A stretch of DNA of 64,000 nt from an uncultured delta proteobacterium (GTDB lineage Bacteria; Myxococcota_A; Polyangia; Haliangiales; Haliangiaceae). The DNA lies in assembly GCA_963848295.1 (NCBI GenBank), contig CAWKDB010000010.1, forward strand, positions 4,640,001 through 4,704,000, in the 5' to 3' direction. The translations under genes and the position numbers were made by a program. The notes under the pieces are model-generated. The model was not told the origin of the DNA. It saw only the letters and a program-made list of their open reading frames with translations, and did not search any database. Below, one piece after another: positions 1 through 64,000 of this stretch. How positions within the stretch are numbered: the first letter of the stretch is position 1; the number at the start of each line of letters is the position of its first letter.

Positions 1-2
1 TG

Positions 3-1526
3 GTCGTGGCGGTTGCCGGTCGCGCGATCGCCTCACCGAAGAACGCGGCGTCCGAGATCGTACCCGGATCGGCGCCGTTCGGCGTCGTGCGCATCGATCC
101 GCCAGCGACCGCGGACACCGTGTCGCCGTACATCTATCTCAACCGGTGCACCGGCGGCTGCACGGTCACCGGGACCGGCGGCGGCGGCGGGAACGACGCG
201 ACCGCACAGCCGATCTTGTCGAGCATCCCGGCGACCGGCACGTACACCGTCGGCGAGTATGCCGCGGCGACTGGCCAGTGCTCGATGACCACGTCGATGG
301 CGTGCACCGGGGTCGGTCAATGCCCGGGCACCGAGACGTGCGTGCAGACCGGCGCGGTCGCCGATGCCGAGTGGGCGCAGGTCGTCCAGTGCGTCAAGGA
401 GGTGTACTCGCCGTTCGCGGTGACCGTCACCGATCAACGGCCAACGGTCTCGTCGTTCACCGAGGCGATCGTTGCGGGGCAGCCCGGAGACGTCGGCCTC
501 GATACCGACTTTCTCGGCGTGGCACCGTCGGCGTGCGTCGCGCACAACAACCTGCCGGTGTTCGCGTTCGCGAACCACCACCCGGCAATGGACCGCGTCA
601 ACAACATCTGCTGGACCGCGGCGCAGGAGACCGCGCACGCCTTCGGGCTCGACCACGAATACAGCTTCGTCAGCGCGTATCCGGAGAATCAGAACTCGGC
701 GTGCATGGATCCGATGACCTATCGCGTCGATTGCGGCGGCGAGAAGTTCTTCCGCAACGCGCTCGCGAACGACGGCCGCTACTCGACGACCGACTACAGC
801 TGCTCGTTCTCGCAACAGAACTCGCATCAACAGCTGCTCGACGTGCTCGGCGCGGGCACGCCGATCACGGCGCCGCCGACCGTCGCGATCACCTATCCGA
901 CCACCGACGCGGTGCCGCATGAAGTCGTATCGACCGCGAGCGCTCAGCGCGGCATCTTCGCGGTGGAGCTGTGGCTCAACGGGTTCCGCTGGAACTCGGT
1001 GCCGGGCGGGCCCTTCGGTCCCGAAGGGCAGACCTCGGAGTCGTATACGAATCCATGGCCGAACGGCGTCCCGAACGGCTACGTCGACATCGTCACGAAG
1101 GCCTACGATGACATCGGCGTCGAGACCGACTCGGCGATGATCACGGTGCTGCAAGGAGCGCCGTGTCAAGATGCCTCGACCGACTGCGCTACGGGGCAGA
1201 TGTGCGCGAACGGGCGTTGCTTCTGGAACCCGCCGACCGGCGAGCTCGGCGACGGGTGCACGTATCCGCAGGAGTGCGTCAGCGACGTTTGTCAGGGCGC
1301 CACCGGGGATGAGAAGTGCACGACGCAGTGCGACCCGACGAAGGACAACGTCTGTCCGACCGGCTACGAATGTATCGCAGCGAGCGCGACGGTCGGCTTC
1401 TGCTTCGTCGGAACCCCGGGCGGATGCTGTAGTGCAGCGCACGGTGGTGATGGCTGGGTACCCGCGGGCTTCGCGATCGCGATGTTCGGACTCGTCGGCC
1501 GACGCCGTCGTCGTCGCGAGACGTGA
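3..1526 (+). CDS. Secreted Cys-rich metzincin-like protein with Ig-like domain and MYXO-CTERM-like anchor (5' end probably outside window)
   Basis: QETAHAFGLDH (HExxHxxGxxH-like) with downstream CMDPM Met-turn. Ig-like segment, Cys repeats, C-terminal GGCC + hydrophobic helix + RRRRRR. Frame is open to the window edge. Confidence 0.75.
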   Translation, partial: VVAVAGRAIASPKNAASEIVPGSAPFGVVRIDPPATADTVSPYIYLNRCTGGCTVTGTGGGGGNDATAQPILSSIPATGTYTVGEYAAATGQCSMTTSMACTGVGQCPGTETCVQTGAVADAEWAQVVQCVKEVYSPFAVTVTDQRPTVSSFTEAIVAGQPGDVGLDTDFLGVAPSACVAHNNLPVFAFANHHPAMDRVNNICWTAAQETAHAFGLDHEYSFVSAYPENQNSACMDPMTYRVDCGGEKFFRNALANDGRYSTTDYSCSFSQQNSHQQLLDVLGAGTPITAPPTVAITYPTTDAVPHEVVSTASAQRGIFAVELWLNGFRWNSVPGGPFGPEGQTSESYTNPWPNGVPNGYVDIVTKAYDDIGVETDSAMITVLQGAPCQDASTDCATGQMCANGRCFWNPPTGELGDGCTYPQECVSDVCQGATGDEKCTTQCDPTKDNVCPTGYECIAASATVGFCFVGTPGGCCSAAHGGDGWVPAGFAIAMFGLVGRRRRRRET

Positions 1527-1571
1527 CAAATCCTGCTGACCGAGCGGCACCACTTGTAGTATCTCGCAGCT

Positions 1572-3119
1572 ATGTCGCGTTCGTTCACGTGGATCATCGC
1601 GGCCGCGCTCGCGGTCGGCAGCACCGCCGCAGCCGCTCCGTACTATTCGATCAGCCCGGGCCCGCGCGCGGTGCAGCTCATTCCGCCGCCGGCGACGCCC
1701 GCCGAGGTGTCGCCGTTCATCTACCTGAACCGCTGCACCGGCGGCTGCACGATCACCGGCAGCCTGACCGACAACAGCGCTCGCGACAACATCTCGAGCA
1801 TCCCCGGTGCGACCGGCACGTTCACGCTCGGCGAGTACGCCACCGCGAACGGCCAGTGCTCGGTGACGACGACCACGGCGTGCAACGGGACGCCCGGCCA
1901 ATGCCCCGATACCGAGACCTGCGTGCAGACCGGCGCGGTCGCCGATGCCGAGTGGGCGCAGCTCGTGAAGTGCGTGCAAGAGGTCTACTCGCCGTTCGCG
2001 GTCACGGTCAGTGACTCGAAGCCGCCGGGCGGCCAGACGTATACCGAGGCGCTCGTCGCCGGGGTTCCGAGCGACGTCGGCTTGCCGGACAGCATCCTCG
2101 GCGTCTCGCCGTCGGCTTGCCAGCCGGTCGACAACCTGCCGGTGTACGCGTTCGCGAACCATCACGGCGACGTCGATCGGGTCAACAACATCTGCTGGAC
2201 CGCGGCCCAAGAGACCGCGCACGCGTTCGGCCTCGACCACGAGTACAGCTTCATCAGCGCGTATCCGGCAAACGACAACTCGGCGTGCATGGATCCGATG
2301 ACCTACCGCGTCGATTGCGGCGGCGAGAAGTTCTTCCGCAACGCGGTCGCGAACGACGGCCGCTATTCGACGACGGACTACAGCTGCTCGTTCGCGCAAC
2401 AGGACTCGCACACCCAGCTGCTCAACGTGCTCGGCCCGGGCACGCCGATCACCGCGCCGCCGACCGTGGCGGTGACGTTCCCGGCCGCGGGCCTGGCGAG
2501 CGCGCCGGCTGAAGTCGTCGCGACCGCCGCTGCGCAGCGCGGGGTGTTCAACGTCGACCTCTACCTCAACGGCTTCAAGTGGGGCACCGTCCCCGGCGCG
2601 GCGTTCGGCAACGAAGGTCAGCCCCAGAGCCAGTACACGATGATGTGGCCCTCGGGCGTGCCGAACGGCGTCATCGACATCGTCGCGAAGGCGTACGACG
2701 ACCTCGGGACCGAGACCGACTCGGCGCCGGTGACGATCACCGTCGGCCAGCCGTGCCAGGACGCGGCGACCGACTGCGCGCTCGGCCAGACCTGCTCGAC
2801 CGGCCGGTGCTCGTGGCCGCCGCCGAGCGGTCAGCTCGGCGACTCGTGCACGTATCCGCAGTTCTGCACGAGCCTCGAGTGCGAAGGCCCGGCGGGCGCG
2901 CAGACCTGCACGACCGATTGCGATCCGCGCGTGATGGACGGCTGCGAGACCGGCTACGACTGCGTCGCTGCGAGCGACACCGCCGGCTTCTGCTTGAAGT
3001 CGGACGGCGGCGGCGGCGGTTGCTGCAGCGCCGCGCACGGCGGCGGCAACGGCGACCTGTGGGTCCCGGGCGGCCTCGGGCTGCTCGTGCTCGGCCTCGT
3101 GTTCCGCAAGCGCAAGTAG
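1572..3119 (+). CDS. Tandem paralog of the upstream metzincin-like MYXO-CTERM protein
   Basis: Signal peptide MSRSFTWIIAAALAVGSTAAA, same QETAHAFGLDH motif, GGGGGCCS-TM-RKRK tail, long near-identical blocks shared with 3..1526. Confidence 0.8.
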   Translation: MSRSFTWIIAAALAVGSTAAAAPYYSISPGPRAVQLIPPPATPAEVSPFIYLNRCTGGCTITGSLTDNSARDNISSIPGATGTFTLGEYATANGQCSVTTTTACNGTPGQCPDTETCVQTGAVADAEWAQLVKCVQEVYSPFAVTVSDSKPPGGQTYTEALVAGVPSDVGLPDSILGVSPSACQPVDNLPVYAFANHHGDVDRVNNICWTAAQETAHAFGLDHEYSFISAYPANDNSACMDPMTYRVDCGGEKFFRNAVANDGRYSTTDYSCSFAQQDSHTQLLNVLGPGTPITAPPTVAVTFPAAGLASAPAEVVATAAAQRGVFNVDLYLNGFKWGTVPGAAFGNEGQPQSQYTMMWPSGVPNGVIDIVAKAYDDLGTETDSAPVTITVGQPCQDAATDCALGQTCSTGRCSWPPPSGQLGDSCTYPQFCTSLECEGPAGAQTCTTDCDPRVMDGCETGYDCVAASDTAGFCLKSDGGGGGCCSAAHGGGNGDLWVPGGLGLLVLGLVFRKRK

Positions 3120-3154
3120 CGCAAGCCGGCGCGATCCCGGAGTACGATACGGCG

Positions 3155-3505
3155 ATGATCCGCAGCTCTCTCGCCGGTGCCGCCCTCGCGGTCGCGCTGC
3201 TCGCCAAGCCGGTGATCGCCGATACGACGCCGGGCACCGCGATCGCCCAGCTCATGGTGCTCGAGCCCGGCGATTCCAGCTATCGGCTGTTCCACGGCGC
3301 GGTGTGGCTCGACGCCGACAAGGCGAGCTGGAATTACCGCTGGGGCGGCGCGCAGTGCAAGGGCCGCGAGGTGTCCGACAACAGCGTGCAGCTGTTGTTC
3401 GCCGCGTTTCGCAACGGCGATAACGTGAGCTTCGAGTACGTCGTGACCGACTACAAGGGCAAGCAGTACCGCTGCCTCACCGGCTTCACGATCTCGAAGG
3501 CCTAG
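3155..3505 (+). CDS. Small secreted hypothetical protein
   Basis: Signal peptide MIRSSLAGAALAVALLAKPVIA, two Cys, TACGAT 6 nt before ATG; 3' part of ORF 2579..3505. Confidence 0.7.
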   Translation: MIRSSLAGAALAVALLAKPVIADTTPGTAIAQLMVLEPGDSSYRLFHGAVWLDADKASWNYRWGGAQCKGREVSDNSVQLLFAAFRNGDNVSFEYVVTDYKGKQYRCLTGFTISKA

Positions 3506-4185
3506 GTCTTCGGGCCGGGCTTGATCTGGTTCGGGCCGATCAGATCGTGCGCCGCCTTCGCGCACTTCGCGATCAGATCGTTGTCGACGTTGCTCGGACC
3601 GCCGCCCGCTTGCAGGATGCACTTGGTATCGTCGTCGAACATCTTGAAGTTCTTGACGTCGTCGACGCCGGTCGCGACGATCTGGATGCACGCCGGGAAG
3701 CCCATCGACTCGTCGAGGTGGAGCGTCTTGTCGGCCTTGCACTTCTCGCGGAACCTGTCGGCGTCTTCGAGCGTCCAGCAGTACGCCGAGATCCGGCAGA
3801 TCTCGTCGCCGTTCATCACGCCGAGCCGGCCGACCGTCTTGAGCTGAGCTTGCTGCTCCGCTTCGGTCGGGCGCTTGCCGCCGCGCATGATCGAGCACGA
3901 ACCGGCTGCGTCGGGCTCGGTCTTCGACTCGACGATCGTGACCGGGTCCTTCTCGCCGAGCGCTTGCTGGACCAGCGTGGGGTCGAGCAGCGTGGTGCAC
4001 GGCACGTGACCGTGACCCGGCACCGGCGGCGACACCGCCTTCGCGGCGGTCGTGTCGGTCGCCGCGGCCTTCTGCTCTTTCTCCGCGAGCTTTCGAGACT
4101 CCTCGATCGCCGCCTGGTCGTTGCCGCACGCGCCGACAACAAGGGCGACGACGAGGCTCATCATGACAATACGCGAGCGCATCAC
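3502..4185 (-). CDS. Hypothetical lipoprotein
   Basis: Lipobox LVVGAC, several Cys, typical codon usage. Confidence 0.75.
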   Translation of the reverse strand: MMRSRIVMMSLVVALVVGACGNDQAAIEESRKLAEKEQKAAATDTTAAKAVSPPVPGHGHVPCTTLLDPTLVQQALGEKDPVTIVESKTEPDAAGSCSIMRGGKRPTEAEQQAQLKTVGRLGVMNGDEICRISAYCWTLEDADRFREKCKADKTLHLDESMGFPACIQIVATGVDDVKNFKMFDDDTKCILQAGGGPSNVDNDLIAKCAKAAHDLIGPNQIKPGPKT

Positions 4186-4246
4186 GGCGCGAACGCTAAC
4201 ACGACTCGGCGGTCCGTCACCGCGTATACTGCCGCGACTCCAACCC

Positions 4247-4321
4247 GACCCCTTAGCTCAGTTGGATTAGAGCAAAGCTCTTCTAAAGCTTAGGCCGCTG
4301 GTTCGAACCCAGCAGGGGTCG
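4247..4321 (+). tRNA. tRNA-Arg(TCT)
   Basis: Acceptor GACCCCT/AGGGGTC, D-arm GCTC..GAGC, anticodon stem AAGCT/AGCTT with loop CT-TCT-AA, T-loop GGTTCGAACCC. CCA not encoded. TATACT -10 at 4225-4230. Confidence 0.95.
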
Positions 4322-4342
4322 CCCCGTGTCTATACTGCCGCC

Positions 4343-6613
4343 ATGCGCAGCACGTGGTTAGCTTGCACACTGGTCACGCTCACGGCGTGTCCGAGCATCA
4401 AGACCGATCCGGGCGAGGGCTCCGACCTGCCGGCGCTCGACGGACCGACCGTCGAGTTCGATCCGGCGAACGCGGTGATCCCGTTCCCGAACAACCTCGT
4501 CCTCGATCCGACGACGCACAAGGTCGCCCTTCCGGCGCAGGCGTGCGAGACGCCGGTCCAGACCGCGCTGCGGATGGGCACGCTCAACCAGCTCGACGGG
4601 TTCGGCACGTTCGAGGCCGGAGTACAGGTCACGTTCGCGAACGTCCCCGGTGCGAACGCCGAGCCCGATATGGCGACGTTCGCGAACCACATCGTGTTCT
4701 ACAAGATCGCGACCGGCGCGACCGCCGAGAACCCGGCCGGCGCGACCCAGGTGCCGTTCGTCGCGCAGAAGGCGACGACGTTGCGGTTCTCGGCGACCGA
4801 CTGCACGACGCCCGCGACGATCGACGCGGTCAATATCATCCCGATGGTGCCGCTCGACGAGCAGAGCACGTACGTCGTCGCGCTGCTCGACGGGGTCGCG
4901 ACGACCGACGCGGTGCCGTACCTACCGTCGTCGACCTGGGCGCTGATCCGCCAGGCGGTCGACCCGGTCACGGTCCAGGACGGGACGGTGATCGCCGAGC
5001 AGACGCCGCTCGATCCGAGCGACCCGGCTCAGCTCGCTCAGCTGATCGCGCTCGACGGCGTGTGGCAGCTCCACGCGCCGGCGCTGCAGTTCCTCGATCA
5101 GACCGGCGCCGTCACCGATCGTTCGCAGCTGCTCGTCGCCGCGACGTTCACGACCCAGACCACGACCGACCCGCTCGACCCGGGCGTCACCGGAAGTCTC
5201 GCCGCGGGCACGTCGGCGGCGCCGCCGTTGTTTCCACAGTCGGTCACCGGGGCCGCGACCGCTCCGCAGTTCATCCAGGCGGTGCTCGGCCAGCTCGGCG
5301 TCGCGGATCCGGCGACGTTCTGCGCGCAGATCGGGTGCGCGAACGTCGGCCAGGTCATGGGCGCAGGGATCGCATCGACGAACTACCAGGTGCTCGGCGC
5401 GAATCCACTCACCGGCGCCGCCGACGTGCCCGGTCAGTGGAGCGATCCGCTCAAGCCGTCGACCCAGGGCGCGACGATCTTGCAGACGTTGATCTTCGTC
5501 CCGAAAGGCACCGCGCCCGCCGGTGGCTGGCCCACCGTGGTGTTTGGCCACGGCCTCGGCTCGCAGAAAGAGAGCTTGTTCGTGTTCGCGCCGCAGCTCG
5601 CGACCCAAGGGTTCGCGTCGGTCGCGATCGACTTCGTCGACTCCGGTAGTCGCGCGGTGCGGATCACGAACGACCCGACGATCGGCTGCGCCGCGTCGTG
5701 CGCGATCGCGACGACGACCGCCTGCACGAGCGACGCAGACTGCACCGGCACCGGCGACTCGTGCGCGCCGTCGTACGCCCAGGCGATCCAGTGTTTCCAG
5801 CCGTTCCTGTCGACCGACCTCGGCGCCACGCGCGACACGATTCGCCAGACCGTGCTCGATCTTCAGCGGGTCGCAAAAGCGATCGGGTCGTGCGGGGCGA
5901 CCGGGTGTAACGGCACCGACGGCAGCTCGCTCCAGGTCGATCCCGCACACATCGTGTACGCCGGCATCTCGCTCGGCGGGATCATCGGCTCGACGACGAA
6001 CGCGGTCGATCCGATCTTCCAGTCGGCGGTGCTCAACGTGTCCGGCATGGGCCTGCTCGATATCCTCGAGAACACCCAGACCGAGGAGATCAGCTGCTCG
6101 CTCGTCGACGCGCTGATCGACGCCGGCATCCTCGTCGGCGACAAGTTCGATCCGGTCGCCGGCACCGGCCTGTGCACGTCGATGGCGTGGGAACAGCAGC
6201 CCGGCTATCAACAGTTCCGCTCGATCGCGCGCTGGGTGCTCGATCCCGCCGACGGCGCGAACTACGCGTCGAAGCTCGCGCTCAAGCGGTTCTTGCTGAT
6301 GGAGGTCGTCGGCGACATGGTCGTGCCGAACATCGCGACCGACGACGAAGGCGCGCTCACTGGCCTGACGCCGGCGGTCGCCGACGCGTGTGGAAACATC
6401 CCGTGCGCACCGTCGCTGGCGATCACGACCGACCCGCTGGCCACGAAGTGGGTGCGCTATCCGACGCTGCCTCCTGATGGCGCCAGCGGCTTCCCCGGCA
6501 ACACGTTCGTGCACGCATCGCTGCTCCAACCTGCCAACGGCGCCGCCGACGGCTTCCTCGGCACCGTGCGCGTCCAGACCGACGCGATCACCTTCCTCGT
6601 CGCCAACCACTGA
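4343..6613 (+). CDS. Lipoprotein lipase, alpha/beta hydrolase (Pla-1/cef extracellular lipase-like)
   Basis: Lipobox LTAC, N-terminal IPFPNN, GHGLG oxyanion motif, GISLGG nucleophile elbow, candidate Asp (GDMVVPN) and His (FVHASLL). Confidence 0.8.
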   Translation: MRSTWLACTLVTLTACPSIKTDPGEGSDLPALDGPTVEFDPANAVIPFPNNLVLDPTTHKVALPAQACETPVQTALRMGTLNQLDGFGTFEAGVQVTFANVPGANAEPDMATFANHIVFYKIATGATAENPAGATQVPFVAQKATTLRFSATDCTTPATIDAVNIIPMVPLDEQSTYVVALLDGVATTDAVPYLPSSTWALIRQAVDPVTVQDGTVIAEQTPLDPSDPAQLAQLIALDGVWQLHAPALQFLDQTGAVTDRSQLLVAATFTTQTTTDPLDPGVTGSLAAGTSAAPPLFPQSVTGAATAPQFIQAVLGQLGVADPATFCAQIGCANVGQVMGAGIASTNYQVLGANPLTGAADVPGQWSDPLKPSTQGATILQTLIFVPKGTAPAGGWPTVVFGHGLGSQKESLFVFAPQLATQGFASVAIDFVDSGSRAVRITNDPTIGCAASCAIATTTACTSDADCTGTGDSCAPSYAQAIQCFQPFLSTDLGATRDTIRQTVLDLQRVAKAIGSCGATGCNGTDGSSLQVDPAHIVYAGISLGGIIGSTTNAVDPIFQSAVLNVSGMGLLDILENTQTEEISCSLVDALIDAGILVGDKFDPVAGTGLCTSMAWEQQPGYQQFRSIARWVLDPADGANYASKLALKRFLLMEVVGDMVVPNIATDDEGALTGLTPAVADACGNIPCAPSLAITTDPLATKWVRYPTLPPDGASGFPGNTFVHASLLQPANGAADGFLGTVRVQTDAITFLVANH

Positions 6614-6625
6614 GCCAGGACGACC

Positions 6626-7870
6626 ATGCGCAAGCTAACTCTCCTCACGTCGTTCACGCTCTGCGGTCTCGCCACGACCGCGCTGGCCAACGGCTTCAAC
6701 CTCAACGAGTTCGACGGCAAGGCGACCGGTCGCGGTGACGCCGAAGCGGCGACCGACACCGACGCCTCGTCGATCTACTTCAACGTCGGTGGGCTCGCGG
6801 TCGATTCCGGCACCCAGGTCATGATCGGCGGCTCGCTGATCGCGCCGAGCGCGTCGTTCACCGACGCGACGACCGGCACGAAGACCGACTCGACCACGAG
6901 CCCCCAAGTCATCCCGGGCATCTTCGTCAGCTCGAAGCTGACCAAGCTCGTCGCGGTGGGCCTCGGGTTCTACACGCCGTTCGGGCTCGCGCTCTCCTGG
7001 CCGGCCGGCGCCGAAACCAACGACGTCGTCAGCAGCGAATCGCTGCGCTCGTACTTCATCACGCCGTCGGTCGGCCTCGATCTCGACAGCTACGTGCCGG
7101 GCTTGAGCGTCGGCGCGGGCGTCGATCTCGTACCGGCGACCGTCGAGCTCCATCAGGACATCGATTTCGGCACCGATCGCGGCAACGCGAGCCTCGGCGG
7201 TACCGCGTTCGGCGTCGGCGCGCGAGTCGGCGCGATGTATCGCCCGGCGAAGCTGCACCAGCTCTCGATCGGCGCGATGTGGCGGAGCGAGGTCAAAGAA
7301 GACTTCACCGGCACCGGCGACTTCAACGCGCCGCCGCCATATCGCGCGACGTTGCCCCCGGACGGCGACATCAAGACCTCGGTCACGCTGCCGCAGTCGG
7401 TGACGTTCGGCGCGGACTATGCGCCGACGCCGGCGTTCGATGTCGAAGCCGATCTCGTGTGGATGGGGTGGTCGACGTTCAAGTCGCTCGACATCATGAT
7501 GCCGACCCCGACCGGCGACATGACGATCTCGTCATCGCCGGAGAACTACAAGGACACGTTGACCGTGCGCGCCGGCGCCGAATACAAGTTCGCGAAGCAG
7601 GGCGCCGCGGTGCGCGCCGGGTTCATCTACGATCCGACGCCGGTCCCGGCGAGCACGCTCACCGTCCAGCTTCCCGACGTCGATCGCTACGATGTCACGG
7701 TCGGCGGCAGCATGCGGGTGTCGAGCTACGACATCCACCTCGGCTTGCTCTGGGTGCTGCCGACGAAGCGCACGACCGGCGCCGATCTCGACATGCCCGA
7801 GTACAAAGGCACGTTCGACATCCAAGCGTTCGTCGCGTCGCTGTCGCTCGCCGGTCGGTTCGGTCAGTAG
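6626..7870 (+). CDS. fadL: OmpP1/FadL family long-chain fatty acid outer-membrane transporter
   Basis: Signal peptide then NGFNLNE..GRG, DASSIYFN, YTPFGL, LPQS, and TVQLPDVDR (PD-x-R motif). Confidence 0.85.
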   Translation: MRKLTLLTSFTLCGLATTALANGFNLNEFDGKATGRGDAEAATDTDASSIYFNVGGLAVDSGTQVMIGGSLIAPSASFTDATTGTKTDSTTSPQVIPGIFVSSKLTKLVAVGLGFYTPFGLALSWPAGAETNDVVSSESLRSYFITPSVGLDLDSYVPGLSVGAGVDLVPATVELHQDIDFGTDRGNASLGGTAFGVGARVGAMYRPAKLHQLSIGAMWRSEVKEDFTGTGDFNAPPPYRATLPPDGDIKTSVTLPQSVTFGADYAPTPAFDVEADLVWMGWSTFKSLDIMMPTPTGDMTISSSPENYKDTLTVRAGAEYKFAKQGAAVRAGFIYDPTPVPASTLTVQLPDVDRYDVTVGGSMRVSSYDIHLGLLWVLPTKRTTGADLDMPEYKGTFDIQAFVASLSLAGRFGQ

Positions 7871-7883
7871 CGGGGATCCCGTC

Positions 7884-9131
7884 ATGGCGAAGGCGAGAGG
7901 CGAGGTGCTGCACGTCGCCGGTCGCGACGTGACGGTGTCGAACCCCGACAAGCTGTACTTTCCGAAGGCGGGTATCACGAAGCTACAGCTCGTCCGCTAC
8001 TACCTCGCGGTCCAAGACGGTGCGCTGCGCGGCGTCGCGCGCCGGCCGATGATCTTGAAGCGCTATGTCAACGGCGTCGAGGCCGAGCCGTTCTATCAGA
8101 AGCGCGCGCCCGACAAGCGGCCGGACTGGCTGCACACCGCGACGTTCACGTTTCCCTCGGGCCGCACCGCGGTCGAGCTCGTGGTCGACGACGCCGCCGC
8201 GTTGGTCTACGTCGTCAACCTCGGCTGCGTCGATCTCAACCCGCACGCGGTGCGCGCCGAAGACATGGATCGGCCCGACGAGTTTCGCATCGACCTCGAT
8301 CCGGTGCCCGGCGTCGGCTGGAAACAGATCGTCGAGGTCGCGCGGGTCGCGAACAGCGTGCTCGACGATCACGGCCTCGTCGGTTGGCCGAAGACCAGCG
8401 GTTCGCGCGGCGTGCACATCTGGGCGCGGATCGTGCCCGAGTGGCCGTTCACCGAGGTGCGCCGCGCCGCGCTCGCGTTCGCGCGCGAGGTCGAAGCGCG
8501 TGCTCCCGAGATCGCGACAAGTCTGTGGTGGAAGGAGCAACGTCACGGCGTGTTCCTCGACTACAACCAGAACGCGCGCGACCGCACGACGTGCAGCGCA
8601 TACTCGGTGCGCCCGACGCCCGACGCGCGCGTGTCGATGCCGCTGTCGTGGCCCGACTTCTTCGACTGCGATCCCGCCGCGTTCACGCTCCGCACCGTGC
8701 CCGCGATGTTCGCAGCACATGGCGACGCGCATGCCGAGATCGATCACCACGTCGGCCGGCTCGATGCGCTGCTCGCGCTCGCCGACCGCCAGGGCATGGG
8801 GGACGCGCCGCTGCCGCCGCACTACGCGAAGGGGGCCGACGAGCCGCCTCGCGTCGCGCCATCTCGCGCGCGTAAGCCGCTCCCCGTGATCACGATCGCA
8901 CGAGCGAAGCTCAAGGTCGATGCGCTCGCGGGCCTCGAGCGCTGGAAGGCGCGCCATCCCGCGATCGCGGCGCAGCTCCACGCGGCCGACGTGCTCGTCG
9001 ATACGAACCGCGGGCGCGCGACCGCGTGGTACCGCGTGCGGATCAACCTGCAGCACGTCCCGGCCTCCGAGCATCCGCCCGCGGAGCCACCCGATCCCGA
9101 CTACGACCCGAAGTCGGAGTACGGACTGTGA
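7884..9131 (+). CDS. Stand-alone LigD-type primase-polymerase (Prim-PolC-like) with C-terminal extension
   Basis: VSNPDKLYFP, ITKLQL, FYQKRAP, RIDLDP, KTSGSRGVH, FLDYNQNA and SAYSVR are AEP/LigD-Pol motifs. Confidence 0.9.
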   Translation: MAKARGEVLHVAGRDVTVSNPDKLYFPKAGITKLQLVRYYLAVQDGALRGVARRPMILKRYVNGVEAEPFYQKRAPDKRPDWLHTATFTFPSGRTAVELVVDDAAALVYVVNLGCVDLNPHAVRAEDMDRPDEFRIDLDPVPGVGWKQIVEVARVANSVLDDHGLVGWPKTSGSRGVHIWARIVPEWPFTEVRRAALAFAREVEARAPEIATSLWWKEQRHGVFLDYNQNARDRTTCSAYSVRPTPDARVSMPLSWPDFFDCDPAAFTLRTVPAMFAAHGDAHAEIDHHVGRLDALLALADRQGMGDAPLPPHYAKGADEPPRVAPSRARKPLPVITIARAKLKVDALAGLERWKARHPAIAAQLHAADVLVDTNRGRATAWYRVRINLQHVPASEHPPAEPPDPDYDPKSEYGL

Positions 9132-9201
9132 GGCGCTCTCCACGTATGCCAGCTTCGGCACGCGTCGCTCCGCGTATCGCGCCGCCGCGCGATCGATCCG
9201 G

Positions 9202-10299
9202 CTACTGATTCGCGGGCGGATCGAAGGAACCGTTAACCGCGCCGGCGGTGAACACGAGGATCGCGCCACCTCCGCCACCGCCACCACCGCCCCCACCGAT
9301 CGGCCCGTTGCTGATGCCACCGCCCGGGCCGCCGGGGAACGCTTCGATCTGCATCGCATAGCCATCGCCGCCGAAGCCGGCCGTCGCGTCGGCAGGCGTG
9401 CCGCCCTTGTCGCCGCTGCCCGTGGCGCCGCCGCCGTTTCCGCCGCCGCCGCCACCCCCGCCGCCGCCGAGCGCGCGCACCATGCCACCGGTGACGTCGA
9501 TCGTCGGAGCGTCGAGCGCGACCATCCCGCCACTACCTCCGCCGTAGCCGCCTCCGTTGCCCACCGCGCCGCCGGCCCCGGGCGCGCCGTTCGCTTCGAT
9601 CCCACCGGTAATGGTTATGGCCGAGGCCATGAGGTACACGGCTCCGCCGGCGTCGGTCGGCGGCAGGACGCCGAGGGCGCCGGTGCCGCCTTCGCAGCCT
9701 CCGTGCAACGACGCAAACGGCGGCGAGGTCGGGCGCATCGCGAGCGGGCCAGGGACCAGCGACTGCCCGCCGGCGCCACCCGAAACGTTCGAGTCGAGCG
9801 TACCGCCGGCGCCGCCGGCGCCGCCGCCGCCAGCGAGCATGAGCGTGGGACACGCCGTCCAATCGGCACCGGCGCCCCCACTATCTTCGGTACTCGACAC
9901 GATAAGCGATCCGTACACGTTGATCTGCCCGGTCGCGACGAGCACGAGCGGCAGCGGCCCGCTGACCTCGACCGTACCTTGGATGTCGATGTTGGTCGCG
10001 ATCAAGGCACAGACCGAGTTGTCGAGCGTTTCCCGGTCGCACATCGTGCTGGAGGTCGAGAACGGACCGTCGAGCGTGAGGTTCTTGCCGGGGTCGGACA
10101 GGCAGCGTCGGTAGAACCCCGAGACTGAAAGTCTGTCGAGGCCCGTGCCGTTCATCCCGACCGTGATGCAGCCGGTTGGACCGTCGAGCTCGGGTGGGCT
10201 GGCGTCGCCGTATGCGTCGGGCGGAGCGTCGACCACGTCGAACAAGCGCTGGCACCCCGCGAGCGCGATTACCACCATCGACGCGAACACCGATCGCAC
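9202..10299 (-). CDS. Glycine-rich (PGRS-like) lipoprotein
   Basis: Lipobox LAGC, repeated GGGGSGG segments alternating with short beta-strand-like stretches (GGAVYLMA, GGMVALDA). Confidence 0.75.
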   Translation of the reverse strand: MRSVFASMVVIALAGCQRLFDVVDAPPDAYGDASPPELDGPTGCITVGMNGTGLDRLSVSGFYRRCLSDPGKNLTLDGPFSTSSTMCDRETLDNSVCALIATNIDIQGTVEVSGPLPLVLVATGQINVYGSLIVSSTEDSGGAGADWTACPTLMLAGGGGAGGAGGTLDSNVSGGAGGQSLVPGPLAMRPTSPPFASLHGGCEGGTGALGVLPPTDAGGAVYLMASAITITGGIEANGAPGAGGAVGNGGGYGGGSGGMVALDAPTIDVTGGMVRALGGGGGGGGGGNGGGATGSGDKGGTPADATAGFGGDGYAMQIEAFPGGPGGGISNGPIGGGGGGGGGGGAILVFTAGAVNGSFDPPANQ

Positions 10300-10313
10300 G
10301 CAGCGATCTTACC

Positions 10314-11411
10314 TCATCGCTTGGCGTCCACGCCGAAGATCGCGCGGACCTCGTACGCCGGTGTGACTTCTAGCTGATCGTAGCGGCACTCCGCCGGGGA
10401 CTTGTCCGGCCGCCAGCGCTTGAAGTGGGTCGCGTGGCGGAACCGCGTGCCTTCGAGATGATCGTAGGACACCTCGGCCACCAAGCCGAGCTTGATCGGC
10501 TCCCACGACAGGTCTTTGCCGCGATTCCATCGGCTGGTCGCGCCGGGCAGGCGGCGATCGGTCTCGGCTCCTTGCCACTCCGCCCAGTCTCTCCACGGAT
10601 GGCCGTCTTTCGCGCCGTCGCGCAGTGGCGCGAGCTGCTCGGCGAGTTGCGCCCGCACTTCCTGCTTGAACGCCGACGACACGCCGACGTGATGCAGCAC
10701 GCCGGTACTGTCGTAGAGGCCGAGCAACAGCGAGCCGACGAGCGTGCCCTTGCCGCCCTTGTACCAGCGGAACCCGGCGACCACGCACTCGGCGGTGCGC
10801 TGGTGCTTGATCTTGGTCATCGCGCGCTTGCCCGGCAGGTACGCGAGCTCGAGCGGCTTCGCGATCACGCCATCGAGCCCGGCACCCTCGAAGCGTTGAA
10901 ACCAGTCGGCCGCGACCGCGCGATCGCGCGTGACAGGCGTGACGTGGATCGGCGGCTGCGCACCCGCGAGCTCTCGCTCGAGCATCACCCGGCGATCGGC
11001 TTGCGGCAGCGCGCGCAGATCGGCGTCGCCGAGCGCGAGCAAGTCCCACGCGACGAACGACGCCGGGTGTTGCTCGGCGAGCATCTTGACGCGCGTCGCG
11101 GCGGGATGAATCCGCAGCAGCAGCGCTTCGAAGTCGAGCGCCTCGCCGTTCGCGATCACGATCTCGCCATCGAGCACGCAGCGCTCCGGCACGTTCGCGC
11201 GCAATGGCCCGGCGAGCTCGGGGAAGTAGCGGTCCAGCGGCTTGAGCTCGCGGCTCTGGATGAACAGCTCATCGCCGGAACGAAACACGATCGCGCGAAA
11301 GCCGTCCCACTTCGGCTCGTACTGCCAGGTCTCGCCTGCGGGGATCTCGCTCGCGGCCTTCGCGAGCATGGGCTCGAGCGGCGGTTGAAACGGTAGAGCG
11401 AGCTCGGCCAC
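10314..11411 (-). CDS. ligC: ATP-dependent DNA ligase, LigC-type
   Basis: PMLA, YEPKWDGFR (motif I Lys), LDGEIV, EGAGLDGVIAK, KIKHQRT, VGSLLLGLYD, RFRH..RWRPDK. Confidence 0.9.
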   Translation of the reverse strand: MAELALPFQPPLEPMLAKAASEIPAGETWQYEPKWDGFRAIVFRSGDELFIQSRELKPLDRYFPELAGPLRANVPERCVLDGEIVIANGEALDFEALLLRIHPAATRVKMLAEQHPASFVAWDLLALGDADLRALPQADRRVMLERELAGAQPPIHVTPVTRDRAVAADWFQRFEGAGLDGVIAKPLELAYLPGKRAMTKIKHQRTAECVVAGFRWYKGGKGTLVGSLLLGLYDSTGVLHHVGVSSAFKQEVRAQLAEQLAPLRDGAKDGHPWRDWAEWQGAETDRRLPGATSRWNRGKDLSWEPIKLGLVAEVSYDHLEGTRFRHATHFKRWRPDKSPAECRYDQLEVTPAYEVRAIFGVDAKR

Positions 11412-11427
11412 GCCGCACCGTAACCGA

Positions 11428-12183
11428 CTACCTCGCCGGTTGCAGTACCCCGAGCGACGCGCCCTGCGGATCGATCAAGATCCCGAGCCGGCCGACCTCG
11501 GGCACGTCGTTACCCTCCATCATGATCTGGCTGCCGAGGCGCTTCGCCTTGGCGATCGCGTCGTCGGTGCTCGCGACCTGGACGTACGGCATCCAGTGCT
11601 GCGGGATGCCCGGCATCGGCGACTTCATCACGCCGGCGCGGCCTTTGCCGTCGGAGTTGAGGATGTGATAGTCGCCGTCCGGCATCGCCATCTTGTCCGA
11701 CGTGAACCCGCCGATCGCCGAGTAGAACTTGATCATCGCCTCGGGGTTCGCGGTGTACAGCTCGTTCCAGCACCACGTGCCGGCGCGGCCCTTGTAGTCG
11801 CCGGTGCCCTGCGCCTGCGCCGGTTGCCATAGCGCGAACGTGCCGTCGAGCGGATCGGCGACGATCGCCATCGTGCCGACCTCGCCGAGCTTGAACGCGG
11901 CCTTGCGGATCTTGCCACCTGCCGCGGTGATCTTCGCGGACGTCGCGGTCGCGTCGGCGACTTGCAGATGCGGCAGCCAATGGCCGCCCGGGGGCGCACC
12001 TTGCGGCGTGGTCATGTAGCCGCCGATGGTCTCGCCGCCCGAGGCGATCATCGTGTACGAGCCACCCGGCATCGGCACGTCTTGGGTCGTCCAGTTGAAC
12101 AGCTCGCCGAAAAAGCCCTGCGCCTTCTTCACGTCGGGCGCCACGTACTCGAACCACACGAACTTGCCGGTCGGGATCGTCAT
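11428..12183 (-). CDS. Tandem-domain VOC (glyoxalase/bleomycin-resistance) family protein
   Basis: GKFVWFE / WCWNELYT duplicated domains, DPLDGTFALW / DPQGASLGV, AGGAG RBS. Confidence 0.85.
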   Translation of the reverse strand: MTIPTGKFVWFEYVAPDVKKAQGFFGELFNWTTQDVPMPGGSYTMIASGGETIGGYMTTPQGAPPGGHWLPHLQVADATATSAKITAAGGKIRKAAFKLGEVGTMAIVADPLDGTFALWQPAQAQGTGDYKGRAGTWCWNELYTANPEAMIKFYSAIGGFTSDKMAMPDGDYHILNSDGKGRAGVMKSPMPGIPQHWMPYVQVASTDDAIAKAKRLGSQIMMEGNDVPEVGRLGILIDPQGASLGVLQPAR

Positions 12184-12214
12184 TGCTTCGTTCTCCTGTT
12201 GGTTACGGCCTACA

Positions 12215-12241
12215 GTCGAACGAGGTGCTCGCCGATCGACA
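12215..12241 (-). promoter_or_regulatory. Putative ECF sigma promoter (TGTCGA-N17-CGAC, ECF42-like) upstream of the VOC gene
   Basis: Minus strand reads TGTCGAtcggcgagcacctcgttCGAC about 30 nt before the start codon. Confidence 0.35.
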
Positions 12242-12280
12242 GCGGGAGTGCGAATTTGTTTTCGGCGGCGCGGCGCGAAG

Positions 12281-12727
12281 TTACGAGCGGAGTGCGAGCG
12301 GGCCGCCTTCCGGCACGAACTCCATCGACACCGAGTTGAGGCAGTAGCGCTGGTGGGTCGGCGGCGGACCGTCGTCGAACACGTGGCCGAGATGGGCATC
12401 GCACCGCGCGCACCGGATCTCGACCCGGCGCATGCCATGGCTCGAGTCGACGATCGTCGCGACATGAGCGGGATCGTACGGCTGGAAGAAGCTGGGCCAG
12501 CCGGTGCCCGATTCGAACTTCGCGTTCGAGCTGAACAGCGGCAAGCCGCACAACCGACACGCGTACGTGCCGGGTTGCTTGTTGTCGAGCAACAGCCCGC
12601 AGAACGGCCGCTCGGTACCTTGATGCAGGATGACGTGGCGCTCCTCGGGCGTGAACGCCGCGGCGAGGGCGTTGACGCGGTCATCGGACAGCCGGGTCAG
12701 GTCGTAACCGGACTTGGAGGTGGTCAT
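12281..12727 (-). CDS. msrB: Peptide methionine sulfoxide reductase MsrB
   Basis: [43 protein letters not shown]. Confidence 0.95.
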
Positions 12728-12846
12728 GGCCAATGCATACGTCAGAACCGGCGCCAGCGTTACCGCCGACCACATGTGTGCCCCGAGGCTGTGCCGAGGG
12801 TGTCCGGTGTCGCATGGCTGATCGCCGAGGTGTATCGTTGACGGAC

Positions 12847-14430
12847 GTGGCGGATACGCCGGAACAGGGGGGGCCGCCGCGTGCGGGCTCGGCCAGCGGC
12901 ATTGCGGCCGCGTCAGCCGAATCGCGAGCGGTAAGTCCGCACACACTGGACGGCGAAGGTGTTGATGCCGATCCGGAGCAGCTCGCGGTGGCGGAGCGCT
13001 ACACGTCGACGCCGAAACCAGCGACGTCGCGACCTTCGCTGAAGCGGCGCGTGACCCGGCCGAGCTTCTTGATCGATCTGACCGCAGGCAGCCCGGTCGG
13101 CGAGTACGAAGTGCAATCGCAGATCGGCGAAGGCGCGATGGGCACGGTGTTCTACGCGGTCCATCCGCTGATCGGCAAGAAGGCCGCGATCAAGGTGTTG
13201 AAGCCCGAGTTGTGCGCGAACCAAGCGCAGATCGATCGGTTCGTGCAGGAGGCCCAGGCGGTCAACAAGATCGGCCACCCGAACATCGTCGACGTGTTCT
13301 CGTTTGGCGAGCTCGCCGACGGCCGCGTTTACATGGTGATGGAGTGGCTGCGCGGCGAGGACCTCAAGGCGCGGCTCGCCCATGGCCCGATGCCGGTCGC
13401 CGATGCATGCACGATCCTCGAGGGCATCTCGCGCGCGCTCGAGGCAGCGCATGCGCAAGACATCATCCATCGCGACCTCAAGCCCGATAACGTATTCCTG
13501 CATCAGGTCGAGAACGGACCGCAGATCGTCAAGCTGCTCGACTTCGGCATCGCGAAGCTCGTCCGCGTCACGCCCGGGACCGAGCGCACGCAGACCGGCA
13601 ACATGCTCGGCACGCCGCGCTACATCGCGCCGGAGCAAGCGCGAGGCGTCAACGTCGATCCTCGCGCGGACATCTATTCGCTCGGCGTGATGGCGTTCGA
13701 GATGCTGGCAGGTCGAGCGCCGTTCGAAGGCGAGACCGCGATGGATCTCGTCGTCAAACACCTCAACGAGCCAGCGCCGAAGCTATCGGACTTCGCGCGG
13801 GTCCCGAAGGCGCTCGAAGCGTGCGTGATGAGCATGCTCGACAAGTCGGCTGACAAGCGGCCGACGCTCGCGCGCGTGCGTGCGGTGTTCGCCGATCCGT
13901 CGCAGCGTGGCACGCCCCTTCCGTTGCCAGCGCCGCGCAGGTTGCCGATCGCGGCTATCGCGGTGGTCGGGGCGATCGCGCTCGGTGGGCTGACATGGAA
14001 GCTCGTCGCTGGGGTGGAGCACGAGCAAACGACGGCGGGATCGGGATCGCCTCCGCCTGCGCCTGCGCCTGCGCCTACGCCTACGCCAGATCCGAGCCCC
14101 CCGAAGAAAGCGAACGTCGAGATCGACGTCTCGGGAGCGAAGGATGCGATCATCCTGATCGACGGCGTCGAGAAAGGGCGGGGCGAAGAGCTCAAAGCCG
14201 AGCTCGATCCCGGGCCGCACGACATCGAGGTCCGGGCGCCCGGGCGCGGGCAGATTCCCGCGCGCCACGTCGATCTCGCCCCGAACGAGACGAACACGTT
14301 ATCATTCTCGTTCAGCGCGGCGACCGCACCGGTCCCTCACCCGACCGGCGGCCGGCCGGCGCACCGCGCGAAGCCCGATTCGCGAGCCGAGCCTGATGAT
14401 GACGAGCTGCTCACGCCGCACAAGCACTGA
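12847..14430 (+). CDS. Hanks-type Ser/Thr protein kinase with TM helix and PEGA-like extracytoplasmic domain
   Basis: [36 protein letters not shown] 12847 chosen because TATCGT precedes it; ORF is open from 12733. Confidence 0.9.
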
Positions 14431-15253
14431 CCGGATCCGCGCGGTGCTGTTCGTCGTGGTCGCGCTCGTCGTCGCGCCGAGCGGGGTCTCGCGCGCCGAC
14501 GGCACCGACACCGCGACGCAAGCCAAGGCCGGTGTGCTGTTCGAGAAGGGCCAAGCGCACTTCCAGGCCGGCGAATACCAGGCGGCGATCCAGCTGTTCC
14601 AGGACGCCTATGGGCTCGTCCACGATCCGGTCTACCTGTTCAACATCGCGCAGAGCTTCCGCAAGACGCTCGATTGCGTCGCGGCGTCCGACTACTACAA
14701 CCGCTACCTCGCGCAGGCGAAGAACGGTGACGCGAAGACGGCGGCGAAGGTGCAAGGCTGGCTGCGCGAATTGCAGCCATGCGTCGAGCAGCGCCGGCAG
14801 GAGCGCGAGGCGGTCGAGCACGCCGCGCAGATCGAGCGCGAGGAGAAGGCGCGCGAACAAGCCGAGCGCCAGCGCCAACTCGCGGCAACGACTCACCCGA
14901 TCACGCACGAGATCGATCGCGGTCGTGGCTGGCGGATCGGTGGGGTCGCCGCGGCGTCGGTTGGCGTGGTGGGCCTCGCGCTCGGCGTCACGTACTCGGT
15001 GATCGGCGGGAACAAGAAGACCGAAGCCGCGACCCAGCTCGCGATGACGCACGACCTGACCGATCCGACGTATGTCAGCCTCGACCAAGACGGCCGCGAC
15101 GCGAACACGCTAGCGACCGTCGGCTACATCGCCGGTGGAGTGCTCGCGCTCGGCGGCGTGGCGATGTACATCTACGGCCGGATCGACGTCGAGCGCGTCG
15201 TGATCACGCCGGCGCCGGGCGGTGCGGCGGTCGGCATCACCGGCTCGTTCTGA
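14396..15253 (+). CDS. TPR-repeat membrane-anchored protein (kinase partner)
   Basis: Signal-like N-terminus, TPR helices (LFEKGQAHFQAGEYQAAIQLFQDAY..YLFNIAQ), C-terminal TM segments ending GGAAVGITGSF; overlaps the kinase stop. Confidence 0.8.
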   Translation: MMTSCSRRTSTDRIRAVLFVVVALVVAPSGVSRADGTDTATQAKAGVLFEKGQAHFQAGEYQAAIQLFQDAYGLVHDPVYLFNIAQSFRKTLDCVAASDYYNRYLAQAKNGDAKTAAKVQGWLRELQPCVEQRRQEREAVEHAAQIEREEKAREQAERQRQLAATTHPITHEIDRGRGWRIGGVAAASVGVVGLALGVTYSVIGGNKKTEAATQLAMTHDLTDPTYVSLDQDGRDANTLATVGYIAGGVLALGGVAMYIYGRIDVERVVITPAPGGAAVGITGSF

Positions 15254-15418
15254 GTGATGCTGGATCTCGCACCACTCGTCGCGGAGCTCGTGACCGTGCA
15301 CGGCGTCCACACGGTCATCTTGTATGGCTCGTATGCGCGCGGCGATGCGACGGCGGCGGCCGATGCGACGATCGAGGCGATCGCGGCGTTGGTCGAGCAG
15401 GTCACAGCGGCGCGATGA
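15254..15418 (+). pseudogene. Internally deleted minimal nucleotidyltransferase (MNT) remnant
   Basis: Translates to MMLDLAPLVAELVTVHGVHTVILYGSYARGDATAAADATIEAIAALVEQVTAAR. The GS-x-ARG motif is present but the DxD and core are missing. Not in the ORF track. Confidence 0.65.
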
Positions 15419-16181
15419 ACAGCGAATCGGTCGGCTCGGAGATCGCGAGATCTTTGATCGTCGTCGTGACCGTGGGATCGCCGAGATCTTTTAGGGTGGT
15501 CGCGAACTTCATGCCGTCGACGACGGTCCAGCCATCGAGCGCATAGCCGGTGCGTTGCGCCGCACCCGGCTTCACGATCTCGACGCGCGAGATCAAGCTG
15601 GTCGCGCGGGCGACGAACACGTGGAGCTCGTCGGTGCGCATCGGATCGCCGAACGTCACCGCGAGCTCGTCGTCGTCGCCGGCCGGCCCGACGTACGCGA
15701 GCTTCGTGCCGGGCTCCAGCATGAGGAACGGCAGGGTCAACAGCGCGGTGTCGGTCTCGAACGCGGCTTTCGCGACCGCGATCGCGTGGGCGCGGCTGTC
15801 CGCGTCGAGGTTCATGTGATGCTCGCCGTGCTGCATGTAGCCCATCGCATGGCTGCCGTAGAGGTCGTAGCCGACGACGACATCGCCGCCCGGCTGCATG
15901 AGCCTGCCGTAGTGGCGCGCGTTGACGCGATCCCAGGCTTCTTCGCCATCGCGCGCGACCTTGTCGTTCTGCATGACCGTCTCGTGCCAGCGCAGCTGCT
16001 TCGCGTGATCCCAGTTCGGCCCACCGGCGGCGGCGAACGCTTTGTCGGCGATCGCGAGCGCCTTCGGATCGGCGGCGGCGCGATCGAACGTCGCGGGGGC
16101 GCCGGGATAGCGAGCCGGGGTCGAGCTCGACGGGGCGCACGCGGTGATCGCGATGACGAGGCTGAGCAGTGTCGGTTTCAT
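15402..16181 (-). CDS. Hypothetical lipoprotein (beta-rich, LolA-like fold possible)
   Basis: MKPTLLSLVIAITAC lipobox, AAGG-x-W motif, beta-strand-rich C-terminal half. Confidence 0.7.
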   Translation of the reverse strand: MKPTLLSLVIAITACAPSSSTPARYPGAPATFDRAAADPKALAIADKAFAAAGGPNWDHAKQLRWHETVMQNDKVARDGEEAWDRVNARHYGRLMQPGGDVVVGYDLYGSHAMGYMQHGEHHMNLDADSRAHAIAVAKAAFETDTALLTLPFLMLEPGTKLAYVGPAGDDDELAVTFGDPMRTDELHVFVARATSLISRVEIVKPGAAQRTGYALDGWTVVDGMKFATTLKDLGDPTVTTTIKDLAISEPTDSLFIAPL

Positions 16182-16280
16182 CACGCGTGTCGTGACCTGC
16201 CAGCGCGGCCCGCGGTTGCCTGTTGCCATCGGCTGTTACTCACGAGGCGCGATGAGAGCGGCGATGGTCGCAGTAGCGGG

Positions 16281-17627
16281 CTAGTCCACGCCGTACTTCT
16301 TGAGCCGGTCGTAGAGCGTGCGCTCGCCGATGTCGAGCAGCTCGGCCGCCTTGCGGCGGTTGCCGCCGACGACCTCGAGCGCATGGAGCACCGCCTCGCG
16401 CTCCAGCTCGGCGAGCGGCCGCACCGCGCCATCGGTCCGCGGCGCGCCACCGGCCGCAGCCGGCGCGGCGTCTTCGAGCCACAGGTGCTCGGCGTCGATC
16501 GTGTCGCCGTCGGCGAGGATCGCGGCGCGCTCGAGCGCGTTCGCGAGCTCGCGCACGTTGCCGCGCCACGCGGCAGCCGAGATTCGCTTTTCGGCGGCGG
16601 GCGATAGCTTCGGCACGCTGCGCTTGAGATCTGCGGCGATGCGCTGGAGCAATGCCTTCGCGATCGGCAGCACGTCGCCGCGCCGCTCGCGCAGCGCCGG
16701 CAGCTTGATCGGGAACACCGCGAGCCGGTGATAGAGATCCTCGCGAAACGCGCCGCGATCGATCATCACGCGCAGGTCGCGGTTCGTCGCGGCGATCCAG
16801 CGCACGTCGGCTTCGAGCGTGCGACTGCCGCCGACGCGCTCGAACCGGCGCTCTTGCAGCACGCGCAACAGCTTCGCTTGGAGCTCGGGCTTGAGCTCGC
16901 CGACCTCGTCGAGGAAGAACGTGCCACCCTCGGCGAGCTCGAGCCGGCCGCGCTTGCGCTCGGTCGCGCCGGTGAACGCGCCCTTCTCGTGACCGAACAG
17001 CTCGCTCTCGAGCAGCGTCTCGGACAGCGCGGCGCAGTTGATCGCCATGAACGGCTTCGTCGCGCGCGGGCTCTTCGCGTGGATCGCGTGCGCGGCGACC
17101 TCCTTGCCGGTGCCGCTCTCGCCAAGCAGCAGCACGGTCGCTGCGGTGCGCGCGACCTTGTCGATCGCTTCGACGACCGGCGCCATCGCGGGATCGCCGT
17201 AGGTCAACGGCGGCCCGACCGGCACGGTGCGGCGCTCGGCGCTGTCGGCGCGGTCGCGCAGGCCGCGATGCTCGGCGGCGCGCTGCACGAGCAAGCGCAG
17301 CTCGTCGGGTCCGGACAGCGGTTTCTGGAGGTACTCGAACGCGCCGAGCTTCATCGCCTCGACTGCGGTGTCGACCGTGCCGTGCGCGGTCATCACGACG
17401 ATCTCGATCTCCGGCTGCTCGGCGCGCACCTTGCGCAACAGCGCCATGCCGTCCATCCCCGGCATCTTCAGATCGGTGATCAGCACGTCGAACCCGCGCT
17501 CGTCGAGCAGCTTCGCGGCTTGTTTGCCGTCGGGCGCCGCGACGACCGAATGGTCGTCGAGCGCGAGCGCGTCGGTGATGAACTCGCGCAGCCCGGGCTC
17601 GTCGTCGGCAACAAGGATGCGGGCCAT
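16281..17627 (-). CDS. Sigma54-dependent NtrC-family response regulator
   Basis: Receiver (ILVADDE, TDLKMPG), GESGTGKE, GAFTGA, FFLDEVGE, FREDLYHRL, WRGNVREL, Fis-type HTH. Confidence 0.95.
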   Translation of the reverse strand: MARILVADDEPGLREFITDALALDDHSVVAAPDGKQAAKLLDERGFDVLITDLKMPGMDGMALLRKVRAEQPEIEIVVMTAHGTVDTAVEAMKLGAFEYLQKPLSGPDELRLLVQRAAEHRGLRDRADSAERRTVPVGPPLTYGDPAMAPVVEAIDKVARTAATVLLLGESGTGKEVAAHAIHAKSPRATKPFMAINCAALSETLLESELFGHEKGAFTGATERKRGRLELAEGGTFFLDEVGELKPELQAKLLRVLQERRFERVGGSRTLEADVRWIAATNRDLRVMIDRGAFREDLYHRLAVFPIKLPALRERRGDVLPIAKALLQRIAADLKRSVPKLSPAAEKRISAAAWRGNVRELANALERAAILADGDTIDAEHLWLEDAAPAAAGGAPRTDGAVRPLAELEREAVLHALEVVGGNRRKAAELLDIGERTLYDRLKKYGVD

Positions 17628-17635
17628 GGCTTCGT

Positions 17636-18856
17636 TTACCTCGGAATCTCGACGCGAAACACCGCGCCGCCTGCCGGATCGACCGACACGCCGATCGTTC
17701 CGCCGTGGAGCAGCACGATCCGGCGCGCGACCGACAGGCCCAAGCCCGTGCCGTGCGTCTTGTTCGTGTAGAACGGCTCGAAGATCTTGTCGCGATCGGC
17801 CTCGGGCACGCCGGGGCCGCGATCGGCGACCGCGACGACCAGCCGGCCGCGCTCGACCGTCGCGCACGCGCGCACCGGCGGTCCGGCGTGGACCGCGTTC
17901 GAGATCAGATTCGACACGACCTGGTGCATGCGCTCGCGGTCGATCGGCCAGCGGATCGCGCCCGGCGGCGTCTCGATCGTCACGCCATCTTGCGCGCAGC
18001 TCGCGAGCAGCTCGCCGATGTCGGTGACCTCGCGCTTGATCTCGCCGTGCTTCGCGAACGACAGTAGATCTTGGGTCAGCCGCTCGAGCCGTTGCGCCTC
18101 GTCGACGACGCGCTCGGCTTTGGCCCTCGGCTTCTCGCCTTCCGGCAACATCGACACCAGCAACTGAGCGTTGCCTTTGAGCGAGGCGAGTGGGTTCTTG
18201 ATCTCGTGCGCGAGCACCGCCGACATCTCGCCGAGGCTCGCGAGCCGGCGCTCGCGTTCGCGCGCGTTGTCTTCGGCGCGGCGGTTCAACTCGCGGCGCA
18301 CCATCGCGATCGCGACGCCGAGCAGGGTGAGCGCGGCGAGCGTCCCGATCTCGAGGTTGCGCGTCGCCGCGGTGCGCACCGCTTCCGCCTCGACCGGCTC
18401 GATCTCCATCACGACCCACAGCGCGTGGCCACCTTCACCCCACGCGCGGCGGAACGGCAAGCGCACCTCGACTCGCACCCGGTTGTCGACGAGCGCGACG
18501 TGCCGTGTCGGGCCGGTGCTGCCATGGCCGTGGAGCGACGGATCGAGCTCGCTGCCGAGCGCCTTGCCGGCTTCGTCCTCGATCCGGCCATGCTCGAGCG
18601 ACGCGACGTAGCGCAGACCCTCGGCGGCATGGTCGCGGAGGATCGCCGCGAGATCGTCGGCGGTGGGCGGGTGACCGACGTCCGCGAGATCGGCGCGCAC
18701 GCTCTGTTCGACCGCGAGCGCCTGTCCGGACTGTACCGCGGACGACGCCTCGACGACGGTCGACCGCGTCGACCACGCGGTCGCGAGCACCGCCGCGCCG
18801 ATCAGCGCGAACGCGACCACGATCGACCAGCCGGCGAGCGCGGGGCTTCGCCTCAT
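17636..18856 (-). CDS. Sensor histidine kinase (ZraS/HydH-like)
   Basis: Two TM helices, LAHEIKNPL H-box, NLISNA, DRGPG, FEPFYT, GTGLGL. Confidence 0.92.
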   Translation of the reverse strand: MRRSPALAGWSIVVAFALIGAAVLATAWSTRSTVVEASSAVQSGQALAVEQSVRADLADVGHPPTADDLAAILRDHAAEGLRYVASLEHGRIEDEAGKALGSELDPSLHGHGSTGPTRHVALVDNRVRVEVRLPFRRAWGEGGHALWVVMEIEPVEAEAVRTAATRNLEIGTLAALTLLGVAIAMVRRELNRRAEDNARERERRLASLGEMSAVLAHEIKNPLASLKGNAQLLVSMLPEGEKPRAKAERVVDEAQRLERLTQDLLSFAKHGEIKREVTDIGELLASCAQDGVTIETPPGAIRWPIDRERMHQVVSNLISNAVHAGPPVRACATVERGRLVVAVADRGPGVPEADRDKIFEPFYTNKTHGTGLGLSVARRIVLLHGGTIGVSVDPAGGAVFRVEIPR

Positions 18857-18939
18857 CGGCCGCCCTTCGCCCTGAGCGGACAGCCGTTCGATCGAAGGTC
18901 CTCAGGGCTCATCGCCGGCAGCATACGTCACGCCACGCT

Positions 18940-19377
18940 CTACAGCGCGGGCGCGGGACCGGCGCCACCTTGGCCTCGGTTGCCCCAGCCGCCGTGATGA
19001 TGGCGATGACCGAACTTGCCCATGCGAGCTTGCGCGGCCTTGAACTCGGACAGGCTGATCTGGCCGTCCTTGTTCGTGTCCATCTTCTCGAAGCGCGCGG
19101 TCGCGCGCTCGTCGCGCATCACGGCCTTCTCGCTCGCATCGAGCTTGCCGTCCTTGTTCGTGTCGTACTTCGCGAGCATCTTCGCCTTGAAGTCGGCGCG
19201 CATGGCCGCGCGCTCCGACGCGTCGAGCTTGCCGTCGCCGTTGGCGTCGTATTTCTGGAGTAGCGCGGCCTTGTTCGGGCCGTCGGGACCGCCGCCGCCT
19301 TGAGCGGCGCAGATGGCGGCAGTGCCGCCGAGTAAAGAGGCCGAGAGAGCGAGAGCGATCTTCAACTTGGTCAGCAT
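18940..19377 (-). CDS. Secreted EF-hand calcium-binding protein
   Basis: Signal peptide, three loops DANGDGKLDASE, DTNKDGKLDASE and DTNKDGQISLSE, His-rich tail GHRHHHGG, AAGGAG RBS. Confidence 0.88.
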   Translation of the reverse strand: MLTKLKIALALSASLLGGTAAICAAQGGGGPDGPNKAALLQKYDANGDGKLDASERAAMRADFKAKMLAKYDTNKDGKLDASEKAVMRDERATARFEKMDTNKDGQISLSEFKAAQARMGKFGHRHHHGGWGNRGQGGAGPAPAL

Positions 19378-19464
19378 GGGTTTCTCCTTGGTTCGATCCA
19401 GACCGCACCGCCATTCGGCGGTGCTGCCGGCGCGGGCAAGCCCGGCGCCGTCGAGCTGACCTAT

Positions 19465-19480
19465 CGCAACCGGCGTGCCG
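19465..19480 (-). promoter_or_regulatory. Sigma54 -24/-12 promoter of the EF-hand/HK/RR operon
   Basis: Minus strand CGGCACG-CCGG-TTGCG matches TGGCACG-N4-TTGCW. Confidence 0.7.
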
Positions 19481-19565
19481 CGCCAAACCCGCGATTTCTC
19501 GTCGGCGCTCGCTCCGCGCTCTGCGCTTCTCGCAGGCGGTCGCTGCATGTTCTGCAGAAACCCGC

Positions 19566-19596
19566 TTGACCCTCACGCGGCGTGAGGCCGTAGCGT
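19566..19596 (+). promoter_or_regulatory. MerR-type promoter/operator
   Basis: TTGACC (-35), 19-bp spacer and TAGCGT (-10); the perfect inverted repeat CCTCACGC-G-GCGTGAGG (19571-19587) lies essentially within the spacer. Confidence 0.85.
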
Positions 19597-19603
19597 CCCG
19601 GTC

Positions 19604-20347
19604 ATGGCGTTCACTGTAGGCGATCTCGCGAAGCTGACCGGCGTGACGGTCCGTGCACTGCACCACTACGACGAGCTCGGCCTCGTCGTGCCGTCGCAGC
19701 GCAGCGCAGCCGGTTATCGCCTGTACGGCGACGCCGATATCTTGCGGTTACAGCAGGTCTTTCTGTTCCGCGAGCTCGGCTTGCCGCTCGACGAGATCGC
19801 CGCAGTGCTCGACGATCCCGACTACGACCCGATCGATGCGTTGCGCCGTCACCGCGAGGTGCTGGTCGCAAAGCGCGCGCGGCTCGACGCGATGCTCGTC
19901 GCACTCGACGCCGCGATCTCCACTCCGAACCAAGGCAAGACGATGAGACCCGACGACATCAAGAATCTGTTCGATGGCTTCGACCCCGACGACTACGCCG
20001 AACAAGCGCAGCAGCGCTGGGGCGAGACCGACTCGTTCCAGGAGTCGGCGCGGCGGACCAAGCGCTACGGCAAACCTGAATGGGAGCAGATCAAGCGCAA
20101 GGCCGACGCGATCTACACGCGACTCGCGGCGCTGATGGCCGCCGGCGCGGCGCCCGACGATCCGGCGGTCGCGGCGCAGGTCGAGGCGCACCGCCTGCAC
20201 ATCGATCGCTGGTTCTACCCGTGCTCGACTGCGATCCACGCCAAGCTCGGCGAGATGTACGTCGCCGATCCGAGATTCACCGCGAACCTCGATCGCCACC
20301 GCGCCGGCCTCGCGCAGTTCATGCGCGATGCGTTCGTCGCGGGGTGA
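19604..20347 (+). CDS. tipA: MerR-family regulator with TipAS antibiotic-recognition domain
   Basis: FTVGDLAKLTGVTVRALHHYD..GYRLY N-terminus, C-terminal YAEQAQQRWG..HIDRWFYPC..LGEMYVADPRF. Confidence 0.88.
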   Translation: MAFTVGDLAKLTGVTVRALHHYDELGLVVPSQRSAAGYRLYGDADILRLQQVFLFRELGLPLDEIAAVLDDPDYDPIDALRRHREVLVAKRARLDAMLVALDAAISTPNQGKTMRPDDIKNLFDGFDPDDYAEQAQQRWGETDSFQESARRTKRYGKPEWEQIKRKADAIYTRLAALMAAGAAPDDPAVAAQVEAHRLHIDRWFYPCSTAIHAKLGEMYVADPRFTANLDRHRAGLAQFMRDAFVAG

Positions 20348-20612
20348 GCGCGCGGGCCCATGGAATCAGCGTGCGGATGCGGCGCGCTCGCCCGAGCCGG
20401 GCGGCGAGCGCGCCGATCGCGACGTGGCAAGCGCTCGCGATCCCGATGAAGACGGCGAACACCGCGAACGGGTTCACCGTCGCCCCCCGGTGCCAGGTGT
20501 TGTCGCCCGGTAGCGCGATCAGGAGCCCGATCGCCCCACCGACACCGAGTGCGATCGCCGCCAGGATGTGCAGCGCTCGCCAGCCCAGGTTGCGCACGTC
20601 GAGGTCTTCCAT
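20319..20612 (-). CDS. Small membrane protein
   Basis: Two hydrophobic helices; fills the gap between convergent and divergent genes. Confidence 0.5.
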   Translation of the reverse strand: MEDLDVRNLGWRALHILAAIALGVGGAIGLLIALPGDNTWHRGATVNPFAVFAVFIGIASACHVAIGALAARLGRARRIRTLIPWARALTPRRTHRA

Positions 20613-20665
20613 CGGTTCGATGACACGAGGCAGCTCGGCGAGTTGCGCGCTATGATGCTCGCGGA

Positions 20666-23600
20666 ATGGCCGACGGCACCGACGACCAGCTGGCGCGCAC
20701 CGCGACCGTGCCCGGCCGGGCCGCGTCGGTGGGCGATGGCACGCTGCCGTCGGCGGGCGAGGCGCTCGGTCGCTATCGGCTCGAACGCGAGCTCGGCGCC
20801 GGGGGCATGGGCGTCGTGTTCGCGGCGTTCGATTCGAAGCTCGAGCGCCGCGTCGCGCTCAAGGTCCTGCGCGGCGGAGGCGCCGGGAGCGATGCAAACC
20901 GCCGCTTGCTCAACGAAGCGCGCGCGATGGCGCGGCTGACCCACAGCAACGTCGTCACCGTGCACGAGGCCGACTCGGTCGGCGGTCGCGACTACGTGGC
21001 GATGGAGCTGATCGACGGCGGGACGCTCGCGGAATGGATGCGGACCGCGCCGCGGACGCCCGAGGCGATCGTCGCGGCGTTCGTCGCCGCCGGTCGCGGG
21101 CTCGCCGCCGCGCACGGCGCGGGCCTCGTCCACCGCGACTTCAAGCCGCACAACGTGCTGCGCCGCAGCGACGGGCGGATCGCGGTGACCGACTTCGGGC
21201 TCGCGCGCGAGGCGGGAGCCGATCCGATGGCGGTGACCGTCGACCTCGGGAGGGCGACCAGCGAGGGCGGCAACACCCCGAGCGCGCTGTCCGGGCTGAC
21301 CGTGACCGGCTCGTTGCTCGGCACGCCGGCGTACATGGCGCCGGAGCAGTGGAGCGGCGGCAAGATCGGCCCGGCCGCGGATCAGTTCGCGTTCTGCGTC
21401 GCGTTGTGGGAGGCGCTCGCCGGCGAGCGGCCGTATCGCGGCGACTCGTTCGAGGCGTTGAAAGACGCGATCGGGCGAGGACCGGCCGCGCTCGACGGCT
21501 CGAAGTTGCCAAAGGCGTTGCGCGCACCACTCGCCCGCGGGCTCGATCCCGATCCGGCGAAGCGGTGGCCGACGATGACCGCGCTGCTCGACGCGCTCGA
21601 CCGCACGATCGCGCCGCCAAAGCCGCGGCGGCTCGCGCTGCGCTGGAGGCTCGCGCTCATCGCGGTGGCCTTGCTGATCTCGTTTGGGATGGATCATTTT
21701 TGGAACCACGAGCCGGTGGTAGCCGCGTGCCGCGCACCGGCGCACGATCCGGCGACGATCTGGCCGCAGCCGCTCGAGGGCCACGCCATGCTCGGCAAGG
21801 TGCTCGGCCACGATCTCGCGGCGTGGAAGTCCTGGCGCGCCGAGGCGTGCAAGGCCGAGCCGGAGAAGCGCGACGCGATGCTGACGTGTCTCGATGGCGT
21901 GCTGTCGCGGCTCGATCTCGTGCGACGCGCGGCGGCGCTGGCCGGCGGCGCGGGTGATGCAAATCTCGACGATCTCGCGATCGGCTGGCTCGTCGAGCCG
22001 AGCGTCTGCGGTGCGATCTCGCCTCCGCCGCGGCTGGCACTCGAGCCGACTCCCGCGATCGTCGGCGCGCTCGTCGAGCGGTTCAAGCTGGTGCTCGGCG
22101 GCCACGCAGCGACCGGCGACGAGCCGAGCGAGCCGTGCGCGCAGGCGATCACGTTGTGGACCCGATCGATCGACGACCGCGAGCGCGAGCACCGCGACTT
22201 CATCCAGCGCGCATCGGGCGACGCCGATCGCTGCGGCGACGATCGCTTGCGCGCGGACCTCGCGCTCGCCGAAGCCTGGAAGCCCTACCAGCAACCACGC
22301 GGTGGATCCGAAGGCGAGGCTGCGATCGTTCGAGCCGACAGCGTCGCGCAACACGTGCTGCAGAGCGATCTGTCGGCTCAGATCGAAGGGCTGCGCTCTG
22401 TCGCTGCAGAACAACGCGGGCTGCTCGATGCTTCGCTCGCGCTTGCGCGACGATGCGAGCCGACGCTACGAGGAGCGCGGCCGGATCGCGTCGGCGCTCC
22501 AGTCGGTCGAGGGAGCCGATAGCCATCGGCTCGGGCGCGCGACCGCCGCCGATCTCGAGACCGTCACGAAAGACATCGCGACTTGGCGGCCCATCGCCAT
22601 CGCCGCCGGACTCGATGCGGCAGTCGCCGAGCTCGATGGCATCGCTGGTGCTCATGACGTTCATCAAGGGTGACGTCGATAGGCGCACAGAAGCAACTCG
22701 AAGCCGCCTGGCGCGCATACCGGCCTCATCACAAGCCGACCCACCGGACGACGATCGAGGTCAGACGGCACGGTCGTCGATAGCGCGGGGCGGCCGGTCG
22801 CCGGCGCGACCGTCGCGGTCGATGAAGTCCTGCAGTCGGTCTCGCCAGCATCATCTTCCCGCAGAACCTCGATAGTTTTCGCTCGGTCGTCACCGACGAG
22901 CACGGGAAGTTCTCGATCCCGGATGCGAGCCAGGACTCGATCGCGGTCGCGCAACATCGGCGATCAGCGCTCGTCGGCGGTGCTCGGTACGACCGCGACG
23001 CGTCTCGTGCTCGAGCCGACCCGCCGGCTAAGCGGACAGGATCGAGCTAGGCGCCGGCGCTCCGGCGAACCTCGTGATCACGGTCTCGACCGACAAGCTC
23101 CGAGGTCGCCGGTTATTACAGCGAGGTCGCGCCGGTCTCGCCCGATGGCTCGTTCGAGCTGGACGGCGTGCCGATCGAAGCGATTCGCATCGGCGCGGTC
23201 GGGGAGGGCAACATCGACGTGAGCGTGCAGATGGTGACCGTCCCTGCGGGTCGCGAGCCGGTGAAGGATGTGAAGATCACGGTGAACGGCAGCACGCGCG
23301 GGCTCGTCGTGATCGTTCGCAGCACGCATGTCGACGACATTGCAGCAAGCCGAGGTCATGGTGTTCACCGGGCACCTTCAGGCGAAGGTGTTTGGCGAGC
23401 TGCTCGGCCAGCGCAAGAGCGGGGCGACCTCGGTCGAGTTCGCGACGAGCGTGAGCCGGGAAAAAGCGCCCCCCGAGGTGATCGGCGTGCTCGAGCGTGG
23501 GGACCTGCTCGCGCAATTCAAGACCGCACCTCCCGGCGAGGTGACGGTGTGCGCCGTGCCTCTACCGGACGACGTCACGAGTCCGCGCATCAATCACCTG

Positions 23601-23702
23601 TTACAGACCCATCGCATGGATCTCGAGCTCAAGTGCGTGCCCGCCGCCGCCGATGCGAAGGTGGTCGTCGTCGAGACGCCGCCGCAAAAACGTCTCGATT
23701 AG
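20666..23702 (+). CDS. Ser/Thr kinase with TM, helical and carboxypeptidase-regulatory-like domains (several frameshifts after about 22450)
   Basis: LGAGGMG, HRDFKPHN, DFG, GTPAYMAPE. Coding signal continues in shifted frames (YEERGRIASA.., VTDEHGKFSI, FELDGVP, AEVMVFTG..ETPPQKRLD stop at 23702). Confidence 0.75.
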
Positions 23703-23707
23703 AGCTG

Positions 23708-24394
23708 TCAGCGCAGATCGGCGCCGTCGAACACGCGATCGTGCTCGTCGCCCTCGCCGATCCGGATCAGCGCGGAGCCGAGCACGTCGGGCGTCGTCGA
23801 TTTGTATTTCGCGCGCAGCTGCCGGCTGAACACGCCGGCGACCGCGAGCAACCCGTCGCCGATGATCGCGGCACTGCGCTCGCCGATCCGTGACTCGTCG
23901 CGGTCACCCGTGATGATCGCCGGGCGCGCGATCACCCACGGCAAGCCCGAGCCGCGCACCGCGTCTTCCGCTTTGCCGCGCGCTTTCATGTACGCACCGC
24001 GCGCGCTCGCGTCCGCGCCGAGGCCGGACAAGTAGACGAGGCGCGGCACGACCTCGGAGGCGCGCGCCGCGTCGACCGCGATCTTCGTGAGGCCGTAGTC
24101 GACGGTCTCGTAGATGTCGCCGGCGACGCCATCGGACTTCGCCTTGCCGCGCGTCGTGCCGATCAAGATGTAGATCTGCGCCGGCGCGAGCTCGCGCCAT
24201 CGCGCCGCCATCGCGGTCGCGTCCCACGGCGTCGTGTCGAGCTCTGCGCCGAGCTCGGTGAACGTCGCGCGCCAGTCGGCGAGCTTGCTCGAATCCGGGC
24301 GGACATGCGCGTACGGCTTGCCACCGCGCACGCACAGCTGGCGGACGACCTCGCGGCCGACAAAGCCGGTCGCGCCGAGGACGAACGCGGTCAT
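23708..24394 (-). CDS. NAD(P)-binding atypical SDR/epimerase (TIP30/YraR-like)
   Basis: GATGFVG, IGTT, VDY, Y-x-x-x-(R)GKAE, IARP. Confidence 0.85.
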   Translation of the reverse strand: MTAFVLGATGFVGREVVRQLCVRGGKPYAHVRPDSSKLADWRATFTELGAELDTTPWDATAMAARWRELAPAQIYILIGTTRGKAKSDGVAGDIYETVDYGLTKIAVDAARASEVVPRLVYLSGLGADASARGAYMKARGKAEDAVRGSGLPWVIARPAIITGDRDESRIGERSAAIIGDGLLAVAGVFSRQLRAKYKSTTPDVLGSALIRIGEGDEHDRVFDGADLR

Positions 24395-24422
24395 GGTTGC
24401 CTTCGCTCGGCCTCGCGTGTGC

Positions 24423-25367
24423 TCATAGCTTCGCCAGCGCCGCCTGCATGCGGGCGCGCAACGGCTCGACGACCGCCGGATCCTTGATGTTGATCACCGG
24501 CTCGGTGTCGTATTGCTCGTAGAACACGCTGTCTTTCGCATCCGCGGGGACGCCGAGCGCTTCGCGGATCCGCTTGAAGTCCGGGATGAACCCGCGATCG
24601 ATCAGCGGGATCACGGTGCCGGTGATCGTGCCGGTCAGGCCGCAGATCAGCACGATCGCGTTGGCCGGCGTGAACCCGCCGGCCGGCAGCCCGAGGCGGT
24701 GCTCGAACTCCGCGAGCCGCGCGCCGTCGAAGAACGCCTCGACGCGACCGGTATCGCCGCGCCACGCCGGCGCCTCTTTCGGCCGGCTGACCGTGCCCCA
24801 GTAATGCAGCTTGTTGCGCTCGACCATCTGCATCAGCTCGTCGCGATAGCCGAGGTCGGCGGGATACGACGCACCGTGCAGCAGGACGTACTTCGACAGA
24901 TCCGCATTCGGATTCCGCCTCAGCTCGCTGCGCACCATGCTGAGAAACGGCGCCGAGCCGGTACCGGCGGCGACCATGACGCGGAGCCGCGGATCGTCGA
25001 CGCCGACCGTGTCCTTGACGGTGAACACGCCGGCGGCGACCGGGCGCATGTACATCCGATCGCCGGCCTTGAGCTTCCACAACAGGTGCGTGAGAGGGTT
25101 CTCCGACTCCGGCTTGGCCACCCAGCGGATGTAGAACTCGGTCGCGCCATCGTCTTCGGGTGCCGACGCGATCGACATCGAGCGCCGTACCGAGCCGAGC
25201 TCCGGCTTCGCCTCGTTGTTCATCCCGAGCACGCAGTACTGGCCGGGCACGAACCACGGCCGTTCCGCAGGCATCTGATCTGGCTTGACGCGAAACAGCG
25301 TCAGCGCGTCGGTGAGATCGACGCGCTCGCTCAGCGTTGCGTTGTACTCCAGTAGCTTGGGCGCCAT
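24423..25367 (-). CDS. fpr: Ferredoxin--NADP+ reductase-like FAD oxidoreductase
   Basis: FVPGQY, RRSMSIAS, AAGTGSAPFLSM, LLHGASY, LICG. Confidence 0.8.
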   Translation of the reverse strand: MAPKLLEYNATLSERVDLTDALTLFRVKPDQMPAERPWFVPGQYCVLGMNNEAKPELGSVRRSMSIASAPEDDGATEFYIRWVAKPESENPLTHLLWKLKAGDRMYMRPVAAGVFTVKDTVGVDDPRLRVMVAAGTGSAPFLSMVRSELRRNPNADLSKYVLLHGASYPADLGYRDELMQMVERNKLHYWGTVSRPKEAPAWRGDTGRVEAFFDGARLAEFEHRLGLPAGGFTPANAIVLICGLTGTITGTVIPLIDRGFIPDFKRIREALGVPADAKDSVFYEQYDTEPVINIKDPAVVEPLRARMQAALAKL

Positions 25368-25403
25368 CGCGGGGACGCTATCATGGCACCGCGCCGACGG
25401 TCA

Positions 25404-25916
25404 CTACGACTGGCTGGCGAGCCGTGGGGCGTTCTGTAGTGTCTGCCAGGCGTCGGCGCGCGCCTCATCGAGCTGCGTCATCGCGGTCGTGGTGACGTCG
25501 TCGCTCGTCCGCCAATCGTCTGGTTGGGCCGAGCGCAGCTCGTTCAGCTCGTTCGCCATGTCGTCGAGGCGGAGGTCGAGCGTTTGGACCTTCGCGTCCA
25601 CCGCCTCGCGCCCGGCGGTCGTCAGCGGTGCCGCGTCGGCCAAGGTCGAGATCAGCTCGGGTTGAGTCGCGATCACCGAGCGTTGCGCCGACAAGGCATC
25701 GACGCGAGCCGTGCGCCGAAGCTCGAACTGGTCGACCGCCGACACGATGTTGAACGACCTCGCGACCAAGCCGTGCGTGCCATGCGCGTCGTCGAAGTTG
25801 TTCATCGCGTGAATCGCGCGATCCGCGGCCCGATCCGCTTGGCGTTGATTCGCCGGCTTGCAGGCGGCGGTGGAGATCAGCGTGACGCCGAGAATGATGC
25901 TTCCGAGGGTGTGCAT
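25404..25916 (-). CDS. Hypothetical helical lipoprotein
   Basis: STAAC lipobox, AAGGAG RBS, coiled-coil character. Confidence 0.7.
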   Translation of the reverse strand: MHTLGSIILGVTLISTAACKPANQRQADRAADRAIHAMNNFDDAHGTHGLVARSFNIVSAVDQFELRRTARVDALSAQRSVIATQPELISTLADAAPLTTAGREAVDAKVQTLDLRLDDMANELNELRSAQPDDWRTSDDVTTTAMTQLDEARADAWQTLQNAPRLASQS

Positions 25917-25940
25917 GACGAACTCCTTGCCCCACACACG

Positions 25941-25956
25941 AGCATCGCGCGTGCCA
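25941..25956 (-). promoter_or_regulatory. Sigma54 -24/-12 promoter
   Basis: Minus strand TGGCACG-CGCG-ATGCT about 25 nt upstream of the 25916 ATG. Confidence 0.6.
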
Positions 25957-26012
25957 GTGCAAGCGCGGCGATCGCGAAGCCCCACGTGTAGCGCTCGCGC
26001 TCGCGTGTGCGA

Positions 26013-27615
26013 TCAGGCCGGGCTGCGCAGGATCAGCGCCTTGAACTCGTGCGGCACGAGGCCCATCAGTCGATCCTCGATCTTGTCCCAGCGCAGATCG
26101 CCGACGGTGGCGAGGTCGAGCTTGCCCGCGAGCGCGGCCTCGAACAGCTCGGGCGTGTAGCCGATCTTCGGGAGATCGACCCCGGCATCGCTCGCGAGCG
26201 CGCGCAGCGCCCGCCACTGGCTGCGCGTCGTCGCGAGCCCGCGCTGCGTGCGATCGACGTCGAGCAGATCGATCACGAACTCGACGGTTGCTTCGAGCCC
26301 TCTGCCGCGCGCGATCTGTTGGAGGTGGCCGAAGTGCGTCGACAGCTCGGGATGGTCGAGCTGGGTCGACAGCCGCGGCCACTGGGCGGAGTCGCCGAAC
26401 TCGGTGACGATCGCGGTGCCACCCGGTGCGAGCCAGTCGGCGATTCGCTTCGTCAGGTCCCACGCGCCGGTCTGCAAGTAGAACGACTCGGGCGCATCGT
26501 CGATCGCGAGCCCGTACTCCGCGGCGATCGCGGTCGCGGTCTCGCCGCGCTCGAAGTGGCTCGCGGTCAGATCGCCGACCATCTCGTTCGCGATCACGAG
26601 ATCGAAGGTGCCTTCGACGGGCGCGGACAACGCGTCGCCGATCACCCAGGTCGCGGCGCTGCCGACCCGCGCGCGCTGAGCCTCGGCGAGCGCAGGGGCG
26701 AGCTCGAGGATCGTGTAGCTGACCGTGCGACCGGCGGCGCGCAACCGCGCGATCGCGTCGCGCGCGACGTAGCCCAGGCCGCCGCCGATCTCGAGCACGC
26801 GCACGCTGCCCTCCCGGATCGCGCCGCGTGCGGCCAGCGCGTCGACGAGCGCCTCGCCGTAGGTCCGGCCGCGCAGCGCCGGGTGCGGCACGCGCAACAG
26901 ATGCGACAGCGTCGTCTCGAGATGATCGAACTGCGCGTCGGCGTCACCGACCTCGTGGCGGTAATAGTCATCGAGCGCGATCGGCGCCGGCACCGGCGAG
27001 CCCGGGTGCCACGGCCGATAGGGCATCGTCGATGCGAGGTATGCCGGCGCGAGGCCCGGCCGCTTCGCGTAGGTCGAGGCCGGCATCATCGACAGCTTCA
27101 CCGCCTGGACGTCGCTGTGCGTCAGCCGGCGCACGAGCGCCGACGAGCTTGTCGGCCGGGAACTTCAGCCGCAGCTCGTTGAGCCGCTTGTCGCCGTCGA
27201 ACGCGTCCCACATCGCGGTCTCTTCGGCGTCGAGCATGACCTCGGTGACCGGACGATCGCCCCACGCGGTCCACAGCACCAGCCGATCGCCGCGCCGCTG
27301 CCACACGTTCCACTTGCCTTTGATCGCCGCGAACGGCCACACCGCATCGAGCTCGTCTTCATCCGGCTCGTTGAGCACCGAGTGCGCCATCAACACGTCG
27401 ATGAACTGCGCCGGGTCGGCGCCTTCAAATCGGCCGGTGAACCGCTCGATCACGCGCGCGGTCTCGGCGCCATCGGCAAAAGCCTCGATCAGGTCGGCGA
27501 TGTCGGCGCTCATCTCCATCAAGTAGCCGAACAGATCGTGGAACAAGTACACCGCGCCCATGTGGGCGAACCACGAGAGGTGGGTCGAGCGGCGCAGGCG
27601 AGCCGGCGTAGCCAT
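26013..27615 (-). CDS. SAM-dependent methyltransferase (MidA/NDUFAF7-like) with N-terminal PqqD/RRE-like domains; one frameshift near 27135
   Basis: VLEIGGGLG, YTILELAPAL, DLVIANEMVGDL. N-terminal part from ORF 26968..27723 (start MATPARL) joins ORF 26013..27134. Confidence 0.7.
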
Positions 27616-27648
27616 TTCTCCGTTCGTACCACGGTGTATGCTCGCGCC

Positions 27649-28795
27649 GTGGCGTACCTGTTCGAGACCGAGGAGCACGCCGCGATCCGCGCGACGGCGC
27701 GGCCGGTTCGCGCAACAGCACATCGCGCCGCATGGCGCCGAGTGGGAAGAGGCCGAGGAGTTCCCGGTCGAGCTCTATCGCACCGCCGCGCAAGCCGGCG
27801 TGACCGGCATCGGCTATCCCGAGGACGCTGGGCGGGCAGGGCGGCGATCTCGGCCACGTGCTGGTCGCGTGCGAGCGAGCTGATCCTCGCCGGTCGCTCG
27901 GTCGGCACGGTCGTCGGGCTCGGCACGCACGGCATCGCGCTGCCGCCGATCATCCGGTTCGGTACGCCGGAGCAGCAGCGAGCGGTTCGTGGCCCCGTGC
28001 CTGCGCGACGGCAAGATCGCCGCGCTCGCGATCACCGAGCCGGGCGGCGGCAGCGACGTCGCTTCGCTGACGACGCGCGCCGTGCGCGACGGCGATCACT
28101 ACGTCGTCTCCGGCGCGAAGACGTTCATCACATCGGGCACGCGCGCCGACTTCGTGACGACCGCGGTGCGCACCGGCGGCGACGGCCACGGCGGCGTGTC
28201 GCTGCTCGTGATCGAGCGCGGCACGCCGGGCTTCACCGTGTCGAAGAAGCTGAAGAAGACCGGCTGGTGGGCGAGCGACACCGCCGAGCTCCACTTCGAT
28301 GGCTGCCGCGTGCCGGTCGGCAATCGCATCGGCCCCGAGCACGGCGCGTTCCCGATGATCATGATGAACTTCGCGGGCGAGCGACTGGTCCTCGCCGGGC
28401 AGTGCGTCGCGATCGCCGAGCTCGCGTATCGCGAATCGATCGCCTACGTGAGAGAGCGCAAGGCGTTCGGCAAGACGCTCGCCGGGTTTCAGGTCACGCG
28501 CCACAAGCTCGCCGACATGGTGAGCCGCATCGCGGCGGCGCGCGCGCTCGTCGGCGAGGCGGTAACGCGCGTCTTGCGCGGCGAGCAACCGGCCGGGCTC
28601 GCCGCGATGGCGAAGAACGTCGCGACCGATATGTGCAGCTTCGTCTGCGACCAGGCGGTCCAGTTGCACGGCGGCTACGGCTATATGCGCGAGACGCTCG
28701 TCGAGCGGCTCTATCGCGACGCGCGGCTCTATCCGATCGGCGGCGGCACGCGCGAGATCATGAACGAGGTGATCGGCAAGCTCGAAGGGTACTGA
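27649..28795 (+). CDS. Acyl-CoA dehydrogenase (frameshifted in the 5' third)
   Basis: AITEPGGGSD, GAKTFITSG, RKAFGK, QLHGGYGY, YRDAR, IGGGTREIM. N-terminus VAYLFETEEH..WEEAEEFP split across frames. Confidence 0.88.
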
Positions 28796-30030
28796 TGTGG
28801 CGGTCGGTCCCGCGCGCGCTGTATGTCGGCTATGCGATCCCGATTGCACTGGTCGTCGCGTCGATCCTCTCGTGGCTCGTGACCGAGCGTCAGACGTGGT
28901 TGCAGTTGTCGGTCGTTCAGGTTGCCACGTCCGCGACGGCCACACTGATGATCGCGATCGGTGCGTTTCAGGTTGCACGGGCTCATACCGGTTGGCGAGC
29001 GATCGCGGCGCAGGTCGCCGGCGCAGTGGCGTTATTCCAGCTCGTCGTGGGGGCCGCGGGGCTGGTGATCTTCACGTTCCTGAAACCGTTGGGGACCGCG
29101 TTCACGTCCATCGCGGTCGCCGCGATCGGCTACGGCAACTCGGCGGGGGTGATCATCGTCGCCGCGGCGTTGGCTGTGACATCGCGCCGGCTGACCCTCG
29201 GACTCGTGGCTGCAGCGGTCGGGCTTGCGTTCCTTCAGCATCCGCCACCGGCGCTTCAGTCGCTGTTCTACGGGCGAACAAGCTCGGATTGGCTCACGCT
29301 TGCGCTCGTGCTCTCGCCGCTCGCTGGTGCGCTCGTGCAGCTCGGCGCGGTCGGCGATGGGCTGCGTGGCAAGCGCCTCGGTCTGCGCCGGGTTCGGAGC
29401 GCGGTTCGAGGTAGCGGGCTCGCCGGCGTCGCGACCTGGGCGGCTGCGGTAGCCGCTGCGATCGCAGGCGTGGTCATGCAGCTGGTGAGCTGGGACTCGG
29501 GCGCGCTCGTGCTCGGTGTCGCCGGCGCGGTCATCTCGATCGTGCTCGTCGTTGCGGCGAGCGCGGTCGGGCGAGCGCACCACGAGGCGATTTCTAGTCT
29601 GCTTGTCAACATCGCGCTTGCCGGTGCGTGCGCCGCGGTGATCGCCTTGGCCTACTTGCTCGCGCTCTCCGTCGCGGTCGCGGGCAAGCTGCAGTCCGCG
29701 ATCGCGATGCGGGGCGTCAGCGAGTCGAGACCACTCGACGCCATGCCGTTCGCCGCCTTAGGCGGCGGGCTTGCGCTCGCGTGCTTGGGCTTCGCGTTGT
29801 GGCGCTACGCCCGGCATCGGCATGCGACTCGACTAGCGCACTCGCTCGCGAGCCGGCTCGCGGCGTTCGTCGTCGTGCCAGCGGTCGCGTTCGCGGTGGG
29901 CCGCGACGAGCCGGCGATCGTCATCGGGGCGATCGCACTCGCATCGGCGATGCTGGCCGGCGGATTCTTCGCCGCGGCGCGCGAGCTCGAGGGTGACATC
30001 GTCGATTCGACCGCCGCGGTCTTCGCGTAG
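28795..30030 (+). CDS. Multi-pass membrane hypothetical protein
   Basis: ATG overlaps the upstream TGA; about 11-12 hydrophobic segments. Confidence 0.65.
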   Translation: MWRSVPRALYVGYAIPIALVVASILSWLVTERQTWLQLSVVQVATSATATLMIAIGAFQVARAHTGWRAIAAQVAGAVALFQLVVGAAGLVIFTFLKPLGTAFTSIAVAAIGYGNSAGVIIVAAALAVTSRRLTLGLVAAAVGLAFLQHPPPALQSLFYGRTSSDWLTLALVLSPLAGALVQLGAVGDGLRGKRLGLRRVRSAVRGSGLAGVATWAAAVAAAIAGVVMQLVSWDSGALVLGVAGAVISIVLVVAASAVGRAHHEAISSLLVNIALAGACAAVIALAYLLALSVAVAGKLQSAIAMRGVSESRPLDAMPFAALGGGLALACLGFALWRYARHRHATRLAHSLASRLAAFVVVPAVAFAVGRDEPAIVIGAIALASAMLAGGFFAAARELEGDIVDSTAAVFA

Positions 30031-30033
30031 CCG

Positions 30034-31929
30034 CTAAGCCGCGTCGTGCGCCGGGACGAGCTGGCGGAGATGCCACGCTTGAAGCTCGAACCGACGGCTC
30101 GCCTCGCGTTGCCGCTGCGCCATCATCCGCGACAGCACTGCCACCACAGCGAGGAGCGCGATGAGCAACACCGCGAACGCGACCTGCACCGGCGCGGAGT
30201 GGAAACTGACGATCGGCGAGTCGAGCACGAGCGTGCCGTCGACGAATTTGTAGGTCGGAGCCACCGCGCCGACCAGCTCGAGGCCCCAAGGCACGACCAC
30301 CGAAGAGGCGAGGATCATCGCGATGATCCCGATCCGACCGAACCGCGGATGCGCGGCGTACCCCATCAACGTCGTGGCGACGAGCGTCGGGGCGATGATG
30401 AACGGCCCGACCATCCGGCAGATCAGTCCGATCAGCAGCGCGTTGATACAGGCGTTGAAGTAGATGCCGCCCGACGTGATCCGGTCGCGGCGGGTCAGCC
30501 GATAGACCTGGAACGCACTCGCGAGCGCGAGCGCCGCAAACGCGACGACGAACGTCGTATCGCGAACTCCAGTCCACAACAACAGCGGAACGAACGCGAG
30601 GTAACCGAACAGCGACAGCGCGGCAAACCGTCCCTGCGATCGCGCCATCTCGGTGTCGACCTTCTCGAGCACGGCCTCGACTTCGGCGGGCATTTCGTTT
30701 GGCGGGCGCAGCACGAGCGTGGTGACGAGCTCGGCCGCCTCGGTCGCGGTCGGATCGAGCGCGAGCGCACGGCCGGCAGCTCGCATCGCGGTGCGGCGGT
30801 TCGCTTCGTCGTTGCCGCGGGCGATCGCGTCGCGGGCCTCGGCGATCTGGGCGATGGCGAGCTCGCGGCGCATCGCGACGTCGCGGTCTCCGTCGAGGAA
30901 TGCTTGGACCGCTTCGCCGAGCTTGCGCGCCGAGGGTCGCGCGGCGGGGTCGAGCTGGGTTGCGGCCACGCAGATCGCATCGAGCTCCGGCGGGGCGTCT
31001 GGGTTCGAGGCCGACGGCCGCGAGTCGACGGTCGGCATCGCGATGCTCGACAACGGCCGGTGGTCGCGGTGCAACGGCTGCCCGGCGACGATCTCGTAGA
31101 GAATGCAGCCAAGCGCGTAGATATCGGCCGGCGGGCCGGCGCGCTCGCCGGCGAGCTGCTCGGGCGCCATGTAGCCGAGAGTGCCGAGTACGGTGCCGGC
31201 TTGGGTGTCGCCGGTGTCGAGCTTGAGGTCGCCCTGACTCGGGCGCGCGATCGTGCCGGAGTCGTCGGCCTCGGTCACCGCGCGCGCGATGCCCCAATCG
31301 AGCACGTAGACCTCGCCGAAGTCGCCGAGCATGACGTTCGACGGCTTGAGATCGCGATGGACGATGCCCTTCGAGTGGGCGAGCTCGATCGCGAGGCAGA
31401 CGTCGGCGAACGCGCGCAGCAAGCGACGGCGCACGCCGGCATCGTCGGCGCCGCCGCGCAGGAGTGCGCTCATCACCGTTCCCTGCAAACGCTTCATCAC
31501 GAAGAATGGTTTGCCGTCGCGATCGACCGCGAGATCGTGGACTGGGACGACCGCCGGGTGCTCGAGTCGCCCTTGAACGCGAGCTTCGCGCACGAACCGT
31601 GCGAGCTCTTCGGCGCTCGGTGCGTCGGCGCGGATTCGCTTGATCGCGACCTCGCGACCGATCTGTTCGTCGAACGCGACGACGACCTCACCCATGCCGC
31701 CGCGGCCGAGCAGCTCGCCGAGCCGATAGCGCGATCCATCGGCCGCTGTGGAGAGCGGGTGCTCGCGCGAGCGAGCGCCGGTCAGCGGCGTGGTGCCGAC
31801 TCCGCTGTCGACCACCGCGGTGGCCGCGACCGCGGGATCGGTGCGCGCGCGATTGGGTGCGTGGCCGTCGAGCGTCGTCGCCGGCGGTTGTTGGAGCGTC
31901 TCGTCGGTGCTGCCGTCGTCGTCGACCAT
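30034..31929 (-). CDS. Ser/Thr protein kinase with C-terminal multi-TM sensor region
   Basis: LGRGGMG, VAIKRI, HRDLKPSN, DWG, GTLGYMAPE, 5-6 TM helices at the C-terminus. Confidence 0.9.
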   Translation of the reverse strand: MVDDDGSTDETLQQPPATTLDGHAPNRARTDPAVAATAVVDSGVGTTPLTGARSREHPLSTAADGSRYRLGELLGRGGMGEVVVAFDEQIGREVAIKRIRADAPSAEELARFVREARVQGRLEHPAVVPVHDLAVDRDGKPFFVMKRLQGTVMSALLRGGADDAGVRRRLLRAFADVCLAIELAHSKGIVHRDLKPSNVMLGDFGEVYVLDWGIARAVTEADDSGTIARPSQGDLKLDTGDTQAGTVLGTLGYMAPEQLAGERAGPPADIYALGCILYEIVAGQPLHRDHRPLSSIAMPTVDSRPSASNPDAPPELDAICVAATQLDPAARPSARKLGEAVQAFLDGDRDVAMRRELAIAQIAEARDAIARGNDEANRRTAMRAAGRALALDPTATEAAELVTTLVLRPPNEMPAEVEAVLEKVDTEMARSQGRFAALSLFGYLAFVPLLLWTGVRDTTFVVAFAALALASAFQVYRLTRRDRITSGGIYFNACINALLIGLICRMVGPFIIAPTLVATTLMGYAAHPRFGRIGIIAMILASSVVVPWGLELVGAVAPTYKFVDGTLVLDSPIVSFHSAPVQVAFAVLLIALLAVVAVLSRMMAQRQREASRRFELQAWHLRQLVPAHDAA

Positions 31930-32010
31930 CGCCGCAATAGTACGCTCCAGCCGCGGCTGTTCGCGCCGGCCGGCCGTGTTGCATGGGGGCTACCGAGCGC
32001 CGAGTAGCCG

Positions 32011-32559
32011 CTAGTCGCCTTGCACGACCGAGATAACCTCGGCGAGGTCGGCGTCTGGCAAGCGCGAGTTCATGCGCAAGCCCTCGATCAGATCGGCGAT
32101 GCCTTCGTCGTTCTTGTACGAGTGAGCGCACGCGGGGTGCAAATAGCCGGCGCCGGCTTGGACGGTCGCACCTACCGTGATCTCGCGCTCGACCGCGACG
32201 CGCAAGCTGCCCTTCTCGATCGGCTGCTCGCACTGCATGCACTTCGCACGGCCGGTCGGCGCGCGATCGGCGAACGGCGTGCCACTCGGCTTCGCGTGAC
32301 CACCGGCGATCGCCTTCGCCATCGCGGCGTCGAGCTCGGCGCGATTGCCGACCGAACCGCCGTAGCCATCGAGCGCGGCCTTGAGCTCGGCCGGTAGCTT
32401 CTCGGCCGCGCACATCACGTGGTGCCACTGTAGACTCGGGCCGTCGCCGAACGCGTTCGCCGCTTCGATGCCGAGCCGGAGCTCGCCCTTCGCGATCGGC
32501 TTCTTGCAAGTGCGGCAGCTCGCGCGTCCTGACTTCGCTTCTTCGATCACGTTCGCCAT
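32011..32559 (-). CDS. Stand-alone tandem PARP-type zinc-finger protein
   Basis: EEAKSGRASCRTCKKPIAKGELRLG..WHHVMC and DRAPTGRAKCMQCEQPIEKGSLRV..YLHPAC, both Cx2C..Hx2C with the AKS/TGRAxC signature of zf-PARP. Confidence 0.85.
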   Translation of the reverse strand: MANVIEEAKSGRASCRTCKKPIAKGELRLGIEAANAFGDGPSLQWHHVMCAAEKLPAELKAALDGYGGSVGNRAELDAAMAKAIAGGHAKPSGTPFADRAPTGRAKCMQCEQPIEKGSLRVAVEREITVGATVQAGAGYLHPACAHSYKNDEGIADLIEGLRMNSRLPDADLAEVISVVQGD

Positions 32560-32612
32560 CGGGCCGACCATACCGCGGGGCGCGGGAGGCGGCGCAAGGC
32601 ACCCGCCGAACG

Positions 32613-33090
32613 CTACCTCCGCGGACCGCGCCGATGGGAGGTGCGCTTGACCCGCCCTTGCTTCGACGCGGACGGCGGTGGAAGCGCTTCGAGATTCGTA
32701 GCGTCCACGAGGTCCTTGTCGCGACCGGCAGCGCGTTTGTTCTTGATCAGCGCGCTGCGACCGATCACGAAGAGAGGTGTCGCTTGGAACTCGGCGGCAA
32801 CTCGACTCGCCCACGCCTCACGGAACGAGACGCCGTCGATCCCGGTGAGGATGTCGATGCGTCGCGTTTCGCGAGCGTGGCGGGCGAAGGAGCCGATGCA
32901 CCGAATCCGAAGTCGATCAGCGCATCACGGAGTCGTCGCGCGTTTGGCAACGACGGTTCGACGAAGACGTCGAGGTCTTCGGTGAGCCGGGGTTCGCCGT
33001 GCGCCGCGCCCCGATCATCACGAACTTCACTCGTCGGGCGATCAGCGCACACAAGAACTCGCTCCAGTCGCGATTGAGGTCGATCTTCAC
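32613..33090 (-). pseudogene. Nucleotidyltransferase (DUF6036-like, TA-associated) pseudogene
   Basis: [15 protein letters not shown] / AHGEPRLTEDLDVFV / RIDILTGIDGVSFREAW..LIKNKRAAGRDKDLVD in different frames, with residues missing at two junctions. Confidence 0.7.
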
Positions 33091-33220
33091 CGAACCAGGC
33101 CCTCCGGAGCCGCTCTACGCCCGAGATTCGCTCTTCCATCGAGAGTGCGGCGATGTCATCGCGGTCGAAATTCGCCGCCTCGGCAAATGTGTTTGCTATG
33201 CGAATGACCCGCGCGACCAC
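33020..33220 (-). CDS. Small partner (antitoxin-like) protein upstream of the nucleotidyltransferase; 3' end uncertain
   Basis: [50 protein letters not shown] overlaps the NTase start in a two-gene TA-like layout. Confidence 0.5.
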
Positions 33221-33346
33221 GAGCGAAGTATCGCGCAGTTCGATCGATCGGCCAAGCGGCCGCGGTCGAGCCTGCCATAAGGACGCGTGTAACGTGGATC
33301 GGACAACGCCACCAGCGCTGCGCGTTTCGCGTTAAGTTCCCGCTCG

Positions 33347-36911
<3,565 letters not shown>

Positions 36912-36916
36912 GTGCC

Positions 36917-39466
36917 ATGCCGACCGTTTGCGCTTCGCGCTGCGGTCTCGTGGTCGCCGCTCTCGTCTCGTGCTCGGCGCCGACCGTGCCGCCGCATCCG
37001 TCGCCCGCGGCTCCCGCGACCGTCGCGCGCGGCGCATCGGGGCTCGGTCGCCGGTCGCTTGCCCGATGGCGTCGTGCCGCTCGCGTACGACCTGCGGCTC
37101 GACGTCGATCCGGATCAGCCGACGTTCCGCGGCCACGTCGCGATTCGCATCCGCCTCGCGGCGCCGAGCGATCGGATCTGGCTCCACGCTGTCGACCTCG
37201 ACATCGAGCACGCCGCTGCGACCGGCGTCGGCGAGCTGCACGACGTGCCTCGGCCACAGGCGAAGTGCGCGCGCTCGTCGCCGATCGGCCGCTGCCGGCA
37301 GGCGAGGTCACGATGGAGCTCGACTACGTCGGCCGGGTCGGCGACGAGTGGAAGGGCCTGTTCCGCCAGAGCTTCGCGGATCGCTGGTTCTTGATCTCAC
37401 AGGCCGAATCGATCTTCGCGCGCCGGATCGTGCCGTGCTTCGACGAGCCGCGGTGGAAGACGCCGTGGACCGTAACGATCGTGCGCGCCGGCGGGGTTGG
37501 TCGCGTTGTCGAACGCGCCGCAGACGACCGACACCGAGCTCGCCGACGGCCGTCACGAGGTTCACTTCATGCCGACGCGGCCGCTGCCGCCGTACCTCGT
37601 CGCGATCGCGGTCGGGCCATTCGAGCTCGTCGATGGTGGCACGATCGGACGCGCGCACCTCCCGTTGCGATTCGCGGTGCTGCCCGGCGATCGCGACTCG
37701 CGTGCTCGCGACGGTCGGCCATATGGCGGAGCTGGTCTCCGCGCTCGAAGACTATCTCGACGATCCGCTGCCGAACGCGAAGCTCGACCTCGTCGACGTG
37801 CCGCACTTGTTCGGCGCGATGGAGCACCCCGGTCTGATCACGTTCGAGCGCACGATCCTCGCGAGCAACGGATCGCCCGAAGACATCGACGAGTTCGACC
37901 GGACCGTCGGCCACGAGCTCGCGCACCAATGGTTCGGCAACTCGGTCACGCCGGCGTGGTGGGACGACTTGTGGCTCGCCGAAGCGTTCGCGTCGTTTCT
38001 CGGCGATCGCGTCGCCGCGACGTATGGCACCGACCGGCCGTTTCAACGCGCCCAGCTGCGCGAGCACGCGCTCGCGGTCGACTCCGGTCCGGATGCGCGG
38101 CCGCTGCGCCGCGGCGTCACCGACGATCCGGAAGGCGCGTTCGACGCGATCTCCTACGACAAGGGCGAGATCGTGCTCGCGACGTTCGAGCACTGGCTCG
38201 GCGCCGACCGGTTTCGGTCCGCGCTGCGCAGCTACGTCCGCGCCCATCGCGAAGGCACCGCGACGGTCGATGATGTCGTCGCGGCCGTCACCGCCGTGTC
38301 GAGCCCGGCGCTCGGCGCGGCGTTGAAGTTCTATGTCGAGCATGTCGGGCCACCGGTCGTCGCACTGACGCTGCGCTGCGACACGACGCCCCCGGTGATC
38401 GAGGCCGAGGCCGCGAGCGGTGGCGCGATCCCGTTGTGCGTACGGACGCCGGCGGGTCGGGTCATGCGCGCTCGTCGCCAAGCGCACCGAGATTCCGCTC
38501 GCCACGTGCCCGGCGTGGGTCGTCGGCGACGACGGCGCTGGGTATTACCTCGTCGGCTGGCACGGCGGCGAAGCCGCGATACCACCGCTCGTGCAACTCG
38601 CGCCCGGCGAGCGCGTCGCGTTCGGCGATGACGTCGCGGCTGCGGTCACGCGCGGCGATACCACGCTCGCGGTCGCGCTCGGCCGGCTCGATCAGCTCGC
38701 ACGACCGCACGATCGGTTCGCGCAGCTCGGCGCGCTCGCGATCGCGCGCGCGATCGACCGGTACGTCGCAGAGGCGGCGCGACCGGCATGGACGCAATGG
38801 CTCTACGATCATGTCGTCGCTCGCGATCTCGAGCTCGTGCGGCTGCCGCAGCGCCCTGAGGACTTCGCCGTGCGCGCGGCGATCGCCGATCTCGTCACCG
38901 CCGATCAGCTCCCGCCGGCAGTCACGCGCGCGATGCGCGACGCGGTCGACCACGGCGAGCTCGAGCCGGCGACCGTCGCGTTTGCAGCAGCGACCGGAGG
39001 TGCTGCGATCTTCAGCCAGATCGTCGGTGTCGCGACCGCGACGCCGGACGTCGACGACCGCGCCCAGCTGTTCGGCCTGCTCGGAGAGCTCGGGCCGGAG
39101 CAGATCTCACCCACGATCGACCTGTTGATCGCCGGCACGGTGCCGAGCAAAGCGGTGTGGTCTGCGATCGCGCGGTTTCTCGAGCGCGGCGCGACCCGCC
39201 AAGCGGCCTGGCAAGCGATCGCGAAGCGCTTGCCCGAGATCATCGATCGGCTGACCGGCGCGCAGCTCGCGACCGCCGTGAGCGCGACCGCCGAGCTGTG
39301 CGATCGCGGTGCGCTCGCCGAGGTTCGCGCGGGATTCGAGCCGCACGTCGCGGAGATTCCCGATGGCCGACGCGTGCTCGACCGAACGTTCGCCGAGATC
39401 GAGCGATGTGCCGCGCGCCGCGCCGCGCTCGGCGACGTCGCCGCCGCGCTCAAGCTGGTAAAGTGA
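36917..39466 (+). CDS. M1 family aminopeptidase lipoprotein with ERAP1-like C-terminal domain, frameshifted
   Basis: LVSC lipobox, ARRIVPCFDEP, GAMEH, HELAHQWFGN, WLAEAFA, ISYDKG. Confidence 0.85.
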
Positions 39467-39470
39467 CGCC

Positions 39471-41132
39471 GTGAATCGCGCGCTCGTCGCCGTCGCGCTC
39501 GTCTCGTGCGGCGGCAAGTCCACCGCGATCGAGACGATCGCCGCGAAGCGCGCACCGATCGTGATCACGGTCGGCGCGCCTGGGTTCGACGCCGCCGAGG
39601 TCGAGTCGGGAGTCGCGTCCGTCATCGAGTCGGCGGTCGCCGACGTCCCTGGCATCGAGCACATCCGCAGCGAGAGCCGCGACGGCCGAGCGCGGATCGC
39701 GATCGAGCTCGCCGCGAGCGCCGATCCGGCCGCCGCGAGCGCAGCGGTGGAGGACCGGATCGCGGGTGTGCAGCGCACGTTGCCGCCGGCGATCGACGCC
39801 CCGGTGATGTGCATCGGCTGGCGCGCCGATGCGGCGGTCGTGCGCTACACGCTCGCCGGTCCGTTCGCGATGGCGGCATTGCGCGAGGCCGCCGCGGCGA
39901 CGATCGCCGAACCGGTCGCGGCGGTGAGCGGCGTCGCCGGACTCGACATCTGTGGCGGCTCGGACCCCGCGCTCATGATCTACGCAGACCCCGCGAAGCT
40001 CGCCAACTCCGGTGTGACCGTGACCGAGCTCGCGACCGCGCTGAGGGCGTCGCACGCGATGTCGATCCTCGATCTGTCCGGGCTCAGAGACATCGTGGTC
40101 GCGAAGCGCGGCGGCGCGGTCGTCCGCCTATCAGATGTCGCGCTGGTTTCGGATCAAGGCCCTCCGCCGCGGTGCCATACGCTCGACGAGCACAGCGATG
40201 CCGCGATCGAAGGCGTCGTCTACGCACAGGGCGGCATCGATCCGCGGACCGTTCGCGCGGCTGCCCTTGCCGCGATCGAGAAGGTCGGCGCCACGCTGCC
40301 ATCGGGGATGGTGCTCGAAGTGATGCCCGAGGACAAACCGGCCGCGCTCCTCGGGCTGACCGCGCCCGACGTTGCGCCCGCCGCGCGCCTCGACCAGCTG
40401 CGCAGGGTCCGCGATGCGTTGCTCGCGGCGGGCGCTCAGCACGTCGTGCTTGCCGAAGGCGTGCGCGATCCGCGGACCGGCCTCGCCGAGAACGCGGTCG
40501 AGATCCGCGTTTGGCCGGCGAGCGTCGAGCAAGCCGCGCTCGCGCGACTCGCGGACGTGCCGGGGCTCGTCGTCGCTCGCGCCGATGCGAAGATCATCGC
40601 GATCCGCGGACCCGAGCTCACCAAGCTCCATGACATGGCCGGCGCGCTCGCCGGGCGGCTCGAGGCCGCGGGTGTCGCGACGCTCGGTCGAGTCGGCGAT
40701 GGCGGGGTGGCTCGCCTCGAGCTCCACATCGATCGCGCGGCCGCCGCCGATCTCGGCGTACCCGTGCAAGCGATCAGCGACACGTTCGGGGCCGCGATCG
40801 ATGGCATCGACCTCGGCCAGATTCTGATCGCCGGCAACCGCCGGCCGATCATGCTCATCGTGGGTGCGCCCACCGACGATGGAGGAGATCCGGTCCAACG
40901 ATTGCGCAGTCTCATGGTACGCGGCATGGACGTACCCGACGCGATGCGAGGCGCTGCGGTGCCGCTGAACCAGCTCGCGGGCGTGTCGCGCGCATTGGCG
41001 CCCGCGACGATCTATCACGTCGATCGTCAGCGCTGGGTCGGCGTGCGCATGGCCGGTGACGGCGGCGACGCGGCCCGCAAGGTGATCGCGGCGTTCGCAG
41101 CGCCGCCGGGCTATCGCGTCGAGATCGAGTGA
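39471..41132 (+). CDS. Lipoprotein consisting of RND (AcrB/CzcA-like) periplasmic domains without TM helices
   Basis: MNRALVAVALVSC lipobox, APGFDAAEVESGVASVIE, LPPAIDAP, DPAKLANSGVTVTELATAL, VRLSDVA, LPSG, IDRAAAADLGV, VPLNQLA, IYHVDRQR, PPGYRVE. No hydrophobic TM segments. Confidence 0.8.
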   Translation: MNRALVAVALVSCGGKSTAIETIAAKRAPIVITVGAPGFDAAEVESGVASVIESAVADVPGIEHIRSESRDGRARIAIELAASADPAAASAAVEDRIAGVQRTLPPAIDAPVMCIGWRADAAVVRYTLAGPFAMAALREAAAATIAEPVAAVSGVAGLDICGGSDPALMIYADPAKLANSGVTVTELATALRASHAMSILDLSGLRDIVVAKRGGAVVRLSDVALVSDQGPPPRCHTLDEHSDAAIEGVVYAQGGIDPRTVRAAALAAIEKVGATLPSGMVLEVMPEDKPAALLGLTAPDVAPAARLDQLRRVRDALLAAGAQHVVLAEGVRDPRTGLAENAVEIRVWPASVEQAALARLADVPGLVVARADAKIIAIRGPELTKLHDMAGALAGRLEAAGVATLGRVGDGGVARLELHIDRAAAADLGVPVQAISDTFGAAIDGIDLGQILIAGNRRPIMLIVGAPTDDGGDPVQRLRSLMVRGMDVPDAMRGAAVPLNQLAGVSRALAPATIYHVDRQRWVGVRMAGDGGDAARKVIAAFAAPPGYRVEIE

Positions 41133-41133
41133 G

Positions 41134-41598
41134 TCACTTCGCGAGCGCGGCCGGGTCGGTCACGCCGACATCGGGAAAGCCGGCCTTGACCGCGGTGTCC
41201 ATTGCCGCGATCAGCGATTGATACGCGATCGGATGCGCGTCGCTGCTCACCGCCGCGATCATCACCGGCACCGGATCGCCAGACTTGAGATCTTTGAGCG
41301 TCGTCTCGAGCTGGGCCCAGCCGTAGTCCTCGCCGCGAGGGATCCGCGTGATCGTGCGCTCGGGGTAGGACGTCACCTGGACATCGTCGGCTTCGATCAA
41401 CACGCCGACCCACGGCGGCTCGGTCTTGATCGCCGCTTCGCCACCCTTCTGTGGCTCGTTGCGCAGGTGCGCGACGTTGACCCATGCCGCGGTGACGAGC
41501 AAGAACGCGGTCAAGCAGCTCATCACGTCGATGAACGGCACGATGTTGAGATCGATGTTGACGGAGCCCTTCGAGCCCGAGCCTAGAGATGACGCCAT
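41134..41598 (-). CDS. ExbD/TolR family protein, orphan AglQ-like paralog
   Basis: LNIVPFIDVMSCLTAFLLVTA TM with conserved Asp, YQSLIAAMDTAVKAGFPDVG; very similar to 45149..45652. Confidence 0.85.
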   Translation of the reverse strand: MASSLGSGSKGSVNIDLNIVPFIDVMSCLTAFLLVTAAWVNVAHLRNEPQKGGEAAIKTEPPWVGVLIEADDVQVTSYPERTITRIPRGEDYGWAQLETTLKDLKSGDPVPVMIAAVSSDAHPIAYQSLIAAMDTAVKAGFPDVGVTDPAALAK

Positions 41599-41605
41599 GC
41601 GCGGG

Positions 41606-41632
41606 AAGACACGCACGACCTTCGTCGGTTGC
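41606..41632 (-). promoter_or_regulatory. Putative ECF sigma promoter (GCAACC-N16-GTCTT) directly before the orphan ExbD start
   Basis: AAC..GTC pattern with 16-nt spacer, 7 nt before the ATG. Confidence 0.35.
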
Positions 41633-41636
41633 GCCG

Positions 41637-42314
41637 CTACCCGAACCGCGCCGCGTGCCAAGCCGGGAGCTCGCGCAGCGAAGCGAGCACGCCATCGGCG
41701 TGACCGAGCCGGTCGGCGGGATCGCTGCCGGTCGCGACCGCGCACACCACCGCACCGCAGGCGCGAGCGGCAGCGATGTCGTGCGTCGTATCGCCGACCA
41801 CGACGACCTCGTTCGCCCGCACGCCCGCGCGTTCGATCGCTCGGGCGACCAGCTCTCCGCGCACCCGCGAATCGCAGCCATAACCGCCTACCTCGAACCG
41901 ATCATCGAGCCCGGCCGCCGCGAGCTTGGCCTCGGCGCCGGCGCGCACGTTGCCGGTCGCGATCCCGAGTCGGGTCCGCGGCTCGAGATAATCGAGTGCT
42001 TCGACCGCGCCGTCGAGCACGCGCACCCCACCGGCGGCGAGCCGTGCGCGCAGGTGCGGTAGATACGCGTCGAGGAACGCGGCGCGTTCGGGCTCGGACG
42101 CCGGCCGGCCGAGCCGCGCCACGAACATCTCGTCGATCAACGCGGGATCGGTCTTGCCCCCGTAGCGCATGCCGCGACTCGCGTCGGCGACGCCGTGTTG
42201 CGCGTGCATCACCGCATCGAACGCCGCGCGCCCGCTGCCGCGAGCATCGAGCAGCGTGCCGTCGATGTCGAACAGGTAGAGCGCGCCGCGAGGCCGATCG
42301 GGGCTACTTCGCAC
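41637..42314 (-). CDS. HAD family hydrolase/phosphatase
   Basis: LFDIDGTL, GKTD, IATGN, VVGDTTHD, VATG. Confidence 0.9.
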   Translation of the reverse strand: MRSSPDRPRGALYLFDIDGTLLDARGSGRAAFDAVMHAQHGVADASRGMRYGGKTDPALIDEMFVARLGRPASEPERAAFLDAYLPHLRARLAAGGVRVLDGAVEALDYLEPRTRLGIATGNVRAGAEAKLAAAGLDDRFEVGGYGCDSRVRGELVARAIERAGVRANEVVVVGDTTHDIAAARACGAVVCAVATGSDPADRLGHADGVLASLRELPAWHAARFG

Positions 42315-43548
42315 TGCACTTGGGATCGCGCGAGCAGCGCGCCGCCGCGTCGATCAACCCGTCGAACGTGTCGCGCATCGCCCACGCCTTGTCCTTGAAC
42401 GAAGTGATCGAGCTCGCGCGCAGGAGGCCGTTGCCGAACGCATCGCGCACGCCTTTGCACGCGCCGGCTTGCTCGAGCTTCAAGGCGGTACCTTCGTAGA
42501 CGCGGAAGCACTTCTCGAACCCCTTGGGATCTTTGCCGGTGATCTGATCGTTGTAGACCGGAGCGCCGAGCTCGATCGCGTCGTTGATCTGATGGATCGT
42601 CTCGACGATATCCTGCGCGCGGCAGCCATCCCATACGGCGAGCTCGTGGTGCGGCACCTCGCGCTGCGGCGCCGTCGTGTCATCGCTGCCGCCTTCTTCA
42701 TCCTCGGTCCGGGGCTTCGTCGCCTTCGCGAACTCCTCGACGCTGACCGGCGCCGGGAGGTGCGCGACGAGCCCGCGGAGATACTTCGACGGCACGGCGA
42801 TGTTGATGTTCTGACCTCGCGGTTGGATACCCATCGTCACGCCGACGACCTCGCCGGCCTGGTTGAACAGCGCGCCGCCACTCGAGCCCTGCGAGATCGG
42901 GACGGAGATCTGGAGCACGTGGAACTCGGCGCCGCAGCCGAGCACGCGGCCGATCTCGGACTCCTCTTCGCTCAGCGTGCCCTGCTGTTGCTTGCGCTCG
43001 AGGTCGCGGATCAGCTCGTCGGGAGAATGGTCCGGCCCCATCTTCGCGAGCAGCTGCGTGCGCATCTCGACATCGTGATCGCTGCACCACGGACGGATGC
43101 CGCTGATCAGGCCGTCGGACACCGAGTTCTCGTATTCACCGCCGAGCGGGTTGCCGATCGCATAGACCCGCTCTCCCGGGCTCAGCCGATCCGAGTCGCC
43201 GATCGTGAGCGCGGCCGGCAACGGCTTCTTGTTCGAGATCCGGAGCAGCGCGAGATCCCGTCCCGGATCGATGTTCGCGATCTGCGTCACCGGATAGACG
43301 ACGCCGTCTTGAAACCGGACTTGGATCTCGGACGTCCCGGCGATCACGTGCAGGTTCGTCGCGATCAACCCGGCCTTGTCGACGACAAAGCCACTGCCGA
43401 TCCGCTGGTCCCCCGCCTCGATCAGGACGACGGCAGGGCTCGAGTGCCGAAACACGTCCTGTGCCGACAGCTTCGCAGCGGGGCGATTCGCGCTGGGCCC
43501 GCCGCAGTTGAACGCGAGAGCTGCAGCGACAACAGCGTAACGCGTCAT
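42304..43548 (-). CDS. Trypsin-like (S1) serine protease lipoprotein
   Basis: AFNC lipobox, GSGFVV, TNLHVI (His), DLALL (Asp), SQGSSGG (Ser), helical C-terminal domain. Confidence 0.88.
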   Translation of the reverse strand: MTRYAVVAAALAFNCGGPSANRPAAKLSAQDVFRHSSPAVVLIEAGDQRIGSGFVVDKAGLIATNLHVIAGTSEIQVRFQDGVVYPVTQIANIDPGRDLALLRISNKKPLPAALTIGDSDRLSPGERVYAIGNPLGGEYENSVSDGLISGIRPWCSDHDVEMRTQLLAKMGPDHSPDELIRDLERKQQQGTLSEEESEIGRVLGCGAEFHVLQISVPISQGSSGGALFNQAGEVVGVTMGIQPRGQNINIAVPSKYLRGLVAHLPAPVSVEEFAKATKPRTEDEEGGSDDTTAPQREVPHHELAVWDGCRAQDIVETIHQINDAIELGAPVYNDQITGKDPKGFEKCFRVYEGTALKLEQAGACKGVRDAFGNGLLRASSITSFKDKAWAMRDTFDGLIDAAARCSRDPKCSAK

Positions 43549-43602
43549 CGCTAGATCATACCTCGGACACCGCTCGACGACCACGGCACCGTTTGGGGCG
43601 AA

Positions 43603-44220
43603 TTAGGGCGCGGCCGAGCCCGACGAGCCGCTGCCGCTCGGCGGTGGCACATCGTGGCCACCGAGGCGAATCTCGCGCAGGCCACGCTCGCCGGCCTTGC
43701 GAAAACCGATCGGATCGCGGTGCGGATCGATGCCGGACTTCACGCCGGCGTCGAGGTGCTCTTGATAGAGCTGCATGCGGACCTCTTCCCAGCTCGGGCA
43801 CACCGCTTGGTCGTCGGTGCGTTGCGCGTCATGGCACACGTTGAGCGCGCGGTTCGCGTAGTCGAGTGCGGGGATGACGTCGAGGTGATCGACGTACGCG
43901 ACACTGGTCGCCAGCAACGCGCGCCATTGCGTGGGCGAGTGCTTCGTTCGGGCGCTGCCGCGCACCGCGACATCGATCGCCCAGTCTTTGAACCCAGCGG
44001 CATCGAGCTTGCGGGTGTAGTCCTCGAGCGCTCGGCCATCATCGGGCTTCGCGATCGTGCGCGCCTCGGCGAGCGCGAGCTCGAACTGTGCGGCGGGCGT
44101 GTTCTTCTTGCCCCACAGGACCGAGAAACCGAACATCTCGCGCGCCGGGAGCACGACCGTCACCAACACGATGGTGATGATTCCGAGATCGACGATCCCG
44201 ATGAAGCGCGGCAGCCGCAT
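43603..44220 (-). CDS. Membrane-anchored helical (TPR-like) hypothetical protein
   Basis: N-terminal TM, helical pattern, typical codon usage. Confidence 0.65.
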   Translation of the reverse strand: MRLPRFIGIVDLGIITIVLVTVVLPAREMFGFSVLWGKKNTPAAQFELALAEARTIAKPDDGRALEDYTRKLDAAGFKDWAIDVAVRGSARTKHSPTQWRALLATSVAYVDHLDVIPALDYANRALNVCHDAQRTDDQAVCPSWEEVRMQLYQEHLDAGVKSGIDPHRDPIGFRKAGERGLREIRLGGHDVPPPSGSGSSGSAAP

Positions 44221-44465
44221 ACAACTACGACAGTAGCGAAGCCGGCTTGGTTCCTGCGAACTGCCGTGGATCTAACGGCACACATTCGGCGCTGCCGCGG
44301 GCCACGGGTAAACCAGCGCCGTCGCCTTTCGCCCCGATCCGGCGCGAGATGCTACGGCGGTGATCTCGGTGACGCGATCTGACTTTTCAGTCATCTTCAG
44401 GAGTTGCTGCGTGGATCTGGCTTTGCACAACGTGCGCGAACCAAAGACCTCCTGGAGGACCGTTC

Positions 44466-45107
44466 ATGTTGACTGCTATTTCGACCGCGTTCCACAAAGG
44501 CGGATGGGGCATGTGGCCCATCCTTTTCACCTCGGTCGTGACCATCGCGATCATCGTGGAACGCGCGGTGTATCTGTTCCGCGCTTCGGTCGACAAAGAC
44601 AAGCTGCTCGCGTTGCTCAAGAGCCAAGTCATGTCGGGCAACGTCCAGGGCGCCATCAAGGTGTGCTCGGGTAACCCGACGCCGATGACCCGGATCGTCC
44701 AGGCCGGTCTCATGAAGTTCAATAAGAGTGACGATGAAGTCCAGGCTGCGATGGACGAAGCCGCGCTCCGCGAGCTACCGAAGATCAACGCGCGCACGCC
44801 GTACCTGGCGATGACCGCGAACTTCGCCGTGATGGCAGGCCTCCTGGGAACCATCTCGGGCATGATCAAGTCGTTCGGCTCGGTCGGTAATCAAGAGGGT
44901 GGCAACCAGGCGACCGAGCTCGCGAACGGCATCTCGGAAGCGCTGAACTGCACCGCGTTCGGTATCGGTACGTCGCTCGTCGGCCTGCTCGGGTTCTCGC
45001 TGCTCCAGGGCAAGACCACGCACGTCGTCGACGACATCAACGAAGTGACGGTCCAGGTCGTCAACCTCGTGACGACGCACCGCGCACAGATGCAGCCTCA
45101 GTCGTAA
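44466..45107 (+). CDS. aglR: MotA/TolQ/ExbB proton channel, AglR-like
   Basis: GGWGMWPI..IIVER, GLLGTISGMIKSF, LANGISEALNCTAFG, GGAGG RBS. Symbol inferred from operon context. Confidence 0.85.
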   Translation: MLTAISTAFHKGGWGMWPILFTSVVTIAIIVERAVYLFRASVDKDKLLALLKSQVMSGNVQGAIKVCSGNPTPMTRIVQAGLMKFNKSDDEVQAAMDEAALRELPKINARTPYLAMTANFAVMAGLLGTISGMIKSFGSVGNQEGGNQATELANGISEALNCTAFGIGTSLVGLLGFSLLQGKTTHVVDDINEVTVQVVNLVTTHRAQMQPQS

Positions 45108-45148
45108 GGACTCCTCGAACCTAGAAACTCTAGCGAGGAGGACCACTC

Positions 45149-45652
45149 ATGGGCGCATCATTAGGAACAGGCGATAAGAAGAGCGTCAACGTCGAGCTCA
45201 ACATCGTCCCGTTCATCGATCTGATGAGCTGCTTGACCGCCTTCCTGCTGGTCACGGCGGTCTGGGTCAACATCGCCCAGATCAACATCCAGCCGAAGGG
45301 CAAGTCGCGCGACATGACCACGGTCGTCACCGAAGACGACAAGGTCATCCTGTCGATACTCGTGCAGGCCGATCGCATCACGATCGGTCTGTCTCGCCTC
45401 GACCAGTTCTTTCCGATCACGAAGATCGGCGAGGACCAGGACTGGGTGAAGTTCGAGTCGACGCTCAAGGAACAGAAAGCTTCGTCGTACTTCACGGAGC
45501 GCACGGACCTCGAGATCGCGGCTGAATCGACGACCGCGCAGCCGGTCAAGTACCAAGACATCATCCACGCCATGGACATCGCCATCAAGGTGGGGTTCCT
45601 CGACGTCGGACTCACCGACCCCGCCGGACTTACGGCGAAGCCGAGCATGTAG
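45149..45652 (+). CDS. aglQ: ExbD/TolR family, AglQ-like
   Basis: LNIVPFIDLMSCLTAFLL, YQDIIHAMD; first of two ExbD genes. Confidence 0.8.
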   Translation: MGASLGTGDKKSVNVELNIVPFIDLMSCLTAFLLVTAVWVNIAQINIQPKGKSRDMTTVVTEDDKVILSILVQADRITIGLSRLDQFFPITKIGEDQDWVKFESTLKEQKASSYFTERTDLEIAAESTTAQPVKYQDIIHAMDIAIKVGFLDVGLTDPAGLTAKPSM

Positions 45653-45661
45653 GAGGCGAAG

Positions 45662-46276
45662 ATGCCGGTACATTCAGCAGGCCCGCGCCTCTACAAGTCG
45701 ATCAAGTTCAAACAGCTGGTCAAAGGTCACGGCTCGGCCGCGGCCGGCGGCCGGTCGTCGAACATCGCGCTCAACCTGACGCCGTTCGTCGACATGATGA
45801 CGATCCTCGTCACGTTCTTGCTGATGGTGTTCTCGTCGTCCGGTCAGCTGCTCCAAGCGCAAAAGGGCCTCGAGCTGCCGAAGGCGGACTCGAAGGATAC
45901 GTTGCAGGAGGCGCCGGTCATCATCGTGACCAAGACCGACATCACCTATAAGGGGGTCGGCGTCGTGACGGTGGAGAACGCGCTCAAAGATGATTCGCCG
46001 AAGATCGACGCGCTGTCGGAGCGGCTGACCGCCGATGCCGAGAAGATCAAAGCGGACGTCGATGGTGGCTCGACCCATTATCCGAAGGATCTGATCAAGT
46101 CCTGCGAAGAAGCCGAGAAGAACCAACGCCAGCCGGCCGGAAAGATCTGCCCGAAGGGCCTCGCGATCCTTCAGGCCGACGAGGGTACCGACGCGCGTAT
46201 CATCAATAAAATCGTCATCACGGCGAAAGCCTCCGGTTTCGATAACCTGTTGTTCGCCGTCAAGAACAAGAACTAG
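45662..46276 (+). CDS. aglS: ExbD/TolR family, AglS-like
   Basis: LNLTPFVDMMTILVTFLL, LELPKA, LQADEG, GFDNLLFAV. Confidence 0.8.
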   Translation: MPVHSAGPRLYKSIKFKQLVKGHGSAAAGGRSSNIALNLTPFVDMMTILVTFLLMVFSSSGQLLQAQKGLELPKADSKDTLQEAPVIIVTKTDITYKGVGVVTVENALKDDSPKIDALSERLTADAEKIKADVDGGSTHYPKDLIKSCEEAEKNQRQPAGKICPKGLAILQADEGTDARIINKIVITAKASGFDNLLFAVKNKN

Positions 46277-46284
46277 GGGACGAC

Positions 46285-48522
46285 ATGACTCGACTCGACC
46301 GTCTGCTCGGCGGGGTCGTGCTGGCCTGCCTACTCGTGAGCCTCGCCGGCTGCCCGGATGATCAGTACAAGGCCAGCACCTGGACCAAGAAGCTCAATGA
46401 TCCGAAGGACGGCGCGCTCGCGCTGCAGAAGCTGGAGCAGCTCGGCGATCCGAGCGCGATTCCGGCGATCGGCGATGCGTGGAAGAGCTCCGGCCGTCCC
46501 GAGGGGCTGCTGCAAGTCATCATCTCGCTCGCGCGGCCACTGACTCCCGACCAAGCGGCGAAGGAGTTCTATACCGACTACCAGACGACCGGACGCCCTG
46601 CGAGCTGGGCCGCGGCGTTGCCGTACCTGACCGAAGCGGTTGCCGAAGTCGATGAAGCGAGCCCGCGCCAGGTCGAGAGTGCGGCCAAAGCCGCCGAAGC
46701 GATCGGCAAAGCGGGGCTGAGCGATGGCCTTGACGCGCTCGCGGAGCTCGCGAAGAAGCCGGTGACCGAGAAGCTGCTCGATGCCCAGATGGCGGCGATC
46801 CGCGCGATGGGCAACTTCACGCAGCCCGCCGACAAGACGAAGGCGGTCGCGGCGCTGAAGACGATCATCGAGCGCGAGCCGCCCGCGAACCCGCGGACCG
46901 AGAAGGACGCGGCGAAGCAGCGCTTGCTCGTCGTGACCTACACGATGTTCCAGAAGACGACCGCCGCGGCGATCAACTCGGTCGGCGACATGCGCTCGCC
47001 CGACGCGACCGAGGCGATCGCGCTCGCGATGTTCCGGACGCCCGATCTGTTCGGGTTCTGTCGCCGCGCGCTCGTCGCGGCCGGCCCTGGTGCCGAGAAG
47101 ATGATGCGCGAGATCCTGCGTGGCGAGAACAAGCCGGTCAATGACCTGTTCCTCGCGAAGAAGCTCGACAAGTACTGCGGCGACGCCGGCGACTACAAGC
47201 CCGAGCAGTGCTCGCCGCTCGGGGCGAAGGACTTCTACGCGGCGGTCGTGCTCGGCGACTTCTACGATCCGACGTCGGTCGGCGATCTGCTGACCGCGCT
47301 CAAGCGGCCGATGCTGCCGCAGTACTACAACGACGATCAGCCCAGCGGCTCGACGAACTACACCGCGATTTTCTCGGCGCTCAAGAAGATCGGCTCGGCC
47401 GAGGCGGCTCCGATCGTGCGCGCGATGTGGGACGTCAGCGCGCCCGCCCCGAAGGCGCCGAAGCGAGGCGCGAAGCCCGCAGCGGCTGCTGCGCCCGAGG
47501 AGGGTGGCGACCGCGGCGTCATCCGCACGCTCGCCGTCGATGCCTATCCGTTCCTAGCGCGCGATAGCTCGGCGGCGCCCGCGCTCGCGAAGATCGCAGA
47601 TAGCCCCGGCGACAACGGTCTGCGCGCGAGTGCAGCCGCTGCGTTTGCTCGGCTCACGACAGATGCGAAGGACATCGACGTGCTCCAGCACATGGCGCAG
47701 CTCCAGTTCGACGTTGCCAAGAAGAACGCGGATATCGCGGCGAAGGAGAAGGACAAGGCGACCGCCGCCGACAAGGACTTCGAGACCGTGACGCAGCAGC
47801 GCAACGCCGCGAAGGCGGGATTGCAAAAGCTAATCCACGATCCGTCGAAGACCGACGCTCAGAAGAGAGAAGCGAAGGACGCCGACAAGAAGTTCGAGGA
47901 CGACTACAAGGCCGAGAAGAAGAAGCACGCCGAGCTGACCGGCGCGTTCCATCAAGCGACCGACAACGCGAAGGTGTTCAAGTCGTTCGGCCGGCAGTTC
48001 CAGAGCCACGTCGGTCGCATCGTCGTCGCGCTGCGCTGCAAGCAAGACCTCAACTGCTACGTCAAGACGCTCACGCTCACGCCTGACCAGGCCGCGAACG
48101 ACAGCGCGCCGTACATCAAGGACATCAAAGACTGGACCGCCGAAGAGAAAGGCGCCCTGGTCGACGCCGAGGTCGAGCGCGCGATGCTCGAGATCGGCAA
48201 GCGTGGCACGGCCGCGGCGGGGTTGACCGATCAGCTGCTCGAGGCAGCGAAGTCCGATGACCATGGCGTGCGCGAGAGCGTGCTGCTCGCGCTCCCGAAG
48301 ATCGCGAAGGTGCCGTGCGCGAACTGCGAAGCGAAGCTCGACGAAGCGATCAAGGCCGGCGAGGGCAAGAGCACGGTGCGGGACCTCACCGTCGAGACCC
48401 AGATGCTACGGAACTACTTCTCGTGGGCCGGCGGGAAGACGCCGAGCGCTCCACCGCCGCCGTCGTCCGACGATGGTGCCGGGGCTCCGCCCACGAAGGC
48501 GCCGAAGAAGAAGGCGAAGTAG
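46285..48522 (+). CDS. HEAT-repeat lipoprotein with coiled-coil insert
   Basis: LAGC lipobox, repeated HEAT-like helices (ALQKLEQLGDPSAIPAI, AAINSVGDM, VRESVLLALPK), Lys/Asp-rich coiled coil. Confidence 0.75.
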   Translation: MTRLDRLLGGVVLACLLVSLAGCPDDQYKASTWTKKLNDPKDGALALQKLEQLGDPSAIPAIGDAWKSSGRPEGLLQVIISLARPLTPDQAAKEFYTDYQTTGRPASWAAALPYLTEAVAEVDEASPRQVESAAKAAEAIGKAGLSDGLDALAELAKKPVTEKLLDAQMAAIRAMGNFTQPADKTKAVAALKTIIEREPPANPRTEKDAAKQRLLVVTYTMFQKTTAAAINSVGDMRSPDATEAIALAMFRTPDLFGFCRRALVAAGPGAEKMMREILRGENKPVNDLFLAKKLDKYCGDAGDYKPEQCSPLGAKDFYAAVVLGDFYDPTSVGDLLTALKRPMLPQYYNDDQPSGSTNYTAIFSALKKIGSAEAAPIVRAMWDVSAPAPKAPKRGAKPAAAAAPEEGGDRGVIRTLAVDAYPFLARDSSAAPALAKIADSPGDNGLRASAAAAFARLTTDAKDIDVLQHMAQLQFDVAKKNADIAAKEKDKATAADKDFETVTQQRNAAKAGLQKLIHDPSKTDAQKREAKDADKKFEDDYKAEKKKHAELTGAFHQATDNAKVFKSFGRQFQSHVGRIVVALRCKQDLNCYVKTLTLTPDQAANDSAPYIKDIKDWTAEEKGALVDAEVERAMLEIGKRGTAAAGLTDQLLEAAKSDDHGVRESVLLALPKIAKVPCANCEAKLDEAIKAGEGKSTVRDLTVETQMLRNYFSWAGGKTPSAPPPPSSDDGAGAPPTKAPKKKAK

Positions 48523-48542
48523 CAACGCGGCCTTAGGGTTCG

Positions 48543-48573
48543 GCGATCGCGGCGGTTCCGCGGTCGCGATTTT
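48543..48573 (+). terminator. Possible intrinsic terminator of the agl operon
   Basis: GCGATCGCGG/CCGCGGTCGC hairpin followed by GATTTT. Confidence 0.35.
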
Positions 48574-48591
48574 GTGCTACGTCTCAAGGCA

Positions 48592-48665
48592 CGGGGCGTA
48601 GCGCAGTCTGGTAGCGCACCTGGTTTGGGACCAGGGAGTCGGAGGTTCGAATCCTCTCGCCCCGA
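48592..48665 (+). tRNA. tRNA-Pro(TGG)
   Basis: CGGGGCG/CGCCCCG acceptor, anticodon stem CCTGG/CCAGG with loop TT-TGG-GA, GGTTCGAATCC. CCA not encoded. Confidence 0.96.
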
Positions 48666-48765
48666 CTAGAGCTTTGGCGGATCGCGCGTTCCCGCGCGCT
48701 GGGATCACGCTGAATGCGCGCGGGCGCACGGTGGACCGCGGCGCCCGCCCCGCTGTTCGGAGAGC

Positions 48766-50559
48766 GTGGTGGGACCGATCGAGATGCCGGCACCGCCGTT
48801 GCAAATCGAGTCGGGCGTGGCCTGTTCGTCGCCCGCACCGCGGCCAAGATTCGCGGTGCGGCAGATCTCGCTGCTCGCGATCGTCCTCGGATTGGTCGCT
48901 GGTCTCGGCGCGTATGTGTTTCGCGTCTTGATCGCCGTGTTTCACAACCTGCTGTTATGCGGGCGGCTATCGGCCACCTACGACACGAACGTGCACACGC
49001 CACCGAGTCCGTGGGGGGTGGGCGTCGCGCTCGTTCCCGCCATCGCGGCGCTGTTCGTGGTGTTCGTCGTCAAGCGCTGGGCCCCGGAGGCCAAGGGACA
49101 CGGCGTTCCCGAGGTCATGGACGCGATCCACTACGAGGGCGGCGAGATCCGGCCGGTCGTCGCGGCCGTCAAGTCCGTGGCCTCCGCCGTGTCGATCGGC
49201 AGCGGTGGGTCGGTCGGCCGCGAGGGACCGATCATCCAGATCGGCGCGGCGTTCGGGTCGTGGGCCGGTCGTCTGTTCCACGTCTCGCGATGGCAGCGCA
49301 CGACGCTCGTCGCCGCCGGCGGCGGCGCAGGGATCGCGGCGACGTTCAATACACCGATCGGCGGCGTGCTGTTTGCCGTCGAGGTCCTCATGCACGAGGT
49401 CAGCGTACGGACGCTCGTGCCGGTCACGCTCGCGACCGCGACCGCCACGTTCGTCGGTCGATGGCTGTTCGGCAACCACCCCGCGTTCGCGATCCCGACG
49501 ATCCACATGCCTGCGGTCGCGAGCGTCGCGCTGTTGCCCGCGTACGCCGGCCTCGGCGTGATCGCCGCCGGGGCGGCGGGGCTGTTCATTCGAGCGCTGT
49601 ATGGAATGGAAGACTTCTGCGAGGGCCGCATTCGCAACGACTACCTCCGTCACGCGCTCGGGATGTTCGGGGTCGGCGTCGTGATGACGACCCTGGCGAT
49701 CACCGCGGGGCATTACTTCGTGCAAGGCGTCGGGTACGCGACGATCCTCGATGTGCTCGAACATTCGCGCACCAGCATCGTGATGCTGGCGACGCTGTTT
49801 GCGCTCAAGCTCCTCGTCACCTCGTTGACCCTGGGATCCGGGGCCTCGGGTGGGATCTTCTCGCCGTCGCTGTTCATGGGCGCGGTGCTCGGCGGCGGCT
49901 ACGGCATCGTGCTCGACGCGCTGTTTCCGGGCCTGCACCTCGATCCGAGCGCTCTCGCGCTCGCCGGGATGGCAGGGGTCGTGGCCGGGGCGACCGGCGC
50001 CCCGCTCACCGCGATCGTGATGATCTTCGAGATGACCCTCGACTACACCGTCGTCTTGCCGATGACGCTCACCGTCGCGGTCGCCCACGGCCTGCGCCAG
50101 CGCCTGGTCCGGGACACGATCTACACGATGAAGCTGAGCCGTCGCGGTCACGTGATCCCGAATGCGCTCCATGCCACGGCGTTTCTCGTACGCCCGGTGA
50201 GCGGCTTGAAGCTCGCGCGCGCGGCGACCGTGCCTGCGGACGCGCCGCCATCGCGGCTCACCGGCGACGAGCCCTATGTGGCGATCATGCACGACGGAGC
50301 GGTGGACGGGCTGTTGTCGCGACCGTGGCTCGTCGCGAATCGCGATCGGGTGCGTGCCGCGCAGACCGTCGGAGAGCTCGCCGACGGGGCTCCGGTCGTA
50401 GTCTCGCAAGACACGCGGATGGTCGACGCCCTCGCAGAGCTGCACCGGACCGGGCGGGCGTACGCGGTGGTGCTACGAGACGGCGCCGTGCAAGGGGTGA
50501 TCACCGAACCTCAGCTCGCCCGTAGACTGATCGACGAGGTGGTGGATCTCGCAGACTGA
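48766..50559 (+). CDS. ClC family chloride channel/antiporter with CBS domains
   Basis: GHGVPE, GREGP, FNTPIGG, GIFSP, IYTMKL, C-terminal CBS-like region; start uncertain. Confidence 0.9.
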   Translation: MVGPIEMPAPPLQIESGVACSSPAPRPRFAVRQISLLAIVLGLVAGLGAYVFRVLIAVFHNLLLCGRLSATYDTNVHTPPSPWGVGVALVPAIAALFVVFVVKRWAPEAKGHGVPEVMDAIHYEGGEIRPVVAAVKSVASAVSIGSGGSVGREGPIIQIGAAFGSWAGRLFHVSRWQRTTLVAAGGGAGIAATFNTPIGGVLFAVEVLMHEVSVRTLVPVTLATATATFVGRWLFGNHPAFAIPTIHMPAVASVALLPAYAGLGVIAAGAAGLFIRALYGMEDFCEGRIRNDYLRHALGMFGVGVVMTTLAITAGHYFVQGVGYATILDVLEHSRTSIVMLATLFALKLLVTSLTLGSGASGGIFSPSLFMGAVLGGGYGIVLDALFPGLHLDPSALALAGMAGVVAGATGAPLTAIVMIFEMTLDYTVVLPMTLTVAVAHGLRQRLVRDTIYTMKLSRRGHVIPNALHATAFLVRPVSGLKLARAATVPADAPPSRLTGDEPYVAIMHDGAVDGLLSRPWLVANRDRVRAAQTVGELADGAPVVVSQDTRMVDALAELHRTGRAYAVVLRDGAVQGVITEPQLARRLIDEVVDLAD

Positions 50560-50581
50560 GCGAAGCACCGCCCCGACCCGG

Positions 50582-51940
<1,359 letters not shown>

Positions 51941-52148
51941 GTGGTCGATCATACAGCGAACGGCCGGATCGCGCGGTGTAATCCAACGACCACATCGCCG
52001 GTGCGCCGGGTTTGCTGCCCCGCGGCGCAAGCGCTAGTCGGCACCGCACCGGTGACACAGACGCGCGGTCGGGAGATCGCGAGCGCGCTCGCGACGGCAC
52101 CTTCGCGACGTCGTCGACAGGAGGCTATGCGCGAGGCGACCCGCGCAA

Positions 52149-52164
52149 CGGCATGCGAGTTGCT
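52149..52164 (+). promoter_or_regulatory. Sigma54 -24/-12 promoter
   Basis: CGGCATG-CGAG-TTGCT, 12 nt before ATG 52177. Confidence 0.55.
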
Positions 52165-52176
52165 TTCTCGATGCCC

Positions 52177-52329
52177 ATGATCCGCCAGCTGAAGTCGGGC
52201 AAGTTCCGCCTCTATTCGCGCAAGACCGATGCGAAGACCGGCAAGCGCAAGAACCTCGGCACGTTCACCTCGCGCCGCGCCGCCGAGAGGCACGAGCGCG
52301 AGGTGCAATATTTCAAGCGCCATGGCTAG
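52177..52329 (+). CDS. Small basic hypothetical protein (50 aa)
   Basis: MIRQLKSGKFRLYSRKTDAKTGKRKNLGTFTSRRAAERHEREVQYFKRHG; three-strand plus helix pattern like AP2/Arm DNA-binding domains. Confidence 0.7.
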   Translation: MIRQLKSGKFRLYSRKTDAKTGKRKNLGTFTSRRAAERHEREVQYFKRHG

Positions 52330-52672
52330 CGCTCGCGCGACGTGGAGCGAGCTGAAGAGGTTCGCGAAGGGCATCGCCGAACAACTCGCGAGCGATCAGC
52401 CGGCCGCGTACACGTCGAGCATGGCGAAGGCGCGGCGGAAGGGCCGCGTGTTCGTCGATTACTTGCGCAACGCGCGCGGCGCGACCTTCGTGTCGCCGTA
52501 CTCACCACGCGCGCGTCCCGGCGCGCCGATCGCGACGCCGATCACCTGGGACGAGCTCACCGGTGGCATCGACCCGGCCGCGTTTACCCTGCGCACCCTG
52601 CCGGCGCGACTCGAGTCGCTGGCGCGCGATCCGTGGGACGGCTTCCTGGAGCTCGAGCAGTCGATCGTCTAG
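52322..52672 (+). pseudogene. C-terminal fragment of a LigD polymerase (Prim-Pol) domain
   Basis: KARRKGRVFVDYLRNARGATFVSPYSPRARPGAPIATPITWDEL; lacks the N-terminal DxD and KTSG motifs. Confidence 0.75.
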
Positions 52673-52698
52673 TGAGGGCCGCGTCAGCGGCGTTGGCG

Positions 52699-53964
52699 CT
52701 AGGCTCGCAGCGCGCGCAACTCGGGGCCGAGCTCCGGTGCGTAGATCAGGCGCAGCGTCGAGACCGGCCGGCCGAGCGGTAGATCTTCGAACAGCCGGCC
52801 GAGCGTGACCGAGCCGTGGCGCGGGTGACCGATGACGTGGAGCTCTTCGTCGTTCGCCGCGCTGTAGCCGAGCTGACTCGCGGTGTCGAGCTCGAGGTAG
52901 CTCGCGGCGGCGTCACCGAACTTGCGTTGCGCGATCGCGAGCGCACGCGGCCACAACGCGTCGGCGACCGTCCGATCGTCGCCGAGCTCGAGGGTCTTGA
53001 ACAACCGGCGACTGACGAGCCGCGCCGACAGATCGTGTAACACCGGGTCCGTCGCGCCGGGTCCGTCCACGCCCGCCCAGCGATCGAGCGCGGTCGTGAC
53101 CGAGATGTCGTGCAGCCCGAGATAATCGGCGACGCCGACCGGTTCGCCGCGCGCCATCGCACCTGCGATCGGCAGACCTTCGGGCTCGGCGCCCGCGCGA
53201 GTCAGCTGCGCGAAGCGCGCGAGCGTCTTGATGAACATGTGCTCCGCCGCGCGCACGGTCTTGTGGTGATAGACCTGCGCATACATGTACGAACGCGCGA
53301 ACAAGTACTGCTCGACCGCGTACATGCCGCGGCGGTAGTCGACGACGAGATCGTGCGGATCGGTCGAGCCGGGATGGACCTCGGCGATCTGCAGGGCGTG
53401 GATGATCCAGTCGAGGTCGTAGGTCGCGTAGCCGGCGCCGGAGTAATGGCCATCGCGCAGCAAGTAGTCGAGGCGATCGGCATCGAGCTGCGACGACACC
53501 AGCTTGCGCGCGAACTGCGGGTGATATTGCTTGCCGAAGAACTTGCTCAGCGTCGTCGGCAGACCGGGCTCGAGCTGGTCGAGCCCCGCGGCGAGCTCGC
53601 CGTCTTCGGTCGCGATCCGGCCGCCCCAATGCTCGTGGTCGTGGCCGCCGAACACGTGCTCCCACGCGTGCGAGAACGGGCCATGACCGACGTCGTGAAG
53701 CAGCGCCGCGACCTTGACGTGGCGCGCGACGTCGGGCGCGAGCTCGAGCCGGCGCGCGAGCCGTTGTGCGATGTGAAAAGCCCCGAGCGCGTGACCGAAC
53801 CGCGAGTGCTCGGCGCCCGGATAGACCAGCCAAGCGAACCCCATCTGCTTGATCCGGCGCAGGCGCTGCATCGCGCGCGTATCGAGCAGATCCGCGATCG
53901 GGCGGTCGTCGGCTTTGAACTCGATCAAGCCGTGCACCGGGTCGCGGAAGACGCGGTCTTTCAC
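52699..53964 (-). CDS. HD-domain phosphohydrolase (SAMHD1/dNTPase-like)
   Basis: [56 protein letters not shown]. Confidence 0.92.
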
Positions 53965-53985
53965 CGCGGCATCCTAGCACTGGGT

Positions 53986-54077
53986 CGGTTGACAAGAATT
54001 CCTCCGTCCCCACGTAACCACTCGTTCTTGCTACGGTCAGGCTCCCTCGTGCGGTTGACAAAGATTCCTCCGTCCCC
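53986..54077 (+). repeat. 26-bp direct repeat, two copies 66 bp apart
   Basis: cggttgacaagaattcctccgtcccc (53986-54011) and cggttgacaaagattcctccgtcccc (54052-54077), 24/26 identical. Confidence 0.85.
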
Positions 54078-54843
54078 GGTGCGCGAGGTGGTTATCGAGC
54101 GCGTCGACGGTACGAGCCGGCATCGCGATCGAGATCGAGTGATCGTCGAGGCGCCTCTGCAACTGCGCGCACGGGGGGTGCCGGTCGCTACGATCATGCG
54201 CACGCCGGGCGCGGACCTCGAGCTCGTGCGCGGGTTGTTGCACGCCGAGTCGGTGGCGGCCGGATCGATCGCGCAGGCCGACGAGGACGCGGTCGAGATC
54301 GATGTCGCCGCGAGCGCGTTCGCCGGCCGAGGGTTGCTCGCTTCTGCGGCGTGCGGCGTGTGTGGGCGGGTGGCGATCGCGGATCTCGAGCGTCGTGCAC
54401 GCGAGATCACCGTAGACACCGCGGTGCCACGTACGGTGCTCGCCGCGTTGCCCGACCGGCTGCGCTCGGCACAACAGCTATTCGCGGACACTGGTGGGCT
54501 GCACGCCGCGGCGCTGTTCACGGTCAAGGGCGACCTCGTCGTCGTCCGCGAGGACGTAGGCCGCCACAACGCGGTCGACAAGGTCGTGGGTTGGGCGCTC
54601 GCCGCCCGCGTAACGCCCGGCGACCACATGTTGTTCCTCAGCGGACGGGCCGGTTACGAATTAGTCCAAAAAGCCGTGATGTTCGGCGTGCCGATCGTGG
54701 CGTCGGTGTCGGCGCCGAGCTCGCTCGCGATCGAGCTGGCGGAGCGGTTCGGTGTCGCGTTGGCCGGGTTCGTGCGTGGCGATCGGTGCAACCTCTACAG
54801 CCACGCGTGGCGGCTACTTGACCCGACGGGCGCACCTGCATAG
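54049..54843 (+). CDS. fdhD: Formate dehydrogenase accessory sulfurtransferase FdhD
   Basis: MRTPG, CGVCG, TGGLHAA, REDVGRHNAVDK, SGRAGYELVQKA, SAPSSLA; start uncertain. Confidence 0.9.
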   Translation: MRLTKIPPSPVREVVIERVDGTSRHRDRDRVIVEAPLQLRARGVPVATIMRTPGADLELVRGLLHAESVAAGSIAQADEDAVEIDVAASAFAGRGLLASAACGVCGRVAIADLERRAREITVDTAVPRTVLAALPDRLRSAQQLFADTGGLHAAALFTVKGDLVVVREDVGRHNAVDKVVGWALAARVTPGDHMLFLSGRAGYELVQKAVMFGVPIVASVSAPSSLAIELAERFGVALAGFVRGDRCNLYSHAWRLLDPTGAPA

Positions 54844-54853
54844 GTTCCCGTCG

Positions 54854-57100
54854 ATGATCGTTCGTTCCACCGTCGTGCTCGTCACGTTCGCAAGCCTCGT
54901 CTCCTGCGGCAAGAGCGGCAAGGACTCCGCCGGCAAGGTGGTCGAGCCGACCGCGCCGGCTCCCCCCGCGATCCCGTCGAACAAAGCGGTCACGGCATCG
55001 CCGACTCCCGGGCCGGCCGAGGCCGCTGCGGCACCGCCCGCCGCGAAGCGCGACGGCCGCGAGGTCTACTCGTTGATCGATAACCGGCTCGCCGCGCACA
55101 TCAGCCGCGGCGGTGGCTTGCTCGTCGAGGCCGGTTCGGCCGGCTTCGAGAAGTACCAACGGCTCGGCAACATCATGAAGGGGTGGAAGCGGCGATGGGA
55201 GCTGCGCCAGACCGAAGGTGAGGTCAAGGTCGCGCGCATCGTCGGCAAGACCGCCTCGATCCACGTGCCGCTGACCGAAGCGCAAGCGAAGCAGGGCAGC
55301 GTCCGGATCCGCGCGTTCGCGAACGCCGACGAGACGTTGAGCCTCAAGGTCAACGACAACCGAGACATCAACGGCAAGCTGTCGAAAGGCTGGTCGACGC
55401 TCGACCTCGCGGTGCCGGCCGGTCAGCTCGGCGAAGGCGAGAACACGCTCGCGCTGTTCGCGAAGTCGTCCGGCTTGGAGATCGCGTGGCTGCAAGTCGG
55501 CGGCGAGACCGCGCCGCCCGATGACGGCGCGGAGAAGTTCTACGATGCGAGCTCCAAGAGCCTCGTGATCCCGAAGGATGGCGCGATGACCTGGTTCGTC
55601 GCGGTGCCCGACAAGGCCAAGCTCGTCGCCGACGTGCCGGATGCCGGGTGCACGATCGCGGTGACCACCGTCGGTGAAGCTGGCCACGCCGGCCCGACGG
55701 GCAAGCTATCCGGCGCTGGCGCGACGCTCGATCTCGCGGCGCTCGCGGGCCAGCCGGCTCGCATCGAGCTGACCGCGACCGGGTGCGCGGAAGCACACCT
55801 AGCGAGCGCCGGGCTCGAGATTCCGGGCCCAGCCCCGACGTTCACGCGCGGTCCGGCGCCAAAGCACGTCGTGTTCATCGTGATGGACGCGCTGCGCGCT
55901 GATCGCATCCGTGCGTTCAACCCCAAGGCGCGACCCGAGACGCCGAACTGGGACAAGCTCGCCGAGTCGTCGACGCTGTTCGTCAACACCTACGTGCAAG
56001 GCAACGAGTCCCAGGTCTCGCACGCGGCGATCTGGAGCTCGAACTACCTCGCGAAGCACAAGGCGATCGAGATGCACGATCATCTCGCCGACAAGTGGGT
56101 GACGATCGACGAGGTCGCGAAGAAAGCCGGGATGTTCGTCGCCGGCGCGTCGGGCAACGGTTACATCCGCCCGTCGCGCGGGTTTGGCTCGGGCTGGGAC
56201 GTGTTCGTCAACCACATCGAGAAGGGGCTCGGGCTGCGCGGCGCCGACATCATGGACAAGGGGCTGTCGTTCATCGCGCCGAAGAAGGACCAGCCGTGGT
56301 TCGTCTATCTCGGCTTCATCGACACGCACGTGACGTGGCGCGCGAAGCAGCCGTGGATGGCGAAGTACGACGGCGGCTACAAGGGCCGGTTCCAGACCGA
56401 ATACGGCGACGACGGCCCGAACGGCAGCGATGGCAAGGGGCTGTCCGAGGCCGAGCACGATCACGTGCGCGCGCTGTACGACTCGAACGTGAGCTACCAA
56501 GACGATCTGCTCGGTCAGCTGGTCGAGAAGCTGAAGGCGTGGGGCGTGTGGGATCAGACGATGCTGATCGTCGTCGCGGACCACGGCGACGAACAATGGG
56601 AAGACGGTCGGGTCGGTCACGGTGGCAGCGAGCGCGAGACGCTGCTCCACGTGCCGCTGCTCATCCACTACCCGCCGCAGTTTCCGGCGGGCAAGGTGCT
56701 CGAAGGTACCGAGGCGATCGACATCGTGCCGACGCTCGCCGACGCGCTCGGCGTCGCGAACGATCCCGAGTGGCAGGGCGCTACGCTGATGCCGGTCGCG
56801 AACGGCGCCGGCGGCTATCCACTGATGTCATTCTCGTCGCAGTACGAGAACGCACACGCCGGTCGGATCGGCCACTGGAAGCTGAAGCTCGTCGGCACTG
56901 GCGCGCCGAAGCTGTACGACCTCGCGACCGACGGCGACGAGCACAAGGACCTGTGGGCCGACAAGGCGGCCGAGGTCGGAGCGCGAACGCTCCTCGATCC
57001 GATGCTCGAGCTACGGCAATGGAACGTCGAGTGGAAAAAGTCGCAGTGGGGCAACGCCGCTGACGTCTCGAACCGCTTCGCGTCCGACCTCGGTGAGTGA
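54854..57100 (+). CDS. Sulfatase/alkaline-phosphatase superfamily lipoprotein with N-terminal beta domains
   Basis: LVSC lipobox, FIVMDALRAD, DTHVTW, LYDSNV, ADHGDE, VPLLI, DIVPTL, LYDL. Confidence 0.85.
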   Translation: MIVRSTVVLVTFASLVSCGKSGKDSAGKVVEPTAPAPPAIPSNKAVTASPTPGPAEAAAAPPAAKRDGREVYSLIDNRLAAHISRGGGLLVEAGSAGFEKYQRLGNIMKGWKRRWELRQTEGEVKVARIVGKTASIHVPLTEAQAKQGSVRIRAFANADETLSLKVNDNRDINGKLSKGWSTLDLAVPAGQLGEGENTLALFAKSSGLEIAWLQVGGETAPPDDGAEKFYDASSKSLVIPKDGAMTWFVAVPDKAKLVADVPDAGCTIAVTTVGEAGHAGPTGKLSGAGATLDLAALAGQPARIELTATGCAEAHLASAGLEIPGPAPTFTRGPAPKHVVFIVMDALRADRIRAFNPKARPETPNWDKLAESSTLFVNTYVQGNESQVSHAAIWSSNYLAKHKAIEMHDHLADKWVTIDEVAKKAGMFVAGASGNGYIRPSRGFGSGWDVFVNHIEKGLGLRGADIMDKGLSFIAPKKDQPWFVYLGFIDTHVTWRAKQPWMAKYDGGYKGRFQTEYGDDGPNGSDGKGLSEAEHDHVRALYDSNVSYQDDLLGQLVEKLKAWGVWDQTMLIVVADHGDEQWEDGRVGHGGSERETLLHVPLLIHYPPQFPAGKVLEGTEAIDIVPTLADALGVANDPEWQGATLMPVANGAGGYPLMSFSSQYENAHAGRIGHWKLKLVGTGAPKLYDLATDGDEHKDLWADKAAEVGARTLLDPMLELRQWNVEWKKSQWGNAADVSNRFASDLGE

Positions 57101-57389
57101 TCCGGCGCGCCCGACCGCGGGGGCTCGGTTCGCACTCGAGCGCGAACGTGATGACGGCGCGAGCGCGACCTATGCCGCGATGATCGCGACGCCGGATGCG
57201 GTGTACCGCAGCACCGCGCTGCTGCGCGACGACGGCACGGTCGAGCTGGCGCCGACCGGCGCGCCGGGCGAGCTCGACCACCAGCTGGCAGTGCTCGCAA
57301 AGCTGACCGCGCGCTCCGCCGCGAAAAAACGTGAGGACGGCCTCCCGGCGTGGCCCGCGCGCATCCAACGTTGGCGGGGCCCGCGCTGA
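57093..57389 (+). CDS. Hypothetical protein
   Basis: Overlaps the sulfatase stop (GTGA-type coupling); C-terminal WP-x-RI-x-RWR. Confidence 0.55.
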   Translation: MSDPARPTAGARFALERERDDGASATYAAMIATPDAVYRSTALLRDDGTVELAPTGAPGELDHQLAVLAKLTARSAAKKREDGLPAWPARIQRWRGPR

Positions 57390-57407
57390 AGCGGGTATGG
57401 TGACGGC

Positions 57408-58007
57408 GTGGATGAACCGGCGGCGTGGCGCCAGATCGCGAAGCAGCGGGCGAAGATCGCGAACGAGCTCGTGCGGCGCGAAGCCGATCGCGGGTCGACG
57501 CTCGCGCACGACCTGCGCGGGTTCGTCCAGATCGTGAAGCTCGGCACGGCCGAGCTCGCGCGCCGAGCGATGGCGCCGGTCGACGATGGCTTCGATCTGA
57601 TCGGCGAGCTGGCTCGGGCCGCCGACCGGGTCAAGACCGCGGCGATCGAGGTGCTCGGCGAGCCGGCGGTGGTCGCGGATGCGATCGCGCCGGCGATCGA
57701 GCTGATCCGGGTCGTCGCTCCGCAGCTCGAGCTCGATGTCGATCGCGCACCCGCGCTCGAGACGACTTGCAACGCGCGCGAGCTTGCCGAGCTCGTGCTC
57801 GCCGTCGTGCTCGATCCTCCGGCGCGCGCCACCTCGCTCGCGGCGGACGCCAGGGCCGGCGCGTTCGAGCTCCGTGTCGCCTACGACGCCGCGGTCGGCG
57901 AAGATGACTTGTCGATCGCGACCGTGATCGCGCGCCGCGCCGACGGTTCGGTCGTGATCTCCGGCGCGAGCGCCGTGATCCGTATGCCGCTGCGCGCGGC
58001 TTCCTAG
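57408..58007 (+). CDS. Degenerate histidine-kinase-like protein (H-box, eroded ATPase domain)
   Basis: STLAHDLRG H-box; C-terminal half keeps the HATPase topology but has no N, G1 or G2 boxes. Confidence 0.55.
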   Translation: MDEPAAWRQIAKQRAKIANELVRREADRGSTLAHDLRGFVQIVKLGTAELARRAMAPVDDGFDLIGELARAADRVKTAAIEVLGEPAVVADAIAPAIELIRVVAPQLELDVDRAPALETTCNARELAELVLAVVLDPPARATSLAADARAGAFELRVAYDAAVGEDDLSIATVIARRADGSVVISGASAVIRMPLRAAS

Positions 58008-58807
58008 TCCTCGTCGTCGTCGTAGTACTCGACCGGCTCGTAGCGCTGCTCGCGGCTCGCCGGACAGACCGCGCGGTAGCTGCAACGATCGCAGTACGTG
58101 CCCGGATTCGGTCGCGGGCCGTCGTCGACCGCGAGGGCCGCCGCTTCGATATTGTCGAGCAGGTCGGGTACCGCCTTGTCGCGGATGACCTCGGGGGCGA
58201 TCGGCGCGCTCCATTCGACCGAGCGCTCGGCGACCCAGTGCACACCAAGCCAGATCTTGCGGACGTGGCGAAACGCGGCAGCCGCGAGCACGGCGTAGCC
58301 TTCGAGCTGGTCGCCGACCGAGCTGCCGGGGATGCGCTGTCCGGTCTTGTGATCGACCAGCGCGAGCGAGTCGTCCTCGAACAGATAGCCGAGGTCGAGG
58401 ATGCCGCGGTAGTACGCGTCGCCGGCGTAGAACTGCGTGGTCGAGAGATCCTCGCGCACCGCGAGCGAATACTCGACGAGCTGGCGCGACACCCGGCGCC
58501 GGCGGCGAAACTGCGCGAGCCGCGCCGAGAACGGCTCGATCGTCAGCGCGAGATGGTCGTAGCGCAGTTGCTCGGTCTCGTTGGGCAGCGCCGCGCGGAC
58601 CTTCGCGTTCGCCTCCGCGACGGTCGAGCCTTGCAGCGTCAGCTCGATCGCCTCGTGAATCGCCTTGCCGATCCGGGTCTCCGGCATGACCTCCGGCTCC
58701 TTGATCTTCTCGACGTAGCGAAAATGGAACAGCCGCGGGCAACGCAGCGCGGTCGCGACCTTGGAGGCCGACCACGGAGCGTGGATAAGCGCGCGCGTCG
58801 ACGGCAC
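58004..58807 (-). CDS. PD-(D/E)xK RecB/Cas4-like nuclease
   Basis: SASK..CPR, GKAIHEAIE, E, GILDL, VDHKTG, QLEGY, CDRCSYRAVC (1+3 Cys Fe-S pattern). Confidence 0.88.
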   Translation of the reverse strand: MPSTRALIHAPWSASKVATALRCPRLFHFRYVEKIKEPEVMPETRIGKAIHEAIELTLQGSTVAEANAKVRAALPNETEQLRYDHLALTIEPFSARLAQFRRRRRVSRQLVEYSLAVREDLSTTQFYAGDAYYRGILDLGYLFEDDSLALVDHKTGQRIPGSSVGDQLEGYAVLAAAAFRHVRKIWLGVHWVAERSVEWSAPIAPEVIRDKAVPDLLDNIEAAALAVDDGPRPNPGTYCDRCSYRAVCPASREQRYEPVEYYDDDED

Positions 58808-58945
58808 AGCGTGGCCACTGTACCTCCGGGGCCGCCGCGGGCGTAGCGATCACGCGCGACGCTTCAGTAAGCGGCGGATGGCACGACCAGGCCGAAAACT
58901 TGCCGCCTCGGGCCCCGGGCCGTACCACGGATAGGCGGAGGCATC

Positions 58946-59425
58946 GTGTCGAGCTGCGAAGTCTGCAACGCCAAAGTCTCGGAGCTACGCCGTGGACGCT
59001 GCTGGGGCTGCTACGCCCGTTGGGTCGACGCTCGGCCGGTGGGGGCCGGCGCGCGCTGCGTGACGTGCACCGAGAAGCGCCGGCGCGTGTTGAAGCAGGT
59101 CGAGCTGTTCGGGGGCTGGCAGCCGATGTGCTTCAACTGCGCCGGCCAGCTGCTCGTGCTCGATCCGATGCCGACGACGCTCGTCGAGCTGCGCGACATG
59201 GTGTCGCGCGAACGCCGCAAGCTCGATCGCCGCTACGGCAAGGCCGATACCCGCGTGTTTCGGTACGAGCGTCGCGTCGGTCAGCGCCGCGAGGACGGCC
59301 GCCAGGACTTCGGCGTGATCGACGACGGCATGATCATCGAGGTCAGCTTCGAGCCGTCCGACGAAGTGTTCGAGGAGCTCACGCACATTCGCGAGCTCGT
59401 GCTCGGTAGCGTCACCGAGGGCTAA
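58946..59425 (+). CDS. Cys-rich putative zinc-binding protein
   Basis: Four CxxC pairs (CEVC, CWGC, CVTC, CFNC), ERR..DRR..ERR..QRR repeats, GGAGG RBS. Confidence 0.7.
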   Translation: MSSCEVCNAKVSELRRGRCWGCYARWVDARPVGAGARCVTCTEKRRRVLKQVELFGGWQPMCFNCAGQLLVLDPMPTTLVELRDMVSRERRKLDRRYGKADTRVFRYERRVGQRREDGRQDFGVIDDGMIIEVSFEPSDEVFEELTHIRELVLGSVTEG

Positions 59426-60444
59426 TCGGTGCACACCGAGGTCGCGACGAGACCCGCCGGGGTCGTCGCGAACGTCTGGGCGACGCCGTTCGTCACCGCG
59501 AGCTCGTGCCCGGTGGGCTCGTCACCGGGGATCGTCGTCGCCTTCATCGAGCCGTCGTCGCCGAGCACGCCGACGACGATCTGGCCGTTCGGGTCGAGGT
59601 AGCTGAGCCACACGCGATCGCCGTCCGCGACGAGCCGCGGCGAATGGCCGCCCGCGATCGTCGTCGCGTCGGCCATGTCGATGGTCGCCGGCGTACCGCG
59701 GGTCGTCACGATATCGTAGCCGCGCTCGAACGCGAGGACGACCTCGGTCGAGGTCGCGGCGAAGCGTGGGGCGCGGCACGCGAGCGTGGCGGATCGGGTC
59801 GCGCCGGTCGCCTCGTCGCTCGCGCTCTCGAAGTAGCACGTGTCGTCGGCGGTCGGCCACGCGACGACCGCTTCGCCGTCGAGTGCGGTCGCGGCGAGCT
59901 CGTGCGACTCTGCGGTCAGCACGGAGAGCTCGCTCGTGTGCGGCTGCCAGCTGGCGTCGAAGCTGGTCAGCAACAGCCCGCCATAGGACACGCTCGGGGC
60001 GAGCCGATCGCCGCCGGCGACGACGATCGGCGACGTTCCACTCGAGCCGTTGAGGATCGTCAGATCGCGGTACGGCGCGACGCCGAGCGGTGCACCCAGC
60101 AGGTAGGTGCCGTCGCCCGACACCGCGCCGACGACCATCGTGTCGTCGATCAGCGCGGCCGACAGCGACGTCGCCGGCCACTTCCACACGACCTCGGGGT
60201 CCCCGATCGGGGCGGCGCTCTGATCGAGGCGCTGTTGCATGACTTGGCCGCCGGGCGGCGCCCACAGCACGACCTCGCCGTCCGACACCGGCGCGATCGC
60301 GATCGCGGCACTCGGCGTCACCGCCGCGATCGTCGAGCTGGCGCAGACGTACGGTTGCACCTCTGCGCTCGGCGTCACCGACGCGCGATCCGTGCAACCT
60401 GCGAGCACCGACACACTCAACACCACGATGCGCAGTTCGCCCAT
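59422..60444 (-). CDS. Hypothetical lipoprotein (beta-propeller-like)
   Basis: LAGC lipobox, beta-rich repeats. Confidence 0.7.
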   Translation of the reverse strand: MGELRIVVLSVSVLAGCTDRASVTPSAEVQPYVCASSTIAAVTPSAAIAIAPVSDGEVVLWAPPGGQVMQQRLDQSAAPIGDPEVVWKWPATSLSAALIDDTMVVGAVSGDGTYLLGAPLGVAPYRDLTILNGSSGTSPIVVAGGDRLAPSVSYGGLLLTSFDASWQPHTSELSVLTAESHELAATALDGEAVVAWPTADDTCYFESASDEATGATRSATLACRAPRFAATSTEVVLAFERGYDIVTTRGTPATIDMADATTIAGGHSPRLVADGDRVWLSYLDPNGQIVVGVLGDDGSMKATTIPGDEPTGHELAVTNGVAQTFATTPAGLVATSVCTD

Positions 60445-60557
60445 CTTCCCAGTGTCGCGTGGGACGTGCCGCGAGCTCCAGTAGACGGCTCGAAATTCTA
60501 ACTGTGCGGCAGTGCGTACATTGTCAGGTCACCGTCGACAACACCGCACCGCGTCGC

Positions 60558-61769
60558 TCAGTGCCTCGGCGCGGGTGCCGGCCTCGGTGGGGGCAACGAT
60601 CTCGTCGGCGGCGTCGCGATCATCGCCGGTGGCAACGGCCTTTGTTGGCGCTCGCTCAGCGCGAATACGGCGCCGGCGAGCGCGACCGGAACGACCAATC
60701 CAACCGGCAGCACCTCGCTGAGCGACTTCCCGGTCGCGCGGATCGTCAGCTTGAACCCTTTGGCGTCCTTGTCGGCCTTGACCCGGAACGTGCCATCGCC
60801 CGTGAACCCGGTCACGACCTTGAGCAAGTCGTCGCGGTGCCTCAGCACGGCCGCGATCCGCGGATCGCTCTTGAACGACTCGAGTGCGCCGAGCGCGATC
60901 TTCGCGATGCCACGCGGCGCGATCTGAGAGGCGCGCATGAGATCGATCACACCGTCGGACAGCATGACCATCGCGTCGAACCCGTCCTTCGACGAGTCGG
61001 TCCACGACCAGCCGACGCCGTCGTGGTACAGCGCGAACGACGCCGCCTTGCAGCGCGTGAACAGATCGGCCGCGGCAGCCGAGCCGTTCGCGATCAGCGG
61101 CGTGAGGTACGAGCGCGCGCTTGGCGTCATCGCGACCATGATGGCGAACACCGGCTTGCCGGCGATCACCTCGGCCGCACCCGCGAGCGCGCCGGACCTG
61201 TGCGCCGGGGCTCTCCAGCTATCCGCGAGCCGGTCCTTGACCAGCTGCGTGCTACCGACGAGCAGGACCTTGTCCTTGGTGACGCCGATCGCTTGCTCGC
61301 CCTTCGTGGTCATCTCGCCGCTGCCGACCTTCGTCGGCGGAGCCCCCGTCAACGTCGCGAGCTTGTCGATCGTCTCGGTCGAGAACCTGCCGTGGACCGC
61401 GATGACGAACATCGGATCGTGGTTCGGCACGATCTGGAAGAACGCCGTCGCGTCGGCGATATCGTCGACGACGTCGATTCCCGACATCGCGGTCGCCAGC
61501 TTGCGGCCCTGGTCGACCTGCGTGATCGCTTCGGTCACCATCCGCGACAGCTCCGGCGACGCCTTGATCGCCGGTAGCTCGGGGAGCTGGGTCAGCGCCT
61601 TGAAGTTGTGGGGGACGAAGCTGACCGCGTCGACGTGGACGACGACGTCGGCATCGGGCATCGCGTACTGCAGCGCAGCGTCGACGGTCGGCGCCTTCGG
61701 ATTGGGCTGGAGCCCGAATCCCGAGAGCCCCATGATCAGCGAAACAATGTCGGCAATACCGAGAGCCAT
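60558..61769 (-). CDS. Hypothetical membrane-associated protein
   Basis: Hydrophobic N-terminus, C-terminal TM followed by Pro-rich tail; start could be 61796. Confidence 0.65.
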   Translation of the reverse strand: MALGIADIVSLIMGLSGFGLQPNPKAPTVDAALQYAMPDADVVVHVDAVSFVPHNFKALTQLPELPAIKASPELSRMVTEAITQVDQGRKLATAMSGIDVVDDIADATAFFQIVPNHDPMFVIAVHGRFSTETIDKLATLTGAPPTKVGSGEMTTKGEQAIGVTKDKVLLVGSTQLVKDRLADSWRAPAHRSGALAGAAEVIAGKPVFAIMVAMTPSARSYLTPLIANGSAAAADLFTRCKAASFALYHDGVGWSWTDSSKDGFDAMVMLSDGVIDLMRASQIAPRGIAKIALGALESFKSDPRIAAVLRHRDDLLKVVTGFTGDGTFRVKADKDAKGFKLTIRATGKSLSEVLPVGLVVPVALAGAVFALSERQQRPLPPAMIATPPTRSLPPPRPAPAPRH

Positions 61770-61951
61770 AGCGTGTCGTCGTGCATCGAGTTGCAAGAAA
61801 AATCAACTGCCGAACACCATCTCGCGCGACCGTGTCTCGTTCAGAAAAAAAATTGATGTCAAGACTGGTTCCCGGCAACACCGGCGCTAGGATGACGACG
61901 TCTTCACGGTCCACGCCTTTTTCTGGCTCTCTCTTGGGAGGTACGACGGTC

Positions 61952-62317
61952 ATGAGCACGCTTGCTGTGGTGGAAGAGATCCTTCGAGAGACCGCCGTCC
62001 CCATGTCGGTGCGAGAGATCGTGGAACGGGCGGGTAGTCGGCTTCCCAGCAAGTCAAAGACCCCAGACACGGTCGTGGCTCGCGACCTGTCGATGGATCT
62101 CAAGAAGCGCGGTGAGAGCTCGTTGTTCGCTCGGACCTCGCCCGGCCGCTATACGTTGCGTGCGCTCGCCCAGAATGCCCCCACCGAGCTCGCAGCCTCG
62201 GCGCTGCGCGGTGGCGCGCAGCCCGTTCTTGGCGCGCGCAAGCCCGCCGTTGCCGCGCAGCCCAGCAGTACCGCTCGCCCCGGCCGCGAGGCCGATGGCG
62301 GCGGATACGCCGGCTAG
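61952..62317 (+). CDS. HARE-HTH (HB1/ASXL/RpoE-delta-like) winged-helix protein
   Basis: VEEILRETAVPMSVREIVE..SKTPDTVVARDLSMDLKKRGESSLFARTSPGRYTLR; GGAGG RBS. Confidence 0.8.
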   Translation: MSTLAVVEEILRETAVPMSVREIVERAGSRLPSKSKTPDTVVARDLSMDLKKRGESSLFARTSPGRYTLRALAQNAPTELAASALRGGAQPVLGARKPAVAAQPSSTARPGREADGGGYAG

Positions 62318-62340
62318 CGCGCCCCCGGGAGCGACGCTCG

Positions 62341-62832
62341 GTGATCCGTAGGGCCGAAGTCTCGGACTATCCCTGGGTCATCGCGACGGGCGCCGAGGCC
62401 TACAACGACCTCGGCGACTACACGCGAATCCTGCCGTCGTGGCTCGAGCAGCCCGGTGTGCTCGCGTGGATCGATCACGATGCGTCCGGCCGCGGTCGCG
62501 GCTTCGCGATGCTCGGCTTCTACATGGAGGACGCCAGCGGCAACCGTGGCGCAGGCGCACAGCAGGTCATCGCGGACTTGTTGGCACTCGCCGTGCTGCC
62601 GACGTTTCAGCGCCACGGCATCGGCTCCAAGCTGCTCGCCCACGTCATCGATGTCGCCGAGCGGGTTGCCCCGTCGAGCCACATCGGACAACTGCGCCTC
62701 ACCGTCGCCGAAGACAACGTCGGGGCGCAGCGGCTGTATGCACGGACCGGGTTCACGGTGGTCGATGGCTCGGCGACCTACGACCGCGGCCAGCGCGCGC
62801 TGCGGATGGCGCGTCCGCTCGGGCCGAGATAG
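62341..62832 (+). CDS. GNAT family N-acetyltransferase
   Basis: LAVLPTFQRHGIGSKLL, LTVAEDNVGAQRLYARTGF. Confidence 0.9.
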   Translation: MIRRAEVSDYPWVIATGAEAYNDLGDYTRILPSWLEQPGVLAWIDHDASGRGRGFAMLGFYMEDASGNRGAGAQQVIADLLALAVLPTFQRHGIGSKLLAHVIDVAERVAPSSHIGQLRLTVAEDNVGAQRLYARTGFTVVDGSATYDRGQRALRMARPLGPR

Positions 62833-62868
62833 CTCACTCTCTCTGGGCCGCCAGAAAATCAGGACTCG

Positions 62869-64000
62869 CTACTGAATGATCGCCCCGCACGGGAACTGCG
62901 CGTCGAGCGTCGGGTTCGTCGCATTCTTGAAGTTCGTGCACGCCTGGCCGATCAGCTGGAGCGACGTGCCGTTGACGGTCCAGTCGGTGCCGTACGTCAG
63001 CATCATGCCGTTGAACGTGACCGTGCCCTCGGACGCGTGCATCGGATCGACGTTGCCGCTGATCGTCAGGTTGCACGACAGCACGCCGTTGATGATCGCG
63101 TCGAGACCGGTCGACAGCTGCGCCGCATTATCCGCGGTGTAGTACGGCGAGCACCCCGTGCAGTTCGGATTCTGACCGGTCGCCACGCCGGTACCTGCGT
63201 TCGCGACGTCCTGCAGGTACTGGTTCGCGATGCCCGCGAGGCCGATCACGAACGTCTGGATGCCAGCGGTGTAGGCGGCTTTTACCGCGGTGATCGACGG
63301 GCCATTACCGCCGCCGCCGCCGCACGAGTTTGGCTGGCCATCGGTGGCCAACAGGATGATCGGGGGCGAGCCGGAGGGCGGCGGGGTCGCTGCGAAGTCA
63401 GCGATCGCCATATCGATCGCCGAGGCGGTCGGCGTGCTGCCGCCGTTGGGCTGGTCGTTGTTGGTCAGCGTCGCCAGCATCGCGGAGTTGTTGAGCGCGC
63501 GCCCCGTCGAGTAACCGGTGATGCCGAGCGTGCCCGGCGTGTTGCCCGACGGATCGGTGCACGGCGACTGATCGCCGGCGAACATGATCTCGCCGAAGTA
63601 GACGTTGGCCTGCGTCGCGGTGACCGCACCGGTCGCGGTGGTGGTGCCGTTGTCGGCGCCGAACAACCCGTTCTGCAGCGCCTGGAAGCGCGACGGGGTG
63701 ATGTCTTTCATCGTCATCGAGCCACTGCGATCGAGCACGAGATCGATCGAAGGCGTCGTCACCATCGGCGTGAAGTGGAGGTCGGGGCACGCGCTGTCGA
63801 TGCCGCCATCGCCGTTGTCCGGGTTCGGGTCGCACACGCCGTCGGCGGTGCAGGTGCCGTCACCGCACTGGCCGCCGCCTTGCGTGCATTGTGCGTCGCA
63901 GTGGCCGTCGGGATCGCAGTAGAAACCCGAAGGGCAGGTCGCGGCGGCACCCGGTGACGGGTCGCAGGCGATCATGCACGCCGCGGGCGGCGGGACCTCC
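62869..64000 (-). CDS. von Willebrand factor A domain protein with Cys-rich N-terminus (5' partial)
   Basis: LVLDRSGSM (MIDAS), GGSTPT, ILLATDGQPN, TFVIGL; frame open to the window edge. Confidence 0.88.
   Translation of the reverse strand, partial: EVPPPAACMIACDPSPGAAATCPSGFYCDPDGHCDAQCTQGGGQCGDGTCTADGVCDPNPDNGDGGIDSACPDLHFTPMVTTPSIDLVLDRSGSMTMKDITPSRFQALQNGLFGADNGTTTATGAVTATQANVYFGEIMFAGDQSPCTDPSGNTPGTLGITGYSTGRALNNSAMLATLTNNDQPNGGSTPTASAIDMAIADFAATPPPSGSPPIILLATDGQPNSCGGGGGNGPSITAVKAAYTAGIQTFVIGLAGIANQYLQDVANAGTGVATGQNPNCTGCSPYYTADNAAQLSTGLDAIINGVLSCNLTISGNVDPMHASEGTVTFNGMMLTYGTDWTVNGTSLQLIGQACTNFKNATNPTLDAQFPCGAIIQ

Follow-up and report, generated by a model that had tools for sequence, protein, structure and literature searches.

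The genome of an uncultured delta proteobacterium of the Haliangiaceae contains a gene for a predicted lipoprotein that is built on the periplasmic head fold of RND efflux permeases and has no membrane domain. The gene lies in the window analyzed here, a stretch of 64,000 nucleotides (assembly GCA_963848295.1, contig CAWKDB010000010.1). All six head subdomains of an RND permease (PF00873), PN1, PN2, PC1, PC2, DN and DC, are present in the gene product, and the twelve transmembrane helices are missing. The proton-relay residues of RND pumps sit in TM4 and TM10, and the segments carrying them are absent. Having neither helices, relay, inter-subunit loop nor pump operon, the protein is outside the RND permeases, though built on their head. 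To our knowledge, RND heads are known only within proton-driven pumps, and a membrane-free head only as a crystallographers' construct. No description of a natural one was found in the titles and abstract beginnings of open-licence PMC and bioRxiv articles, and searches by terms in excerpts of a 2021 review (PMC8277102) found none. Membrane-free RND head lipoproteins represent a real, conserved and apparently undescribed variant.

The reading frame starts with GTG and contains no internal stop codon. It encodes the intact 553-aa protein noted in the preliminary description, and all sequence motifs quoted there were found in the same order. A Pfam scan detected only ACR_tran (E 6.6e-46), covering model positions 42-210 and 677-831. 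GC3 (0.86, compared to 0.83-0.87 in four neighbours) and codon score (0.198, neighbour range 0.154-0.322) are those of the surroundings. The assembly of this genome (G000) comprises 7.8 Mb in 11 contigs. Upstream, at 33528-38500, the genes for acyl-CoA carboxylase and M1 peptidase are split over several frames, as are several pump genes elsewhere in the genome; these splits are likely assembly indel errors, since relatives have those genes whole. With frameshifts so close to the gene, it had to be excluded that the gene itself arose in the assembly from a pump gene that was collapsed or wrongly joined. One contig from a public soil run spans the stop codon (41059-41387) without differences, and this run may be the source sample of the assembly. 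A second public-run contig spans start codon and lipobox (39374-39520) with 17 differences. No RNA run was listed among the sequencing runs matching the gene, and none of the listed public-run contigs bridges the internal loop junction, which, like the frameshifted neighbours and pump genes, would fit an artefact. However, the gene product can be aligned over its entire length with two database proteins (549-550 aa, 64-68% identity), and the orthologous locus of three other genomes (G008, G112, G114) holds the same gene. These independent homologues refute an artefact, which is almost certainly not what the gene is.

Table 1. Features of the gene and its direct neighbours (coordinates of the window; aa, residues of the gene product).
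Feature	Coordinates	Strand	Basis or remark
M1 aminopeptidase lipoprotein gene, upstream; at least three frames here, whole in two relatives	36917..39466	+	ORFs and Pfam
Whole gene, membrane-free RND head lipoprotein	39471..41132	+	553 aa
Lipoprotein signal peptide with lipobox Cys13; predicted lipid anchor replacing TM1	39471..39509	+	sequence motif
PN1 porter subdomain, aa 28-117	39552..39821	+	profile alignment and model
PN2, first half, aa 118-165, with Cys161 (codon 39951-39953) at AcrD/AcrB 178	39822..39965	+	profile alignment and model
DN docking subdomain, aa 166-228; about 19 inter-subunit loop residues missing after aa 197	39966..40154	+	alignments
PN2, second half, aa 229-284, with Cys235 (codon 40173-40175) at AcrD/AcrB 277	40155..40322	+	profile alignment and model
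Junction, aa 285-290, site of the absent pump TM2-TM7	40323..40340	+	profile alignment and model
PC1 subdomain, aa about 291-370	40341..40583	+	model secondary structure; alignment with ZneA 560-649
PC2 first half, DC docking subdomain and PC2 second half, aa 372-553	40584..41129	+	profile alignment and model
ExbD/TolR-family gene, convergent	41134..41598	-	stop 1 nt from the stop of the gene

It had been proposed that a lipobox took the place of TM1 and that TM2-TM7 and TM8-TM12 were cut out at domain borders. Alignments with AcrB, ZneA and CusA agree with this: in a profile of 25 family rows, positions 26-290 correspond to AcrB 40-331 and positions 275-515 to ZneA 560-820, and the chain terminates at the point where a pump would enter TM8. 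Both periplasmic loops are present in the order described before; the earlier list of their contents, however, did not include PC1 (Table 1). At the sequence level PC1 has the poorest support of all subdomains (hhalign E 0.0006, a probability of just 28%). Because the two loops are internal repeats, segments were misplaced when whole pumps or fragments containing PC1 were aligned, and the final alignment was built from N-loop and PC2/DC fragments. The structure predicted for the gene product reached a pLDDT of 92.8 and a pTM of 0.89; 72 of the 98 rows in its alignment were pump fragments, which favours a pump-like answer, and PC1 scored 84-98 with family rows only. A model from a three-row alignment (pLDDT 41) was not used. 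Foldseek comparison of the model returned chains of AcrBper as top matches (TM 0.76-0.78, E 1e-37). Superposition with VIA-align gave Z 38.4 and 3.0 Å over 521 residues for CusA (span 38-859) and Z 37.4 for ZneA. The predicted fold matches RND porter and docking domains, and the model suggests that the protein adopts the shape of an entire pump head. Prediction of a two-copy complex (residues 29-528) scored 0.01, which counts neither way.

The lipoprotein signal seen earlier at the N-terminus was found again by motif, with Cys13 following a hydrophobic run. This cysteine is kept in 26/26 rows of the family alignment, and a lipobox was recognized by motif in 84 of the 111 database members listed (see below). 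Several of the listed members without the motif have mis-called starts, whereas in others the lipobox is replaced by a single N-terminal anchor helix or by a plain signal peptide (P0104, P0122, P0126, P0172, P0180, P0088, P0118 and P0150). P0099 has about 270 additional residues at its N-terminus. Inner-membrane retention is signalled by Asp at position +2 in E. coli and by Lys in Myxococcus, according to excerpts of PMC3222651. Position +2 is variable in the 84 listed lipobox members (Gly 27, Arg 22, His 11, Lys 3, Asp 1), thus neither signal is kept. It is plausible that the signal peptide was taken from an adaptor gene. Past the signal, the maximal 19-residue Kyte-Doolittle mean is 1.47, compared to 5-13 peaks of at least 1.7 in each of 66 pump ORFs, several of them cut by locus ends. 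Neither hydropathy, by which helices were called throughout, nor the model shows a helix after the signal, and tblastn with the 66 pumps recovered no membrane-segment remnants in any frame of 37001-44000 (five stray matches outside the ORF, E 0.19-0.82). The protein is thus free of transmembrane helices, as claimed before.

The same helix-free design is found in AcrBper, an engineered two-loop fusion of E. coli AcrB (PDB 5EN5, 5ENS, 5ENT, 7B8R-T). In excerpts of PMC8617272 this man-made protein is a soluble trimer in which both loop and aromatic pocket are retained. The gene product, in contrast, is natural and carries a lipobox; it has no loop, its PC1 is shortened, two cysteines occupy pocket positions, and it is 16% identical to AcrBper. 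The precedent shows that an RND head alone can fold and bind ligands. The heavy-metal pumps CusA, ZneA and CzcA (TIGR00914) gave the best superposition and are clearly closest to 35 of the 111 listed members; unlike them, the gene product has no membrane domain, and its TIGR00914 score is 93 with a cut-off of 701. No CusB- or CusC-like genes were found beside the family gene. MdtB is the best match of the family profile among solved structures (E 3e-81), and NF033617 of the MdtB/MdtC and HAE1 permeases (NF033617, TIGR00915, PF00873) is matched by 25/25 family rows. Nevertheless, the gene product scores 115 bits compared to the NCBIfam whole-protein cut-off of 1250 and has half the length, without helices or proton relay. 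In the AcrB delta-loop mutant the same loop region is out, with 17 residues deleted compared to about 19 in the gene product; excerpts of PMC3230630 describe this laboratory mutant as a folded, inactive monomer that keeps the membrane domain.

Family members were collected with HMMER from 1.84 billion representatives. The best 150 clusters listed comprised 111 two-loop, helix-free proteins (several of them search seeds), 35 pumps and four partial sequences. PN1, PN2, DN, DC and PC2 are kept in all 111 by the selection of this set, and the median identity to the gene product is 27%. The closest homologues are not pumps: the best pumps align at 24-34% identity over 18-51% of the length, and longer database proteins (27 matches) are ordinary pumps aligned over part of the length. 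Myxococcota homologues of similar length, junctions and synteny, which the preliminary description had suggested looking for, thus do exist, with a locus shared by three other genomes. Within the phylum, the design occurs in at least 30 genomes (four copies cut by contig ends, one, in G013, frameshifted): in at least 19 of 91 genomes of the genus, at least 7 of 47 others of the family and at least 2 of 9 others of the order, and outside the class in at least two genomes of a draw of 401 from the phylum. These counts are lower bounds: scoring was limited to the best 3-26 candidates of each genome, and many of the assemblies are incomplete. This genome has just one such gene; G112 holds two members (L101, L110) unlike in pump resemblance. 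Member L066 (G010, marked unpublished) contributes one row to alignments A2-A6 and the trees and one short form, and no conclusion rests on it alone. Word-index searches found only 3-4 members, a pattern scan of genome contigs yielded one 39-residue pump fragment, the scan of metagenome contigs gave no match, and the clusters listed in the ESM Atlas were ACR_tran fragments and one without a name.

The DN segment has 52 aa in the gene product compared to 71-77 aa in 24/24 pumps. It is short (60 aa or less) in 75 of the 111 listed members, near full length in 30 and intermediate in 6. The gene product is not expected to trimerize, since it has lost the loop on which trimer formation of E. coli AcrB depends; as 30 listed members keep a near full-length loop, a monomeric state would not be universal. 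Cys161 aligns with Tyr178 and Cys235 with Tyr277 of AcrD. Both cysteines are present in 82 of the listed members, one in 5 and neither in 24, and the pair occurs in 0/24 pumps. PC1 is present in 90 listed members, reduced in 4 and absent in 17, and the pair is found in 79 of the 90 and in none of the 17. A disulfide between Cys161 and Cys235 is inferred from their co-occurrence. In excerpts of PMC8617272, F178 lines the deep pocket of AcrB, and F277A in AdeB changes resistance. The deep pocket residues of AcrB (F136, F178, Y327, F610, F615, F617 and F628) are not kept in the gene product; positions 136, 178, 277 and 327 (AcrD numbering) are Ala, Cys, Cys and Pro. PC1 of the gene product contains no Phe, and the aromatic content is 2.3% compared to 4.5% in pump heads. 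The loss of the pocket and the absence of PC1 from 17 listed members argue against a shared small-molecule pocket. The two cysteines are the only clear family-specific conserved residues, thus no catalytic or binding motif stands out.

The family changes fast. At shared loci, identity of the gene was lower than that of its neighbours in the pairs G000/G112 (41% versus 89-95%), G078/G082 (partial; 41% versus 88-91%), G008/G114 (30% versus 66-92%) and G158/G150 (34% versus 74-79%), and closer to it in G026/G089 (84% versus 88-98%) and G144/G146 (90% versus 92-99%, with one lipoprotein at 68%). A pump head showed a dN/dS of 0.07 and family genes 0.39-0.74; within the same two genomes, dN was 0.089 for the family gene but 0.012 for the complete head of a pump. 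In one genome pair, other accessory lipoproteins and secreted proteins had dN/dS values of 0.34-0.72 compared to 0.39 for the gene. Since other lipoproteins change as fast, speed alone is no proof of an arms race, and dN/dS was clearly above 1 in no pair with a reliable alignment. For G000/G112, dS was 0.83 (near saturation) compared to 0.34-0.39 for neighbours, and this doubling hints at allele replacement. The values of 0.39 and 0.60 obtained by a simple count in two close pairs, together with the occurrence of the design in 111 of the 150 listed clusters, agree with the earlier proposal of selected repurposing rather than decay, and support a helix-free head design that has been maintained, as judged from sequence comparison.

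The 111 listed members resemble different pumps: 35 are CzcA-type, 16 MdtBC-type, 17 form a third group and one a fourth, and 42 have no clear best match. The subgroups resemble different pumps also by region, and trees built per subgroup placed one as sister of MdtBC (support 99) and one inside CzcA (support 92). The cysteine pair is common to CzcA-like (30/35) and MdtBC-like (14/16) listed members. The full tree did not recover the family as one clade, and an AU test with 13 of 28 family rows, long branches left out, rejected a single clade (p 0.029), which is moderate evidence because branches are long and compositions differ. The gene product belongs to the third group by score and lies near CzcA in trees, so the placement of its own subgroup among the pumps is unsure. 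Members of unlike pump resemblance occupy one shared locus. Either repeated origin with convergence or a single origin with conversion from resident pumps would fit. Comparison of the gene with this genome's own pumps by blastn returned short chance matches only and no recent DNA exchange.

As noted before, the gene starts 4 nt after the M1 aminopeptidase gene, measured from the TGA of its C-terminal frame. Compared to G008 (L061:3412-5991), the C-terminal domain of this peptidase is 36% and the catalytic part 52% identical; the locus therefore has two adjacent variable lipoproteins. Further upstream, 32014-32571 encodes a small protein whose G008 orthologue contains two PARP-type zinc fingers (PF00645) and which is kept upstream in G008 and G114. 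The ExbD gene downstream is convergent as described, but is not an orphan, since it is a 46% identical paralogue of the ExbD at 45149-45652, part of a complete MotA/ExbB-ExbD-ExbD cluster 3.5 kb away. This cluster (44466-48522) comprises a MotA/ExbB gene (96% to G008), two ExbD-family genes and a gene for a 745-aa lipoprotein without NCBIfam match, is low in GC and well conserved, and presumably recalls the myxobacterial AglRQS motor. The extra ExbD gene (L061:7666-8127; L103) points towards the family gene here and in G112, has the same orientation as that gene in G008, and is missing from G114; this small gene has thus flipped or been lost at the locus. The M1 peptidase lies upstream in 4 and the ExbD paralogue is found in 3 of the 29 loci listed, hence neither is a family partner, and both were discarded as dedicated partners. 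Upstream genes differ by locus, with trpA in 3 of the 29 and topA/trmFO, kinases or a Rieske protein elsewhere; the upstream gene is 4 nt or less away in 10 of the 29. The family gene overlaps the trpA stop by 4 nt in three genomes (L062, L100 and L102) and is the last gene of the tryptophan operon there. Adaptor, TolC and pump families were sought among 150 neighbour proteins, with contigs ending near some loci, and none was found, in line with the earlier claim for the own locus. The 150 comprise 9 proteins at the own locus, 69 of 128 and 72 of 100 called genes, the others being syntenic repeats or further away. At the pump loci of this genome, an adaptor-like gene adjoins 9 of 10 (judged by eye). 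MdtB/MdtC pairs in one frame of more than 2,100 codons (L208 in G015, L206 in G005, L006 in G000; 1,545 in G000) suggest a fused gene or an in-frame tandem.

The gene product is predicted to be unable to pump, because the proton relay is gone. We tentatively propose, with a probability of about 40%, that the predicted lipoprotein works as a non-transporting decoy for outside molecules aimed at pump heads. It would be exported and lipidated at Cys13, and the disulfide would join the two halves of PN2, replacing the stability that a pump gains from its membrane domain and trimer. Such a head would stay monomeric without the loop, would not transport without the relay, and could bind RND-receptor protein toxins or small toxic ligands, which would drive its fast change. 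This reading comes from what the members keep: the outer head shape, and not the pocket, loop or operon, while almost all non-structural residues vary. We know of no RND-targeting CDI-type toxin in these organisms. In E. coli, AcrB is the entry receptor for several CDI toxins, as stated in excerpts of PMC11630599, a precedent that shows a possible target and is not proof of a decoy. One of these toxins requires AcrB even if made in the cytosol (PMC11630599, excerpts), so that the contact need not be the periplasmic head. That the phylum repeatedly made RND genes into free-standing, lipid-anchored, loop-less, disulfide-locked decoys that copy the heads of CzcA, MdtBC and other pumps, swapped or diversified at fixed loci and absorbing toxins or antibiotics of competitors, is a doubtful extension of this proposal.

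The retained docking and porter subdomains (DN, DC, PN1, PN2 and PC2 in 111/111 listed members by selection of the set, PC1 being dispensable) and the likeness of subgroups to resident pump types would suit a modulator of the cell's own pumps, whose docking surfaces titrate adaptors or whose loop-less head caps a trimer by accepting a pump loop. We consider this unlikely, since a link to pump operons is absent in the loci scanned, a fixed self partner should slow the gene, whose rate of change is instead some sevenfold that of a pump head from the same genomes, and DC is the least conserved subdomain among the closest homologues (0.52-0.58 compared to 0.57-0.90 elsewhere). Unlikely, too, is a binding protein or scaffold repurposed outside pump biology, for instance for handing nutrients or peptides to an uptake system or the adjoining peptidase: the stable predicted fold, the new putative disulfide, the frequent position as tightly coupled last gene of unrelated operons and the M1 peptidase upstream in four listed loci fit such a role, but the neighbours vary between loci and no catalytic or binding motif is evident apart from the two cysteines. 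The high dN/dS, the patchy presence (at least 28 of 147 genomes of the order), the stepwise loss of loop and PC1 and the frameshifted copy could also mark a weakly constrained relic, i.e., pump genes recurrently losing their helices, gaining a signal peptide and persisting with little function. Against this improbable reading stand open frames in at least 111 clusters at a median of 27% identity to the gene product, as well as junctions that fall cleanly on domain borders and the gain of two cysteines that co-vary, features unlike neutral decay.

A natural family of at least 111 clusters means that the RND head has a use of its own. Database names of AcrB or CusA stand on 5 of the 14 members listed, and efflux-gene counts in resistome surveys are therefore inflated. 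Being small, likely monomeric and secreted, such proteins should be readily purified, so that they open a direct experimental route to how RND heads bind ligands, how the loop governs trimer assembly and how toxins target pumps. If the phylum-wide extension of the decoy proposal is true, decoy heads would constitute a previously unseen kind of envelope defence and offer a natural scaffold for tunable inhibitors of efflux assemblies.
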